Shown here one piece after another: positions 1 through 64,000 of a stretch of DNA of 64,000 bases (its first letter is position 1; each line of letters begins with the position of its first letter). The DNA is from an uncultured Chitinophagales bacterium. GTDB taxonomy: Bacteria; Bacteroidota; Bacteroidia; Chitinophagales; JADIYW01. The notes beneath the pieces were generated by a model. The model was not told where the DNA came from, searched no databases, and saw nothing but the letters and a program-made list of their open reading frames with translations. The stretch is taken from the NCBI GenBank assembly GCA_964472755.1, contig CAYYMF010000003.1, positions 4,706 to 68,705 on the forward strand. Reading direction: 5' to 3'. Both the position numbers and the translations under genes were made by a program.

Positions 1-1769
1 TCTTCATCAAACTGAATTTGGTGATTTTTCAATAATCTACGATTTCCTATAAAATATATTTCATTTTCAAAATTCGCTTTTACACCTTCGCCAATAATAT
101 TTTCAAAATTCGAAAATTCTATAACATCAACACCTGAAAAATATTGAACCACAGCATCTGCCAAAGGATGTTCTGAACTTCTCTCTATACTATATAAAAT
201 ATTCTTTTTAGAATCATCATCATCTAACCATTTTACATCTATAACTTGTGGTTTCCCTTCAGTAATTGTTCCTGTTTTATCCAAAACAATGGCATTGACT
301 TTTTTTGCTAACTCCAAGCTTTCCGCATCTTTAATCAAAATTCCGTTATCTGCTCCTTTTCCAACACCAACCATAATTGCAGTTGGTGTTGCTAAACCCA
401 AAGCACAAGGACAAGCAATCACCAAAACAGTAACTGCAGCTAAAAGCCCACGTACCAAACCATTATCACCACCTATCAATAACCAAATCAGAAATGTAAT
501 GATTGCAATACCCATTACAGTCGGCACAAAAATAGCTGCTATTTTATCTACTAATTTTTGAACTGGAGCTTTACTTCCTTGTGCATCTTGAACCGTTTTG
601 ATGATTTGTGCCAACAATGTTTCCTTACCCACTTTTGAGGCTCTGAACTGAAAACTACCTTTTTGATTAATCGTTCCTGCAAAAACTCGTTCTCCTTCAT
701 TTTTCAAAATTGGAATAGGTTCGCCACTCAACATACTTTCATCGACATAAGAATTTCCATTAAGGACAATGCCATCGACTGCAATTTTATCTCCTGGCTT
801 CACTAAAACTACATCATTGATTTGTACATCATCAATTGCAATTTCTTTTTCTATACCATCTTTTTGGATTACCCACAAGGTTTTAGGTTGCAAACCCATC
901 AATTTTTTAATAGCAGCCGAAGTATTTCCTTTCGCTTTTTCTTCTAATAATCTCCCCAACAAAATAAATGCTATAATCACTCCAGAAGCCTCAAAATAAA
1001 CGTGTGCTTCTATATTTCTTTTAGTCCAAAACTCTGGAAATAACATATTAAAAACACTAAATATATATGCAATACCAGTACTCAATGCCACTAAAGTATC
1101 CATATTGGCAGAACGATGTTTGGCTTGTTTCCACGCATTGATATAAAAATCCTTTCCTAACCAAAACACTAAAGGCGTTGCTAATGCCCACATCAGCCAA
1201 TCGGCATACGGCATATTCATAAATACCATTCCAATCAACATTAAAGGCAATGCAAATAATATAGCCCAAATTGTTTTCTTTTTCAGGTTGGTATATTTTT
1301 TCTCGTGAATAGCTTCTAATGTTTCCTGCTCATCTTCATCAGTAATTAATAAATCATATCCAGCAGTTTGTACTACTTTCTGAATTTTATAGATATCAGT
1401 TATGTTTGGAAAATACTCTACCGTTAAATTTCCTGTTCCATAATTGACACTTGCACTAATAACACCATCGGCAAACTTGGCTGCATCTTCAGCACTTGCT
1501 GCACACGAGGCACAACTCATATCTAAAACAGGTACAGTTTTCTTTATTATTGGCACATCATAACCTAAGTTTTTAATTCGTTGAATAATATTTGGAATAA
1601 TTTCTAAATTCTCCGTTTCAATAACAGCTCTATGATTATTCAATTCTACTTGATGAGATTTAATGCCTTCAATTTGAGCCAACTCTTTATCAATAATTAA
1701 CGCACAATGCTCACTTTCCATATTCTCTATTGGAATGAGCATTAAATTATTAATTTTCTTTGTCTCCAT
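1..1769 (-). CDS. Heavy-metal (Cu/Ag-type) P1B-type ATPase, N-terminal ~589 codons; C-terminus lies beyond the window start
   Basis: Not in the supplied ORF track (no stop inside the window). Manual minus-strand translation from ATG 1769..1767 gives METKKINNLMLIPIENMESEHCALI... It shows a second HMA domain with DMSCASCAAS (MxCxxC), SMLSGEP, the CPC membrane metal site (VIACPCALGLATP) and the DKTGTIT phosphorylation motif. Confidence 0.9.
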   Translation of the reverse strand, partial: METKKINNLMLIPIENMESEHCALIIDKELAQIEGIKSHQVELNNHRAVIETENLEIIPNIIQRIKNLGYDVPIIKKTVPVLDMSCASCAASAEDAAKFADGVISASVNYGTGNLTVEYFPNITDIYKIQKVVQTAGYDLLITDEDEQETLEAIHEKKYTNLKKKTIWAILFALPLMLIGMVFMNMPYADWLMWALATPLVFWLGKDFYINAWKQAKHRSANMDTLVALSTGIAYIFSVFNMLFPEFWTKRNIEAHVYFEASGVIIAFILLGRLLEEKAKGNTSAAIKKLMGLQPKTLWVIQKDGIEKEIAIDDVQINDVVLVKPGDKIAVDGIVLNGNSYVDESMLSGEPIPILKNEGERVFAGTINQKGSFQFRASKVGKETLLAQIIKTVQDAQGSKAPVQKLVDKIAAIFVPTVMGIAIITFLIWLLIGGDNGLVRGLLAAVTVLVIACPCALGLATPTAIMVGVGKGADNGILIKDAESLELAKKVNAIVLDKTGTITEGKPQVIDVKWLDDDDSKKNILYSIERSSEHPLADAVVQYFSGVDVIEFSNFENIIGEGVKANFENEIYFIGNRRLLKNHQIQFDE

Positions 1770-1872
1770 AATCTACTTTTTATGAATACAAAATTAGATA
1801 TTTCAATACTAAACCTAGTTACAATACTTTTGATTTGTTTTGTAAGATTTACTGAAAAGTGAATAAAAACCA

Positions 1873-3225
1873 TTAAAATAAACTTTTATAAAAATCCAAG
1901 ACAGTTTTAACTAAACGAAGCTCTGAACTTATTAACTGTTTTGTTTTCTGATTGTATTTAGAAATAAAGATTTTATCATACCCTAATTTTTCAGCTTCGC
2001 TTAGTCTATTTTCAATTTTATTAACTGCTCTTATCTCTCCACTTAATCCAACTTCACCACTAAATGCAAAACGATTATGAATTGCCACATCTTCATAGGA
2101 AGATAATAAAGCAGCAACTACAGCTAAATCTGCACTTGGGTCATCTATTTTTAAACCACCAGCGATATTAAGAAAAACATCTTTTGTGCCAAATCTGAAC
2201 CCGCAACGCTTATCCAAAACTGCTAAAATCATATTCAGTCTTCGTAAATCATAACCAGTGCTACTTCTTTGAGGAGTACCATAAACGGCAGCAGATACTA
2301 ATGCTTGAACTTCTACCAACAAAGCTCTATTTCCTTCTATAGTAATTGCAATTGCCACACCACTTACCGCTTCATCACGTTCTGTAATTAGCAATTCTGA
2401 TGGATTTGTAACGCAACGCAAACCAGATTGTTGCATTTCATAAATTCCCAATTCTGAAGTAGAGCCAAAACGATTTTTAATAGTTCTTAATATTCTATAA
2501 TTATAATTCCTATCGCCTTCAAATTGCAAAACGCAATCGACAATATGTTCTAATAATTTCGGACCAGCAATCGTTCCATCTTTAGTGATATGTCCAACAA
2601 TAAAAAATGGAATATGTTGTTTTTTAGCATATTGTTGCAATAAATGCGTTGATTCTCTAATTTGAGCAACACTACCTGGAGCCGATTCCAATAAAGTAGT
2701 TTCTATCGTTTGTATAGAATCAATAATAACTAAGTCCGGCTGCAATAACTGTATTTGATGAAGAATACTTTCAACGGCTGTTTCTGTATAGATAAATATC
2801 TCTGTATTTTGAGAAGCTATTCTTTCAGCACGCATTTTAATTTGTTTCTCACTCTCCTCTCCTGATACGTAAAGTACTTTTAGATTCGGCGTCTGTAATA
2901 CCATTTGCAATAATAAAGTTGATTTTCCAATTCCTGGTTCCCCGCCTATTAAAACCAATGAACCATGAACCAAACCACCACCTAAAACTCGGTTTAGTTC
3001 TGAGTCAGATGTTAAAATTCTTGATTTAGTTTCATTTTGAATTTCAGCTAGTAATTGAGGTATTGTCGTAGAACTAAACCCTGACTTTAATTTTCCTTTA
3101 GGAGTTGTATCTACAATTTCTTCAACATACGTATTCCATTCATTGCAGTTACTACATTTTCCCATCCATTTAGGAGAAGTAGTACCACATGACTGACAAA
3201 CATAAGTTGTTTTTACTTTATTCAA
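1873..3225 (-). CDS. radA: DNA repair protein RadA/Sms
   Basis: 450-aa ORF with N-terminal Zn ribbon CQSCGTTSPKWMGKCSNCNEW, Walker A GEPGIGKST, the KNRFG motif and a Lon-like C-terminal domain. Confidence 0.95.
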   Translation of the reverse strand: MNKVKTTYVCQSCGTTSPKWMGKCSNCNEWNTYVEEIVDTTPKGKLKSGFSSTTIPQLLAEIQNETKSRILTSDSELNRVLGGGLVHGSLVLIGGEPGIGKSTLLLQMVLQTPNLKVLYVSGEESEKQIKMRAERIASQNTEIFIYTETAVESILHQIQLLQPDLVIIDSIQTIETTLLESAPGSVAQIRESTHLLQQYAKKQHIPFFIVGHITKDGTIAGPKLLEHIVDCVLQFEGDRNYNYRILRTIKNRFGSTSELGIYEMQQSGLRCVTNPSELLITERDEAVSGVAIAITIEGNRALLVEVQALVSAAVYGTPQRSSTGYDLRRLNMILAVLDKRCGFRFGTKDVFLNIAGGLKIDDPSADLAVVAALLSSYEDVAIHNRFAFSGEVGLSGEIRAVNKIENRLSEAEKLGYDKIFISKYNQKTKQLISSELRLVKTVLDFYKSLF

Positions 3226-3233
3226 TTTTTGTA

Positions 3234-3602
3234 TTATTTACGTTTAGCATTCCATACTCCAGAAACTTTAGTGGCACTCAATCGATAACCACTTAGACTA
3301 TCTCTATGTACAACAATCGCTCTGATAATAGTTTTATTTTCAAAATCTACTTTTAATCTTTTATCTTCAAATACCCAATTTCCATAAACTGTATCAATAG
3401 TTCCGAACTCATAGCAAGTGTTATCTTTATTCAATACTAATTCATTTTCAGCATAAAAAGCAAAGCCATCGTATTTGTAATGAGTCTGCCATCTTGTATC
3501 ATAAAAATTAATATCTTTATTTTTTAAACAAGAGGTCAATACAACTAAAGCTAATAAAATACAGAATAGTTTATTCATAATATTTTTTTTCAAGATAATC
3601 AA
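3234..3602 (-). CDS. Hypothetical small lipoprotein
   Basis: 122-aa ORF with a hydrophobic signal ending LTSC (lipobox-like). It lies 8 nt upstream of radA on the same strand. No family recognised. Confidence 0.6.
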   Translation of the reverse strand: MIILKKNIMNKLFCILLALVVLTSCLKNKDINFYDTRWQTHYKYDGFAFYAENELVLNKDNTCYEFGTIDTVYGNWVFEDKRLKVDFENKTIIRAIVVHRDSLSGYRLSATKVSGVWNAKRK

Positions 3603-3629
3603 AAAATATTAATCTATGTACCAATATTC

Positions 3630-5027
3630 TCAAATATTATTATTTACCTTTTTACTTAGTTTTTTTGATAAACCATCATACATTAATGCTAAAAATATAA
3701 AATAGTATGGAATCATTGGTAATTTGTATCTAGCTAAAGCTCCAAAATTGAAACTTGTAAATCCAACTGCAAAGGCAAATATTATAGAGAAAATAAAACA
3801 AAATAGAATATCTGGGTTTGAAATAATTTTTCCAATAAATTTAAAAATATTTAATTTAAATCTAAACAAAAGCATTACTGAAAGGTATAATGTTACAACT
3901 GCCTCTATTGCTGCGACAAATAAGGTTGGCTTCAAGGCTTCCCAAATATACGGACGAAAAAGAGAAACATTCAACGCCTTAGGAAAAACTTTAAATATGC
4001 CAAAAGTAGTAAATTCAATATCTCCAAGACTATAAAAAGAACCACCTTGTTGCTGAGAGGAGTAAACTAGCCAGTTTTGTGTATCTTGTACTGTACGCAT
4101 CATATTGTCAAAACTATACCGATTGGCAACTGATGCAATTTGACTTAAAACTAAAACTCCCAATCCACCACCAATTGCTAATAATACTGGAAAAGAAATA
4201 ATTTTTACAAATTTATTTTGAATATTTTCCGCATATCTTGCAAACAACCAAACAGCAATTGCAGGTGCAAAAGCTAAAATAATATAAACTTTTACAGTCA
4301 AAATAATATAGACCGAAAGTGCCATTAGCAATGAATTCTTTAAAACACTCTTTCGTTTATGAAAAATCTCATAAGATGATGCGTGCAACATTCCTAATGC
4401 ACCTAAACAAATTGGGTCTTTCATCAAACCAGTTCCCCAAAAAAACACAGACGGAACAAATAAACAAGCTAAAGCCAATTGCTTTTCTAAATGTGGATAG
4501 AGTTCGTAGAAAATCTTAAAAATTTTCCAACAACCATATAAGGCAAACATACTTATTACATAAGATGCAATGGTATAAGTTTTTACACCAAAAAAAGTCA
4601 AGATATAACCAACTAAAATTGCTGTACGTGTGCCTTCTTCAGTAATAAATGAACTATATCCTCCAAACAATTGATTCATTATCATTCCATAGTCATCTCT
4701 CGAACTACCCATAAAAGTAGTCCATACTGCACCAGGGTTAGTAAATGTCATTTTTTGTAATTGTAAAGACAGTTTAAAATACACTGTAGTATCGCCTCCA
4801 TGATAATAGTACTGATACATCATAGCAGACATAATTGCACCAAAGACTCTAAAATACCACGCTTTCATCAAATATTTTTGATAAATTGGTGAATTACTAT
4901 TTTTCTGAATGTGTTTTTTTAGAAGAAAATGTACTAAAATCAGAAATGGAATACCCAAATAAATATCATTTAAAAATAAGATATCTTGTATCCAAGAATT
5001 AGATAAATGGGTAAATAATTTATCCAT
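3630..5027 (-). CDS. Polytopic integral membrane protein, family not recognised
   Basis: 465-aa ORF with many hydrophobic helices. Its ATG overlaps the stop of the upstream CBS gene (TAATG). Confidence 0.7.
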   Translation of the reverse strand: MDKLFTHLSNSWIQDILFLNDIYLGIPFLILVHFLLKKHIQKNSNSPIYQKYLMKAWYFRVFGAIMSAMMYQYYYHGGDTTVYFKLSLQLQKMTFTNPGAVWTTFMGSSRDDYGMIMNQLFGGYSSFITEEGTRTAILVGYILTFFGVKTYTIASYVISMFALYGCWKIFKIFYELYPHLEKQLALACLFVPSVFFWGTGLMKDPICLGALGMLHASSYEIFHKRKSVLKNSLLMALSVYIILTVKVYIILAFAPAIAVWLFARYAENIQNKFVKIISFPVLLAIGGGLGVLVLSQIASVANRYSFDNMMRTVQDTQNWLVYSSQQQGGSFYSLGDIEFTTFGIFKVFPKALNVSLFRPYIWEALKPTLFVAAIEAVVTLYLSVMLLFRFKLNIFKFIGKIISNPDILFCFIFSIIFAFAVGFTSFNFGALARYKLPMIPYYFIFLALMYDGLSKKLSKKVNNNI

Positions 5028-5692
5028 TAGACTTCTAAATATTTTATAAGATTATCTATCCTTTCTTTCATTTGAAAATCGTATTCAGATTCATGTTTAA
5101 TATCTAAAACTGTGTATTCAAATCGCTCAAAAGTTGCTTGTATATTTTTTAAATCTAGTTGATTAATTTTAAGTATAATCTGTAATTTATTTTCTGCTAG
5201 AATTTGCTTTACTAACACATTTAAAATTACAGCATCATTACTTTCTACAATTCTTGCAATTTCAGTCAAAGAATAGTTATGCAAATCAGTTTCAATCGTA
5301 ATAATACCTCCATTTTGCAACAACTCATTATCTTTCATGAATGTCCTCAACAAACTATCCGTAGTACAAAAACCCAGTATCTTTCCAGATTTTTCAATAA
5401 TTGGGAAAACATAATTATCTACTTGTTCTGCCTTTTTTAAAATTTCAAAAAGATGAGTATCTTCTCGAATCATTAATTTTTCTTCAATTGGCAGAATCCA
5501 ATCTAAGATTGGTTTTGTATCATCTAATTCGTATAATAAATCAACCACAACATATCCTAAAATTTTTTTTTGATCATCTATGATAAAAGCAAATTTACTT
5601 TGATATTGCTCTCCCCATTCAATTGCTTGATACACAAAAGTGTCCTCAAATAAAAATCGAACTTCATAATCTATAGTTTCTTTAGCTAACAT
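5027..5692 (-). CDS. CBS-domain-containing protein (AcuB-like architecture)
   Basis: 221-aa ORF. By eye it has tandem CBS-like segments followed by an ACT-like tail. It is first in a co-directional string ending at radA. Confidence 0.6.
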   Translation of the reverse strand: MLAKETIDYEVRFLFEDTFVYQAIEWGEQYQSKFAFIIDDQKKILGYVVVDLLYELDDTKPILDWILPIEEKLMIREDTHLFEILKKAEQVDNYVFPIIEKSGKILGFCTTDSLLRTFMKDNELLQNGGIITIETDLHNYSLTEIARIVESNDAVILNVLVKQILAENKLQIILKINQLDLKNIQATFERFEYTVLDIKHESEYDFQMKERIDNLIKYLEV

Positions 5693-5836
5693 ATCTATTT
5701 TAAAAATACAAGGATTATATCATAAATCAAAATATAGTGCAAATAAAAGCAAAAATCTATTGTAAAATATCAAATTTTACAGAAAACTCTTATCTTGCAA
5801 AAAGCTTAGACTTTAAGTCTTTTATTGTTGTATATT

Positions 5837-6625
5837 ATGGAGAAAGAAACATTAAGTATAATATCTTATAACCTCAATGGGATTCGCTCTGCGGTTAGTA
5901 AAGGTTTAGCAGATTGGATAAAAGAGACTGATTATGATTTATATTTATTTCAAGAAATAAAAGCTGATTTATACTCAATTCCTACTGAATATTTTGATGA
6001 ATTAGGTTATAAACATTTATGGTTCCCAGCTCAAAAAAAAGGCTATAGTGGTGTGGGCGTTGTGTACAAAAAGCATCTAGAACCCAATCATATTCAATAT
6101 GGAATTAATATTCCAAAATATGACAATGAAGGTCGTGTAATTCAGTTTACCATTGGAGATATTACATTCTTAAATACTTATTTTCCTTCAGGTTCAAGTG
6201 GAGAAGAAAGACAAAGTGTAAAAATGGATTTTTTAGAAGATTACTTTAATTATATTCAAGAACTCAGAAATAAACACCCAAAAATAATTCTATCTGGCGA
6301 TTATAATATTTGTCATACAGAAATTGATATCCACGACCCAAAAAGCAATAAAAATTCATCTGGTTTCTTGCCTGAAGAACGTGAATGGATGACACAATTT
6401 TTCAACTCAGGATTTATTGATACATTCAGATTTATCAACAATGATTTAAAAGACCAATACAGTTGGTGGAGTTATCGTGCAGGCGCAAGAGCTAAAAACA
6501 AAGGCTGGCGAATTGACTACCAAAGTTGCACTAAAAATATGCAAGAGCAACTATTAGATGCAAAAATATTAATGGATGTAAAACATTCTGACCATTGTCC
6601 TATTTATTTAAAAATTAAAATATGA
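5837..6625 (+). CDS. xth: Exodeoxyribonuclease III (AP endonuclease)
   Basis: The track ORF 5825..6625 starts at TTG. I prefer ATG 5837 (MEKETLSIISYNLNGIRSA). ExoIII family motifs are present: NLNGIR, QEIK, and SDHCP near the C-terminus. The TGA stop overlaps the next ATG (ATGA). Confidence 0.93.
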   Translation: MEKETLSIISYNLNGIRSAVSKGLADWIKETDYDLYLFQEIKADLYSIPTEYFDELGYKHLWFPAQKKGYSGVGVVYKKHLEPNHIQYGINIPKYDNEGRVIQFTIGDITFLNTYFPSGSSGEERQSVKMDFLEDYFNYIQELRNKHPKIILSGDYNICHTEIDIHDPKSNKNSSGFLPEEREWMTQFFNSGFIDTFRFINNDLKDQYSWWSYRAGARAKNKGWRIDYQSCTKNMQEQLLDAKILMDVKHSDHCPIYLKIKI

Positions 6626-8355
6626 GATTTCTTATAATTTTAGTAGTCCCTTTTCTTCTCGTCTCTTGCATTAACAAGAAAAAAGAATTTGTATTTACTT
6701 CAACTGATGGCGGACGATATTATGGTGGTACATTTAAATATAATGAAGAAGAATATTTCAAATCATTATTTCCGCTGAATATTACTGAAGTAACAGGGCA
6801 TAGAATTGCTGAACAAATTTATGAAGGTTTAGTAAAGTTTGATGACAGCACATTGGCAGTTATTCCATGCTTAGCAAAAAATTGGGATATTTCTTCTGAT
6901 GGTTTAATTTATACTTTTCATCTTCGTGATAATGTTTATTTCCATGATGATGCATGTTTTAAAGATGGAAAAGGCAGAAAAGTTACTGCATCAGATTTTA
7001 AGTATTGTTTGGACAGAGTTGCCTTTAATAATCCAGCAGAGAATCAAGGATTTTGGATATTTAAAGATATTGTGAAAGGAGCCAATGAATACTACACAGC
7101 CACAGAAACTAACAAACAAGACATATCCGGAATTAGTGGCATTACAGTCATTAATGATACAACTTTAAGAATAGAACTAACTGATCCTTATGCAGTATTT
7201 TTAGCTAGATTAGGTTTGACTTTTGCAAAAGTTTATCCAAAAGAGGCTTTTGAAATGTATGGCTCAGATATGAGAAATCATTGTGTTGGAACTGGACCAT
7301 TTTATATTAAAAAGTTATTAGATAACCAAGTAGTTTTTATGACAAAAAATAAAAATTACTGGGCTAAAGATGAATTTGGAAATCCACTTCCCTATTTGGA
7401 CAATATAAAAGTTACATTTATTCACGAAAAGAAAATGGAATTACAAGAATTTATCGGTGGAAAATCTGATTTAATTTATAAATTTCCTTTAGAAATGATA
7501 GATGAAATTATTGATATAGATAGAAACCTAAAACCTCAATTTCAAAAATTCCAATTGCAATATTTACCTTCGATGAGTTTACAATATTATGGTTTTTTAC
7601 ATATTGGAAAAACATTTAATAACAAACTTTTAAGACAGGCTTTTTGCTATGCTGTGGACAGAGAAAAATTGTGTAAATACACCTTGAAAAACTCAGGATT
7701 TCCAGCGAAATATGGAGTTGTTCCGCCAGGAACTGGAACTTATAATTCTTCATTAGTACATGGATTTACTTACCAACCTGAAAAAGCAAGACAACTTTTG
7801 GCTGATGCAGGATATCCTAATGGAAAGAATTTTCCAAAAGTTACTTTACAACTGAATAGTGGTGGTGCTAGAAATACTCAAGTTGCGGAAGCAATCAAGA
7901 AAATGATTGAAGAAACTTTAAATATAAAAATTGATTTATTACTTATTCCTTGGGCTCAACATTCGGAAGCTGTTGAAGCTGCCAAAGCTGATTTCTATAG
8001 AATGGGTTGGATTGCCGATTACCCTGATGCTGAGAATTTTTTAAATTTATTTAACAGTAAATATGTTCCTTCAGACCCAACAGAGAAAACCTATATCAAT
8101 TCGTTTCGTTACAAAAGTAAAGCTTTTGATGATTACTTTGATGCCGCATTAAAAACGACAGATATGGAAAAACGAAATGCCCTCTACAATAAAGCAGACC
8201 AACAAGTGATTGATGATGCCGTTGTTATGCCAACCTATTATGATATTGACTTCCGATTATTGCAACCAAATATTCGGAATTTTCCACAAAACGCTATGGA
8301 ATATAGAGATATGGCTGAAGTTTATATGTTGCCACCTACTAAGAACAAAAAATAA
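6622..8355 (+). CDS. ABC-transporter substrate-binding lipoprotein, family 5 (peptide/nickel type)
   Basis: 577-aa ORF with lipoprotein signal LLVSC and overall OppA/DppA-like sequence character. No permease or ATPase gene is adjacent. Confidence 0.8.
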   Translation: MRFLIILVVPFLLVSCINKKKEFVFTSTDGGRYYGGTFKYNEEEYFKSLFPLNITEVTGHRIAEQIYEGLVKFDDSTLAVIPCLAKNWDISSDGLIYTFHLRDNVYFHDDACFKDGKGRKVTASDFKYCLDRVAFNNPAENQGFWIFKDIVKGANEYYTATETNKQDISGISGITVINDTTLRIELTDPYAVFLARLGLTFAKVYPKEAFEMYGSDMRNHCVGTGPFYIKKLLDNQVVFMTKNKNYWAKDEFGNPLPYLDNIKVTFIHEKKMELQEFIGGKSDLIYKFPLEMIDEIIDIDRNLKPQFQKFQLQYLPSMSLQYYGFLHIGKTFNNKLLRQAFCYAVDREKLCKYTLKNSGFPAKYGVVPPGTGTYNSSLVHGFTYQPEKARQLLADAGYPNGKNFPKVTLQLNSGGARNTQVAEAIKKMIEETLNIKIDLLLIPWAQHSEAVEAAKADFYRMGWIADYPDAENFLNLFNSKYVPSDPTEKTYINSFRYKSKAFDDYFDAALKTTDMEKRNALYNKADQQVIDDAVVMPTYYDIDFRLLQPNIRNFPQNAMEYRDMAEVYMLPPTKNKK

Positions 8356-8359
8356 TAGT

Positions 8360-8965
8360 ATGAAAATATTTTGTATCGGCTTAAATTACAGAGAACATAT
8401 TGATGAAATGAAACATTTTTCATTTCCAGATAATCCAGTAATTTTTATGAAGCCACCAACTGCTTTATTAAAAGACAAACAACCTTTGTATTATCCAGAT
8501 TTCTCCAATGATGTTCATTATGAAGGTGAAATTGTTTTGAAAATTTCAAAGAATGGAAAAAAAATTGAAGAGAAATTTGCACACAAATATTATGATAGCT
8601 TTTCCTTAGGTTTTGATTTTACAGCAAGAGATATTCAAGCCGATTTAAAGAAAAAAGGTTGGCCTTGGGAAATTGCCAAAAGCTTTGACCAATCTGCTTG
8701 TATTGGTGAATTTATTCCTTTATATAAAGCAAAAAATATAGATTTTACAATAAGAAAAAATGGAGTTGAAGTTCAACATGGCAATACTGAAATGTTGATT
8801 TTTACTTTTGATAAAATTATAAGTTATGTTTCTCAGTTTTTCACTTTGCAACAAGGCGATTTAATATATACAGGAACGCCAAAAGGTGTCGGGCCTGTTG
8901 CAGTTGGAGATATATTAGAAGGTTTTGTAGATGAACAAAAACTATTGCACTGTGAAGTGAAATAA
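8360..8965 (+). CDS. Fumarylacetoacetate hydrolase (FAH) family protein
   Basis: The track ORF 8210..8965 overlaps the upstream gene by 146 nt. The internal ATG 8360 (MKIFCIGLNYREHI...) matches typical FAH-family N-termini. Confidence 0.85.
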   Translation: MKIFCIGLNYREHIDEMKHFSFPDNPVIFMKPPTALLKDKQPLYYPDFSNDVHYEGEIVLKISKNGKKIEEKFAHKYYDSFSLGFDFTARDIQADLKKKGWPWEIAKSFDQSACIGEFIPLYKAKNIDFTIRKNGVEVQHGNTEMLIFTFDKIISYVSQFFTLQQGDLIYTGTPKGVGPVAVGDILEGFVDEQKLLHCEVK

Positions 8966-9081
8966 CTTAAATTATCTATTCTGACTTAATTTTAAAAATA
9001 CACGTGTAGTAATATAGAAACCAAACACGTATATTTTATTTAAAGACAGAAACGTTAAGTAAATTTAAGCAAAAATGGTAT

Positions 9082-9089
9082 TATTTTTG
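9082..9089 (+). promoter_or_regulatory. Bacteroidota -7 box TATTTTTG (TAnnTTTG)
   Basis: Exact TAnnTTTG lies 13 nt upstream of ATG 9103. The motif is frequent by chance in AT-rich DNA, so the position is the only support. Confidence 0.45.
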
Positions 9090-9102
9090 CGTAATTTGTA
9101 AT

Positions 9103-10356
9103 ATGATAAAAATCTCATCTGTTATAATTCTAATTGTTTGCTTTCTTAGTTGCAAAGCAGCATTTATATTAATTCCGATGGACAATACTCAAAAAAACCA
9201 TCTTAAAGCTTATGGAATTGCTTATTTAGCACTCACAAAAGACATTCCTCTTGACTGGCTACTAAATTATAGAGGTGGTTCTTTTGCATTACCTCAAAAT
9301 TCAATATTAGAAAAAGAATGTTTGATTCGAAATGTAAGCTATGAAGTCATTCCTGATGCAAAAATGTCATCTATACTTAATGAAATAAGCAACCCTGAAA
9401 TAAATATGGACGCTGTGCGATTAGAAAAAGCTCCAAAAGTAGCAGTTTATTCTCCAAAATCTAAACTACCTTGGGATGATGCAGTTACACTTGCTTTAAC
9501 TTATGCAGAAATTCCGTATGATGTGATTTACGATGAGGAAATTTTAGAAGGAAAATTACATTTATACGATTGGTTACACTTACATCATGAAGATTTTACC
9601 GGACAATATGGTAAATTTTGGTCTGCTTATCAATTTGCAGATTGGTATAAAGAACAAGTTGCAGAATATGAAATGCGGGCTAAAAAACTAGGCTTCAATA
9701 AAGTTTCCGATGAGAAAAGAGCTGTTGCACTAAAAATTAAAGATTTTGTTATTGGTGGTGGTTTCTTATTTGCTATGTGCAGTGCAACTGACTCTTATGA
9801 TATTGCTTTAGCCACTGAAGGTATTGACATTTGCGATGTCATGTTTGATGGCGACCCAATAGACCCACATGCACAAGATAAAATTGACTATCACAAAGGA
9901 TTTGCTTTTAAAGATTATGAATTAAGTACTAATCCTTATGAATATGAATATTCAGAAATAGATGCATTGCCTTTGGGCAGAGACCAAAGTACTGACTATT
10001 TTTCATTGTTTGATTTTTCTGCCAAATGGGATCAAGTGCCGAGCATGCTCACACAAAATCATGAAAAAATACTGAAAGGTTTTATGGGACAAACAACTGC
10101 ATTTAGAAATCCTTTTATAAAAACAGAAGTCTTAGTTCTCGGAGAAAATAAAAGTTTAGAAGAAGCAAAATATATTCATGGAACTCAAGGCAAAGGCACT
10201 TGGACATTTTATGGCGGACATGACCCCGAAGATTATCAACATCGGGTGGGCGATCCTCCAACAGATTTGAATTTGCACCCAAATTCTCCAGGATATAGAT
10301 TAATTTTAAACAATATTTTATTCCCAGCTGCTAAAAAGAAAAAACAAAAAACTTAA
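9103..10356 (+). CDS. Conserved secreted protein of unknown function (possible class-I glutamine-amidotransferase-like fold)
   Basis: 417-aa ORF with a signal peptide. The segment GGGFLFAMCSATD resembles a nucleophile-elbow Cys. The C-terminal tail is basic (AAKKKKQKT). The fold assignment is a guess. Confidence 0.65.
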   Translation: MIKISSVIILIVCFLSCKAAFILIPMDNTQKNHLKAYGIAYLALTKDIPLDWLLNYRGGSFALPQNSILEKECLIRNVSYEVIPDAKMSSILNEISNPEINMDAVRLEKAPKVAVYSPKSKLPWDDAVTLALTYAEIPYDVIYDEEILEGKLHLYDWLHLHHEDFTGQYGKFWSAYQFADWYKEQVAEYEMRAKKLGFNKVSDEKRAVALKIKDFVIGGGFLFAMCSATDSYDIALATEGIDICDVMFDGDPIDPHAQDKIDYHKGFAFKDYELSTNPYEYEYSEIDALPLGRDQSTDYFSLFDFSAKWDQVPSMLTQNHEKILKGFMGQTTAFRNPFIKTEVLVLGENKSLEEAKYIHGTQGKGTWTFYGGHDPEDYQHRVGDPPTDLNLHPNSPGYRLILNNILFPAAKKKKQKT

Positions 10357-10370
10357 TTAAAATATTTCAC

Positions 10371-11036
10371 ATGAACATACTTAAAAATTTCATCTCCATT
10401 TGCACAGTAATTTTACTGAGTTATAATTCTTTTGCCCAAGAAATAAAGCAGACAGAATACTCATTTGACATTAACAAAGCAATTGATGGTACAGATTACT
10501 TTTATTACTTCAATAAAGGAAAAAATGACACTTTCATTAATCTCAAAATAATGACTTTTAATATTGATAATACCACAAAAACCTTATGTAAAGAAGTCTC
10601 CGTTTTACCTGAATTCTACAATATTGCAACTCAAAAAATCAAACTTGATTTATGGAATATGAATATAGGCAATCCTTTAGAATATGAAGATGTTTTAAAC
10701 AACCAAATTAATGTATTTGCAAAAGATACCAGTTGGCAAAATTATTACAAAATATTTAGCAATCAAGCTTCTAAAAACAAAAATATTCAATTAGATTATA
10801 ATCTAATATCAAAAATCATGACAGACCAAAAAGTGTATGGTTGCATAGAAACAGAATTAAATAAAATTGGTTATACCATTTCACAAGTTGGAATAGAAAA
10901 AGTAGGTTTCTTAGATTTAAAATCTTATCCAGTCATCAAAAAAAGATTAAGTGGAAAATTACCTTATTCTGAAAGTCAATTAAAAACTATACCAATTCCT
11001 TATATTGTCTATATTGGCATAAATAGAATGCAATAA
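10371..11036 (+). CDS. Hypothetical secreted protein
   Basis: 221-aa ORF with signal peptide ...SYNSFAQE. It is tightly spaced after the 417-aa gene. Confidence 0.6.
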   Translation: MNILKNFISICTVILLSYNSFAQEIKQTEYSFDINKAIDGTDYFYYFNKGKNDTFINLKIMTFNIDNTTKTLCKEVSVLPEFYNIATQKIKLDLWNMNIGNPLEYEDVLNNQINVFAKDTSWQNYYKIFSNQASKNKNIQLDYNLISKIMTDQKVYGCIETELNKIGYTISQVGIEKVGFLDLKSYPVIKKRLSGKLPYSESQLKTIPIPYIVYIGINRMQ

Positions 11037-11039
11037 AGT

Positions 11040-11435
11040 ATGAGAAAAATTGGATTACTGTTCTTTACTTTTTCTTTTTTGATAATTTTCGCTGCTCCAC
11101 CTGAAATTCCTGAGCCTAAAGTCAAAAATGCAACAATATTAGATGCTCAAACGATTATTATTTATCTAAATGAAGATGATAACATTCAAGAAAATGCAAA
11201 CAATCAAGATATTCTTATATCTGGAATTAGTAACAGAATCAATATTAAAGGCAATTGTAAAAAAGTACTTATTTCAGGAACAGACAATGAAATCATTTTA
11301 GATACAGTACAAGAAATCATTTTAAAAGGCAGCAGAAATACGATTATATGGAATTACAGCAAATTGCCTGATAACAAACCAATAATTACAGACAAAGGTT
11401 TTCAAAATAAAATAGAACAAAAAGCAATTGAATAA
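11040..11435 (+). CDS. Hypothetical secreted protein with DUF3060-like repeats
   Basis: 131-aa ORF with a signal peptide. It has repeated segments NRINIKGNCKKVLISGTDNEIIL / ...IILKGSRNTIIW, as in DUF3060 proteins (by eye). Confidence 0.55.
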   Translation: MRKIGLLFFTFSFLIIFAAPPEIPEPKVKNATILDAQTIIIYLNEDDNIQENANNQDILISGISNRINIKGNCKKVLISGTDNEIILDTVQEIILKGSRNTIIWNYSKLPDNKPIITDKGFQNKIEQKAIE

Positions 11436-12127
11436 TGAATACATTATACCTCATTCCAACACTACTTTCTGAAAATAGTGCATCTTGCATTCCTGAATAT
11501 ATTACACCTATTATTGAAAAATGTGATGTATTTATTGTTGAAAATTTAAAAACGGCACGTCGTTTTATCAAATTAATACGCAAAGAAAAAGATATTGATG
11601 TCTGTACTTTTATAGAAATGGATAAACATAAAAACTATTCCATTGACGAACAAGAATTGTATCTTTTTAAAGATAAAAATATCGGATTAATGAGCGAGGC
11701 TGGAGCACCTTGCATTGCCGATCCTGGCAATAAAATCGTACAATTAGCACACGAATTAAATTGGAAAATTGTGCCATTGGTAGGACCAAGTTCTATACTT
11801 TTAGCTATAATTGGAAGTGGTTTTAATGGACAAAATTTTTCGTTTAATGGTTATTTACCTTTTGATGCAAAAGAAAGAAAATCAAAGATTTTAGAAATGG
11901 AACGTTTGGCTAACAAAAATATTACTCAAATATTTATGGATACGCCTTATCGCAACGCAAAGTTATTAGAAGAAATAATACAAAGTTGTGGTAAAAATAC
12001 ATTACTATCAATTTCTTGCAACCTTACAGCTCAAGATGAATTTACTTATACGAAGACAATAGGCACTTGGAAAAACACAAAAATTGATATTCACAAAAAA
12101 CCTTGTATTTTTGTACTCGGAAAATAA
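11435..12127 (+). CDS. SAM-dependent methyltransferase, tetrapyrrole-methylase (RsmI-like) superfamily
   Basis: 230-aa ORF with N-terminus LYLIPTLLSE and the segment GLMSEAGAPCIADPG, typical of the RsmI-like family. Its ATG overlaps the previous stop (TAATG). Confidence 0.75.
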   Translation: MNTLYLIPTLLSENSASCIPEYITPIIEKCDVFIVENLKTARRFIKLIRKEKDIDVCTFIEMDKHKNYSIDEQELYLFKDKNIGLMSEAGAPCIADPGNKIVQLAHELNWKIVPLVGPSSILLAIIGSGFNGQNFSFNGYLPFDAKERKSKILEMERLANKNITQIFMDTPYRNAKLLEEIIQSCGKNTLLSISCNLTAQDEFTYTKTIGTWKNTKIDIHKKPCIFVLGK

Positions 12128-12135
12128 GTAGTGCT

Positions 12136-12720
12136 ATGATTTTAATTGATGATGTTTTAATAAGTGATGATATTATTGAAAAGCAATTCGTTTGTAATAT
12201 TGACAAATGCAAAGGTGCTTGTTGTGTAGAAGGCGATAGCGGTGCTCCAGTTTCAGATGAAGAGCATACAATTTTAGAAGAAATATATCCAAAAATAATA
12301 GAATATCTTACTCCAGAAGGCATTAAAGCTATAGAAGAACAAGGTACTTGGGTAAAAGAATCTGAAGATGAATATGAACCTTATGCAACACCACTGATTA
12401 ATGGTGGTGCTTGTGCTTATGTCAATTTTGATGAAAAAGGTGCTGCTTATTGTGGTATAGAAAAAGCATACAATGATGGTGTTATCAACTTCAAAAAACC
12501 AATTAGTTGTCATTTATATCCAATTCGCTTATCGAAAATGGAAACTGTAACTGCCATGAATTATGACGTTTGGGACATTTGTAAAGATGCTTGTGTTTTA
12601 GGTGAAAAATTAAAAATGCCTTTATATAAATTCTTAAAAGAACCAATTGTAAGAAAATTTGGAGAAGAATTTTATGAAGTATTAGAACAAGTTGCAAATA
12701 ATGAAATAGAGCCTGAATAA
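12136..12720 (+). CDS. DUF3109-family Cys-rich protein
   Basis: The track ORF starts at 12103. I prefer ATG 12136 (MILIDDVLISDDIIEKQFVCNIDKCKGACCVEGDSGAP). It carries the CxGxCC signature I associate with DUF3109. Confidence 0.65.
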   Translation: MILIDDVLISDDIIEKQFVCNIDKCKGACCVEGDSGAPVSDEEHTILEEIYPKIIEYLTPEGIKAIEEQGTWVKESEDEYEPYATPLINGGACAYVNFDEKGAAYCGIEKAYNDGVINFKKPISCHLYPIRLSKMETVTAMNYDVWDICKDACVLGEKLKMPLYKFLKEPIVRKFGEEFYEVLEQVANNEIEPE

Positions 12721-12766
12721 AAATTAAATTATTAAGAATTTACTTTCGAATTAGATTTACAAAAAA

Positions 12767-13882
12767 TTATTGCTTAATTATAAAGTGCAATTTCAAAGAT
12801 GCCGACAATAATACAATTTTTCCATTTACATTTCGCTCAATTTCATAATACTTTTCATCTAATAATTGGATAAATTCATGAATCTGTTTATGGTTTTTTA
12901 AATATTTTTTTAATGCTTGTGCAATTTTAATTTCCTCATCATTTAGTTTTGGAATATAAGCATCTTGATATTTTGTCAGTAATGTTTCTCTCACAACATG
13001 CTCTGTATATTCAAAAAAGGTTTTAATTTTTTCCCGACCTTGTTTAGACAATTCATCTACCCATTTTACCAATGCGAAGATGTCATAATGAATGGACAAT
13101 TTCATCCAATCAACTAAAGTATAAGTAATATCATCAATCTCCTTTTCAGCAATTTCAAGAGCTTCAGAAATACTTCCATTGGATAAAAATGCAATTTTTT
13201 GAGCTTTTGTACTAGGAATCCCATTTTTTATCAAAGCCATTTCAATTTCCGAATCACTCAATTGATGTAATTTTATCAATTGACACCTTGAAATAATCGT
13301 AGGCAAAATTTGGTCTGGATTCTCTGTAAGCAACAGTAAAATAGTATCTTCTGGTGGTTCTTCCAATAATTTCAACAAGATATTACCTTCTTTTCCTAAA
13401 GCCTCTGCCAACCAAATAATTTGGATTTTAAACCTAGACTCATAAGATTTTAAACTTAAATCTCGGATAATAGTTCTAGCTTCATCGGCTGAAATATTAC
13501 CTTGTCGATTTTCTGCATCAATGCTTTGTAACCATTTATATTCATCTATATATGCATTGTTCAAAATAGCTTTTCGCCATTCTTTAATATAATCAGTACT
13601 AAGACTTGGCTTTCCTGACTTAAATGGTACAACAGGATAAGTATAATGAATATCAGGGTGAATCATTTTATTTGATTTAATACATTCACCACAAACACCA
13701 CAACTATCCTCATTTTGTTTATCCTCACAAACTAAATATTGGGCAAAAGCTAATGCCAGAGGCAAACTTCCTACACCTGAGTTACTCAAAAACAATTGTG
13801 CATGTGGAATATTATTACTCTGCACCAAGCCGATTAAATGCTTTTTAATATCTTCGTGTCCGATTACCTGCTGAAATTGCAT
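12767..13882 (-). CDS. holB: DNA polymerase III subunit delta-prime
   Basis: The ORF extends to 13939. The internal ATG 13882 (MQFQQVIGHEDIKKHL) is the more typical start. It has an AAA+-like N-terminus, the Zn module CGVCGEC and the SRC-type motif IISRCQ. Confidence 0.85.
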   Translation of the reverse strand: MQFQQVIGHEDIKKHLIGLVQSNNIPHAQLFLSNSGVGSLPLALAFAQYLVCEDKQNEDSCGVCGECIKSNKMIHPDIHYTYPVVPFKSGKPSLSTDYIKEWRKAILNNAYIDEYKWLQSIDAENRQGNISADEARTIIRDLSLKSYESRFKIQIIWLAEALGKEGNILLKLLEEPPEDTILLLLTENPDQILPTIISRCQLIKLHQLSDSEIEMALIKNGIPSTKAQKIAFLSNGSISEALEIAEKEIDDITYTLVDWMKLSIHYDIFALVKWVDELSKQGREKIKTFFEYTEHVVRETLLTKYQDAYIPKLNDEEIKIAQALKKYLKNHKQIHEFIQLLDEKYYEIERNVNGKIVLLSASLKLHFIIKQ

Positions 13883-14018
13883 TTGGCTAAAATAAGCATA
13901 TAAAAATAAATTATTGCTTTTGTAAATAAAAGATTTCAAGAATAATAATTCTAAAATTATAATCCAATTGATAAAAAGAAACTAATTGTAAACATTTAAT
14001 TTTTTAGCATATACTTTC

Positions 14019-14026
14019 TATCTTTG
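14019..14026 (+). promoter_or_regulatory. Bacteroidota -7 box TATCTTTG directly upstream of gltX
   Basis: Exact TAnnTTTG ends 4 nt before ATG 14031, which implies a very short or absent 5' UTR. Confidence 0.45.
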
Positions 14027-14030
14027 TAAA

Positions 14031-15530
14031 ATGACTGATATTCGTGTTCGATTTGCTCCAAGTCCGACTGGACCTTTACACTTAGGTGGTGTTCGTACTG
14101 CTTTATACAACTATCTTTTTGCTAAAAAGAATAATGGTACATTTATTTTAAGAATTGAAGATACTGATCAAAATCGGTTTGTACCAGGTGCTGAAAAATA
14201 CATTATGGACAGTTTAGCTTGGTGTGGTATTAAAATTGATGAAGGCATTAATGAAGGTGGTGATTTTGGTCCTTACAAACAAAGTGAAAGGAAAGAATTA
14301 TACAAACAATATGCCGATGCTTTAATACAAAGTGGACATGCTTATTATGCATTTGATACAACTGAAGAATTGGAACAACTAAGAAAAGAAAACCCTAATT
14401 TTGCCTACAATTCAAAGGTTAGAGGGCAATTAAACAATAGTTTAAATTTAGATGCGGATTCTATACAGAATAAATTAAATAGTGGAATACCTTATGTGAT
14501 TCGTATCAAAGTTCCAGCTGAAACAGAGATTAGTTTTAATGATATTGTACGAGGTGCGGTTAGTTTTCATTCAGCTCAAATTGATGACAAAGTAATGTTT
14601 AAAAGTGATGGAATGCCCACCTATCATTTAGCCAATGTCGTTGATGACCATTTAATGAAAATCTCACACGTTATTCGAGGAGAAGAATGGCTTCCTTCTA
14701 CACCTATTCACGTATTATTGTATGAGTTTTTAGGTTGGAGTGCAACAATGCCACTTTTCGCACATTTGCCATTAATATTAAAACCAGATGGCAACGGAAA
14801 ACTCTCCAAAAGAGATGGCGATAGATTAGGTTTTCCAGTATTTCCGCTCAATTGGACAAATCCTGAAAGCGGTGAAGAAAGTCAAGGTTTTAAAGAGCGA
14901 GGTTTCTTACCTGAAGCATTTGTAAACTTTTTGGCTTTTTTAGGTTGGAATCCAGGTACTGACCAAGAAATTTTATCTATGCAGGAATTGATTGAATTAT
15001 TTAATATCGAGAAACTTCATAAATCTGGAGCAAAATTTGATTTTGAAAAAGCTAAATGGTACAATGCTTCCTATATCAAATCAATGGGAAGTGCCACTAT
15101 TACAAAGTGGCTTCAAACACAAAACCATTATCAAAATATAGATACAAATTATTTGACAAATGCGATAGATTTGATAAAAGAACGTTTAATTTTCCTACAA
15201 GACATACAACACTTCCAATATCTCTTTAATATTCCTAATAATTACGACGAAACTAATTTAGCTAAATTAGGTACTATAAAAAGCAATTTCAGCATCAATC
15301 AATTTGAAAATACACTAAATAATTTAGAAACGTTTAATGCCAATTCAATTGAAACAACGATAAAGGAATTTGCAGAAAATCATCAAATTAAAGTAGGTGA
15401 AATGATGAAGTTTTTAAGAATAAGTTTAGTTGGCGAACTATCAGGTCCAGCCATTCCTGATTTAATTGTTTTATTAGGAAAAGAAAATACCCTAAATCGC
15501 ATTCAATTAGGATTGGCGAAATGTCAATAA
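14031..15530 (+). CDS. gltX: Glutamate--tRNA ligase
   Basis: 499-aa ORF with class I motifs PSPTGPLHLGG (HIGH) and KLSKR (KMSKS). Confidence 0.96.
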   Translation: MTDIRVRFAPSPTGPLHLGGVRTALYNYLFAKKNNGTFILRIEDTDQNRFVPGAEKYIMDSLAWCGIKIDEGINEGGDFGPYKQSERKELYKQYADALIQSGHAYYAFDTTEELEQLRKENPNFAYNSKVRGQLNNSLNLDADSIQNKLNSGIPYVIRIKVPAETEISFNDIVRGAVSFHSAQIDDKVMFKSDGMPTYHLANVVDDHLMKISHVIRGEEWLPSTPIHVLLYEFLGWSATMPLFAHLPLILKPDGNGKLSKRDGDRLGFPVFPLNWTNPESGEESQGFKERGFLPEAFVNFLAFLGWNPGTDQEILSMQELIELFNIEKLHKSGAKFDFEKAKWYNASYIKSMGSATITKWLQTQNHYQNIDTNYLTNAIDLIKERLIFLQDIQHFQYLFNIPNNYDETNLAKLGTIKSNFSINQFENTLNNLETFNANSIETTIKEFAENHQIKVGEMMKFLRISLVGELSGPAIPDLIVLLGKENTLNRIQLGLAKCQ

Positions 15531-15661
15531 ACTTTAAAAAATAGATCTATTGTGTTCATTTACAAGTCATAAGATTTAATAATGATTTGATATAAAGATT
15601 CAATAGAAAATAGCAAAAAATCGTATCTTACAAATTCAATTCAAACAATAAAAAATCAAAT

Positions 15662-16837
15662 ATGAGAGAAGTATTTATCGTATCATTTGCAAGAACACCC
15701 ATTGGAAGTTTAGGTGGTGTATTGGCTAGTGTAAATACAGTAGAATTAGGTAAAATTGCAGTTCAAGCAGCAATGGAAAGAGCCAAAGTTAATGGAGATA
15801 TGGTTGATGAAGTCATTCTGGGCAATGTACTTCAAGCAAATATTGGTCAAGCTCCAGCACAGCAAGTTTCTATCGCCGCAGGTATCAATACTAAAACACC
15901 TTGTACAACTGTCAATAAAGTATGTGCTTCCGGCATGAAAGCAATTATGTTAGGTGCTCAATCTATTCAATTAGGTGATAATGATGTAGTAGTAGTTGGC
16001 GGAATGGAAAGTATGAGTAATGCTCCACATTATTTACCAAGTGGAAGAACTGGAATTAGATATGGAAATGGCGAAATCATAGACGCTATCGTTCGTGATG
16101 GCTTACAAGATCCATATAAAAAATATATGATGGGCAATGCTGGAGAAGTTTGTGCGAAACATTATTCATTCAGTCGAGCAGATCAAGACAATTATGCGAT
16201 TGCATCTTATGAAAGAGCCGCTGAGGCATACAAAAATGGCTATTTCAATGAGGAAATTATTCCTGTTACAATTGCTACAAGAAAAGGAAATATCACGATT
16301 TCTGAAGATGAAGAATATAAAAAATTCGATAAAGAAAAGGTAGGTGCATTAAAACCAGCATTTGAAAAGGAAGGCACAATTACAGCTATCAATGCTTCAA
16401 AAATTAATGATGGAGCTTCGGCAATGGTTTTAATGAGTGGCGAAAAAGTAAAAGAATTAGGCTTAACGCCATTAGCAAAAATCGTATCTTATGCAGATGC
16501 TTCACAAGAACCAGAATGGTTTACAACAACGCCTTCTAAAGCAATTCCTAAAGCATTAGCAAAAGCAAACATAGATATCAATTCAGTAGATTATTTTGAA
16601 ATTAATGAGGCATTTTCTGTTGTTGCATTAGCCAATATGAAAGAAATGGCTATTGCTCACGAGAAAGTAAATGCTTTTGGTGGTGCTGTGGCTTTAGGAC
16701 ATCCCATAGGTAATTCTGGTTGTAGAATTGTGGGTACGCTAATTTCTATATTAAAACACAAAAATGGCAAAATTGGTGCTGCTGGAATTTGTAATGGCGG
16801 CGGCGGTGCAAGTGCTATTGTTATTGAGAAAGTTTAA
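15662..16837 (+). CDS. Acetyl-CoA C-acetyltransferase (thiolase II)
   Basis: 391-aa ORF with active-site Cys context NKVCASGMKA, GHPIGNSG and C-terminal CNGGGGASA. Confidence 0.95.
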   Translation: MREVFIVSFARTPIGSLGGVLASVNTVELGKIAVQAAMERAKVNGDMVDEVILGNVLQANIGQAPAQQVSIAAGINTKTPCTTVNKVCASGMKAIMLGAQSIQLGDNDVVVVGGMESMSNAPHYLPSGRTGIRYGNGEIIDAIVRDGLQDPYKKYMMGNAGEVCAKHYSFSRADQDNYAIASYERAAEAYKNGYFNEEIIPVTIATRKGNITISEDEEYKKFDKEKVGALKPAFEKEGTITAINASKINDGASAMVLMSGEKVKELGLTPLAKIVSYADASQEPEWFTTTPSKAIPKALAKANIDINSVDYFEINEAFSVVALANMKEMAIAHEKVNAFGGAVALGHPIGNSGCRIVGTLISILKHKNGKIGAAGICNGGGGASAIVIEKV

Positions 16838-16853
16838 AAATATTTTTAAAAAT

Positions 16854-16889
16854 AAAAAAAGCTGTTTGTTTCACAAACAGCTTTTTTTT
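16854..16889. terminator. Bidirectional rho-independent terminator between thiolase (+) and lptB (-)
   Basis: AAAAAAA-GCTGTTTGT-TTC-ACAAACAGC-TTTTTTTT: a perfect 9-bp stem flanked by an A-run and a T-run. The T-run overlaps the lptB stop codon. Confidence 0.8.
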
Positions 16890-17628
16890 ATTTCTTTCGT
16901 AATTCAAAACTCTGACCAAGATAAACTTTACGCACCATTTCATCATTGGCTAAATCTTCAGCACTTCCTTGTTTTATAATTTTTCCTTCAAATAATAAAT
17001 AGGCTCTATCTGTAATCGATAAAGTTTCATGTACATTATGGTCAGTAATTAGAATTCCGATATTCTTTTCTTTCAATTTTTCTACAATATGCTGAATGTC
17101 TTCTACCGCAATTGGGTCAATACCAGCAAACGGCTCATCTAACAAAATAAACTTAGGGTCTGATGCCAATGCACGAGCAATTTCAGTTCTTCGACGCTCT
17201 CCTCCTGAAAGTAATTTCCCTTTTGATTTTCTAATTTTTTGTAATCCAAATTCATCTAAAAGTGCTTCTAATTTTTCAGCTTGTTGTTGCTTACTTAAAT
17301 CGGTAAATTCTAAAATAGCTTTTATATTATCTTCAACACTCAATGTTCTAAAAACAGAATTTTCTTGAGGTAGATAACCAACACCGTATTTTGCTCTTTT
17401 ATACATTGGCACCTTAGAAATATTATGCTCATCTAAAAAAACGTTGCCTTTGTTTGGTGTAACCAAACCAACTGTCATATAAAAAGTAGTTGTTTTTCCA
17501 GCTCCATTTGGGCCCAATAGTCCAACAATTTCACCTTGTTTTACTTCGATAGAAACATCATCTACAACATTTCTACTACCATAAGTTTTAAATAATTTTT
17601 CTGCACGCAGTACCATTTTTCTATTCAA
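16888..17628 (-). CDS. lptB: LPS export ABC transporter ATP-binding protein
   Basis: 246-aa ORF with Walker [10 protein letters not shown], signature LSGGERRR and Walker B ILLDEP. Confidence 0.92.
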
Positions 17629-19318
17629 TATCTTTTAATCTAAGTTCAATTTTAGTTTGATTATTCCATTCATTGGTATATAATTGATAACAAACATCAA
17701 AAGATTCTTTATTTTCTAATATTTCATACAAATCTGCCATACCAAAACCAATACCATTTACTGGATTTTGTCCATCTTTCAATAAATTTATTTTTAGATG
17801 TGCCTCTTTAACAACTTTTGAAAAACCTGTATCATAAACATCTTTAGTCATAAATGTTGGTCGCATATTTTCTGGACCAAAAGGTGCCATTTGCTCAATA
17901 ATATTATAGAATTTATCTGTAATATCTGAAAACTCAATTTCAGCATCAATATCAATTGGAGCAATCAACAATTCCTCTGTTATATTATTCTGTACAACTG
18001 ATTCAAACATTTCCGCAAATGCATCAATTTTATCTAATTCAATCGTTAAACCTGCTGCATATTTATGTCCGCCAAACTGTATTAAATGTTCACTACATTG
18101 GTCGATTGCTTCATATAAATCAAAGCCAGGCACAGAACGTCCAGAACCAACACCTTTCCCATTTGACTCTGTCAAAATAATAGTTGGTCTATGATATTTA
18201 TCTATCAATCTTGAGGCTACAATTCCAATAACGCCTTTGTGCCAATGTGGTCGAAATAAAACCGTAGATTTCTTTTGAATTAAAAGTTCACTTTGCTCAA
18301 TTATTGCAAAAGCTTCTTCGGTAGTATCTTTATCAAATTCCTTTCTTGTATCATTATTTTCTTGAACTTTTTTAATTTTTGTAATGGCAGTTTCTAAATC
18401 TTTAGCCACTAACAACTCAACGGCTTCTGAGCCATGAGCAATTCTTCCAGCAGCATTAATTCTAGGTCCAATTATGAATACTAAATCAGTAATTTCTAAT
18501 TTTCTATTCAATTTTAATTCGTTTATTAGTGCTTGAATACCAGGTCTAGGTTTTTTATTGACCAAATCAACACCAAATTTTGCCAAAATACGATTTTCAC
18601 CAGTTACGTGAACTAAATCAGAAGCTATACTCGTAGCAACTAAATCCAATTCTTCATATATCTGCTCTTTATTTATATTATTTTTTTCAGCATAAGCCTG
18701 AATTAACTTAAAACCAATTCCACAACCCGACAACTCTTTGTAAGGATAATTACAATCTGGTCTTTTAGGGTCTAAAACAGCAACTGCATCTGGAATCGTT
18801 TCGGCTGGAAGATGGTGATCGCAAATTATAAAATCAATACCTAATGATTTGGCATAATTAATTTTTTCGTGAGCTTTGATACCACAATCTAAAACAATAA
18901 TCAAAGACACCTGATGTTCTTTTGCAAAATCAATTCCTTGTATTGAAATTCCATAACCTTCCGAATATCTATCTGGGATATATGTGATTAAATTGGGATA
19001 AATTTTACTAAAAAAAGAATAAACCAAAGCAACCGAAGTGGTTCCATCTACATCATAATCACCATAGATTAAAACATTTTCGTTATTTTGAATAGCCTTT
19101 TCAATTCTATCAATCGCCTTATCCATATCTTTCATAAGAAATGGATTGTGTAAATTCTCTAAACTCGGTCTGAAAAATTGTTTTGCTTCATCATAAGTAG
19201 ATATTCCTCTTAATACTAATAACCTGCATAATACAGGATGAATTTTGAGTACATCTTGTAAATGGCGAACTTTTTGTTCATCAGCTTCTAAAAAAATCCA
19301 TCTTTTTTGTTCACTCAT
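17621..19318 (-). CDS. recJ: Single-stranded-DNA-specific exonuclease RecJ
   Basis: 565-aa ORF with DHH-family motifs DYDVDGTTS and CDHH. It overlaps the lptB start by 8 nt. Confidence 0.94.
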
Positions 19319-19405
19319 ATCTCGCTAAGTTAAAAAAATATTTCCTTTTTACTAAACCTACAAAAATATTCTATAATTATTAGCCTAAAACTCAAAATGG
19401 AATGG

Positions 19406-19413
19406 TATTTTTG
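19406..19413 (+). promoter_or_regulatory. Bacteroidota -7 box TATTTTTG
   Basis: Exact TAnnTTTG. It lies inside the longest ORF (19402..), which argues that the real start is ATG 19432. Confidence 0.4.
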
Positions 19414-19431
19414 TACTATATTAAATGTTTT

Positions 19432-19743
19432 ATGAAAAAGGTGATTTATCATGCAGTGGGTACAACTCATTTGATACAAGAAAAGATAAAAGAATTATTG
19501 GAAGATTTAATCCAAAACCAACACTATACTGAAGAAGAAGGTAAGCGTATTATTGATGATTTTTTTGGAGACATTAAATCAAATATAGAAAATGTAAAAT
19601 TTTCAATGGAAGTTAAACTTGATGAGCTATTCAAAAAATTAAATATAGATTCATTCACTACCTTTAAAAACAATATCAACCAAGTCATAAAAGATATTGA
19701 AGACAATCCATATTTACCTACTATCATCAACCACAAGAAATAA
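19432..19743 (+). CDS. Hypothetical coiled-coil protein (phasin-like by composition)
   Basis: 103-aa ORF from MKKVIYHAVG, helical and charged. The family assignment is tentative. Confidence 0.55.
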   Translation: MKKVIYHAVGTTHLIQEKIKELLEDLIQNQHYTEEEGKRIIDDFFGDIKSNIENVKFSMEVKLDELFKKLNIDSFTTFKNNINQVIKDIEDNPYLPTIINHKK

Positions 19744-19758
19744 GCCTCTATTTAATCT

Positions 19759-20811
19759 ATGAAAACAATTGAACTGCATAATTACAATATCATATTTGAT
19801 GATACTTTCAAATCATTAGAGCGATTTTTAAATTCAAAAAGTTACTCCAAAAAAATTGTACTTGTAGATGAAAATACTAAGGAACATTGTTTGCCTTTGC
19901 TTTCAGAACAAATTAAGATTGATGTTATCATTGAAATAAAATCGGGCGAAGCCAATAAAAATATTGAAACTTGTGAATTAATTTGGAAATCCTTAATTGA
20001 TAATACAATTGATAGAAATGCTGTATTTATAAACTTAGGTGGTGGTGTAATTGGCGATATGGGTGGTTTTGCTGCAAGTTGTTATAAACGTGGTATTGAT
20101 TTCATACAAATACCAACAACCCTTTTATCACAAGTTGATTCTTCTATTGGCGGAAAATTAGGCATTGATTTTAAATATGGAAAAAACTTAATTGGATTAT
20201 TCCAGAATCCTAAATTAGTTTATATAAATAAGCAATTCCTTAAAACATTGCCTAAAAGACAATACATCAATGGATTTGCTGAAATTTTCAAGCATGCATT
20301 AATTCAAGATGCTGCACATTGGCAAAAACTCAAAGATATTGACATCTTTAATGAAAATATAGATGAGATATTGTATCAATCTTTATTAGTTAAAAAACAA
20401 GTTGTTGAAGCTGACCCATTTGAAAAAGGATTGCGAAAAATATTAAATTTTGGACACACTATTGGCCATGCCATTGAAGCTTATTCATTAGAAAACGAGG
20501 TAAATCCACTTTTGCATGGCGAGGCAATTGCTATTGGAATGATTTGCGAAGCCTATTTATCTTATAAAAAAACTGGATTATCGGAATCTGAATTAAGAGA
20601 TATTCATCAAACATTATTAGTGTTTTTTCCAAAATATAATATCTCAAAATTTCCAACAGATAAAATTATTCAATCCATGATGATGGATAAGAAAAATAAA
20701 GGAAAAAATATTCAAACAGCTTTATTAAATAAAATAGGAAATTGTGCCTTTGATATCAATATTATTGAGAAAGAAATTGCTGATAGTCTTGATTTTTACA
20801 AATTTTCATAA
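19759..20811 (+). CDS. aroB: 3-dehydroquinate synthase
   Basis: 350-aa ORF with nucleotide-binding GGGVIGDMGGFAA and metal-site His residues (HTIGHAIE, HGEAIA). Confidence 0.93.
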   Translation: MKTIELHNYNIIFDDTFKSLERFLNSKSYSKKIVLVDENTKEHCLPLLSEQIKIDVIIEIKSGEANKNIETCELIWKSLIDNTIDRNAVFINLGGGVIGDMGGFAASCYKRGIDFIQIPTTLLSQVDSSIGGKLGIDFKYGKNLIGLFQNPKLVYINKQFLKTLPKRQYINGFAEIFKHALIQDAAHWQKLKDIDIFNENIDEILYQSLLVKKQVVEADPFEKGLRKILNFGHTIGHAIEAYSLENEVNPLLHGEAIAIGMICEAYLSYKKTGLSESELRDIHQTLLVFFPKYNISKFPTDKIIQSMMMDKKNKGKNIQTALLNKIGNCAFDINIIEKEIADSLDFYKFS

Positions 20812-20928
20812 AATAATTCAACTTTTTGAATCAAAACTTAATATTTTTTGAAAAAATGTAAAAAATTTTACATAAATTTTACAGTATTTAAAAAATATTC
20901 TTATACATTTACATTAAAATATAGATAT

Positions 20929-21930
20929 ATGAACGAAATACTACAGCGCGAAGCCGCAATTACAATCGTAAAAGACACATTCACAAGATTTCTTTGTGAT
21001 TATTTACACCTAACAAAAATTTCATCTCCAGTTGCCGTTTTAGATGGCACTGGAATTAATGATGACTTAAATGGAATTGAGCGTCCAGTATCTTTCCCAA
21101 TTAAGGCGTTAAATGAACAACGAGCAGTTGTTGTACACTCTTTAGCAAAGTGGAAAAGATTACGTTTAAAAGAATTAGAAGTTGAAGCTGGAAGAGGAAT
21201 CTTAACTGACATGCGTGCATTACGTCCAGACGAAGATTACAGTCCAATTCACTCTATTTATGTAGATCAATGGGATTGGGAAAAACACATTAAGCCTGAA
21301 AATAGAAATATCGATTTCTTAAAAGATACTGTAAAAAGAATTTATAGTGCTATAAAAGAAACTGAAAAAGCTATTCAACAATATTATCCAAATGAAGAAC
21401 CAGTCTTACCTGAAGAAATATTTTTTATTCATTCAGAAGAGTTATTACAAAAATATCCTGGATTAACACCAAAAGAAAGAGAAAATGCTATAACTAAAGA
21501 ACACGGTGCTGTATTTATAATGGGTATTGGTGGTGCATTATCTAGTGGCGAAGCTCATGATGGAAGAGCCGCTGATTACGACGACTGGAGTACATTAAAC
21601 CAAGATGGTTTCAATGGCTTAAACGGAGATATTATTCTGTGGCATCCAAAATTACAATCTGCTTTTGAAGTTTCATCAATGGGTATCCGTGTAGATAAGT
21701 CTGCATTAGAGCAACAATTAAAAATTAAAGGTATGGAAGACAAAGCAAAATTAGCTTTCCATAGCATGCTATTAAATGGCGAATTAACAGAAAGTATCGG
21801 TGGCGGAATTGGCCAGTCTAGAATATGTATGTTTATGTTAAATAAATCTCATATTGGAGAAGTACAAGTAAGTATTTGGCCTGAAGAAGAAAGACAAAAA
21901 TTACAAGCACAAGGTATTACGCTATTGTAA
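20929..21930 (+). CDS. asnA: Aspartate--ammonia ligase (asparagine synthetase A)
   Basis: The track ORF begins at TTG 20848. ATG 20929 (MNEILQREAAITIVKDTF) gives the typical ~333-aa AsnA. Class-II aaRS-like motifs include GGGIGQSR. Confidence 0.9.
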   Translation: MNEILQREAAITIVKDTFTRFLCDYLHLTKISSPVAVLDGTGINDDLNGIERPVSFPIKALNEQRAVVVHSLAKWKRLRLKELEVEAGRGILTDMRALRPDEDYSPIHSIYVDQWDWEKHIKPENRNIDFLKDTVKRIYSAIKETEKAIQQYYPNEEPVLPEEIFFIHSEELLQKYPGLTPKERENAITKEHGAVFIMGIGGALSSGEAHDGRAADYDDWSTLNQDGFNGLNGDIILWHPKLQSAFEVSSMGIRVDKSALEQQLKIKGMEDKAKLAFHSMLLNGELTESIGGGIGQSRICMFMLNKSHIGEVQVSIWPEEERQKLQAQGITLL

Positions 21931-23061
21931 GCAACCTTTTAGTTTTATCTGATTGTAAAAATCTTCGTACATAGGAACAATATTTTCAATTTTGAATTGC
22001 AGTGCGTTTTGATAAGCATTCTTTCTAAATTGCTCTAATATTTCCTCATTTTGCAATAAAAACAAACACTTTTCAACCATACCATCAACATCTCCAACAG
22101 GCAAGACAAATCCAGTCTTGCCTGTTATATTTACTTCAGGAATACCACCAGCATCTGAAGAAATAACAGGTACTTCACAAGCCATTGCTTCAAGTGCTGC
22201 TAATCCAAAACTCTCACTCTCGGAGGGCATTAAAAACAAATCTGAAATTGCCAAAATTTCCTCCACGGCATCTTGTCTTCCTAAAAAGCGGACATCTTCA
22301 ATTGCACAAATATTTCTCGCTAATATTTCTATATGCTGTCTTTCTGGACCATCGCCGATTAATAATAATTTAGAGGGTATGATTTGTTGAATTTTGCTAA
22401 ATACTTTCACAACATCATCTATACGTTTTACTTTTCTAAAATTAGAAGTATGTACCAAAATTTTCTCTCCATTTGGTGCTATTGCCTTTCTAAAGTGTTC
22501 TTTATTTGTTTTTTTAAATCTAGAAAAATCAATAAAATTAGGTATCACTTTAATATCTTTTTCAATATTAAAATGTGCTAAAGTATCACGACGCAAATCT
22601 TCAGAAACTGCTGTAACACCACACGAATGGTTAATTGAATAAGTAACTACTGGCTCATAAGTTGGGTCTTTTCCTACTAAAGTTATATCAGTTCCGTGCA
22701 AAGTAGTTATCACCGGAATTTTCTTTCCTTTGGTTTCCAAAATTTGCTTTGCCATATAAGCTGCTGATGCATGTGGAATCGCATAATGTACGTGAAAAAT
22801 ATCTAAATCATCGTGTAACGCAACATCTACTAATTTACTTGCCAATGCTGTTTCATAAGGTGCAAATTCAAACAAAGGATAATCTGCCAAACTCACTTCA
22901 TGATAATAAATGTTTGCACAAAAAGTATCTAAAAGCCTTGCAGGCTCTCGATAAGTAATAAAATGCACTTTATGACCACGTTTTGCCAAAGCTTTACCTA
23001 ATTCTGTTGCTACAACACCACTTCCTCCGTAGGTTGGATAGCAAACAATTCCAATATTCAT
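21922..23061 (-). CDS. bshA: N-acetyl-alpha-D-glucosaminyl L-malate synthase (bacillithiol biosynthesis GT4)
   Basis: 379-aa ORF. The N-terminus MNIGIVCYPTYGGSGVVATELGKALAKRGH is characteristic of BshA. GT4 EX7E region ESFGLAALEAMA. Confidence 0.88.
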   Translation of the reverse strand: MNIGIVCYPTYGGSGVVATELGKALAKRGHKVHFITYREPARLLDTFCANIYYHEVSLADYPLFEFAPYETALASKLVDVALHDDLDIFHVHYAIPHASAAYMAKQILETKGKKIPVITTLHGTDITLVGKDPTYEPVVTYSINHSCGVTAVSEDLRRDTLAHFNIEKDIKVIPNFIDFSRFKKTNKEHFRKAIAPNGEKILVHTSNFRKVKRIDDVVKVFSKIQQIIPSKLLLIGDGPERQHIEILARNICAIEDVRFLGRQDAVEEILAISDLFLMPSESESFGLAALEAMACEVPVISSDAGGIPEVNITGKTGFVLPVGDVDGMVEKCLFLLQNEEILEQFRKNAYQNALQFKIENIVPMYEDFYNQIKLKGCLQ

Positions 23062-23206
23062 ACTTGCAAGTTACATTATTTCAAATAATAATAATAATAA
23101 CCTCATTAATATAGAGAAAATATAGTAAGAATAAACTAATGATATTTATCATATCTTCTTATATTAACTTTAAATGAACTCACTTTTTTATGTATAAAAA
23201 AATGAT

Positions 23207-23214
23207 TATTTTTG
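23207..23214 (+). promoter_or_regulatory. Bacteroidota -7 box TATTTTTG upstream of pckA
   Basis: Exact TAnnTTTG lies 21 nt upstream of ATG 23236. Confidence 0.45.
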
Positions 23215-23235
23215 CACAAATCAATTATTTTAAAA

Positions 23236-24837
23236 ATGGATGCTACTATCAGTGACAAACAAACAAACAATTTAGAGTACCTTGGTGTAACCAATCCAAA
23301 TCAAACTTGGAATGCAACGAGAGAAGATTTAATCAACAAAACGTTAGAGTTTAATTTAGGAACTTTAAATGACACAGGTGCATTATGTATAAATACTGGT
23401 GAATTTACTGGAAGATCACCTAAAGATAAGTTTACTGTAAAAGATGAACTCACTGCAGATTCAGTAGATTGGAATAATATCAACCAGCCTTTTGCTCCAG
23501 AAGATTTTGATAAATTACAACAAAGAGTCATAGAATACATCAACACATTAGATAAGATTTATATCAGAGATGTAAGTGCTTGTGCTGATCCAAAATACAA
23601 AACCAACGTTCGAGTAATTACAGAAACGCCTTGGGCTTCTTTATTTGCAGATAATATGTTTATCCGTTCATCTCAAGAGGAATTAAAGAACTTCCAACCT
23701 GAATGGACGATTTTGTGTATTCCTAGCTTCCACGCAGATAAAAATATAGACAACACAAGACAACACAATTTCTCTATCATCAACTTTACAAAAAAAGTAA
23801 TTTTAATTGGTGGATCAAGTTATACTGGTGAAATTAAAAAAGGCATTTTTACAGTTTTAAATTATGTTTTACCTCATCAAAAAAATGTATTAAGCATGCA
23901 CTGCTCTGCAAACATTGGTGCTGAAGGTGATACTGCTTTATTCTTTGGATTATCAGGAACAGGAAAAACAACACTTTCTGCTGACCCAAACAGAAAATTA
24001 ATTGGAGACGACGAGCATGGCTGGAGTGATACAGGTGTTTTTAACTTTGAAGGTGGTTGCTATGCAAAATGTATTGACTTAACAGAAGAAAAAGAACCAG
24101 ATATATTTAGAGCAATCAAACCTGGTGCAATTTTAGAAAATATTTGTTTCCACCCAGAAACTAATCGTGTAAATTACGAAGACACTACAATAACTGAAAA
24201 TACTAGAGTTTCTTATCCTATTCATCATATTAATAATATTGCGGAACCATCTGTTGGTGGTATTCCAAAAAATATTTTCTTTTTAAGTTATGATGCATTT
24301 GGTGTATTACCTCCAATTTCAAAATTAACACCAGAACAAGCTATGTATTTATTCATTTCAGGTTATACTTCAAAAGTTGCAGGAACTGAAGCTGGTGTTA
24401 CTGAGCCACAAACAACTTTCTCAGCTTGTTTTGGTGCAGCATTCTTGCCATTACACCCAACTGAATACGCAGATATGTTAGGTAAAAGATTAAAAGAAAG
24501 TGGAGCAAATGTTTGGTTAATCAACACAGGTATGACTGGTGGTGTTTATGGCGTTGGACAAAGAATGAGCTTGAAATATACTAGAGCTATAATTGCAGAA
24601 GCATTGAATGGTCATCTAGAAAATGTTGAATTTGAAACTTTGCCTATTTTCAATTTAAGGATTCCTTCATCATGTGCTGGTGTTCCAAGCGAAATCTTAA
24701 ACCCTAGAAATACGTGGACAGATAAAGCAGCTTATGATGCCAAAGCAAAAGAATTAGCAATAAAATTCAACGAGAATTTCAAAAAATATGCTAACTTAGC
24801 AAGTGAGGCAATTTTAGAAGCTGCTCCGAAAGTATAA
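23236..24837 (+). CDS. pckA: Phosphoenolpyruvate carboxykinase (ATP)
   Basis: The track ORF begins at TTG 23212. I prefer ATG 23236 (MDATISDKQ). Kinase-1a loop GLSGTGKTT, plus DDEHGW. Confidence 0.95.
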   Translation: MDATISDKQTNNLEYLGVTNPNQTWNATREDLINKTLEFNLGTLNDTGALCINTGEFTGRSPKDKFTVKDELTADSVDWNNINQPFAPEDFDKLQQRVIEYINTLDKIYIRDVSACADPKYKTNVRVITETPWASLFADNMFIRSSQEELKNFQPEWTILCIPSFHADKNIDNTRQHNFSIINFTKKVILIGGSSYTGEIKKGIFTVLNYVLPHQKNVLSMHCSANIGAEGDTALFFGLSGTGKTTLSADPNRKLIGDDEHGWSDTGVFNFEGGCYAKCIDLTEEKEPDIFRAIKPGAILENICFHPETNRVNYEDTTITENTRVSYPIHHINNIAEPSVGGIPKNIFFLSYDAFGVLPPISKLTPEQAMYLFISGYTSKVAGTEAGVTEPQTTFSACFGAAFLPLHPTEYADMLGKRLKESGANVWLINTGMTGGVYGVGQRMSLKYTRAIIAEALNGHLENVEFETLPIFNLRIPSSCAGVPSEILNPRNTWTDKAAYDAKAKELAIKFNENFKKYANLASEAILEAAPKV

Positions 24838-24860
24838 TTCAAACTATAAAACATAATATT

Positions 24861-25292
24861 ATGTTAGCAGAAGGGATTAAAGCTCCAGAAATAAAAGGAG
24901 TTGATTTTAAAGGAAAAAACACCATCTTGTACTTTTATCCAAAAGATGATACGCCTGGTTGTACTGCAAATGCTTGCAACTTTAGAGATAATTATCAATC
25001 TTTAACAAATAAAGGATTTACAATTATTGGTGTTAGCCCAGATAATGAAATCTCTCACTCTAAATTTAAAGAGAAATACGAATTACCATTTGAATTAATT
25101 CCAGATACAGACAAATTAATAGCAAAAGCTTATGAAGTTTGGGGAACAAAAAAAATGTACGGAAAAGAATATGAAGGTATATTACGTACTACATTTGTAA
25201 TCAATAATGATGGCGTTATAACTAATATCATTTCAAAAGTAGATACAAAAAATGCTACCGAACAATTATTGGATACATTGGGTATTCAATAA
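24861..25292 (+). CDS. bcp: Thioredoxin-dependent thiol peroxidase (Bcp/PrxQ)
   Basis: 143-aa ORF with peroxidatic Cys context YFYPKDDTPGCT. Confidence 0.9.
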   Translation: MLAEGIKAPEIKGVDFKGKNTILYFYPKDDTPGCTANACNFRDNYQSLTNKGFTIIGVSPDNEISHSKFKEKYELPFELIPDTDKLIAKAYEVWGTKKMYGKEYEGILRTTFVINNDGVITNIISKVDTKNATEQLLDTLGIQ

Positions 25293-25327
25293 TTGTTTTT
25301 AATATTTTGGATTTTAAATCTAGTAAA

Positions 25328-25924
25328 ATGGACATAAGCAATTTAATTGAACGTTCGGGAGCAATAAGGAAATTTTATAGTTTACCTGATTTATCCATAA
25401 AAGATTGGGCATTCTTAATGTCTATATCTAGTTTTCGTTCCATAAAAAAAGGAGATGTTTTTATTAAGGCTGGTACTGTTTCTGAAGAATTAGGTTTTAT
25501 CATCAAAGGAAGTTTTAGATTCTTTTATGAAAAAGAAGATGTAGAAAAAACAGCCTATTTTGTTTTTGAAAATCAGATAATGGCATCTTTTGAAGGAATA
25601 CTTGAGAAAGCTCCAAGCAAAACAACCATACAAGCACTTGAAGACGGAGAAATATTTGTTATTGATTATAATAAAATGCGTAAGATGTACCATACATCTT
25701 CAAAATTTGAAAATATAGGAAGATTAATTGGTGAATATTATATTTTAATGCTTCACAACCAACTATCCTCTTTCTTATTAGACACACCAGAAGAACGCTA
25801 TTTAAAATTAGTAGAAAATAATGCTGATTTATTAAACAAAGTTCCCTTACAATATATTGCTTCTTATATTGGTGTAACACCTGTTTCTTTGAGCAGAATC
25901 CGAAAGAGAATTATTTCTAAGTAA
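25328..25924 (+). CDS. Crp/Fnr-family transcriptional regulator
   Basis: cNMP-binding-like N-terminus and C-terminal HTH ...EERYLKLVENNADLLNKVPLQYIASYIGVTPVSLSRIRKRI. I prefer ATG 25328 over TTG 25307. Confidence 0.85.
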   Translation: MDISNLIERSGAIRKFYSLPDLSIKDWAFLMSISSFRSIKKGDVFIKAGTVSEELGFIIKGSFRFFYEKEDVEKTAYFVFENQIMASFEGILEKAPSKTTIQALEDGEIFVIDYNKMRKMYHTSSKFENIGRLIGEYYILMLHNQLSSFLLDTPEERYLKLVENNADLLNKVPLQYIASYIGVTPVSLSRIRKRIISK

Positions 25925-26013
25925 TAAATTATCTTATTTATTCACTTATGATTACTGTCATTCTATACATAGTTAAAGAGTTGTTAAACATAAACAATTT
26001 GTCTATAAGGCTT

Positions 26014-26021
26014 TATCTTTG
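26014..26021 (+). promoter_or_regulatory. Bacteroidota -7 box TATCTTTG upstream of the GH16 pseudogene
   Basis: Exact TAnnTTTG lies 15 nt upstream of the in-frame ATA at 26037, where the signal-peptide reading frame begins. Confidence 0.4.
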
Positions 26022-26036
26022 TAAAAATTTAAACAT

Positions 26037-26849
26037 ATAACCTATAACACATTTTTTTATAAAGTATCTTATTTTAATTTTTTAATTACTAGTATTTTAC
26101 TATTTCACGCCTGTGTTAAACCAGGTGGGCAGAGACAAACACCAAAGCCTAACTTAACATTAGCTTGGGAAGAAAACTTTAATTCATTAGATGATACAAG
26201 ATGGTCTAAAATTCCAAGAGGAACTGCCGATTGGCAAAAACACATGAGTGATTTAGATGAATTATATGCAATTAGAGACGGAAAACTTGTATTAAGAGGC
26301 GTAAAAAATACAATGCTCCCTTCAGACCCAGCTGAATACCTTACAGGTGGTATTTATACAAAAGACAAAGTGGCTTTTGGACTAGGAAGGATTGAAATTC
26401 GTGCAAAATTAAATGCTGCTAAAGGTGCGTGGCCAGCCTTTTAGTTATTAGCTCAAGGTAGAAAATATCCTCAAGGTGGAGAAATTGATATTATGGAGCG
26501 TTTAAATAGTGATAATTTTGTGTATCAGACAGTTCACTCTACTTACACTATTGATTTAGGCATAAAAGATAATCCTAAGAATTACGGAACAGCAAGTATT
26601 AACCCAAATGATTTTAATACTTATGCCGTTGAGAAATATGCAGATAAAGTTGTATTTTATGTAAATGGAAAACAAACATTTTCTTATGCAAAAATCCAAA
26701 CTAATAAACCTGATCAATTTCCGTATGCCGAAGGCGACCACTATTTATTATTAGATATGCAATTAGGCGAAAGTTGGGTTGGTGCAGTAGATCCAAATCA
26801 GTTACCAACTGAAATGGAAATAGATTGGGTAAAATACTATACTTTCTAA
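26037..26849 (+). pseudogene. Glycoside hydrolase family 16 (laminarinase/beta-glucanase-like) lipoprotein, inactivated
   Basis: Track ORFs 26244..26444 and 26493..26849 are in the same frame and are separated by TAG 26442..26444. The join reads ...GAWPAF*LLAQGRKYPQGGEIDIMER..., so the stop replaces the Trp of the GH16 WPAFW motif just before the catalytic ExDxxE. The upstream in-frame lipoprotein signal (...FLITSILLFHAC) has no ATG/GTG/TTG start. Confidence 0.85.
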
Positions 26850-26874
26850 TTCAATTATATTTTTATATTTTGTC

Positions 26875-26905
26875 AAATGGCAACTTCAAAAAGAAGTTGC
26901 CATTT
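26875..26905 (+). terminator. Hairpin downstream of the GH16 pseudogene
   Basis: AAATGGCAACTTC-AAAAA-GAAGTTGCCATTT: a perfect 13-bp stem. The T tract lies within the stem end. Confidence 0.6.
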
Positions 26906-26970
26906 ACATTTTAAACCGATAAATAATCATTTTTTAAAACTATTGAATAAATTTTAAACAAATAAATTCT

Positions 26971-27531
26971 TTGAAATTTGTAACTTTACGAAAAGCAGAG
27001 TTTATCTTGGCAAAAACACTCGTAATATTCGCTCATCCATTTTTTGAATTCCCAGATTCTAATCAAGAATTAATTTCAATGTACGAAGATAAAGAGCAGT
27101 TCGACTTTATGGACTTATATGAATTTTATCCAAATTTTCATATTCCTGCTTTTAAAGAACGGAAACGTCTAACAAAATACGATACTTTTATATTTCATTT
27201 TCCATTAATTTGGTTTGATATTCCACCACTATTAAGACTGTGGTTAGACGAAGTAATGGATGCTCGTTGGACAAAAAAAGAAATAGATAATCCACTAGAA
27301 GGCAAACGGGTATTTATTTTTGTAACAACAATCAGTAAACGAAGATCGTTTGGGCAATACGGGAAATATAAAATAGAATTTGAGAGTTTATTGACAAGTT
27401 TTTCTTTACTTTTAAAAGTACTCGAAGCAAAAGTATATCCAATCTATACTGTGTTTGATTCTGAGCATCAAACAAAAGAAAATATAGAAATTCATAAACA
27501 AAATTTTTTCGGCATTATAAACCAAACTTAA
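26971..27531 (+). CDS. NAD(P)H dehydrogenase (quinone)/KefF-KefG-like flavodoxin-fold ancillary protein
   Basis: 186-aa ORF with TTG start (an alternative TTG is at 27007). LVIFAHP..., HFPLIWFDIPPLLRLWLDEV resemble KefF/KefG. It lies directly upstream of the Kef-type antiporter. Confidence 0.75.
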   Translation: MKFVTLRKAEFILAKTLVIFAHPFFEFPDSNQELISMYEDKEQFDFMDLYEFYPNFHIPAFKERKRLTKYDTFIFHFPLIWFDIPPLLRLWLDEVMDARWTKKEIDNPLEGKRVFIFVTTISKRRSFGQYGKYKIEFESLLTSFSLLLKVLEAKVYPIYTVFDSEHQTKENIEIHKQNFFGIINQT

Positions 27532-27550
27532 ATTTAAACCAAAAATATAG

Positions 27551-29482
27551 ATGACACACGAGAATAGCTTTTCATTAACTGCTTTAACATTTTTAGGTGC
27601 CGCTATTATTATTGTGCCATTAGTCAAAAAATTTGGTTTAAGTTCTATAATTGGCTATATTTTAGGTGGGATTATCATTGGCCCATTTTGTCTAAAACTA
27701 ACAGGAACACAAACTGTAGGTGTTATGGAAGCCACAGAGTTTGGTGTCATCATGTTGCTATTTTTAGTGGGCTTAGAAATGGAACCCAAAAAGTTTTGGA
27801 CAATGCGTAAACAAATTTTTGGTTTGGGCGTTGCTCAAATGGGGTTAACTGTTTTGATTCTAACTTCTATTCTAATATTATTTGATTGGGAACGTAATAT
27901 GGCCATTGCTGCATCACTGTGTTTTGCTATGTCATCTACAGCTATTGTATTACAAACTTTAACCGAAAGACAAATAATGAATACGACGGCTGGTGAAGCC
28001 TCATTTTCAACGTTATTATTTCAAGATATTGCTGTAATTCCAATTTTAGCATTCTTACCAATTATCGCTCACAAAGAGTTAGTAAATGATACTGAATCTG
28101 AATTTATAATCCAAATGTTACCTGAATGGATGCAAAGTTTCTCTGTAATTATTGGAGGCGGTATTTTATTTGCTTTGGGGCATTTTGTTTTTATTCCATT
28201 TTTGCGATATGTTTCTACTTCTGGTATGTCTGAATTACTAACTGCATCTTCTTTATTTTTAGTTATTGGTGTTTCAGAATTAATGGTTGCAGTAGGTTTA
28301 TCTCCAGCATTGGGTGCTTTTATTGCAGGTATGATGTTGGCGAATAGTGAATTCAGAAATGAGTTAGAATCGAATATTGAGCCAATAAAAGGAATTCTCC
28401 TTGCTGTATTTTTTGTGAGCGTTGGTGCAATGATTAATTTCAATATCATTTTTGATGACTATATCTTAATTTTTAGCTTAGTTGGATTGGTTTTAGTCGT
28501 AAAATTTGCAGTGCTATTACTGGTTGGCAAATTATTCAAAATAGATTTTGCTCAAAATATATTTTATGCTTTTACTTTATCGCAGGTTGGCGAGTTTGCA
28601 TTTGTATTATTAGGATTTTCTAAAGAAGTATCCATATTTAATAACCAATTATATGCTCAATTGATAGCGGTTACTACTATAACCATGCTAACAACGCCTA
28701 TCTTATTAATTATCTACGATAAATTTATTAGTCCAAGTATAAAACCTAAAAATACACGAGAATCTGATTTTGATATTCAAAAAATGGGTCTCCAACAAAA
28801 GAAAACTATTATCGTTGGATTTGGCTTTTTTGGAAGTACGGTTGGACGACTATTAAAAGCAAATAAAATTTCAGCAACCATCTTAGACCATGATGCTGAA
28901 AGAGTAAAAATATTAAGAGATTATGGTTTTAAAGTATATTATGGAGATGCAACTCGTTGGTCTATCCTTGAGTCATCTGGTATTCATGAAGCTGAAATTC
29001 TTGTTCTTTGTTTGGATAATCCAGAGGAAAATATGCGGATTATAGAATTAGTTAAGAAGAAAAAACTAAATCTAAAAATATTTGTACGTGCTAGAAATAG
29101 ACTTGATGCAGAACTATTTTTAAAAAATGGGATTGATAATTTTTATCGTGAAACGATGGGAACAGCTGTAAATATGGCGGTCGATGTTTTGCACGAAATG
29201 GGTATGCGTAAATACACTGCTAGACGAATGGGAAAACGCTTTGAATTAATTGATGCTGCTTCCTTAAAGAAAATGGCAGAGGAAAACAATTTAGATGCTG
29301 GTTTCACGATGAAAGAAACAATTCAAAGAGAGCAATTATTATTATCTGAAGATAGTCGAAACTTTGAATCCTATCAACTCATTGAGGAAAATCAAGAAGA
29401 TGAAAACGAAAGTTTAGATGATGAAATTACAAATTCCAACAAACCGAGCCATGAAGATAATTCACAATTAAATTTGTTCTAA
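27551..29482 (+). CDS. CPA2-family K+/H+ antiporter, KefB/KefC-like, with C-terminal TrkA-N (RCK) domain
   Basis: 643-aa ORF with a 12-13 helix N-terminal domain, a Rossmann motif VGFGFFGSTVGRLL and an acidic C-terminal tail. Confidence 0.88.
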   Translation: MTHENSFSLTALTFLGAAIIIVPLVKKFGLSSIIGYILGGIIIGPFCLKLTGTQTVGVMEATEFGVIMLLFLVGLEMEPKKFWTMRKQIFGLGVAQMGLTVLILTSILILFDWERNMAIAASLCFAMSSTAIVLQTLTERQIMNTTAGEASFSTLLFQDIAVIPILAFLPIIAHKELVNDTESEFIIQMLPEWMQSFSVIIGGGILFALGHFVFIPFLRYVSTSGMSELLTASSLFLVIGVSELMVAVGLSPALGAFIAGMMLANSEFRNELESNIEPIKGILLAVFFVSVGAMINFNIIFDDYILIFSLVGLVLVVKFAVLLLVGKLFKIDFAQNIFYAFTLSQVGEFAFVLLGFSKEVSIFNNQLYAQLIAVTTITMLTTPILLIIYDKFISPSIKPKNTRESDFDIQKMGLQQKKTIIVGFGFFGSTVGRLLKANKISATILDHDAERVKILRDYGFKVYYGDATRWSILESSGIHEAEILVLCLDNPEENMRIIELVKKKKLNLKIFVRARNRLDAELFLKNGIDNFYRETMGTAVNMAVDVLHEMGMRKYTARRMGKRFELIDAASLKKMAEENNLDAGFTMKETIQREQLLLSEDSRNFESYQLIEENQEDENESLDDEITNSNKPSHEDNSQLNLF

Positions 29483-30048
29483 ACTGATTGTGAAAGATAG
29501 ACTCTTCTTCTTTTGAATGCCTTAAATCCAAAATAAATTATAGCAATAAATGTAAGCAAAACCAAAGACCATTTTATTTGTGTCAATACACTGCCAATTT
29601 TCAATAAAGTCAAAGAATAGCTTGGAAAATGTGTTGTATTATAAATTGAACAAGTATTTTCTCCAAAATCTACCAAAACAATTAGGATAGGTAACAAATT
29701 CAAAACTCGCCACTTTGAATGAGTATATCCACCTCTACTAATCAATAATGTTAGCATTGTCAATAATAAACCTCCATAAATAAATGGATAAATGCTATCA
29801 TAAATCTTAACAAACTGCACATATTCAGTTCTACCATTTTCGCCTAATTGGTCTAAAAAACTATCCGCAAATGCTTTATCATAACCAAATGTTAAATCAA
29901 ATGGCATCAAATGTTCTCCATATTGTTGTTGCATTTGAGCTGTCTTATAAGGAATAATTCCAAAGCCAATTACTGCATACAAAATCAACATTATCCAAAG
30001 TGATTTTAGTTGAATTTTAGAATAAAAGAAATCAGAAAAGTATTTCAT
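29479..30048 (-). CDS. Hypothetical membrane protein
   Basis: 189-aa ORF with 4-5 hydrophobic helices. It is last in the nfeD-floA string. Confidence 0.6.
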   Translation of the reverse strand: MKYFSDFFYSKIQLKSLWIMLILYAVIGFGIIPYKTAQMQQQYGEHLMPFDLTFGYDKAFADSFLDQLGENGRTEYVQFVKIYDSIYPFIYGGLLLTMLTLLISRGGYTHSKWRVLNLLPILIVLVDFGENTCSIYNTTHFPSYSLTLLKIGSVLTQIKWSLVLLTFIAIIYFGFKAFKRRRVYLSQSV

Positions 30049-30068
30049 AGTATCAAAATTTTATTGAA

Positions 30069-30731
30069 TCAATATTTATCTTCAAATTTTTTATAGCCTG
30101 AAGCCAAATATACTAAAGCACTTATTATACAAACAACCATAATTTTTTGAGCTGTTGGGTGGAAATAAGGGTTTGCATTTGGAACTAATGAACGTACCGT
30201 AAACAACAAATAAATATATACGACTAATAGCATACCCAATAATCCAAAAACAAAGCTATAGCTTTTTGGGAAACCAATTTTATAAGTAAGAAATGCAGTT
30301 CCAAATGCAACAAACGTCATCGCAACAAAGGAGAAATTTGCTACTAATGCATGTCCTAATAATAATCTATCATAAGGTGTAATAGCAGTACATGCTAACA
30401 AAACTCCGTAAGCATAAGCTGATCTCCGAACCAATTTTTGAATGGAGTAATGCTTATCTATTTTAGAAACTTTTGAAATAAATGCTTTAAAAAAATAGGT
30501 TATATACCAAGACATTTGAAAAACTGCAATGACAAAGAAAAAGGTGGAAATATTTTTATTTCCACCTGAAAAAGTTTTATATCTTCCTAAATCGCTATAG
30601 AAATTTTCCCAAAAAGAATAACCGATACTAGAATGGTCAAAAAAATTTCCTCCTGGATAACATAACATCGCAATTGTTGTTAAAACAACAAACGTTATAA
30701 TAGAATAAATGAGTGCATTAGCTGCATTCAT
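30069..30731 (-). CDS. Hypothetical membrane protein
   Basis: The track ORF extends to 30785 and overlaps floA by 50 nt. The internal ATG 30731 (MNAANALIYSIITF...) removes the overlap. It has 6 hydrophobic helices. Confidence 0.6.
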   Translation of the reverse strand: MNAANALIYSIITFVVLTTIAMLCYPGGNFFDHSSIGYSFWENFYSDLGRYKTFSGGNKNISTFFFVIAVFQMSWYITYFFKAFISKVSKIDKHYSIQKLVRRSAYAYGVLLACTAITPYDRLLLGHALVANFSFVAMTFVAFGTAFLTYKIGFPKSYSFVFGLLGMLLVVYIYLLFTVRSLVPNANPYFHPTAQKIMVVCIISALVYLASGYKKFEDKY

Positions 30732-30735
30732 TTCA

Positions 30736-31725
30736 TCAAATACTTCCTTTTTTATCTTTTCCGTCTCCACCGCCAATTGAATCACGCATTTTGGTATCCG
30801 CTTTTACATTCTCAATCTTATAGTAATCCATAATACCAAGGTTACCATTTTTAAATGCTTCCGCAATTGCCATTGGAATTTCCGCTTCAGCTTCAATTAC
30901 TTTTGCTTTTGCTTCTTGAGCTTTTGCAATCATTTCATGTTCTTGAGCAACTGCCATCGCTCTTCGTTCTTCAGCTTTTGCTTGTGCAATATTTTTATCT
31001 GCATTCGCTTGATCCATTTGTAAAATGGCACCAATGTTTTTTCCTATATCAATATCTGCAATATCAATAGATAAAATCTCAAATGCAGTTCCACTATCCA
31101 AACCTTTATTCAAAACTACTTTTGAAATAGAATCTGGATTTTCCAACACTTGTTTATGATCAGCAGAGCTACCAATACTCGATACAATTCCTTCTCCAAT
31201 ACGAGCCAAAACAGTCTCCTCTCCTGCTCCACCAACTAATTGTCTAATATTAGCACGAACCGTAACCCTTGCCTTAGCAATTAATTGGATACCATCTTTA
31301 GCAACTGCAGTTACTGGTGGTGATTCAATCACTTTAGGATTTACAGACAATTGCACCGCTTCAAACACATCACGACCAGCTAAATCAATGGCAGTTGCTT
31401 CTTTAAAGGTCAATGAGATATTTGCCTTATCGGCAGAAATCAATGCACTGACCACTTTCATTACATTTCCACCTGCTAAAAAGTGTGCTTCTAAACCATC
31501 TCTATCCACTGGAATACCAGCTTTTGTAGCAGTAATCATTGAATTTACTATAGTTGCTGGTGGTACTTTTCGTAATTGCATTACAAATAGTTGAATTAAT
31601 CCAATATTTACGTTAGATAGTCGTGCGGATACCCATAAACTAATATATCGCATAAACGTAAATACGAATATTAAGATAAATAGTAAAAGGACAATGGTAA
31701 TAACTGTTAAAAATGTTCCAGACAT
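30736..31725 (-). CDS. floA: Flotillin-like protein FloA (YqfA/UPF0365 family)
   Basis: 329-aa ORF with an N-terminal membrane hairpin, an SPFH-like core and an Ala/Glu-rich coiled coil ([36 protein letters not shown]). Confidence 0.88.
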
Positions 31726-31736
31726 AATACTTACTT

Positions 31737-32201
31737 TTAAATTGGTTTTACAAAAATTTTATTTTCCTCTATTTTATGAATTTGAATTTTAGATTCTGTT
31801 GTAATAAATCCTGTTAATGCCCAAACCGTTACTTTCTGATCATTAAATATTGCTTTACCTTCTGGTCTAATATCTGTAACTGCCACACCTTCATCATCTA
31901 TCTTTAAACCAAAATCTTGAAAATTATTAACTTTCCCATCTATTACTTCCAATACTGAAATTTTGCTTTTTGCAATTCTTTCCATTCCAAAATACAACAA
32001 TAATCCGTTAATAATAATTGCTGCTAAAACACACAAACTTCCGTACAATGCTCCCAACTCGTAAAACGCCAAAGCCAACCCACCTAAAGTTACTACAAAT
32101 GCTACTTTTCCAATAATTAAAGTGGGCATTACAAAAATCTCTACTACAAAAAGTAATGTACCAAATAGTAAAATTCCTATAACAATTGCAAGAGGCGACA
32201 T
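31737..32201 (-). CDS. NfeD-family membrane protein
   Basis: 154-aa ORF with three N-terminal helices and a C-terminal OB-like soluble domain. It lies immediately upstream of floA, as in the Bacillus yqeZ-yqfA arrangement. Confidence 0.8.
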
Positions 32202-32273
32202 ATCTAATTATACCTTTCAAATATAATCAATTTATTCTATTTTCTGTATTATTGCAATAAAATATTTAGAAAA

Positions 32274-32741
32274 ATGAAAATTGAATTTTGGGTGATTGGT
32301 AAAAATAGCGACAAATTCATTGATGAAGGCGTGAATGCTTATCTTAAAAAAATCAAACATTTCAATGACATTCAATTCCATATCTTTTCTGATATAAAAA
32401 ATATCAAAGAGACGAATATTCTTAAAGAGAAGGAAGCCGAAAAATATTTATCAAAAATTGAGCCTGACGATTGTATTATTTTATTAGATGAAAATGGAGA
32501 CACACTGAGCAGTCGTAAATTTGCTCATTTCATCGAACAAAGACAAAATCAATCTACAAAAAGATGTATTTTCATCATCGGCGGGGCATTTGGTTTTGGT
32601 GATAAGTTATACAAAAGAAGTAATTACAAAATCTCACTTTCTGAAATGACATTTTCGCACCAATTAATCCGACTTATTTTTTTAGAACAATTGTACAGAG
32701 CCTATACTATTATTCATAACTTTCCTTATCACAACGATTAA
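32274..32741 (+). CDS. rlmH: 23S rRNA (pseudouridine1915-N3)-methyltransferase
   Basis: 155-aa SPOUT-family ORF with IIGGAFGF and the typical C-terminus ...EQLYRAYTI..N.PYH. Confidence 0.92.
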   Translation: MKIEFWVIGKNSDKFIDEGVNAYLKKIKHFNDIQFHIFSDIKNIKETNILKEKEAEKYLSKIEPDDCIILLDENGDTLSSRKFAHFIEQRQNQSTKRCIFIIGGAFGFGDKLYKRSNYKISLSEMTFSHQLIRLIFLEQLYRAYTIIHNFPYHND

Positions 32742-33130
32742 TTATCCAATGTCCTATTCCTATGTTTTCGCAAATAAAGACCGGCAACAGCCATCGTAAT
32801 TGTAAACGTAATTCTAAAAAGCATAGCCTTTATAGTTTTTATCTCATACAAACCACCATTTTTAATATGAAATTGTAGGAACACAAATCACACAATCAAT
32901 CCAACTGATGCCAATAATAAAAGTTGCACTCCTATCCATTGTTGCTTCCAACTTGCATAAGCTGCGAGCAAATAAATCCAGCCACAAATTAAATTGGTAT
33001 AAACAATAAATGGAACAAAATTTCCTTCTTTTGCTCGAATACCAAACCAATCAAAAATTACTCATGAAGTCATAAAAATAGATGCTACTCCAATAAAAAT
33101 CAATAAAGTTGGTTGAAATATTTTTATCCA
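32738..33130 (-). pseudogene. Small 4-helix membrane protein gene interrupted by two in-frame TGA codons
   Basis: The manual minus-strand translation is one frame of 130 codons: MDKIFQPTLLIFIGVASIFMTS*VIFDWFGIRAKEGNFVPFIVYTNLICGWIYLLAAYASWKQQWIGVQLLLLASVGLIV*FVFLQFHIKNGGLYEIKTIKAMLFRITFTITMAVAGLYLRKHRNRTLDN. The TGA codons are at 33064..33062 and 32890..32888. The track ORF 32862..33050 is in a different frame. Confidence 0.7.
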
Positions 33131-33394
33131 TTTCATTAGCTTAAAAATCTACAATAACAAAGTTAAAAATATTTACTATCTGTTATCTAAATACAAATTT
33201 ATTATTAACTACTTATACTTACTTAATTTACAAGTCCTTGAATTGCAAAATAAGTACAAAAATACTTTTTACATAACATCGTTATACAAAATATTTAATA
33301 ATAAGTCAAATTTTTAACAAATTAATTTCAAAATTTGCAAACTTTTTAAATGTTGATAACTTTTATTTAATTGATTGTCAGTATAATAAATATT

Positions 33395-33402
33395 TATTTT
33401 TG
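33395..33402 (+). promoter_or_regulatory. Bacteroidota -7 box TATTTTTG upstream of nrdJ
   Basis: Exact TAnnTTTG lies 58 nt upstream of ATG 33461, inside the spurious N-terminal extension of the track ORF. Confidence 0.4.
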
Positions 33403-33460
33403 CACACATTTGAAAATGAAATTATTTTGTTGTAGTTTTATTTCGTTAAAAAATTTACAC

Positions 33461-36031
33461 ATGGAAATAGCAACTATAGAACCAAAAAACAAGAAAATTA
33501 CTTACGAAGCTGCTAATAATGAAGCGTTAAGATATTTTAAAGGAGATGATTTAGCTGCAAAAGTTTGGGTTACAAAATATGCGTTAAAAGATTCAGATGG
33601 CAACCTTTATGAGGCTAATCCAGATGACATGCATTGGAGAATTGCCAATGAAATAGCACGAATCGAAGCACGTTACCCAAATCCAATGTCTGCACAAGAA
33701 ATTTTTGATTTAATCAAAAATTTTAAATATATCATTCCTCAAGGAAGCCCAATGACTGGAATTGGAAATAATTTTCAAGTAGCATCGCTTTCCAATTGTT
33801 TTGTAATTGGAAATGGCAATAACAGCGATTCTTATGGAAGTATTATGAAAATTGATGAAGAACAAGTACAGTTGATGAAACGTAGAGGTGGTGTAGGACA
33901 CGATTTATCTTATATTAGACCAAAAGGTTCTGCAGTAAAAAACTCCGCATTAACCTCCACTGGCTTAGTGCCTTTTATGGAAAGATATTCGAATTCAACA
34001 CGTGAAGTGGCTCAAGATGGCAGACGTGGTGCTTTGATGCTTTCTGTTTCTATTAACCATCCAGATGCTGAGGATTTTATTGATGCAAAATTAGAACAAG
34101 GAAAAATTACTGGTGCGAATATCTCAGTGAGAATTGATGACGAGTTTATGCAAGCAGTTAAAAACAAAGCAGATTATAAACAAAAATATCCTATCCACAG
34201 TAAACATCCTAAATTTACAAAAACAGTCAATGCAAAAAATATTTGGGAAAAAATCGTTCATAATGCTTGGAAATCAGCTGAACCTGGTATTTTATTTTGG
34301 GATACAATTGCCAAAGAATCTATTCCTGATTGTTATGCAGATTTAGGCTTCAAAACCGTTTCTACAAATCCATGCGGAGAAATTCCATTATGTCCTTATG
34401 ATTCTTGCCGATTATTAGCCATAAATCTATATTCTTATGTAGAAAATCCATTTACAGATAAAGCAAAATTCAATTTTGAATTATTTAAAAAACATGTAGC
34501 ACTTGCTCAAAGAATGATGGATGATATCATCGATTTAGAATTAGAAAAAGTTGATGTAATTTTAGCTAAAATCAATTCAGATCCTGAAGAAGAGTATTTA
34601 AAATTATCTGAAAGAACGCTTTGGGAAAAAATCAAAGAAAAAGCCATTCAAGGGAGAAGAACTGGCGTAGGCATTACTGCCGAAGGAGATATGTTAGCCG
34701 CTCTTAATTTAAGATATGGAAGTGAAGAAGCAATAAATTTTTCTATTGAGGTGCACAAAACTTTGGCATTAGCTGCTTATCGTTCGTCAGTAGAAATGGC
34801 AAAAGAAAGAGGAGCATTTGAAGTATTTGATGCAGAAAGAGAAAAAGAGAACCCTTTTATTTTACGATTGAAAGATGCAGATCCTGATTTGTATGCTCAA
34901 ATGCAATTATATGGCAGACGAAATATTGCTTTATTAACAATTGCACCAACTGGGACCACTTCTTTGATGGCTCAAACTACTTCAGGAATTGAACCCGTAT
35001 TTTTACCTGTTTATAAAAGAAGAAGAAAAGTAAATCCAAATGACAAAGATATACGAGTTGACTTTATTGATGAAGTGGGCGATTCTTGGGAAGAATACAT
35101 CGTATTTCATCACCACTTTAAAACATGGATGAATGTAAATGGTATAGATACCACTAAAAATTATACGCAAGAAGAAATCAATGAATTGATTGAAAAATCT
35201 CCTTATTACAAATCTACTTCTAATGATGTGGATTGGTTGAGCAAAGTAAAATTACAAGGAGCTGTTCAAAAATGGGTTGATCACTCTATTTCTGTTACAA
35301 TAAATATTCCTAATGATGCTACGGAAGAATTAGTCAATGAATTATATTTAAAAGCTTGGGAAGTTGGCTGTAAAGGTGTTACTGTATATAGAGATGGTTC
35401 TCGTTCTGGCGTTTTGGTCGCTGCTGATAGCAAGAAAAAAGAAAATACAGATGACAATATAGGTGGTGTATTAACAAACAATTTCCCAACCAAACGTCCA
35501 CAAATATTAGAAGCTGATGTTGTTAAATTCCAAAACAACAAAGAAAAATGGATTGCATTTGTTGGATTAATAGATGAAAAACCTTATGAAATTTTTACTG
35601 GTTTGGCAGATGATGATGAAGGCATTTCTATTCCTCGTTGGGTACAAGATGGACACATCATTAAAAATAAAGATGAAAAAGGCAATACTCGTTATGATTT
35701 CCAATTTAAAAACCAAAGAGGTTATAAAACCACTATTGAAGGTTTGTCCCATAAATTTAATCCTGAATTTTGGAACTATGCCAAATTAATTTCAGGTACA
35801 CTTAGACATGGAATGCCATTAGTAAAAGTGGTAGATTTAATCAACCATATTGAGTTAGATTCTGAGTTTATCAATAACTGGAAAGCGGGAGTGGCTCGTG
35901 CTTTAAAACGTTATATTCCTGATGGCACAGAAGCTTCTGGGCACAAATGTTCCAGTTGTGGCTCTAACGAGGTCGTTTATCAAGAAGGTTGCTTGACATG
36001 CAAAAGTTGTGGCTCAAGCAAATGTGGTTAA
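33461..36031 (+). CDS. nrdJ: Adenosylcobalamin-dependent (class II) ribonucleotide reductase
   Basis: Start preferred at MEIATIEPKNKK. It has active-site STNPCGEI, TIAPTGT, and the C-terminal Zn-ribbon tail CSSCGSNEVVYQEGCLTCKSCGSSKCG. Confidence 0.92.
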   Translation: MEIATIEPKNKKITYEAANNEALRYFKGDDLAAKVWVTKYALKDSDGNLYEANPDDMHWRIANEIARIEARYPNPMSAQEIFDLIKNFKYIIPQGSPMTGIGNNFQVASLSNCFVIGNGNNSDSYGSIMKIDEEQVQLMKRRGGVGHDLSYIRPKGSAVKNSALTSTGLVPFMERYSNSTREVAQDGRRGALMLSVSINHPDAEDFIDAKLEQGKITGANISVRIDDEFMQAVKNKADYKQKYPIHSKHPKFTKTVNAKNIWEKIVHNAWKSAEPGILFWDTIAKESIPDCYADLGFKTVSTNPCGEIPLCPYDSCRLLAINLYSYVENPFTDKAKFNFELFKKHVALAQRMMDDIIDLELEKVDVILAKINSDPEEEYLKLSERTLWEKIKEKAIQGRRTGVGITAEGDMLAALNLRYGSEEAINFSIEVHKTLALAAYRSSVEMAKERGAFEVFDAEREKENPFILRLKDADPDLYAQMQLYGRRNIALLTIAPTGTTSLMAQTTSGIEPVFLPVYKRRRKVNPNDKDIRVDFIDEVGDSWEEYIVFHHHFKTWMNVNGIDTTKNYTQEEINELIEKSPYYKSTSNDVDWLSKVKLQGAVQKWVDHSISVTINIPNDATEELVNELYLKAWEVGCKGVTVYRDGSRSGVLVAADSKKKENTDDNIGGVLTNNFPTKRPQILEADVVKFQNNKEKWIAFVGLIDEKPYEIFTGLADDDEGISIPRWVQDGHIIKNKDEKGNTRYDFQFKNQRGYKTTIEGLSHKFNPEFWNYAKLISGTLRHGMPLVKVVDLINHIELDSEFINNWKAGVARALKRYIPDGTEASGHKCSSCGSNEVVYQEGCLTCKSCGSSKCG

Positions 36032-36066
36032 TTCAATAAAAATAAATATTTCTGGACAATAAAAAT

Positions 36067-36088
36067 GCCCAACTCCTAAGAGTTGGGC
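36067..36088 (+). terminator. Hairpin downstream of nrdJ
   Basis: GCCCAACTC-CTAA-GAGTTGGGC: a perfect GC-rich 9-bp stem 35 nt after the stop. The T tract is weak. Confidence 0.55.
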
Positions 36089-36254
36089 TTCATACAACCG
36101 CAAAGAAAACAGCCATAACTAGCGGTCAATACTTGGGCAAAGATTCAACTAATATTCCAAATCTTCAATTTTAAACCAATTATTAAATTATCAAATCTAG
36201 CCCAAAGATTTAGTTATTTTTTAAAATAAGCTATATTTTATTAATTTTTGTTAG

Positions 36255-36262
36255 TACTTTTG
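36255..36262 (+). promoter_or_regulatory. Bacteroidota -7 box TACTTTTG
   Basis: Exact TAnnTTTG lies 42 nt upstream of ATG 36305. Confidence 0.4.
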
Positions 36263-36304
36263 TAGGACAAGTATCCTATTTTCAATTCTTTAAGCAGAAA
36301 ATAC

Positions 36305-37567
36305 ATGAAATTCATCATTACATTTTTTATATTTTTTTTATATATAAATAATTTTGCACAGTGTGATACCAACCGATACCGTAAAGAAATCTTTGAAGAT
36401 TTGATTACACATGAAGATATTATTTACGGCAACAATAAAGACAATAAGGGCGTTTCTACTAATTTATTAATGAGTGTTTACGAACCAAATGAAGTAAGTA
36501 TTACCGAACTTCGACCACTAATTATTTTTGTACATGGTGGTTCATTTATTGGAGGTGATAGAACCGACCAGCACCTTGATTCAACTGCACAACGATTTGC
36601 AAGAATGGGTTATGTATCAGCAAATATTGAATATAGATTAGAACAAACTGTTTTTATTTCTCCTTATGTAAATTTTGCTGATAAAAATAACTGGTACAAA
36701 GCTATGATTCGTAGCATACAAGATATTCGAGCCAGTATTCGTTACTTTAAGAAAGATGTAGCCGAAAATGGCAATATTTATAATATTGATACTTCTAAAA
36801 TAATTCTTTATGGTATTTCCGCAGGTGCAATTGCTGGGTTGCATGCTGTTTATTTAGATAATTTAGAGGAAGCATCAACTCCTTTTAAGAAAAATTTTAT
36901 TGAATTAGGCGGTTTTGAAGGAAATAGTGGAAGTGCTGGATATACTTCTAGTGGAATTAAGGCAGTCGTGAATTGTAGCGGAGCTATTGATGATGTGAAT
37001 TATATCAACAATAACTTAGATATTCCACTTATCTCTTTTCATCATAAAATTGATTTAACTGTTCCTTTTGACAAAGGTTGTTTTATAACTGTGGCTTGTT
37101 TTTTAGGCGATTTTTATGGTAGCAATCAAATTTCACAACAAGCTAAAAAAATTGGGTTCCCTTATGAGTTTTACCCAATTAATAAAGAAGGACATCCTGC
37201 TGATGATTTTAATGACAAGCCTGTTCATGAAATGGTCGTAGAAAAAACAACGGCTTTCTTATACAAACATGTTATTTGTACTGATCAAATGACCCCAATT
37301 ACTAAAAGAGAAACGAAAACATTTAATATTTATCCAAATCCTAGTAAAGGCTGGATTACCATTGAAAATGAAGCCAATTTATACAATCAAGCATGTAGCT
37401 TACAAGTGATTGACCAATTTGGTAATATAGTAAGTGAGCAACAATTTATTGCTAATGCTAATAATCAATTTGCTTTTGCATTATCTAATGGCATCTATAC
37501 GTTAAAAGTTCTTTCTAATAAAGACTTTACAGTACAATATATTTCAAAACTAGCTATAATACAATAA
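36305..37567 (+). CDS. Secreted alpha/beta-hydrolase (carboxylesterase-like) with T9SS C-terminal sorting domain
   Basis: 420-aa ORF with a signal peptide, oxyanion-type HGGSFIGGD and nucleophile elbow GISAGA. The last ~80 aa (FNIYPNPSKGWITIE...YTLKVLSNKDFTVQYISKLAIIQ) look like a Por/T9SS secretion tail. Confidence 0.82.
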   Translation: MKFIITFFIFFLYINNFAQCDTNRYRKEIFEDLITHEDIIYGNNKDNKGVSTNLLMSVYEPNEVSITELRPLIIFVHGGSFIGGDRTDQHLDSTAQRFARMGYVSANIEYRLEQTVFISPYVNFADKNNWYKAMIRSIQDIRASIRYFKKDVAENGNIYNIDTSKIILYGISAGAIAGLHAVYLDNLEEASTPFKKNFIELGGFEGNSGSAGYTSSGIKAVVNCSGAIDDVNYINNNLDIPLISFHHKIDLTVPFDKGCFITVACFLGDFYGSNQISQQAKKIGFPYEFYPINKEGHPADDFNDKPVHEMVVEKTTAFLYKHVICTDQMTPITKRETKTFNIYPNPSKGWITIENEANLYNQACSLQVIDQFGNIVSEQQFIANANNQFAFALSNGIYTLKVLSNKDFTVQYISKLAIIQ

Positions 37568-37610
37568 AAAATTATCCATTGAATATTCCTAAATTCTTGT
37601 AATTTTAGCT

Positions 37611-39755
37611 ATGGATTTATTTAGTCATCTTCAAACAGATATTAGTAAAACGGCACAAACATTACTTCTAAAAGTTGGACAATTTGTACCTGAAAATGAA
37701 TCGGAACAATTATGTAATGACTTAAAATCTATCATTAATTATTACGATAAAAAATATTATGTCGATGCTGATTCACCTATCAGTGATTTTGATTATGATA
37801 TGCTGTTCAAACAGCTTAAAGAACTAGAAGCAACTTATCCAAATTTAATCACTGCAGATTCCCCAACACAACGAGTTGCAAAAGGTTTAAATGAAACTTT
37901 TCAAACTGTTCAACATCTTGTACCAATGATGAGTTTGGAAAATTCCTATAATATACAAGATTTAAGAGAATTTGAGCGAAAAGTAAAAGAATTGGTTGCT
38001 GCAAACGAAAAAATTGAATATATCTGTGAGCCAAAATTTGATGGTTCATCTATTGCTCTTGTGTATGAAAACAATCAACTAGTACGTGCTGCTACACGTG
38101 GAAACGGTATTGAAGGTGATGATATTACACCAAATGCAAAAGCTATAAAATCCATTCCATTAAAAGCAAATTTTTCACAATTTGGAATTTATAAAATTGA
38201 AATTCGTGGCGAAGTAGTGATGCAGCTTGCTGTTTTGGAGCAATTGAACAAAGAACGTTTAGAACAAAATATAATTCTAAAACAAGAAAATAAAAAAGAA
38301 TTAGAGCTATTTAAGAATGCAAGAAATACCGCTGCTGGAAGCTTACGTTTAAAAGACAGTGCCGAAGTTGCAGCTCGAAAATTAGATGCTATTTTGTACC
38401 AAATTGGTTATGCTGAAGATAAAAATGGAAACAATATTACATTTTCTGAAATTTTCAAATCACATGACTACAATTTAAAATTACTTAGTGATTTAGGCTT
38501 TAAAACACCTTTTTTAGACAAAACATTAAGCGAAGATATTGACCAAATTATGGCTACTTGCTTAGATTGGCAAGACAAAAGAGATAATTATCCAATCGAC
38601 ATTGACGGTATGGTTATCAAAGTAAACAATACCAAATTACAACAAATTATCGGCAAAACTTCCCATCATCCAAAATGGGCGACAGCTTTTAAATTCAAGC
38701 CAAAACAAGGTTTATCAATTTTAGAAAATGTAGAATTTCAGGTGGGTCGAACTGGTCAAATTACACCAGTGGCTAAAATCACACCAGTGCAATTAATGGG
38801 TGTTGAAATTAGCTCTATTTCTCTTCACAATGAAGATTTTATTATTGATAAAGATATTCGTCTTTATGATACTGTAATTGTAGAAAGAGCTGGTGATGTA
38901 ATTCCATACATTGTTGGGAGTTTGCCTGAAAAAAGAAATGGAAACGAAATCAAAATAGAATTTCCTAAAAATTGTCCATCTTGCACTCATCATTTGTATA
39001 AAAATTTAGAAGAAAGTGCTTGGCGTTGTATCAATACAAATTGTCCTGCACAATTGGAAGAACATTTGATTCATTTTGTATCCAAAGCAGCAATGGATAT
39101 TTTCGGTTTTGGAGAAGAAAATGTTAGAACATTTTTAAAAGAAAATCTCATTTCTAATATCGCTTCAATTTATAAAATTGATTATGAAAAAGTAGCACAA
39201 TTAGAAGGATGGAAAGTTAAATCTATACAAAATCTAAGGGAAGGTATTGAGCAATCTAAACAAAATGAAAATTGGCGATTGTTGGTAGGCTTGGGTATTA
39301 GACATATTGGAACAACTACTGCAAAAATGTTAGCAAAACAAGTAGAACATCTATTAGATTATGCTAATTGGACTGAAGAAAAATATATGCAACTTGAAGA
39401 TGTAGGTCCAAAAGTTGCTTTATCACTTCAAGCATTTTTCTCTGATGAAAGTAATATTGAATTATTGAAAGAATTAGAAAGTCTTGGCTTAAATTTAAAA
39501 CGTACAGAACGAGTATTACATTCTGAAAAATTAGCTGGCAAAACATTTTTATTTACTGGAACATTAACGCAATTTTCAAGAGATGAAGCCAAAATTTTAG
39601 TAGAGAATAATGGCGGCAAAAATTTGAGTGCAGTAAGTGCAAACTTAGCTTATTTAGTGGCTGGAGAAAAAGCAGGAAGTAAATTAACCAAAGCTCAAAA
39701 AATTGAAAGTATCCAAATTATTGATGAGTTTGAATTTTTAAAAATGATAGAATGA
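37611..39755 (+). CDS. ligA: NAD-dependent DNA ligase
   Basis: 714-aa ORF with adenylation Lys in CEPKFDGSS, Zn finger CPSCTHHLYKNLEESAWRCINTNCPAQ, HhH repeats and a C-terminal BRCT domain. Its N-terminus is ~25 aa longer than usual. Confidence 0.95.
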   Translation: MDLFSHLQTDISKTAQTLLLKVGQFVPENESEQLCNDLKSIINYYDKKYYVDADSPISDFDYDMLFKQLKELEATYPNLITADSPTQRVAKGLNETFQTVQHLVPMMSLENSYNIQDLREFERKVKELVAANEKIEYICEPKFDGSSIALVYENNQLVRAATRGNGIEGDDITPNAKAIKSIPLKANFSQFGIYKIEIRGEVVMQLAVLEQLNKERLEQNIILKQENKKELELFKNARNTAAGSLRLKDSAEVAARKLDAILYQIGYAEDKNGNNITFSEIFKSHDYNLKLLSDLGFKTPFLDKTLSEDIDQIMATCLDWQDKRDNYPIDIDGMVIKVNNTKLQQIIGKTSHHPKWATAFKFKPKQGLSILENVEFQVGRTGQITPVAKITPVQLMGVEISSISLHNEDFIIDKDIRLYDTVIVERAGDVIPYIVGSLPEKRNGNEIKIEFPKNCPSCTHHLYKNLEESAWRCINTNCPAQLEEHLIHFVSKAAMDIFGFGEENVRTFLKENLISNIASIYKIDYEKVAQLEGWKVKSIQNLREGIEQSKQNENWRLLVGLGIRHIGTTTAKMLAKQVEHLLDYANWTEEKYMQLEDVGPKVALSLQAFFSDESNIELLKELESLGLNLKRTERVLHSEKLAGKTFLFTGTLTQFSRDEAKILVENNGGKNLSAVSANLAYLVAGEKAGSKLTKAQKIESIQIIDEFEFLKMIE

Positions 39756-40156
39756 AAGCGAGTGTTTTAGATATATTTATAGCAAGATTTTATCCTCAAA
39801 CAAAAGAAAAAATAAATGATTTAATTGCTGATTCAATTTTGTTGAAAAAACTAACAGATGCAGCCTATACAAAATTAGAATCTTCGATTCAATATTATGC
39901 AGATATCTCCGAGCAAATAAAATATATAATACTTATTTTGAATGATTGGGCAAATAAAAACTATACAAATATCAATGAAAAGAAAATTATATTAGGCATT
40001 TTAGTATTATTGTATTTTGTAAGTCCAATTGATATAATACCTGATTTCATTCCTTTCATTGGGAAAAAAGACGATATATTTTTACTCAAAAAAGTGAGCA
40101 AAGGATTAGATAAAGAAATATTAAAATACAAGCAATGGAGGAAGGCAAATTTCTAG
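39752..40156 (+). CDS. DUF1232 (YkvA-like) membrane protein
   Basis: 134-aa ORF with the DUF1232 signature SPIDIIPDFIPFIGKKDD. It overlaps the ligA stop (ATGA). Confidence 0.75.
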   Translation: MKASVLDIFIARFYPQTKEKINDLIADSILLKKLTDAAYTKLESSIQYYADISEQIKYIILILNDWANKNYTNINEKKIILGILVLLYFVSPIDIIPDFIPFIGKKDDIFLLKKVSKGLDKEILKYKQWRKANF

Positions 40157-40157
40157 T

Positions 40158-41600
40158 TTAAACAATCTTGCCGATTAAAGTTCCTTGCGTAATTGTTTCA
40201 ACTAAAACATTTACATAATCACCAATTTTTGCATTACCTCTTGGAAAAACTATCATCTTATTTTGCGAGTTACGACCACTAAAATCTTCAGTACTTTTCT
40301 TAGATGTTTTTTCAATTAAAACTTTATATATTTTGCCAATATCCTTTCGATTATTTTCGATAGATAATTGATTTTGTTTATCTATTATTTCTTGTAATCT
40401 TCTTTTTTTCACAGACTCCTCCACATCATCAGGATATTTTCTAGCTGCTAATGTTCCGGGTCTTTCAGAATAATAGAACATATAGCTGTAATCGTATCGT
40501 ACATAATCCATCATTGATAAAGTATCTTGATGTTCCTCTTCCGTTTCGCCACAAAAACCTGCAATCATATCAGAAGAAAGTCCACAATCGGGAATAATTC
40601 TTTTTATGGCATCAACTCTATTAATATACCAATCACGATCGTATGTTCTATTCATTCTTTTTAGGCAAGAGCTACTGCCACTCTGAACTGGCAAATGTAT
40701 ATACTTACAAATATTTTCATATTTTGCAATGGCATACAACACGTCATCTGTAATATCTTTAGGATGCGAAGTGGAAAAACGGACACGTAGTTCAGGATTA
40801 ACCAAAGCCACTTTCTCTAATAATTGAGCAAAATTAACTAAAACCTCAGCTTCTTTATCATCATTTTTACCTTCGCCTCTCCAAGCATAAGAATCTACAT
40901 TTTGACCTAATAAAGTTACTTCTTTATAACCTCTTTTAAATAAATCTTTGACTTCAGCAACGATAGACTCTGGGTCTCGGCTACGTTCTCTACCACGAGT
41001 AAAAGGCACTACGCAAAATGAACACATATTATCACAACCACGCATAATAGAAATAAAAGCAGTAACGCCATTTTTATCTAATCGAACTGGCGAAATATCA
41101 GCATAAGTTTCTTCTCTACTTAATAAAACATTCACTGCTTTTTGTCCACCTTCCGCTTCAGCAATCAACTCAGGTAATGAGCGATAAGCATCTGGTCCAA
41201 CAACAATATCTACTAACTTTTCTTCTTCTAATAATTTAGATTTCAAACGTTCTGCCATACAACCCAACATACCAATCATCATGCCTGGCTTTTGTTCTTT
41301 TAACTCATTGATAGATTGCAAACGTTTTCTTACGGTTTGTTCTGCTTTATCTCGAACAGCACAAGTATTTAATAAAATCAAATCGGATTTAAAAATATCA
41401 GCAGTCAATGAATAACCTTGATTTGCCAAAATAGAAGCGACAATTTCACTATCAGAAAAATTCATCTGACAACCATAACTTTCAATATAAAAATACTTAT
41501 CATTTTTAAATTCAGTTGCCTCCAATTCTATATTTAAAGCCTCCCCTTGTCGAGACTCATCATGTTGTTTATTTTTTACATAATCTAAAAGCTCATCCAT
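40158..41600 (-). CDS. miaB: tRNA-2-methylthio-N6-dimethylallyladenosine synthase
   Basis: 480-aa ORF with an N-terminal UPF0004 Cys triad, radical-SAM [11 protein letters not shown] and a C-terminal TRAM domain. Confidence 0.94.
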
Positions 41601-41693
41601 AAAATCCTTCTATTTTCTGTCGCAAAGTTACTAAAATCAGTACAAACTTTCAAATCAACAACTCTAAAGCAAATTTAGTCTTTCAAAAAGCAT

Positions 41694-41701
41694 TATATTT
41701 G
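41694..41701 (+). promoter_or_regulatory. Bacteroidota -7 box TATATTTG
   Basis: Exact TAnnTTTG lies 19 nt upstream of GTG 41721. Confidence 0.4.
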
Positions 41702-41720
41702 TACTAAATTCAATTTATTT

Positions 41721-42686
41721 GTGCTTAAATACCTAAAGTCCACTCAATTTTCAGCATTTTTATTGCTTGGAATTATATATTTAATTCTAAAACTTCCTCT
41801 TTTAATTCACTTAGAGCAAGAACCTATTATTATTCAATCTTTTTCAGCTGTTTCGCCATATATATTTCTTGAAAATACATTTTGGTCATTTATTATTGCT
41901 CAAATTATTATTATCGTCCAAGCAATTTGGATAAATTTTCTATTTAGTGAATCGACATTTGTTCGAGCAAAAACTATAATTCCAGCATATCTATTTATGA
42001 TTCTAAATGCCACAATAATAAGTTATAACTATTTAAACATTTATCACTTAATTTTTACAATTTTACTTGGGCTGTATCAAATATTCCTCAAAATCAGTTT
42101 TAAAGAAAAAGCAAAATCTGATATCTTTAATGTTGGTGTTTTATTTGGCTTCTTGATAATACTTTTCCCAAATAGCATCCTACTTACACCCATTTTGATG
42201 TTAATTACTTATTTTCTTAAACCTTTAAAACTCATAGAAATATTTCTTGTACTCATAGGGATTTTATGCATTCCTTACTTTTATTTCTCAATAATGTATT
42301 TGATGGAAATAAAACTAGTTTTACCTTTTGATTTCTATTTTTATCTACCTACAATTTTTAACGGAGATACACCCACACAAATTATTTTATTACTTATTGC
42401 TATTGGTTCAATAATCAGTATTTGGGGAATGTTCGGCATCAAGCAATCAACAGAAAATAGAGTAAAACGAAATGTTGATATGCTCTATTTATTAAGTATT
42501 GGTTTATTATTGGTAATTATTTTTAGTACTTACTATTTTCCAGATACCACATTACTCATTTTTTTTCCTTCAACTTTATTTTTAAGTATTTTTTTACATA
42601 GAATAAAAAAACAACGAATAACTGAAATCTTTAACTTATTTTTGCTTATTAGTATAATAACTTACACTTTTCACAAATATTTTTAA
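41721..42686 (+). CDS. Polytopic membrane protein of unknown function
   Basis: 321-aa ORF (GTG start in the track) with ~9 hydrophobic helices. No motif recognised. Confidence 0.6.
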   Translation: MLKYLKSTQFSAFLLLGIIYLILKLPLLIHLEQEPIIIQSFSAVSPYIFLENTFWSFIIAQIIIIVQAIWINFLFSESTFVRAKTIIPAYLFMILNATIISYNYLNIYHLIFTILLGLYQIFLKISFKEKAKSDIFNVGVLFGFLIILFPNSILLTPILMLITYFLKPLKLIEIFLVLIGILCIPYFYFSIMYLMEIKLVLPFDFYFYLPTIFNGDTPTQIILLLIAIGSIISIWGMFGIKQSTENRVKRNVDMLYLLSIGLLLVIIFSTYYFPDTTLLIFFPSTLFLSIFLHRIKKQRITEIFNLFLLISIITYTFHKYF

Positions 42687-42886
42687 TATTTTTTTTCAAA
42701 AATCACAAATTCCATAAAATATCTATAAAATAATTAAAAATCTCTAATAAAAGTAATATTTTCTATTATTATCTAAGTTTTACGACACATTTATTAAATA
42801 AAAAAAAATTAAACGACACGTCTATCTTTTTTTCCAATATTGTATTTTTATAGGAACAACTATTCAAATCACCTAAATAAAAAAAG

Positions 42887-44236
42887 ATGGAAGAAACTCT
42901 AGAAATCACCAATGACTTTGTATCCAGTATATCATTAAGACATGCTAACGAACCTGAATTCTTACAAGCCGTTTTTGAAGTTTCAGAAGATTTAATTCCA
43001 TATATAGAAAAAAATCCTGAATACACTAAACACAAAATCCTAGAGTGCATGACAGAACCTGAGCGTGCTATAATTTTCAGAGTTCCTTGGATAAATGATA
43101 AAGGAGAAATTGAAATCAATCGTGGATATAGAATACAAATGAATAGTGCTATTGGACCATACAAGGGAGGTTTACGCTTTCATCCATCTGTAAATTTAAG
43201 TATTCTAAAATTTTTAGCTTTTGAACAAATTTTAAAAAACAGCCTTACAGGTTTGCCAATGGGAGGCGGAAAAGGCGGTAGTGATTTTGATCCAAAAGGA
43301 AAAAGTGATGCTGAAATTATGAAATTCTGCCAAAGTTTTATGACAGAATTATCAAAATATATCGGTCCAAATACAGATGTTCCAGCTGGAGATATTGGTG
43401 TTGGTGGACGAGAAATCGGTTATTTATTTGGACAATACAGAAGACTAAGAAGTGAATTTTCTGGGGTACTTACTGGAAAAGGTTTAGAGTTTGGAGGGAG
43501 CCTTATCCGACCTGAAGCTACAGGATATGGATTGGTTTATTTTGTTGAAGAGATGTTACAACACAAAGGCGATTCATTAAAAGGCAAGCAAGTTGTAGTT
43601 TCAGGCTCAGGAAATGTGGCACAATACACTATCCAAAAATGTTTAGAAATGGGTGCTAAGGTATTAACAGCATCAGATTCAGAAGGCTATATTTATGACC
43701 CAGCAGGAATTGATGAAGAGAAATTAGCATTTATCTTTGAATTGAAAAATGTAAAAAGAGGCAGAATCAAGGAGTATGCTAAAAAATATGGTTGTGATTT
43801 TGTTGCTAATGAAAAACCTTGGAGTGTAAAATGCGACGTAGCATTACCATGTGCCACACAAAATGAATTAGATGAAAACGGAGCAATGGAACTCGTAAAA
43901 AATGGTTGCCATATTGTTGGAGAAGGTGCAAATATGCCAAGTACGCCTGGTGCCATCACTGTTTTTCAAGATAATAGAGTACTTTATGCTCCAGGAAAAG
44001 CTGCAAATGCTGGTGGTGTTGCAGTAAGTGGTTTAGAAATGTCCCAAAACTCAATGCGTTATAATTGGACAAGAGAAGAAGTTGATGAAAAACTAAAATG
44101 GATAATGCAAAATATTCATAAGACATGTGTAAAATTTGGTTGTGAAGAAGATGGATTTATCAATTATAAAAAGGGTGCAAATATCGGTGGCTTTGTAAAA
44201 GTAGCTGAAGCGATGTTAGCTCAAGGATTAGTATAA
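42887..44236 (+). CDS. gdhA: NADP-specific glutamate dehydrogenase
   Basis: 449-aa ORF with catalytic Lys loop LPMGGGKGGSDFDPKG and Rossmann motif VSGSGNVAQY. Confidence 0.95.
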   Translation: MEETLEITNDFVSSISLRHANEPEFLQAVFEVSEDLIPYIEKNPEYTKHKILECMTEPERAIIFRVPWINDKGEIEINRGYRIQMNSAIGPYKGGLRFHPSVNLSILKFLAFEQILKNSLTGLPMGGGKGGSDFDPKGKSDAEIMKFCQSFMTELSKYIGPNTDVPAGDIGVGGREIGYLFGQYRRLRSEFSGVLTGKGLEFGGSLIRPEATGYGLVYFVEEMLQHKGDSLKGKQVVVSGSGNVAQYTIQKCLEMGAKVLTASDSEGYIYDPAGIDEEKLAFIFELKNVKRGRIKEYAKKYGCDFVANEKPWSVKCDVALPCATQNELDENGAMELVKNGCHIVGEGANMPSTPGAITVFQDNRVLYAPGKAANAGGVAVSGLEMSQNSMRYNWTREEVDEKLKWIMQNIHKTCVKFGCEEDGFINYKKGANIGGFVKVAEAMLAQGLV

Positions 44237-44367
44237 AAAAGAAATAGCAAGAAACATTTAGCTTTAAGAAATTATTCAAGTTTAGTTGAGATTACACTTG
44301 AATAATAGTAATTCTATTCAACACTTGTGCTAAAAATACTAGCCCTCGCAAAGACATTAATACATTA

Positions 44368-44931
44368 ATGAATATTGTAAAAACGACAAAAAAATCCATT
44401 TTGGCTAAAAACTTTAAGATACAGGAACTCGAAAGCGACATTATAAAACTTATTCCTCTGACTGAATTTGATTTTGAAAGATTATACGAAGTCGCTTCTG
44501 ACCCATTGATTTGGGAACAACATCCTTCAAGTGACAGATATAAGCGAGAAATATTTGAAAAATATTTTATTGGTGCAAGTTTAAGTAATACAGCTTTTAT
44601 CATCATTGATAAACTAACAAATAAAGTCATTGGTTCTACTCGTTTTTACGACTATAAGCCAGAGAAACCAAGTATCGCAATTGGTTATACTTTTTTGGCA
44701 AGATCGTATTGGGGTGGACACTATAATCATTCAGTAAAAAAAGTACTTTTAGACTACGCATTTGAATTTGTGGACAAAGTATATTTTCATATCGGACCAA
44801 CTAATATACGCTCTCAAAAAGCCACAATGAAAATAGGAGCGATAAAGGTAGGCGAATTCAATCTTGATTCTAACGGACAAAAAGTAACGCACTTTGAATA
44901 TTTAATAGAAAAAAAAGATTGGAGATTCTAG
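44368..44931 (+). CDS. GNAT-family N-acetyltransferase
   Basis: 187-aa ORF with RimJ/RimL-like layout (IGYTFLARSYWGGHYN, acetyl-CoA loop region). Confidence 0.75.
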   Translation: MNIVKTTKKSILAKNFKIQELESDIIKLIPLTEFDFERLYEVASDPLIWEQHPSSDRYKREIFEKYFIGASLSNTAFIIIDKLTNKVIGSTRFYDYKPEKPSIAIGYTFLARSYWGGHYNHSVKKVLLDYAFEFVDKVYFHIGPTNIRSQKATMKIGAIKVGEFNLDSNGQKVTHFEYLIEKKDWRF

Positions 44932-44981
44932 ACCGCAAGTGTCTTATTCTGAAATAGGTTTACACATAAAATGCATTAATC

Positions 44982-45146
44982 CCGAATTATGCAATAGGAT
45001 TCGTTATGAAAGTGAAAATACCAATAAAATAGAAACTTTTACGATTGAAACATAGCAATCTCAATGGTATATGAGCAATAATTAGCGTAGCGTTATATTT
45101 TGCAGGCGTTTTCGATTGTAAATAGAATATCTATTGCATTATTCGG
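44982..45146. repeat. 165-bp segment bounded by a 16-bp inverted repeat (15/16 match)
   Basis: CCGAATTATGCAATAG (44982..44997) matches the reverse complement of CTATTGCATTATTCGG (45131..45146) at 15 of 16 positions. It lies in the GNAT / WG-repeat intergenic region. Confidence 0.6.
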
Positions 45147-45214
45147 AATAATACTAAAACTTATAGATATTGATTTTTTTATTAAAATTATTTAATTTTA
45201 TTAAAACAAATAAA

Positions 45215-47248
45215 ATGAGGTTCTTATTTTTTTTGGTTATTTACTTATGTAGTCAAAGTTTAATAGCACAACAACTTATACGTTTTAAGGGTAGCAATGG
45301 AAAATTTGGATTTAAAGACAATACTGGCAAAGTAATTGTACAGCCAAAATACGACGATGTTGGCTATATGAATATGGGTGTTGCTTTGGTAGTAAACGAA
45401 GGAAAGAAAGCACTCATTGACACTAGTGGAAAAGAAATCACACCATTTAAATACGACCATATCTTTAACTTTAAAGAAGATTTGGCAGCCGTAAACATTG
45501 GTGGCTACTATGATAATGATAAAGATGATGTATTGGGAGGCAAATGGGGTTATATCAATAAGAAAGGTATTGAAATTACACCTATAAAATATGATTATGC
45601 TTATGATTTTGTGGATGGACTGGCAAAAGTAGAAATTAACAATTCTATTTTATTTATTGATAAAACAGGAAAGGAAGTTAGTGCTGCATTTCAAACCCAA
45701 ACGGAACAAGACAATGTTGCTTATGTACCAACAAAACCATTAGCTAAACCTATTGGTGAATTAAAAAAATATCAAGACAATAATAAAAAGTACGGGTTTA
45801 AGGATAGCAAAGGTACTATCATCATTGCTCCAAAATTTGATTATGTAAACAAGTTTGAAAATGGAATTGCCAGAGTACGAATTGGTACAAATTACAACAC
45901 TTGGAAATATGGTTATATTGACGCCTTGGGCAATGAAGTAATACCAGTAAAATATCATTCACTCAGTGCTTGCGAAGAAGGTTTAATTTGTGCAGGATTA
46001 GATGATAAATATGGTTTTTTCGATAAAACTGGCAAGACCATAATACCTTTTAAATATAAATCCGCCAACTCTTTTAAAGATGGTTTGGCAGTAGTTCTAT
46101 CAGAAAATAATCTTTATGGTTATATAGACAAAAACGATAAATTAATTATTCCTGCAATCTACAATTATGGACATGATTTTAAAGATGGAATGGCATTGGT
46201 TAATCTAAAAGACAAATTTGGATTCATCAATAAATCTGGTAAAGTAGTAATACCTATCAAATATGACAATGCGTATGAATTTAGTGAAGGATTAGCTGCT
46301 GTTAATAAAGGTGCAGAAAAATCTGGGTATGCACTTAAAGGTGGAAAATATGGTTTTATTAATACTTCTGGCGAAGTTGTTGTTCCACTTATTTACGATC
46401 AAGTGGAACCATTTTCTGAAGGTTTGGCTTGTGTAACACAAAACAATAAATCGGGTTTTATTGACAAAACAGGAAAAGTCATTATTCCATTGCAATATGA
46501 ATATAGAACTAGTTTTGATTACGGAAAAGCGCATGTTACTTTAAATGGAAAAAGTTTTTACATAGACAAAACAGGTAAAGAAACTACTCCATCAAAACGA
46601 ATCACTTTCACTAACGGATATTACGTTGGTGAATATAAAGATGCAACAACCAGAAATGGAAAAGGGAAAATGGTTTGGGAAAATGGTGATGTCTATGAAG
46701 GAGAATGGCTGAATGATGAAATACATGGGAAAGGGAAAATTACTTATGCTAATGGAAATGTTTACGAAGGCGATTTTGTAAACGGAAAATTAGTAACCCA
46801 AACCAATAAGATTACAACTCCAGTTAAAACGAGCTACTCACCTTTACAATTATACGCTACAATAGCCTCACCAGAACCAGCAGAAAGTAATTTTAACAAT
46901 GCTATCGCAAAGGCAACTACTTCTTTAGAACGTGGAAAAGTATTAAATGAATTTATTAATGCTGTAATGATATTAAACTATACTGACCAAGAAAAAGCAG
47001 GCCTAATTGCCGACAAATACACATCTGTAATGAATATTGACTTTCATGGCGTATTTAATTCACTTATGAAAGTTGATTCTAAATATGTAACATTTTTGAC
47101 AAAAAATGTATATGCTGTATTACCTCTAGATCAGGTAAAAGCATTAAAAGATATGGCGAATTATATTGTAACAAAATATACCAATAAAACCAATCCACCA
47201 GCTTGGCCAAGTAATGTTCCAAAAGAAGGTGAAGGCTGGAAATATTAA
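45215..47248 (+). CDS. Secreted WG-repeat (KWG) protein with MORN repeats and an unassigned C-terminal domain
   Basis: Start preferred at MRFLFFLVIYLCSQSLIAQQ. It has more than 10 repeats of the form G(K/Y)(F/W/Y)G(F/Y)I(D/N)K.GK..IP..YD, then MORN-like repeats (GKGKMVWENGDVYEGEW, HGKGKITYANGNVYEGDF), then ~150 aa of unknown type. Confidence 0.8.
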   Translation: MRFLFFLVIYLCSQSLIAQQLIRFKGSNGKFGFKDNTGKVIVQPKYDDVGYMNMGVALVVNEGKKALIDTSGKEITPFKYDHIFNFKEDLAAVNIGGYYDNDKDDVLGGKWGYINKKGIEITPIKYDYAYDFVDGLAKVEINNSILFIDKTGKEVSAAFQTQTEQDNVAYVPTKPLAKPIGELKKYQDNNKKYGFKDSKGTIIIAPKFDYVNKFENGIARVRIGTNYNTWKYGYIDALGNEVIPVKYHSLSACEEGLICAGLDDKYGFFDKTGKTIIPFKYKSANSFKDGLAVVLSENNLYGYIDKNDKLIIPAIYNYGHDFKDGMALVNLKDKFGFINKSGKVVIPIKYDNAYEFSEGLAAVNKGAEKSGYALKGGKYGFINTSGEVVVPLIYDQVEPFSEGLACVTQNNKSGFIDKTGKVIIPLQYEYRTSFDYGKAHVTLNGKSFYIDKTGKETTPSKRITFTNGYYVGEYKDATTRNGKGKMVWENGDVYEGEWLNDEIHGKGKITYANGNVYEGDFVNGKLVTQTNKITTPVKTSYSPLQLYATIASPEPAESNFNNAIAKATTSLERGKVLNEFINAVMILNYTDQEKAGLIADKYTSVMNIDFHGVFNSLMKVDSKYVTFLTKNVYAVLPLDQVKALKDMANYIVTKYTNKTNPPAWPSNVPKEGEGWKY

Positions 47249-47511
47249 TTCTGTACACTAAATTGTACGAATAATAGAAATATCAAATTTAGAAGGAATT
47301 CAAACTCCGATATAAACCAAGAACGAAAAATTATACTAGATTCTAAAGATTGGGCACCTAAACATTGTAAGACAAGATGTGTATATTTAACCACTTGAAT
47401 TATTAAAACTGGGATATTGATAAGCCCCTTCAACAACCAACAGAAAAAATAATGAAAGAAGAAGATGATGTGAAGTATAATGACTAATTGAATAGCATAT
47501 ATAAATTTTAG

Positions 47512-47519
47512 TATCTTTG
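47512..47519 (+). promoter_or_regulatory. Bacteroidota -7 box TATCTTTG upstream of the vapB-like gene
   Basis: Exact TAnnTTTG lies 22 nt upstream of ATG 47542. Confidence 0.45.
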
Positions 47520-47541
47520 TAGGTAATAAAAAAGTTGGAAA

Positions 47542-47832
47542 ATGAAAGCTGCTGATGTAAATATAAATTTGGTGGACAGCTATTTTACGCTGCTAAAGAA
47601 TCTAAGTCCTAACAATAAATTAGAACTTATATCCCGACTTTCAAAGTCGCTAAAAACAACTACAAAAAAGAAAAATGATAATTTTTTAGATGAGTTGTAC
47701 GGCTCTTGGGTTTCAGTCCAATCGGCAGATGAACTTGTGGAAGAATTAAAAAAAGCAAGAAACTTTAGTAGCAAAAGAGAAGAATTATGTAAAAATATCT
47801 TCTCGACACCAACATCTGCATTTATCTATTGA
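47542..47832 (+). CDS. Putative antitoxin of the adjacent PIN/VapC module; 3' end apparently extended by 14 codons
   Basis: 96-aa ORF immediately upstream of, and overlapping, a PIN-domain reading frame. The last 14 residues (CKNIFSTPTSAFIY) are read from the toxin N-terminal region in another frame. The antitoxin family itself is not recognised. Confidence 0.6.
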   Translation: MKAADVNINLVDSYFTLLKNLSPNNKLELISRLSKSLKTTTKKKNDNFLDELYGSWVSVQSADELVEELKKARNFSSKREELCKNIFSTPTSAFIY

Positions 47833-48188
47833 AAGGTCATTTCAATTTACACAATAAAATCAAGCAAATAGGAGAAGAAAATTGTGTACTATCAGAAATC
47901 ACAATAGCTGAATTAAAATTTGGGGCTGAAAACAGCATTCAAAAAGAAAAAAACAGAAAAAGTGTTGATTTAATACAAAATAAGTTAACAATTCTTCCAA
48001 TTTTTCCTGCTCTTGACATTTATGCAATCGAAAAATCTAGACTGAAAACTAAGGGTAATATATTGGACGATTTTGACTTACTTATCGGCTCAACAGCTAT
48101 TATCAATAACCTGACATTAGTAACAAAAAATGTAAGTGATTTCGAACGACTTGACGGAATTTTAATAGAAGACTGGACAGTAATCTAA
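47787..48188 (+). pseudogene. PIN-domain (VapC-like) toxin gene with a stop at codon 2
   Basis: Reading from ATG 47787 gives M-*(TAA 47790..47792)-KYLLDTNICIYLLKGHFNLHNKIKQ...SEITIAELKFG...DDFDLLIGSTA...TKNVSDFERL. This is a full-length 133-codon PIN domain with the usual four acidic positions. The only canonical-start ORF (TTG 47829) lacks the first catalytic Asp. Confidence 0.8.
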
Positions 48189-48347
48189 CAGAAATACAAC
48201 AGGTAATAAGCAAACCAAACAGACGACAATGTATAAAAAATAAAACCAAGTGGCGAAACGTATGAACCATCACGCGGTTGACCAAAAATCAACACTTCAG
48301 TTTACAAGTAATAGGAATACCAAATTTAGAGAGATTCCACTACTTAA

Positions 48348-49136
48348 TTATTGACTTAAAGCACGTTGTCTCAAGGCTTCGAAAATTATAATGGCTAAGG
48401 AATTAGAAACATTCAATGAATCATTTTGTCCTCGCATGGGAATGATAATATTTTGTGTTGAATTTTCTTCCCAAAAAGCATTTACCCCTTCCGCTTCTGT
48501 ACCTACGACAATGGCACAAGACAAATTATAATCAACTTTTAGATAATCTTTAGAAGATTTTAATGAAGTTGTAAAAATAGAAACATTATTATATTTTAAA
48601 TAGGCTAATATATTTTCTTTTGTATCTATTATAATTTGTTTAGAAAAAACACAACCTACCGAAGAACGCACTACATTCGGATTATACAAATCTGTTTTGG
48701 CATCTGAAATCAAAACCGCCGTAACATTTGCGGCATCTGCAATACGCAACATCGCACCGATATTTCCTGGTTTTTCAATACCATCTAAAACAATAAAAAA
48801 TGGTTGTTTATCACATTTAATTTCTGAAAGAGTCAGATGTTTTTGTTGTGCAATCGCAATGGCTTTACTTGTATTTCCTCGATATGCAATTTTTTCGAAA
48901 ACCGCAGTGTCTAATTGTATCAATTCTGCATTGGTTCTTAATGCTTGAATTTCATTCTTATATGCTGAAAGAAAGAATATATGTGTCAAATCAAAATCGT
49001 TTTTCATCGCCATTTTGATTTCCTTTAACCCATCGATAATAAAAGCATTTTCTTCACGTCTAAGCTTAGACTTTTCTTGTAATAGAAGAATTTTTTTTAT
49101 CAGCGGATTATGTAAACTAGTGATTTCTTTTAGCAT
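48348..49136 (-). CDS. TrmH/SpoU-family RNA 2'-O-methyltransferase
   Basis: The track ORF extends to 49172 and overlaps the upstream gene. ATG 49136 (MLKEITSLHNPLIKK) is preferred. SPOUT motifs: GNIGAMLRIADA, VVGTEAEGV, LNVSNSLAII. Confidence 0.85.
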   Translation of the reverse strand: MLKEITSLHNPLIKKILLLQEKSKLRREENAFIIDGLKEIKMAMKNDFDLTHIFFLSAYKNEIQALRTNAELIQLDTAVFEKIAYRGNTSKAIAIAQQKHLTLSEIKCDKQPFFIVLDGIEKPGNIGAMLRIADAANVTAVLISDAKTDLYNPNVVRSSVGCVFSKQIIIDTKENILAYLKYNNVSIFTTSLKSSKDYLKVDYNLSCAIVVGTEAEGVNAFWEENSTQNIIIPMRGQNDSLNVSNSLAIIIFEALRQRALSQ

Positions 49137-49149
49137 TAAAAGCGTAAAT

Positions 49150-50286
49150 TTACTTTTGAGCAGTTGTTGCAAAAACTTCAGCTAATTTATTTTCCAAAGC
49201 TTTGCCTCTTAAATTTTTAGCAATGATTTTTCCAGAAGGATCAATTAAATAAGTCGTCGGAATTGACTCTACATTATACAATCTTGCAGCAGATGAATTC
49301 CAACCTTTTAAATCTGCAACATGATTTTTCCAAACCAATTTATCTGTATTGATAGCAGCAATCCAAGGCTTTTCATTATTATCTAAAGACACACTAAAAA
49401 CATCAAAGCCTTTATCTTTATACTGATGATAAATCTTAACAACATTTGGGTTTTCATCTCGACAAGGACGACACCAACTTGCCCAAAAATCCAATAACAC
49501 ATATTTCCCTTGTAATTGACTCAACGATAAAGTATCACCATTGGTATTTGGCAAAGCAATATTCGGTGCTTTAGAGCCAATGCCTAATCCGCCTTGCTCT
49601 TCTTGAACTAAAGCATCTTTATAAGATTGCAATGCTGCTTGAAATTGTTTGATATAAGCTGATTTTGTATCTTTCTTTGCTAAATTATCAACCGTTTCAA
49701 TAATATAAGGAATTTCTTCTTGAATACCAGGTCCAAAAAAATTAACTGCAAAAGTGGCGACTGTTGGGTTTTCTTCTTTGGCAATAAAATCTTTTAGATG
49801 TTGAATAAACTTTGTATCATTATTGGTTAAAATAGTTTCAATAGAATCTTTTGCACTACCTTGTGCAGATTCATAAACACTCACCAACCCTTCAGCCTTA
49901 GTAGAAAAATCAGATACAAACTTCATCAAATTAGCAATTGATTGACTTCCTTCATTTCCTGAAACTTTATAATTCATAAAATTATTCGCATCAATATCCA
50001 ATTTTATATCATCTCCTTTCTTCAAATATAAATAGATAACTTTATCTTCTGACAAACTTATTCTATATAAACCATCTTCTTTGATATAATTCTCAATTTT
50101 AAAAGTTTTATTTTGGATTCTAGTTGTATCAATCATTGTGATTTCTTGTGCATTGATATCTTCCAAGACAACCAAAACATTTTCTGAATTGGTGATTGAG
50201 CCTTCTATTTTTACCTTCTTAGAATTTGAACATGAAGCAAAGAACAACATCATCAAAACCAATAATAAATAACTATTTTTTTTCAT
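49150..50286 (-). CDS. TlpA-family thiol:disulfide oxidoreductase lipoprotein (DUF4369-like N-terminal domain)
   Basis: 378-aa ORF with lipoprotein signal FFASC and thioredoxin-fold CxxC in FWASWCRPC. Confidence 0.85.
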   Translation of the reverse strand: MKKNSYLLLVLMMLFFASCSNSKKVKIEGSITNSENVLVVLEDINAQEITMIDTTRIQNKTFKIENYIKEDGLYRISLSEDKVIYLYLKKGDDIKLDIDANNFMNYKVSGNEGSQSIANLMKFVSDFSTKAEGLVSVYESAQGSAKDSIETILTNNDTKFIQHLKDFIAKEENPTVATFAVNFFGPGIQEEIPYIIETVDNLAKKDTKSAYIKQFQAALQSYKDALVQEEQGGLGIGSKAPNIALPNTNGDTLSLSQLQGKYVLLDFWASWCRPCRDENPNVVKIYHQYKDKGFDVFSVSLDNNEKPWIAAINTDKLVWKNHVADLKGWNSSAARLYNVESIPTTYLIDPSGKIIAKNLRGKALENKLAEVFATTAQK

Positions 50287-50360
50287 TTGTAATTGTATAT
50301 TTAATTTTTAGGAGCTGCTATAATTTAGCAGTCATTGAACAATTTAATTTTTAAATAAAT

Positions 50361-50804
50361 TTAAAGCATATCAACCTCATCAATATCAGAACCAGCAATT
50401 AGTCCGTCTGTCTCGTTATCTCTATTTCTCTGCGGGTTATTTTTATTGATACCTAATACGGAACGAATCAAGCCACTCAACATTCTTTGAATTTCATTCG
50501 TATTTTCTAATAATTCATCACTACTTATATAGCCTAAATCCTTACTTAAAATCAATAAATAATAAATTTCATTTAAGAAATTTTGAGCTTCAATATATAA
50601 TCTTGCTTTCTCTTGTCGGTTTCTTCTTTGAAAACCATCAGAAATTCCAACAGTTATAGCAGATGCCGTTCTTTTCAATTGGTCAATTAAAGTAAATTGT
50701 TCGCTTTGTGGAAATGATGAAGTGGCTTTGTACACATTAAGTGTCAATTGGTGTGCTTTTTTCCAAACATTCAGGTCAAAATAGGATTGAATTTTTTCTT
50801 CCAT
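50361..50804 (-). CDS. Four-helix-bundle protein (23S rRNA intervening-sequence protein / Avd-like family)
   Basis: 147-aa ORF. FDLNVWKKAHQLTLNVYKATSSFP..E.F.L..QL.R.A.S....I..G matches the TIGR02436-type family as I remember it. It carries an unusual ~30-aa acidic C-terminal tail. Confidence 0.75.
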   Translation of the reverse strand: MEEKIQSYFDLNVWKKAHQLTLNVYKATSSFPQSEQFTLIDQLKRTASAITVGISDGFQRRNRQEKARLYIEAQNFLNEIYYLLILSKDLGYISSDELLENTNEIQRMLSGLIRSVLGINKNNPQRNRDNETDGLIAGSDIDEVDML

Positions 50805-50914
50805 AAAAAATATTTATGGTTTAAAAATACCAAATAATTACTAAAAAATGTACGCTCTAAATATTAAAGAAAGATTTTAGGCTTTTTTATGATAATTGGA
50901 AGAAATATTATTAA

Positions 50915-52294
50915 TTACAATTCTATTCCTCTCAATTTTCTGAACAATTTCAAGGCGTATAAATCGGTCATTCCAGAAATAAAATCTAAGATTTTCATCG
51001 TTTTATTATAAGGCGTATCGTTTTCATCAAAAGCAAATTGGTTAGGCAATAATGCTAATATTTTTTGTTGTTCTTTCTCTCTCTTTTCCTTTGGCATCAA
51101 TGCCGAAGTAATAAATTCCTCTACCAAAACACTCATAATCCGAAACCCAGCAATTTCAATTTCTACTACTTTTTTATTGTTATAAATCTGACGAATATTA
51201 ATTTCAGTTAGCCTTTTGAAAATATCTATAAATTCAGGAATGCCCTCAATCAAAGTACTTTCATAATTTCCTTTAATAATTTCTTCTCGTTTATCAAAAA
51301 ATACAAATGCACATTTATTGGTCAAAGTGCTGATACAATTGGCCCGTAAGTAAGCAACACATTCATTTCTATCATCTTTATATTCATCTAATCTTTGTTC
51401 TATATGCTCCAATTTTATCTTAGGATTCATCAAAATGATTTCCATAAAAATGGAACGAACTGTTTCGTATTCTAAAATACCTAAACGGTGTGCATCTTCA
51501 AAATCTATAATATTGTAGCAAATATCATCAGCAGCTTCTACTAAATAAACAAAAGGATGTCGTTTGAAAGCAATTAAATCGGTGGTCGTATCTGGAAGCA
51601 TATTTAATTCTTGACAGATTTCTAAAAAAACGGTCTCATCAGCTTTAAAATAACCGTATTTCTTTCTGTGAATCTTTCCTTTCTTACCTTCACTCGCTAA
51701 TGATTCACAAGGATATTTTAAGATAGCTCCAATTGTGGAATAAGTTAGCTTAAAACCACCTCGAGGTTTGTTTTTTTGATTTTGAGTAATAATTCTTAAC
51801 GCATTGGCATTACCTTCAAAAGTGATTAAATCTTTCCATTCATTTTTTGAAAACTGACTTTTAAATTTATTATCTTCAGATTTTTCTGTATCTCTTTTTC
51901 TAAAATACTTAGAGATTGCTTCTTCGCCAGAATGACCAAATGCTGGATTTCCCATATCGTGTGCTAAACAAGCAGCACTTATTACATTTTTTAAATTATC
52001 ACGATAAAAGGCTTTTGCTTTTTTATCCTTTTTTACTTCTTCTAATTCAATTAATAATTCACCCACCATTTTTCCCAAAGAACGACCAACGCTTGCGACT
52101 TCTAAAGAATGTGTCAATCTGTTATGGACAAAAATCTCTTCAGGTAAAGGAAAAACTTGTGTTTTGTTTTGTAATCTCCGAAATGCACTAGAAAAAACAA
52201 TACGATCCCAATCTCTTTCATATTCTGTTCTATCATCTGTATCAATAGAAGGCGTTCCAAATCGTGTGTCGGAAAAGCAATTGTTCCAATTCAT
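50915..52294 (-). CDS. dgt: dGTP triphosphohydrolase-like HD-domain protein
   Basis: 459-aa ORF with HD motifs NRLTHSLEV and AACLAHDMGNPAFGH. The overall layout matches Flavobacteriia Dgt-like proteins. Confidence 0.88.
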   Translation of the reverse strand: MNWNNCFSDTRFGTPSIDTDDRTEYERDWDRIVFSSAFRRLQNKTQVFPLPEEIFVHNRLTHSLEVASVGRSLGKMVGELLIELEEVKKDKKAKAFYRDNLKNVISAACLAHDMGNPAFGHSGEEAISKYFRKRDTEKSEDNKFKSQFSKNEWKDLITFEGNANALRIITQNQKNKPRGGFKLTYSTIGAILKYPCESLASEGKKGKIHRKKYGYFKADETVFLEICQELNMLPDTTTDLIAFKRHPFVYLVEAADDICYNIIDFEDAHRLGILEYETVRSIFMEIILMNPKIKLEHIEQRLDEYKDDRNECVAYLRANCISTLTNKCAFVFFDKREEIIKGNYESTLIEGIPEFIDIFKRLTEINIRQIYNNKKVVEIEIAGFRIMSVLVEEFITSALMPKEKREKEQQKILALLPNQFAFDENDTPYNKTMKILDFISGMTDLYALKLFRKLRGIEL

Positions 52295-52350
52295 TGTTTT
52301 GTCAATTGATTGAATGACAAAGATACAATTCTAAGAATATCTTTTTAAAA

Positions 52351-52531
52351 AATTTCTGTCTCGGTTTGTGTCTTCACGAATCAAAATAAAATATTTCTCC
52401 GTCTCGGTTCGTGTCTTCATGAAACGAAATAAAATGTATTATAAAAAAATAGTTCGTGAGGACATGAACCAATGCATAATTAGTTCGTGATGACACGAAC
52501 CAATACACATGATGACACGAATCAATGCGTA
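52351..52531. repeat. Array of five imperfect 7-4-7 palindromes (consensus GTTCGTG-N4-CACGAAC): two tandem ~42-bp units followed by three inverted ~30-bp units
   Basis: The units are GTTTGTGtcttCACGAAT (52363..52380), GTTCGTGtcttCATGAAA (52406..52423), GTTCGTGaggaCATGAAC (52451..52468), GTTCGTGatgaCACGAAC (52482..52499, perfect) and the half unit acacatgatgaCACGAAT (52504..52521). Flanks are conserved within each class: ATTTCT(CC)GTCTCG... and ...CAATRC. Confidence 0.85.
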
Positions 52532-52534
52532 AAC

Positions 52535-53332
52535 TTATAATTGAGCTACTAAATTTTCAATCTCTTGCTCATTGTAATTTTTGTAAATCGCAGAATTCTC
52601 TTTGTATTTTGCATTAGGATGATATATAAAGAAACAAGAACCGCCTTTAATAAGAGAAATGATTTCTTTACTTTTATTTTCTGGCAATGCAGGACAACCT
52701 TGACTTCTGCCTAATCTTCCATTTTGTTGGATATATTCATAACTTACATATTTAGCAGAATGGATAACCACACTTCGCATTCTTGCATTGCTATTAATTC
52801 CATTTTCCATTCCATCTAATTTTAGAGAAAGCCCATTTGCTCCGATATACGTTTCACTTGCAATAAATACACCTAAACTGCTTTGTAATGAATTTAGTGT
52901 ATTAGAAAAAGTTGATGCATAATTTTCTCCACTATTTTGTCCATGTGCACACAAGCTTTTAGAAATTATCTTTTTAGATTTTAAATTAATGATAAATAAT
53001 CTTTCTTCAGTTGATGGTTTAGAAAAATCTACCACAGTCAATATATCTTTATTTTTTAGTTGATTTTTTTTCAATAAAAAATGGTAAGCATTTAAAGACA
53101 TTTTTAAAGCCTCTGGAGCAATTGTGTTACAAGCATCAATCAATTCTTCTAAACAAACAGCATTGTTCACATCAGTAGATTGTACTTCATTAAATGATGG
53201 AAATTTTACCTCATCACTTTCAATGATATTGTATTGACTATTTTCATTGATTTTACTACTGCCGTAAGAGTTGAATGAATTTAAGGGTAATAAACAAATT
53301 GCCCAAATAAGTGTCATTGAATTTACTTTCAT
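52535..53332 (-). CDS. L,D-transpeptidase catalytic-domain family protein (YkuD-like)
   Basis: 265-aa ORF with a signal peptide and the active-site context HSAKYV...GRLGRSQGCPALP. Confidence 0.8.
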   Translation of the reverse strand: MKVNSMTLIWAICLLPLNSFNSYGSSKINENSQYNIIESDEVKFPSFNEVQSTDVNNAVCLEELIDACNTIAPEALKMSLNAYHFLLKKNQLKNKDILTVVDFSKPSTEERLFIINLKSKKIISKSLCAHGQNSGENYASTFSNTLNSLQSSLGVFIASETYIGANGLSLKLDGMENGINSNARMRSVVIHSAKYVSYEYIQQNGRLGRSQGCPALPENKSKEIISLIKGGSCFFIYHPNAKYKENSAIYKNYNEQEIENLVAQL

Positions 53333-53536
53333 TAAATTAAGTTTTTATGTTCGTGATTTCTATTCTTAAAAACCACAAAAAGTTTTCTACCTATTTTTCG
53401 GTATTCAAGATACATCAAAAACCTAATTCAATAACAAAAACAGCTGCGGGATTTTCTTAAAAAATTCCTAATTAGCACTTTTTTAGCAAGTTATTAACAA
53501 AATATATTAATTTGTGGAAGTTTAATAATCAATCAC

Positions 53537-54448
53537 TTACATTTTCAATCCCTGAAAATAAGAACGATTCAGTAGTTTAAATGTATTAAAATTGACATTG
53601 TATTTGCCACTAAAAAGAAAACGCATATTATACCTGAAGAATAAAAATACAATTCTAAGATAAGAAGTAAATAACTTCTGTTTACGTAAATAATAGATAT
53701 GATTACGAGTATTTAAGTGAATATAAAAGTCATTAAACTTAAATTTTTTAGCTGTTCCTTCTCTCATATTTGACAACCCTCCTACTTTATGATAAAATTG
53801 AGCATGCGGAAAATAGAGCAATTTATGTTTTCCTTGCTTATAAATTCTATAAAAAAAATCGGTGTCATCAAAATAAGCAAAAAACTTTTCATCCATTTTG
53901 CCAGTATCTTCAATTACTTCCTTTCGCATCAAAACACAAGCTGTTGGTGCGTAATCCATTGTTTCGATATTATTGTATTGTCCTTTATCTTCTTCCTGAA
54001 TGCCAATATGTGGAGCTAAATAACCATCGCTTTTTTTAAATTTTGTGCCAGCCCACCAAATCAGTTCTGTTTCTGGATGATACATCATTTTTGGTGCAAT
54101 CATACTCGTATTGAGTACATACAAATTAGTTACTAATTTCTCAAATAGTGTATATTCAAATTCTACATCGTTATTTAATAACATAATTAAATTGCAACCA
54201 TCTTCTAAGGCAGCTTGAATGCCTTGATTGTTGCCTTTTGCAACGCCTTCATTTTTATAATTTTGGATAATTTTTATTCTATTATCTTGACTATTTCTTA
54301 CAAAATTCAGTGTATCATCTTGGGAAATATTATCAACGACATAAAGAATAAAATCAGAATATGTTTGATTTAATATACTATCTAAAAATGCTTCAATAAC
54401 ATTTTTGCTATTATAAGTAACGGTAATGACACCAATTTTTTTTGTCAT
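53537..54448 (-). CDS. Glycosyltransferase family 2
   Basis: 303-aa ORF with a GT-A N-terminus (IGVITVTYNS..., DNISQDDT, LNNDVEF) and the DxD-like FDDTDFFYR. Confidence 0.85.
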   Translation of the reverse strand: MTKKIGVITVTYNSKNVIEAFLDSILNQTYSDFILYVVDNISQDDTLNFVRNSQDNRIKIIQNYKNEGVAKGNNQGIQAALEDGCNLIMLLNNDVEFEYTLFEKLVTNLYVLNTSMIAPKMMYHPETELIWWAGTKFKKSDGYLAPHIGIQEEDKGQYNNIETMDYAPTACVLMRKEVIEDTGKMDEKFFAYFDDTDFFYRIYKQGKHKLLYFPHAQFYHKVGGLSNMREGTAKKFKFNDFYIHLNTRNHIYYLRKQKLFTSYLRIVFLFFRYNMRFLFSGKYNVNFNTFKLLNRSYFQGLKM

Positions 54449-54460
54449 ATACCTACAAAA

Positions 54461-55714
54461 CTAAGCATTTAGTTGATTAATTACCAAACCTGATTTTAAT
54501 TTTGGTTCAAACCAAGTTGATTTTGGTGGCATAATTTGATTGGAATCTGCAACTTCCATTAATTGATTGATAGAAACTGGATAGAAAGCAAAAGCTAATT
54601 TCATTTCTCCGCTATCTACTCTTTTCTGCAACTCTCCTAAGCCACGTATGCCTCCAACAAAATCAATACGTTTATCTGTTCTTTGGTCTTGAATACCTAA
54701 AATTGGTGCTAATAAATAATTACTCAATATACTTACATCTAAAACTTCAATAGCGTTTGCATTTGCGTAAGTATTTTCTTTTGCTGTTAGTTTATACCAA
54801 TTACCATCAATATATAATGAAAATTCGTGTAATTGTGAAGGTTTGTAAATTGCAGAACCCATCTTTTCTACTTCAAAATTTTCTTGAATTTTTTCTAACA
54901 AATCAGCAGGACTCAAACCATTTGTATCTTTCACTAATCTATTATAATCTTGAATTTGTAATTGTTCAGAAGGAAATAAACAAGAAAGAAAATAATTAAA
55001 ACTTTCTGTTCCGTTGAAGTTTGGATTTTCTTCTCTCAATTGTCTGCCAACTTTTGCAGACGCAGCCGAACGATGATGCCCATCAGCTATATAAGAAAAA
55101 GGGACTTTCGTTTCAAATAGATTTTTTAATTGTGCAATAATTATTGCATCATTCACAACCCACAATTGATGTCTAACATCTTGACTGTCTAAAAAATCAT
55201 ATTCTACATTATGATTCTGAGTATAGTTATCTATCAAAGTATCAATTTCAGCAACAGAACGATAAGTTAAAAAAACCATTCCAGGCTGTGCCATTTTGGT
55301 TTTCATGTGTCTAATTCTATCATTTTCTTTGGCAACTAAAGTTAATTCATGTTTTCTAATAACATCATTAAAATAATCATCAATAGAAGAGCCAGCCACC
55401 AAACCTGTTTGTGTTCTACCATTCATAGTTTGAGCATAAATATACAAACAAGGTGTTTCGTCTTTAATCAAAATACCATCTTGGATAAATTGATTGAAAA
55501 TTTCATTACCTTTTGCATATACCTCATCAGCATATTGGTCAATTCCATTATCAAAATTAATTTCTGGTTTAGAAATTCTCAAAAATGAAATAGGATTTTC
55601 TTTAATTTCTTCTTTTGCTTCAGCAGAATTTAAAACATCATAAGGTTTTGCAGCTACCAAGTGTACAATATCTTTTCTAGGTCTAAGTCCTTTAAATGCG
55701 TTGATAGTTATCAT
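54461..55714 (-). CDS. DUF1015 domain-containing protein
   Basis: 417-aa ORF. The N-terminus MITINAFKGLRPRKD and the segment IADGHHRSAAS are characteristic of DUF1015. Confidence 0.8.
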   Translation of the reverse strand: MITINAFKGLRPRKDIVHLVAAKPYDVLNSAEAKEEIKENPISFLRISKPEINFDNGIDQYADEVYAKGNEIFNQFIQDGILIKDETPCLYIYAQTMNGRTQTGLVAGSSIDDYFNDVIRKHELTLVAKENDRIRHMKTKMAQPGMVFLTYRSVAEIDTLIDNYTQNHNVEYDFLDSQDVRHQLWVVNDAIIIAQLKNLFETKVPFSYIADGHHRSAASAKVGRQLREENPNFNGTESFNYFLSCLFPSEQLQIQDYNRLVKDTNGLSPADLLEKIQENFEVEKMGSAIYKPSQLHEFSLYIDGNWYKLTAKENTYANANAIEVLDVSILSNYLLAPILGIQDQRTDKRIDFVGGIRGLGELQKRVDSGEMKLAFAFYPVSINQLMEVADSNQIMPPKSTWFEPKLKSGLVINQLNA

Positions 55715-55747
55715 GAGTTTTTATTTGTTGATGTTCAGTTTAAGTAA

Positions 55748-56326
55748 TTATCGTGTCTGCTCAAATGCTTCAATTTTATTCTTGATGTTTAATAAATAAT
55801 CAATATCATCATAGCCATTGATTAAGCATGTTTTTTTATAGTCGTTAATTTCAAAACTTTCCGTTTGTCCATTTAAACTAATGGTTTGCTTTTCTAAACT
55901 AACTTCTAATTTTGTGTTTGCATCTGCACTAATCGCAGCAAAAATTGTTTTTAAAAACTCAGGAGAAACAACGACAGGAAGTACGCCATTATTTAATGCA
56001 TTATTTTTAAAGATATCTGCAAAAAATGAAGAAACAACTACTCTAAATCCATAATCATGAATTGCCCAAGCTGCATGTTCTCTCGATGAACCACAACCAA
56101 AATTTTTTCCAGCTACTAATATCGTTCCTTGATAATTTTTATTATTTAACACAAAATCAGGTTTCTCAGAATTGTCCGCATTAAATCGCCAATCTCTGAA
56201 TAAGTTTTCACCAAAACCTTCTCTGCTTGTTGCTTTCAAAAAACGAGCAGGAATAATTTGGTCTGTATCAATATCTTCAATATTTACAGGAACTGCACTT
56301 GATATTATCGTTGTAAATTTTTCCAT
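55748..56326 (-). CDS. leuD: 3-isopropylmalate dehydratase small subunit
   Basis: 192-aa ORF with [13 protein letters not shown]. Confidence 0.93.
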
Positions 56327-56357
56327 TTTATATTTTTAAAATCCTAATTTAATTATC

Positions 56358-57743
56358 TTACAAAAGCGTTCTAACATCAACAATTTTTCCAGTAATTGCA
56401 GCAGCAGCAGCCGTTAGCGGACTAGCCAATAAAGTTCTTGAGTTGGGACCTTGTCTTCCTTCAAAATTTCTATTTGATGTAGAAATACAATATTTTCCTG
56501 CTGGAATTTTATCTTCGTTCATACCCAAACAAGCAGAACAACCTGGTTCTCTTAATTCCATTCCTGCTTCTTTTAAGATAATATCAATACCTTCTTCTTT
56601 TGCAATTCTTTCTACTTGTTTACTTCCTGGAACTATCCAAACAACCACATTTGACGCTTTTTGCTTCCCTTTTACCAATTGTGCAAACATTCTTAAATCT
56701 TCAATTCTTGAATTGGTACAGCTACCTAAAAAAACATAATCTATCGGCTTTTGTAATAACGATTCTCCTCGCTCGAAATTCATATACTGCAATGATTTAT
56801 CTAAACCCAAATCTTCTCCATTTGGATTTGGAATTTCATCAGAAATTTTAATGCCCATACCTGGATTCGTTCCGTAAGTAATCATCGGTTCAATATCTTC
56901 TGCCTCAAAAGTATATTCTTTATCAAAAACAGCATCTGTATCCGAAACTAATTGTTGCCATACTGTAACTGCTTTATCAAAATCAGCACCTTTCGGAGCA
57001 AATTCTCTTCCTTGTATATAATCAAAAGTCGTTTGGTCTGGAGCTATCATTCCACCTCTCGCCCCCATTTCTATGCTCATATTACAGATAGTCATACGAG
57101 CTTCCATGCTTAAACTTCTAATGGCAGTACCTGCAAACTCAATAAAATAACCTGTTCCTCCACTTGCTGTAATTTTAGATAATATATACAATACGATATC
57201 TTTAGAAACTACACCTTTACCAAGTTTGCCTTCAATATTGATACGCATTGTTTTGGGACGTGTTTGTAAAATGCATTGAGTAGCTAAAACTTGCTCTACT
57301 TCTGATGTTCCAATACCAAAAGCCACTGCACCAAAAGCTCCGTGTGTTGAAGTATGTGAATCTCCACAAACGATAGTCATTCCTGGTTGTGTAATTCCCA
57401 ATTCTGGTCCAATAACATGTACGATACCTTGAAATTTATGCCCTAAACCATATAACTCAATTCCGTGATTTGCACAATTTTTTATCAATGTATCCACCTG
57501 ATGTCTAGATAAAGCCTCTTTAATTGGCAAATGTTGATCTTTTGTTGGAACATTATGGTCGGCAGTTGCCACCGTTTGTTGTGGTCTAAATACTTTGATT
57601 CCTCGATTATCTAAACCTGTAAACGCCTGTGGCGTTGTTACTTCGTGTATAAAATGTCTGTCAATATAGACCACCTCTGGTCCATTTTGTATAGACTGAA
57701 CAATATGTTTTTCCCAAACTTTTTCAAATAATGTCTTACCCAT
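56358..57743 (-). CDS. leuC: 3-isopropylmalate dehydratase large subunit
   Basis: 461-aa ORF with aconitase-family Fe-S ligand contexts GSCTNSR and CSACLGMN. Confidence 0.95.
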
Positions 57744-57968
57744 AAATCTAAAGAATTAGCGTAAAATTATTGAAAATTAGAGCAATAAAAGGTGTTTTAC
57801 GATTAAGGTTTTATTAAAATAAATATTGGATAACTTTAATACTTAAAAATAAGTTTCATTTAATACGTTAAAATTACAATGAATCCACATAAACAAAAAA
57901 ACAACATCAACCATTGAAATTACAATTACTACATAATAGATTTCTACTTTAAATTTATTAAACATTCG

Positions 57969-57976
57969 TATATTTG
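57969..57976 (+). promoter_or_regulatory. Bacteroidota -7 box TATATTTG upstream of the HsdR_N-like gene
   Basis: Exact TAnnTTTG lies 45 nt upstream of ATG 58022. Confidence 0.4.
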
Positions 57977-58021
57977 GAAGTTAGTGGCTATATTACCAAA
58001 ACATTACATTGACAAGAACTT

Positions 58022-58834
58022 ATGGCGAAAGAAACAAAAGAACAAATTGCGGAAAAACTTGCAAACGAAGTAATCTCAAACGGGAAATCCAAACGAATGA
58101 AAGTCCGAACTTTGATTGGACATTTTGACTACGAAAAACGAACCGAAGATTGTGCAACAACCATTACCGAACTTTTAGCACAACAAAATATTTTACTCAA
58201 CCCAAGTATTATGAAACTTGGTGAAACTTGGCAGTTAAAATTAGACGACCGAGTTTATCTTATTGAACGGGCAAACGAAAACCTAGATGAAACTAAAATT
58301 GAAAACCTTGAAAGTGATATTTACGATTATCTATCGGACATTTGGTTTGACACAATACAAGAAAAAGTTTATAGGACAGAAAAGGAAGTTGAAAACAAAT
58401 TTATTCTACCTTTACTAAACCGACTTGGATTTTCTGATGACGACAGATACGATGGAATGATAATCAACACTTGCCACGGTTCAAAACAGACAAGTCTTGA
58501 AGTTGATTTTGCCTTATTCAACAGTGGAAACGAAAATTTGGACGGACAGACTCTGCTTGTTGCTGAAGCCAAAAAAGAAGAAAGGCATTACAAAAAAGTG
58601 GAACTTGACAAAGCCCAAAAACAAGTGAAAAGTTACGCTATTTGGTTGAGTTGTCATTTCGGGCTTGTAACAGATAGCAAAACAATCCAAGTAATTGACC
58701 TTTTCCCAAGTATAAACGGAATGAATATAATTTTTGAATGCAATAGAGAAGCACTAAAAGAAAATTTCGTAAACTTGTATAATATTATCAGTAAAACAGC
58801 ATTGACTAAATATTACGAGAAATTAATAACTTAA
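58022..58834 (+). CDS. Stand-alone PD-(D/E)xK nuclease-fold protein of the type I restriction HsdR N-terminal (HSDR_N) type, with an unassigned ~110-aa N-terminal domain
   Basis: 270-aa ORF. The C-terminal half reads TEKEVENKFILPLLNRLGF...SLEVDFALF...LLVAEAKKEE...QVKSYAIWLSCHFGLVTDSKTIQV (E...D...ExK...Q..Y...TDG/S pattern). No methylase, specificity or helicase gene is nearby. Confidence 0.7.
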   Translation: MAKETKEQIAEKLANEVISNGKSKRMKVRTLIGHFDYEKRTEDCATTITELLAQQNILLNPSIMKLGETWQLKLDDRVYLIERANENLDETKIENLESDIYDYLSDIWFDTIQEKVYRTEKEVENKFILPLLNRLGFSDDDRYDGMIINTCHGSKQTSLEVDFALFNSGNENLDGQTLLVAEAKKEERHYKKVELDKAQKQVKSYAIWLSCHFGLVTDSKTIQVIDLFPSINGMNIIFECNREALKENFVNLYNIISKTALTKYYEKLIT

Positions 58835-58894
58835 AAATACAGTAGCTTACGAGCAGTTTTGCAATAATGTCTTGTCCTAAAATAAGTTTACAGA

Positions 58895-59041
58895 TTGGAG
58901 CTAAGTAGTGAAAAATACTTAAAATGGCTTATTGAAAATTATCCTTTTATTTTCCAACGATTTCTGGCACAAAATATTGCCAATGTTATGGGTATTACCA
59001 ATGTATGGCTTTGCAATTTAAAATCAAAATTACGTTTTTAA
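58895..59041 (+). pseudogene. 3'-terminal remnant of a Crp/Fnr-family regulator gene (HTH part only)
   Basis: A 48-codon frame (TTG..TAA) reads ELSSEKYLKWLIENYPFIFQRFLAQNIANVMGITNVWLCNLKSKLRF. It aligns by eye with the C-terminus of the intact Crp gene in this window (EERYLKLVENNADLLNKVPLQYIASYIGVTPVSLSRIRKRI). Upstream frames are closed by stops at 58865 and 58883, and no cNMP-binding part is present. Confidence 0.5.
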
Positions 59042-59073
59042 ATTACTTTAAAATCTTCCTTGTTAATACCTAT

Positions 59074-59081
59074 TAACTTTG
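59074..59081 (+). promoter_or_regulatory. Bacteroidota -7 box TAACTTTG upstream of the SDR gene
   Basis: Exact TAnnTTTG lies 176 nt upstream of ATG 59258. Two short ORFs lie in between. Confidence 0.3.
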
Positions 59082-59257
59082 TATTGAAAAAAATCAGTAC
59101 AATGAAGTCTTATCAGCTAAATAAAGTATGGGTACAACTAAATTTACTTTTACTAAAGTTTTTCAAATTCAAGCCAACAACCTACCTATTGAAGAAACTA
59201 CATTAAAACAACTTTTACAATACACATACGAATTTATTAAAACCATAAATAAATAAC

Positions 59258-60076
59258 ATGAAAAAAACTGCATTAATAACAGGTGCCTCTTCTGACATGG
59301 GAAAGGAAACAGCTAAATTATTAGCAAAAAATGGATATACGGTATATGCATCTGCTCGGCGAGTAGAGAGAATGAAAGATTTAGAAGCATTAGGAATAAA
59401 AGCTTTAAACATTGATGTAACGGACGACAAGTCAATAATACAAGGATTACAGCAAATTTATGAAGAAGAAAACACGATAGATATACTCATTAATAATGCT
59501 GGATTTGGTGCTTATAGTGTTATTGAAGATATGAGCATCTCGGATGCAAAATACCAATTTGAAGTAAACTTATTTGGTGCTGCAAAATTAATACAATTAA
59601 TACTTCCAAAAATGCGTGAAAATAGATTTGGAAAGATTGTAAACATCACATCTGTAGGAGGAAAATTTGCCACACCATACGGCGGTTGGTATCACTCTAG
59701 TAAATTTGCATTGGAAGGGCTCAGTGATGCTCTACGTAACGAAGTTAAACAATTTGGCATTGATGTAATTATTATTGAACCAGGTGGTATAAAATCTGAA
59801 TGGAGTAGTATTGCCATGAAAAATCTTGCAAACAACTCCATACATTCAGCCTATAAAAACACAACGGATACTATGATTAAATTTATGAATAACCCAATGA
59901 TGATTAACAACAACTCAGAACCTAAAGTTATAGCAGAATTGACTCTAAAAGCGATTGAAGCCGTAAACCCTAAAGCAAGATATGTTGGAGGCTTTATGTC
60001 GTCTTCTATTTTATTTTGTAAAAAAATATTATCCGATAAACAATTCGACAACCTGCTTATGTTTCCATTAAAATAA
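59258..60076 (+). CDS. Short-chain dehydrogenase/reductase (classical SDR)
   Basis: 272-aa ORF with cofactor loop TGASSDMGKE, NNAG, and catalytic YHSSK (YxxxK). Confidence 0.9.
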   Translation: MKKTALITGASSDMGKETAKLLAKNGYTVYASARRVERMKDLEALGIKALNIDVTDDKSIIQGLQQIYEEENTIDILINNAGFGAYSVIEDMSISDAKYQFEVNLFGAAKLIQLILPKMRENRFGKIVNITSVGGKFATPYGGWYHSSKFALEGLSDALRNEVKQFGIDVIIIEPGGIKSEWSSIAMKNLANNSIHSAYKNTTDTMIKFMNNPMMINNNSEPKVIAELTLKAIEAVNPKARYVGGFMSSSILFCKKILSDKQFDNLLMFPLK

Positions 60077-60136
60077 TAATAACATCTAAATTATGACAGG
60101 ACCAACATCACATTTTTCTTGACACTTTTAGACAAA

Positions 60137-60174
60137 GTAAAAGCTTAATGAAACGTGTTTCATTAAGCTTTTAC
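60137..60174. terminator. Long perfect hairpin between the SDR gene (+) and trpC (-)
   Basis: GTAAAAGCTTAATGAAAC-GT-GTTTCATTAAGCTTTTAC: an ~17-18-bp perfect palindrome 60 nt after the SDR stop. Confidence 0.6.
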
Positions 60175-60343
60175 AAAACCCCTTACCTATAATGGTTTCA
60201 AGAGAATTTACCAACCATTTTTCAGTACATTAACAAATTATGCATCGTCCTAAAAAAATGTATATCAATTTCAAAATTGATCATAAAGCAAAATTGTATA
60301 AGAACGAATTCTGATATTTTGTTCAGAAGAATATCTTGATTTT

Positions 60344-61126
60344 TTACTTTAATTCTCGAATAAATTCCTTACAAGCTAAAGCGGGCTGCTCTGTTTTCAT
60401 AAAATTTTCTCCAATTAGAAACGCTTCAAAACCATTAGACCTAAAATGTTTTAGTGTATTGATATTAGAGATACCACTTTCTGCAACTTTAATAAAATCT
60501 CTACCTAATTTTTCTGCCATTCGTATGCTCTGTTCTACATCAACTTCAAACGTTTTTAAATTCCTATTGTTAATGCCTACCATATTTACCTTATGGTACA
60601 CATGGTTCAATTCTTCTTCTCCATGTAGTTCTAATAAAACTTCCAAACCTAAATTTTGAGCCAAATCCGTAAACGTTTTTACTTGATGTGGTGTGAGTAT
60701 AGCAGCAATCAATAAAACAATATCTGCTCCCCAATTTTTTGCCTCAATAAATTGGTATTCGTCAACCATAAAATCTTTACGCAACAATGGAATATTCACT
60801 TCATTTCTTGCTTGAATTAAATCATTTTTGCTACCTCCAAAAAAATCAGTATCTGTTAAAATTGAACTTGCTACAACACCAGCACTTTCATAACCTTTTA
60901 CAACTTCAACAACATTTGCTTTATTATTGATTATACCTTTTGAAGGAGATTGTCTTTTAAATTCAGCAATAATTCCTGTACTATTTTCTTGTAGAATATT
61001 CTTAGATACTGAAATCGTATTTCTATTAAAAAAACTTGTTTGTTCTAAATTTCTAATAGAAATATTTGCCTTGGCTTCAGCAATTTCTTCTTTTTTTCTA
61101 CTTACAATTTTATCGAGGATATTCAT
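60344..61126 (-). CDS. trpC: Indole-3-glycerol phosphate synthase
   Basis: 260-aa ORF with IIAEFKRQSPSKG, LRKDF and a TIM-barrel phosphate-binding tail (ESGI, LIGE). Confidence 0.94.
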   Translation of the reverse strand: MNILDKIVSRKKEEIAEAKANISIRNLEQTSFFNRNTISVSKNILQENSTGIIAEFKRQSPSKGIINNKANVVEVVKGYESAGVVASSILTDTDFFGGSKNDLIQARNEVNIPLLRKDFMVDEYQFIEAKNWGADIVLLIAAILTPHQVKTFTDLAQNLGLEVLLELHGEEELNHVYHKVNMVGINNRNLKTFEVDVEQSIRMAEKLGRDFIKVAESGISNINTLKHFRSNGFEAFLIGENFMKTEQPALACKEFIRELK

Positions 61127-61128
61127 AT

Positions 61129-61839
61129 TTATAACTTTGTAATTTTTGGAAGTTCTTGATACTTTTCTATTTTATTATGATGTTTTTGTAATGCAATAAC
61201 AGATGGAAAAGAAGAAGTATCAAAAACATATACTGTTTCTGCAATTTCTAAAGCATTTGGCAATAACTCTAAAGATTTTTTGTATCTACTTTTTATTTTT
61301 TGTTCAGGCACATCGTGTTCTCCTTGTTTTGCTCTTAATTTTACTCTCGCTACATTAACATTCATATCAATTGTATATAAATAATAGAGATAAGTTTTAT
61401 ATCCAAATTGTTTTGCTTTTTTTAGTATATCAACTTTTGACTGATGCGACATTTCCGTTTCAAAACAAAAAGATTGTTTGATTTCAAATAATTTATCTAC
61501 TAAATAAGTTGCCACAAATGATTCGTGATAAGAGTTGATTTCAGCATTTTCTATAGTTAGAATTCCTGATTTAATTTTGCAATTATTCAAAAAAATTGCT
61601 TTATTTTCTATACGTTTGAATAAAGTAGATTGATTGATGTATTTAATAAATTCATCGTGATTGGCTTGAATTCTATATGCAGGAAAATAAAATTGTTTTT
61701 TAGTTCTCAACGTAACTTCAATACTATCTGCACTGATGTATATTTCAGTATGAATGATTTTATCTCGACATAAATCTTTAAATAGTGTAGATTTTCCGGA
61801 GCCATTTGGGCCAGCAAACAGTCGGAATTTCTGTGCCAT
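61129..61839 (-). CDS. Zeta-toxin-like / COG4185-type P-loop kinase-fold protein
   Basis: 236-aa ORF with Walker A GPNGSGKST (residues 10-18), FETEMSH, and RVKLRAKQGEHDVPEQKIKSRY. Its stop lies 2 nt before the trpC ATG. Confidence 0.7.
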   Translation of the reverse strand: MAQKFRLFAGPNGSGKSTLFKDLCRDKIIHTEIYISADSIEVTLRTKKQFYFPAYRIQANHDEFIKYINQSTLFKRIENKAIFLNNCKIKSGILTIENAEINSYHESFVATYLVDKLFEIKQSFCFETEMSHQSKVDILKKAKQFGYKTYLYYLYTIDMNVNVARVKLRAKQGEHDVPEQKIKSRYKKSLELLPNALEIAETVYVFDTSSFPSVIALQKHHNKIEKYQELPKITKL

Positions 61840-61991
61840 TATTTACTTTTTTTATATGGATAAATTTCTTTTATTTTTCCATCTTCAATTACAATTATCG
61901 GTTGATTAAACTTTTTAGCACGCTTAACAACTGTTTTTGCAACGGATTCCAAAACTTTTTCCATTTTTGCTTTTTCAATACTTGCTGTCAT
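61839..61991 (-). CDS. Unlisted 50-aa ORF, candidate antitoxin/partner of the zeta-like protein
   Basis: Manual translation gives MTASIEKAKMEKVLESVAKTVVKRAKKFNQPIIVIEDGKIKEIYPYKKSK. Its TAA overlaps the downstream ATG (TAATG), and it starts 34 nt after the trpD stop. It is below the length cut-off of the track. Confidence 0.5.
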   Translation of the reverse strand: MTASIEKAKMEKVLESVAKTVVKRAKKFNQPIIVIEDGKIKEIYPYKKSK

Positions 61992-62025
61992 ACTTTAAAG
62001 TTAATATTTTATATTGAAATAAGTT

Positions 62026-63012
62026 TTAATTAATTATCAATTTTTCTAAACAAGAAAGTGCTTTTAAACCCAACAAACTTTCTTTAGCTAATGCCACACT
62101 TTCTTCTAAATTTTTATCTGTATAAAGTGAAATACCTAATGCAGCATTGGCAATAACAACATTATTTTGAGCTTCTGTGCCTTTGCCATTTAAGACATTA
62201 AGAAAAATAGTTTTATTACTTTCTATCGAATCTCCACCATAAATTTCAGCTGCTTGTATTTTTTCTGCTCCAAAATCTTTAGGCAAGTAGTAAACATCTT
62301 TATCTTTAGTCGATACGTGTGTTTCTGCTGTTAAAGAAATTTCATCATATCCATCAGTTGCATGAACAACTGCAAAATTGCTTTTAAGTTGCAATAAAAC
62401 ATTTTTATACAAGTTTCCTATAACATCGCTATAAACACCAATCATTTGTATCGTAGGCTCACAAGGATTAGAAAGTGGTCCTAATAAATTAAAAATCGTT
62501 TTAACACCCATTTCTTTTCTCAAAGCTCCGATATTTTTCATCGCAGGATGAAATAATGGTGCGTGTAAAAAGGTAATATTTGCATCGTTTAATTGTTGAT
62601 TCAACACGGTTTCATCGCTAGTAAAAACTACCCCAACTGCTTCTAGAATGTTCGAAGATCCAGATACTGAAGAAGCACTATAATTTCCATGTTTAGCAAC
62701 TTTTACACCAGCACCAGCACATACCAAACAAGCTAATGTAGAAATATTAAAAGTATCTTTTCCATCACCACCAGTTCCAACAATATCAATTACCTTCGTC
62801 TGATGTATGTTGATTTGAAGTGCTTGTTTTAACATCGTATCTCGATATCCAAGCATTTCTTCGGTTGATGGCAATCGCATATTGAGAGCAGACAATAATG
62901 CGGCAGTCTGAATATCGCTGTATTTTTTATTGGTAATATCTTCTACAATTTGACTGGCTTCTGCTCTAGTTAAATAATGTCCAAAATATAATCTATGTAA
63001 TAAATCTTTCAT
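62026..63012 (-). CDS. trpD: Anthranilate phosphoribosyltransferase
   Basis: The track ORF extends to 63075 and overlaps the upstream gene. ATG 63012 (MKDLLHRLYFGHYLTRAEA) is preferred. It has GTGGDG and KHGN motifs. Confidence 0.93.
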   Translation of the reverse strand: MKDLLHRLYFGHYLTRAEASQIVEDITNKKYSDIQTAALLSALNMRLPSTEEMLGYRDTMLKQALQINIHQTKVIDIVGTGGDGKDTFNISTLACLVCAGAGVKVAKHGNYSASSVSGSSNILEAVGVVFTSDETVLNQQLNDANITFLHAPLFHPAMKNIGALRKEMGVKTIFNLLGPLSNPCEPTIQMIGVYSDVIGNLYKNVLLQLKSNFAVVHATDGYDEISLTAETHVSTKDKDVYYLPKDFGAEKIQAAEIYGGDSIESNKTIFLNVLNGKGTEAQNNVVIANAALGISLYTDKNLEESVALAKESLLGLKALSCLEKLIIN

Positions 63013-63016
63013 TGTT

Positions 63017-64000
63017 TTAGGTTTGTAATACGCCCACATTAAATTTTTCAACTGGTGCATTGTTGGCTGCTTCAATGCCCATAGAAATCCATTTTCTAGT
63101 TTCTAGTGGGTCAATTACTGCATCTACCCAAATTCTTGATGCCGCATAATAAGCAGTAGTTGTCGCTTCGTATCTATCTTTTATTTCTTTTAATATTTTA
63201 GCCTTTTCATCTTCAGAAATTTCTTTGCCTTTCGCTTTGATAGAAGCTTCCTGAATTTGTAAGATTACTTTAGATGCTTGATCGCCACCCATTACCGCAA
63301 TTTTAGCTGATGGCCAAGCTACTATCAAACGTGGGTCATACGCTTTTCCGCACATTGCATAATTTCCTGCTCCATAACTATTTCCAGTAACGATAGTAAA
63401 TTTAGGCACTACTGAATTGGAAACAGCATTGACTAATTTTGCACCATCTTTAATAATTCCACCATGTTCACTACGTGAACCAACCATAAAGCCAGTAACA
63501 TCTTGAAGGAATACCAAAGGAATTTTCTTTTGATTGCACAACATAATAAATCGAGCTGCCTTATCTGCACTATCTGAATAAATTACACCGCCGATTTGCA
63601 CCTCTCCTTTTGCACTCTTTACAACATTTCTTTGGTTAGCAACAATACCCACACTCCAACCATCAATTCTAGCATAAGCACAAGTAATTGTTTGTCCATA
63701 TTCTTCTTTATATTCCGTAAATTCAGAATTATCGACCATACGTTTAATAACTTCTCTTACATCATAAGGCTTTCCAGTTGCTGAGGTATAAATACCATAA
63801 ATTTCTTTTTCATTTGCTTTTGGCTTTTTTGATTTTACTCTATCAAAACCAGCAGTTTCAAATTTTCCGTATTTGTCAATTAATTTTTTGATAGTATCTA
63901 AACACTCTTTATCGTCTTTCATTTTATAATCACAAACTCCAGAAATTGCAGTTTGTGTAAATGCACCACCTAAAACTTCTTGTTCCACAGTTTCGCCTAT
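63017..64000 (-). CDS. Acyl-CoA carboxylase carboxyltransferase (beta) subunit, C-terminal part; N-terminus lies beyond the window end
   Basis: The frame is open to position 64000 (...GETVEQEVLGGA...). Carboxyltransferase-domain features are FLQDVTGFMVG, GAGNYAMCG and AASRIWVDAVIDP. Confidence 0.88.
   Translation of the reverse strand: MGETVEQEVLGGAFTQTAISGVCDYKMKDDKECLDTIKKLIDKYGKFETAGFDRVKSKKPKANEKEIYGIYTSATGKPYDVREVIKRMVDNSEFTEYKEEYGQTITCAYARIDGWSVGIVANQRNVVKSAKGEVQIGGVIYSDSADKAARFIMLCNQKKIPLVFLQDVTGFMVGSRSEHGGIIKDGAKLVNAVSNSVVPKFTIVTGNSYGAGNYAMCGKAYDPRLIVAWPSAKIAVMGGDQASKVILQIQEASIKAKGKEISEDEKAKILKEIKDRYEATTTAYYAASRIWVDAVIDPLETRKWISMGIEAANNAPVEKFNVGVLQT

Follow-up and report, generated by a model that had tools for sequence, protein, structure and literature searches.

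A zeta-toxin-like kinase gene and a small partner gene, a putative toxin-antitoxin pair, between trpD and trpC in a Chitinophagales bacterium

The 64-kb stretch of DNA analysed here, referred to as the window, comes from a Chitinophagales MAG, not from the Flavobacteriia as a previous sequence-only reading of the locus had supposed. The minus strand carries, in the direction of reading, trpD, a 50-codon ORF, a 236-codon ORF and trpC. The locus comprises the following features.

63017..63988, minus strand: acyl-CoA carboxyltransferase gene, 3' part, running past the window end (Pfam Carboxyl_trans, E=6e-90)
62026..63012, minus strand: trpD (anthranilate phosphoribosyltransferase), upstream flank of the insertion (TIGR01245, 312.6 bits, cut-off 199; Pfam Glycos_transf_3 and Glycos_trans_3N)
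61992..62025, minus strand: trpD-to-partner spacer, 34 nt (box inspection)
61839..61991, minus strand: gene of the 50-aa partner, putative antitoxin (ORF, TAATG overlap, dN/dS, homologues)
61129..61839, minus strand: gene of the 236-aa zeta-toxin-like P-loop kinase of the long-form subfamily, putative toxin (Pfam Zeta_toxin, AF2 model, Foldseek)
60344..61126, minus strand: trpC (indole-3-glycerol-phosphate synthase), downstream flank (NF001377, 284.5 bits, cut-off 260; Pfam IGPS, E=1e-73)
60137..60174, minus strand: 17-bp hairpin followed by a T-rich tail, terminator-like (terminator scan)

The TAA of the 50-codon ORF and the ATG of the 236-codon ORF have one A in common (TAATG), the kinase stop is separated from the trpC ATG by 2 nt, and 4 nt lie between the end of the carboxyltransferase gene and the start of trpD. 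The coordinates and junctions of all four genes are those described in the sequence-only reading. The trp operon of which it spoke is, however, a trpD–trpC remnant here: a gene-family search found no trpE, trpG, trpF, trpB or trpA anywhere in the 64-kb window, where the neighbours of the pair are trpD, trpC, leuC and leuD. Since only this remnant is present, with a carboxyltransferase gene just upstream, control of the pair by tryptophan is speculation.

No terminator-like site was found between trpD and trpC. The hairpin at 60137..60174 is the only such site on the minus strand downstream of trpD, and in this strain the transcription unit likely ends there. In another locus (L092), the carboxyltransferase gene is complete, encoding 542 aa, with a TAAATTTG box just upstream; this gene is probably the first of a transcription unit with trpD, the pair and trpC. 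The module would probably be read through from this upstream carboxyltransferase–trpD promoter. The 34-nt spacer before the partner gene lacks the canonical Bacteroidota -7 box (TAnnTTTG); it holds only TAACTTTA, whose end lies 6 nt ahead of the partner ATG, and a near-consensus box (TAnnTTTA) occupies this same place in three lineages. An internal promoter at the near-box is thus possible. A sigma-70 scan before the partner gene gave no excess over shuffles, this promoter type being unsuited to Bacteroidota, and Rfam detected no leader or riboswitch in the whole window.

The 236-aa protein had been assigned to the zeta-toxin or 'predicted ABC-type ATPase' P-loop family on the basis of the motifs GPNGSGKST, FETEMSH and RV..R...GEHDVP...I..RY. 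All three are found in the protein, and the assignment is borne out by family and fold searches. The Pfam Zeta_toxin profile (PF06414) scores it just above the gathering threshold (26.5 versus 22.3 bits, E=5e-6), in a match confined to residues 107-190 and to profile positions 81-167, the C-terminal half; a plasmid homologue reaches 44 bits. We found 523 homologues of the kinase. Most of the 120 listed homologues have a precomputed PF06414 match, under the names zeta toxin family or predicted ABC-type ATPase, and NCBI PGAP already calls the 236-aa protein 'zeta toxin family protein'. A survey of zeta proteins published in 2023 demanded an E-value below 1e-10 and 80% profile coverage (PMC10532202), thresholds because of which it would have missed this protein.

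The AF2 model of the kinase is confident (pLDDT 92.7). We compared this model with the PDB using Foldseek. Zeta (3q8x/1gvn), AvrRxo1 (4z8t/4z8q) and PezT (2p5t) occupy ranks 1-8, with E-values of 3e-6 to 3e-5 and modest query-normalised TM-scores of 0.46-0.60, and generic NMP and polynucleotide kinases come close behind. Sequence searches of the PDB with the single kinase or with a 28-sequence profile returned nothing past the Walker A motif, and hhalign of the kinase profile (A1) against the canonical zeta of pRE25 aligned the P-loop alone. An Enterococcus plasmid match (H63), considered as a canonical zeta, was found not to be one.

The key residues of the kinase are the Walker A segment G10-K16, D38, E127-T128-x-x-S131-H132, R165/R169, G173-x-H175 and R185. 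Long and short forms of the family show no variation at Walker A, D38, the Walker-B-like E127, T128, R165, R169, G173, H175 or R185, long-form invariance being read from an alignment of 28 sequences. K16 belongs to the Walker A sequence GPNGSGKS and is followed 22 residues on by D38, as K46 of zeta is followed by the catalytic D67 after 21, an equivalence drawn from motif order and secondary structure rather than from superposition; in PezT the catalytic residue is Asp66. In zeta, UDP-GlcNAc is bound by the GTXR motif (Gly117-Thr121; PMC6362051). The kinase does not contain this motif: after strand 3 stands F-E127-T128-E-M-S131-H132, with neither Gly nor Arg, and the consensus of the segment is FETVMSH. 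Because GTXR is absent, UDP-GlcNAc, the textbook substrate of the family, is unlikely to be the substrate of the 236-aa kinase, and the link to UDP-GlcNAc previously made through zeta and PezT probably does not extend to it.

The long-form subfamily is marked by a conserved and confidently modelled insert subdomain of about 50 residues (about 48-100). It is formed by the stretch of ~70 residues in which the sequence-only reading could place no feature. The insert alone matched nothing in the family search, and deletion of residues 48-100 did not raise the Zeta_toxin score (26.8 versus 26.5 bits). Clustered at 50% identity, the long form amounts to 588 clusters or more, from several phyla and from plasmids.

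The pair is reminiscent of several known systems. Epsilon/zeta (pSM19035, pRE25) and PezAT (Streptococcus pneumoniae) belong to the same Pfam family, provide the best structural matches, show the same order of Walker A, catalytic Asp after strand 2 and Glu after strand 3, and have a small antitoxin gene immediately upstream. Identity to the kinase in the structural alignments is, however, only 13-15%, and zeta has E116-G-T-G-R-T where the kinase has E127-T-x-M-S-H. The epsilon and PezA antitoxins are three-helix bundles, PezA with an additional HTH, whereas the partner here is predicted as a helix followed by a hairpin. Pfam, NCBIfam and fold searches found no Epsilon (PF08998) or PezA-type antitoxin upstream of the kinase, and the omega-type regulator of epsilon/zeta is absent.

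AvrRxo1–Arc1 from Xanthomonas gave the highest query-normalised TM-score of the PDB search (0.60). AvrRxo1 has a zeta-like core with added substrate-binding elements and phosphorylates NAD, no UDP-sugar, while Arc1 binds and inhibits it (PMC5491322, PMC5087710). AvrRxo1 differs from the kinase in being a secreted type III effector of ~420 aa, with 10-11% identity, and the 50-aa partner has no relationship to Arc1. PezT-Mtb/PezA-Mtb (Rv0366c–Rv0367c), a non-canonical zeta-like toxin-antitoxin pair of M. tuberculosis, likewise combines a compact P-loop kinase, which has its catalytic Asp ~21 residues after the Walker Lys and no GTXR motif, with a partner gene directly upstream; there the kinase acts as a toxin that its partner neutralises (PMC6362051). 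Both kinases have a conserved Arg with a His 6 residues later (R116/H122 versus R169/H175 here, matched from the published numbering only). PezA-Mtb is a 129-aa RHH/ParD-like antitoxin as opposed to a 50-aa helix-hairpin protein, and Rv0366c, set beside the kinase by its published description, has 197 aa and lacks the ~50-residue insert (PMC6362051). The short-form proteobacterial plasmid pairs (E. coli pEC187_3, Agrobacterium pMP90) have the same invariant catalytic residues and a small upstream 'hypothetical protein' gene that overlaps or adjoins the kinase gene, but no ~50-60-residue insert between the Asp motif and the NSYH helix, and their identity to the kinase is 24-32%.

The 50-aa partner is basic, and an N-terminal helix (residues 3-27) and a β-hairpin (32-36, 39-44) are predicted in it. 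Its AF2 model is of moderate confidence (pLDDT 74) and gave no match when compared with PDB folds using Foldseek; neither a DNA-binding fold nor a known antitoxin fold is recognisable in it. Searches against Pfam, NCBIfam and PADLOC families gave only noise; a relationship to TnpB (19.6 bits, cut-off 32) and one to aRib (score under threshold) were rejected. The ORF is short, belongs to no described family and has a model of moderate confidence, as would a chance ORF in AT-rich spacer DNA that left the kinase as the sole gene. This reading has practically no probability left and is already refuted by the conservation data. Across lineages the dN/dS of the partner is 0.09–0.25, and three diverged lineages conserve it at 62–78% identity; a search with a profile built from its relatives retrieves 111 proteins with E-values down to 1e-20, all of them 'hypothetical' and none with a Pfam domain; the alignment of this family has near-invariant P31 and G38; and independent gene callers annotate the identical protein on over 20 public contigs. 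Moreover, of 81 loci at least 66 have a homologue directly upstream of the kinase gene. The 50-codon ORF is a real gene. It had been described as a small coupled partner that matches no antitoxin family, and both parts of this description agree with the present data, the partner gene adjoining or overlapping the kinase gene across loci.

In the paired loci the distance between the two genes ranges from -11 to +29 nt, with an overlap in 16 of the 66. The pair has a patchy distribution over several phyla and plasmids, with no recurrent neighbour beyond genus-level synteny. Plasmid records that contain relatives number 340, of which 155 are conjugative. In Azotobacter pAcX50d the partner lies 2 nt upstream of the kinase relative, and on an E. 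coli plasmid the pair sits in a kleE/parA/parB stability region. Fusions of partner and kinase are rare (P0353, P0358) and give an indirect hint of a neutralisation by direct contact. Two small, co-oriented, adjacent genes, tightly spaced or overlapping and found together in varied contexts including plasmids, correspond to the generic layout of type II toxin-antitoxin systems. Charge complementarity was rejected as an additional argument, being inconsistent over the family; in this clade the two proteins both have a strong positive charge (+6.5 and +11), which is not the usual complementarity. The two ORFs are best regarded as an autonomous, horizontally mobile and translationally coupled module, and a type II toxin-antitoxin pair is the reading that we favour, with reasonable though far from full confidence.

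Both PezT-Mtb (PMC6362051) and ng_zeta1 (PMC5923241), two distant relatives, are toxic and are neutralised by the product of the gene upstream, and the superfamily members with an upstream partner that have been characterised are toxins (PMC6362051, PMC5923241, PMC10532202). This precedent, the small overlapping or abutting upstream gene in most loci, the relatives among plasmid stability genes and the patchy occurrence over phyla with no fixed neighbours argue against a kinase that is not a toxin but a conditionally useful small-molecule or polynucleotide kinase, with the small protein as its regulatory or adaptor subunit. Such an enzyme could modify an antibiotic or a metabolite, as chloramphenicol phosphotransferase does, and spread horizontally through its usefulness. 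Its fold is indeed common to many non-toxic P-loop kinases, a polynucleotide kinase giving the lowest rmsd (~4 Å), and the missing UDP-GlcNAc-binding motif and the partner without a known antitoxin fold are consistent with this alternative, as are the long chromosomal retention under purifying selection and the loss of the pair from one lineage with no visible damage to trpD/trpC (both described below). We consider it unlikely, yet the most serious competitor of the toxin-antitoxin reading.

The mobility and varied contexts of the pair would also suit an abortive-infection or phage-defence module, similar in layout to a toxin-antitoxin system, whose kinase is released on infection and does not serve addiction or persistence. 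At times the pair stands beside defence-type genes, such as a HEPN gene on pMP90 and a type I restriction-modification S subunit gene in one locus (L043), and PADLOC gave a weak AbiLi match (E=1e-4, 19.5 bits). PADLOC reported no significant defence-system match for the pair, however; phage matches were only four, all weak; and the window contains no defence island around the pair, its place being taken by trpD, trpC, leuC and leuD. A defence role is thus improbable.

The position of the pair was examined by comparing trpD–trpC junctions, in which the sequence-only reading had suspected an insertion. This idea is supported: trpD is directly joined to trpC, with no pair, in ~60 other Bacteroidota loci, which represent the ancestral junction. 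The pair is found between the two genes in four lineages of one Chitinophagales clade (kinase identities of 96-100%, 79%, 72% and 67%), with 2-3 nt between the kinase stop and the trpC start in all four. The next relative of the kinase (59% identity) lies in an unrelated context. One locus (L098) has a 79-nt trpD–trpC spacer and no pair, and its trpD and trpC (83% and 85% identity to those of the window) are nearer to the window than those of the pair-bearing L003 lineage. A deletion scar was sought in this spacer; the best local match, where the kinase stop meets the trpC start, was rejected, 36% of shuffles doing equally well. The dN/dS of the kinase is 0.13-0.18, and dS exceeds 1 between pair-bearing lineages. 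The lower GC of the pair was rejected as a sign of recent transfer: GC3 is about equal to that of the trp genes (0.14-0.16 versus 0.18), and the difference is due to amino-acid composition. As far as sequence comparison reaches, these loci show that the pair landed exactly in the trpD–trpC junction in the ancestor of one Chitinophagales clade, that it has since been passed down vertically (dS above 1) under purifying selection, with a codon composition that is now host-like, and that at least one sub-lineage later lost it.

A conserved 2-3 nt junction with trpC, a position held through dS above 1 and the lack of a terminator between the pair and the trp genes might suggest that the position is adaptive and that the pair acts in tryptophan or aromatic metabolism, by phosphorylating an intermediate or as a growth brake upon tryptophan starvation; in Mucilaginibacter, the pair comes after aroA-aroC. 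We regard this as highly improbable. The trp association is kept in this one clade and not across taxa, with trp genes nearby in none of 80 genome loci; the nearest outside relative has no trp context, a nested relative lost the pair, the ~60 Bacteroidota trp loci do without it, and the window contains no further trp gene. Nothing ties the biochemical function of the pair to tryptophan synthesis.

In the favoured toxin-antitoxin reading, the kinase would use ATP, by way of Walker A K16 and Glu127, with Asp38 as the catalytic base, and would phosphorylate an essential small-molecule metabolite. This metabolite would probably not be UDP-GlcNAc, because GTXR is replaced by ET(V/E)MSH and an insert of ~50 residues stands beside the active site. 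The small partner would bind the kinase and block its activity. We infer both the toxicity of the kinase and its neutralisation by the partner. A literature search on COG4185 and on toxin-antitoxin modules within trp operons found nothing relevant. The pair is probably a toxin-antitoxin system of an unstudied subtype, and as such more a neat oddity than a system of a new kind; it bears on no long-standing open question.

The zeta-family kinases that are known act on cell-wall precursors or NAD, but the majority of the family is uncharacterised. The present analysis defines a large long-form subfamily with a conserved extra subdomain, no UDP-GlcNAc motif and a partner family that is not in Pfam or NCBIfam, and the pair offers a concrete test case for a new substrate and a new mode of toxin neutralisation. 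More boldly, the long form might be a new branch of zeta-like toxins, always accompanied by a helix-hairpin partner with a new antitoxin fold, in which the insert directs the enzyme to a metabolite that is neither a UDP-sugar nor NAD, the module having become entrenched in this Chitinophagales clade. On this view, transcription of trpC, and possibly its translation, would pass through a toxin gene, since trpC starts 2 nt after the kinase stop, and the dosage of toxin and antitoxin would be tied to the expression of the trp genes. Taken as a whole, this proposal is quite doubtful. The trpD–trpC site provides a clean natural case in which a cassette of the selfish type became fixed within a biosynthetic gene pair. 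The cassette was handed down through species-level divergence, and one lineage later lost it, so that the site lends itself to studies of how such cassettes become entrenched.

The order trpD, 50-codon ORF, 236-codon ORF and trpC, proposed in the sequence-only reading, was confirmed on the minus strand from 63012 to 60344, and all the motifs quoted for the 236-aa protein were found. The source organism is a Chitinophagales MAG and not a flavobacterium, as had been supposed. The locus comprises the following elements:

62026..63012, minus strand: trpD (TIGR01245, 312.6 bits, cut-off 199)
34-nt spacer, minus strand: from trpD to the 50-codon ORF
61839..61991, minus strand: 50-codon ORF (partner)
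61129..61839, minus strand: 236-codon ORF (kinase), whose ATG has one A in common with the preceding TAA (TAATG)
2-nt gap, minus strand: from the kinase gene to trpC
60344..61126, minus strand: trpC (NF001377, 284.5 bits, cut-off 260)
60137..60174, minus strand: hairpin after trpC, with a perfectly paired 17-bp stem, a 4-nt loop and a T-rich tail

By their sequences, the trpD and trpC genes flanking the pair are genuine. Two plus-strand genes located between trpC and leuC (58022..60076) are present solely in the window strain and in loci L093, L096 and L097; one product (270 aa) has weak HSDR_N similarity, and the other is a 272-aa short-chain dehydrogenase. Loci L092, L089 and L095 have leuC ~126 nt after trpC without these two genes, which thus represent a strain-level insertion beside the pair locus. 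In one metagenome contig (L001, 2403..3617), five short ORFs take the place of an intact carboxyltransferase gene upstream of trpD, owing either to pseudogene formation or to misassembly.

The 50-aa ORF, as proposed, is a real gene, judging from its calls on other contigs, its conservation and its homologues. The identical protein is called as a gene on >20 contigs, and its counterparts in three diverged lineages are 62-78% identical, with dN/dS of 0.09-0.25. A profile of its relatives retrieved 111 proteins, every one named 'hypothetical' and none with a Pfam domain. Using an iterated HMM, a partner homologue was found immediately upstream of the kinase homologue in 66 of 81 loci, several of the others being truncated or having a more diverged small ORF; the two genes are separated by -11 to +29 nt and overlap in 16 loci. 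The predicted structure (pLDDT 74), one long helix at residues 3-27 and then a β-hairpin, matches no fold in the PDB. The partner is thus unlike Epsilon, PezA, ng_epsilon1, Rv0367c and Arc1. Two representative library proteins, P0353 (326 aa) and P0358 (319 aa), have a partner-like N-terminus (…VRQAHQKALDLGPVLEAVNGQLIEVSPDGS…) joined to a long-form kinase, which weakly suggests that partner and kinase interact. Such fusions could exist naturally as single-chain forms comparable to EzeT, or could result from frameshifts or gene-calling errors. Both proteins are strongly basic in the window's clade (net charge +6.5 for the partner, +11 for the kinase), Pseudomonas and Azotobacter plasmid copies combine an acidic kinase (-6) with a basic partner, and the signs are reversed in the E. 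coli short form; no consistent charge pattern was observed.

The 236-aa protein, read earlier as zeta-like, scored narrowly above the Pfam Zeta_toxin gathering score (E=5e-6, 26.5 bits vs 22.3), with an alignment covering residues 107-190 only. PDB sequence searches with the protein alone or as a profile found nothing past the P-loop, which is also all that hhalign aligned with the canonical zeta of pRE25. A total of 523 homologues matched at E <=1e-3; most of the 120 listed contain PF06414 and bear the name 'zeta toxin family protein' or 'predicted ABC-type ATPase'. The NCBI pipeline already uses the zeta toxin name for the protein's 90% cluster mates, which originate from 'Chitinophagales bacterium' MAGs. 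An exhaustive profile search recovered 588 clusters (50% identity) at E <=1e-30 and 8603 at E <=1e-3. As a whole, the kinase family is solidly zeta-like.

The AlphaFold model of the kinase, for which 28 aligned sequences were used, has high confidence (pLDDT 92.7). Its top PDB matches are zeta (3q8x, 1gvn), AvrRxo1 (4z8t, TMq 0.60) and PezT (2p5t), followed by generic nucleotide and polynucleotide kinases. Walker A G10-K16, D38, E127, T128, R165, R169, G173, H175 and R185 are invariant in the subfamily and in short-form plasmid relatives. Motif order and spacing, without superposition, suggest that K16 corresponds to zeta K46, D38 to D67 (the catalytic base) and E127 to E116 (PMC6362051). The motif ET(V/E)MSH occupies the place of GTXR, the UDP-GlcNAc-binding motif of zeta and PezT, so that the UDP-GlcNAc activity implied earlier is unlikely. 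The ~70 residues that could not previously be placed correspond to a conserved, well-modelled insert subdomain (residues ~48-100; a strand, three short helices and a hairpin) that is missing from short-form relatives.

The order trpD-partner-kinase-trpC was found in the window strain and three further lineages (kinase identities 79%, 72% and 67%), flanked in one group by the carboxyltransferase gene upstream and leuCD downstream, and in the other by Bat/VWA/TPR genes upstream and feoAB downstream. The next relative (59% identity) has an unrelated location. In ~60 other Bacteroidota metagenome loci trpD directly adjoins trpC, typically inside trpE-G-D-C(-F-B) operons, which supports the view of the pair as an insertion. 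Locus L098 (trpD 83% and trpC 85% identical) is nearer to the window by trpD and trpC dN than the pair-bearing L003 lineage, and has a trpD-trpC spacer of only 79 nt without the pair. The simplest history is a single insertion, vertical descent (dS >1) and a single loss; a deletion scar could not be shown in L098. The GC3 of the pair matches the host, indicating long residence. By dN/dS (kinase gene 0.13-0.18, trp genes 0.04-0.18), purifying selection acts on the kinase and partner genes, somewhat less strongly than on the trp genes. When locus L092 (6980..9645) was compared with window 60344..63012, the small ORF was identical (dS 0) and the kinase gene differed very little (dS 0.06). The trpC of L092 is distant from the window's (dS 0.75) and nearly matches the L089 gene (dS 0.045). 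This mosaic suggests a homologous recombination event whose breakpoint lay close to the kinase gene's 3' end. In L089 (3665..3898), ~190 extra nt separate trpD from the partner gene, of which the last ~44 nt duplicate sequence from the window's trpD end and spacer (AATTAATTAAAAC...TAACTTTAAA), pointing to insertion of something at the extreme 3' end of trpD.

No terminator-like hairpin was found between trpD and trpC. The 17-bp hairpin, probably a bidirectional terminator, is situated 170 nt past trpC, across from the end of a convergent dehydrogenase gene. A canonical Bacteroidota -7 box is absent before the partner gene, where a near-box TAnnTTTA lies 6 nt before the ATG in three lineages; L092 does have canonical boxes upstream of its carboxyltransferase gene, and L003 upstream of trpD. 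Given the hairpin and -7-box evidence, the pair is likely co-transcribed with trpD and trpC. Tryptophan control of the pair is speculation, since 4 nt separate the end of the carboxyltransferase gene from trpD, the 64-kb window contains no homologue of trpE/G/F/B/A, and Rfam revealed no leader element. The window lineage has an isolated trpD-trpC pair; the arrangement in the outgroups is trpE-G-D-C (L099) and trpE-G-D-C-F-B (L103). A tryptophan-related function of the module is possible and less well supported; it conflicts with how the pair is distributed, as none of 80 genome loci has trp genes near the kinase homologue. In Mucilaginibacter (L008, L011; 1..4000), the pair is immediately preceded by aroA (EPSP synthase), aroC (chorismate synthase) and the gene for an MFS transporter. 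This is another neighbourhood of aromatic amino-acid genes, seen only as synteny within the genus.

The pair is present in Bacteroidota, Verrucomicrobiota, Acinetobacter, Leptospira and other groups, and relatives occur in 340 plasmid records, including 155 conjugative ones. In Azotobacter pAcX50d, 2 nt separate the upstream partner gene from the kinase gene; in P. aeruginosa megaplasmids the partner is present but unannotated. On the conjugative E. coli plasmid pEC187_3 (L186, 1250..2091), a short-form pair that appears uncharacterised so far, with an 83-aa upstream partner overlapping by 1 nt, is located between kleE and trfB/parA/parB, in the stable-inheritance region. On Agrobacterium pMP90, a short-form pair adjoins a HEPN gene. 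No flanking gene recurs around the pair past genus-level synteny. A phage-defence module is a possible, less well supported, explanation of the pair.

On the best reading, the pair represents a TA-type module belonging to the zeta superfamily, which became fixed at the trpD-trpC junction by chance in one Chitinophagales clade. The long-form kinase would be the toxin, and the 50-aa partner an antitoxin of a new family. The closest characterised analogue is PezT-Mtb/Rv0366c, which like the window kinase is without GTXR, keeps the Asp and has an Arg and a His six residues apart (PMC6362051). PezT-Mtb acts as a toxin that the upstream gene's product neutralises (PMC6362051). A non-toxic accessory kinase with the partner as its regulatory subunit is possible and less well supported than a toxin-antitoxin module. 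The sequence-only interpretation was mostly right, overreaching on tryptophan control and the implied UDP-GlcNAc activity.
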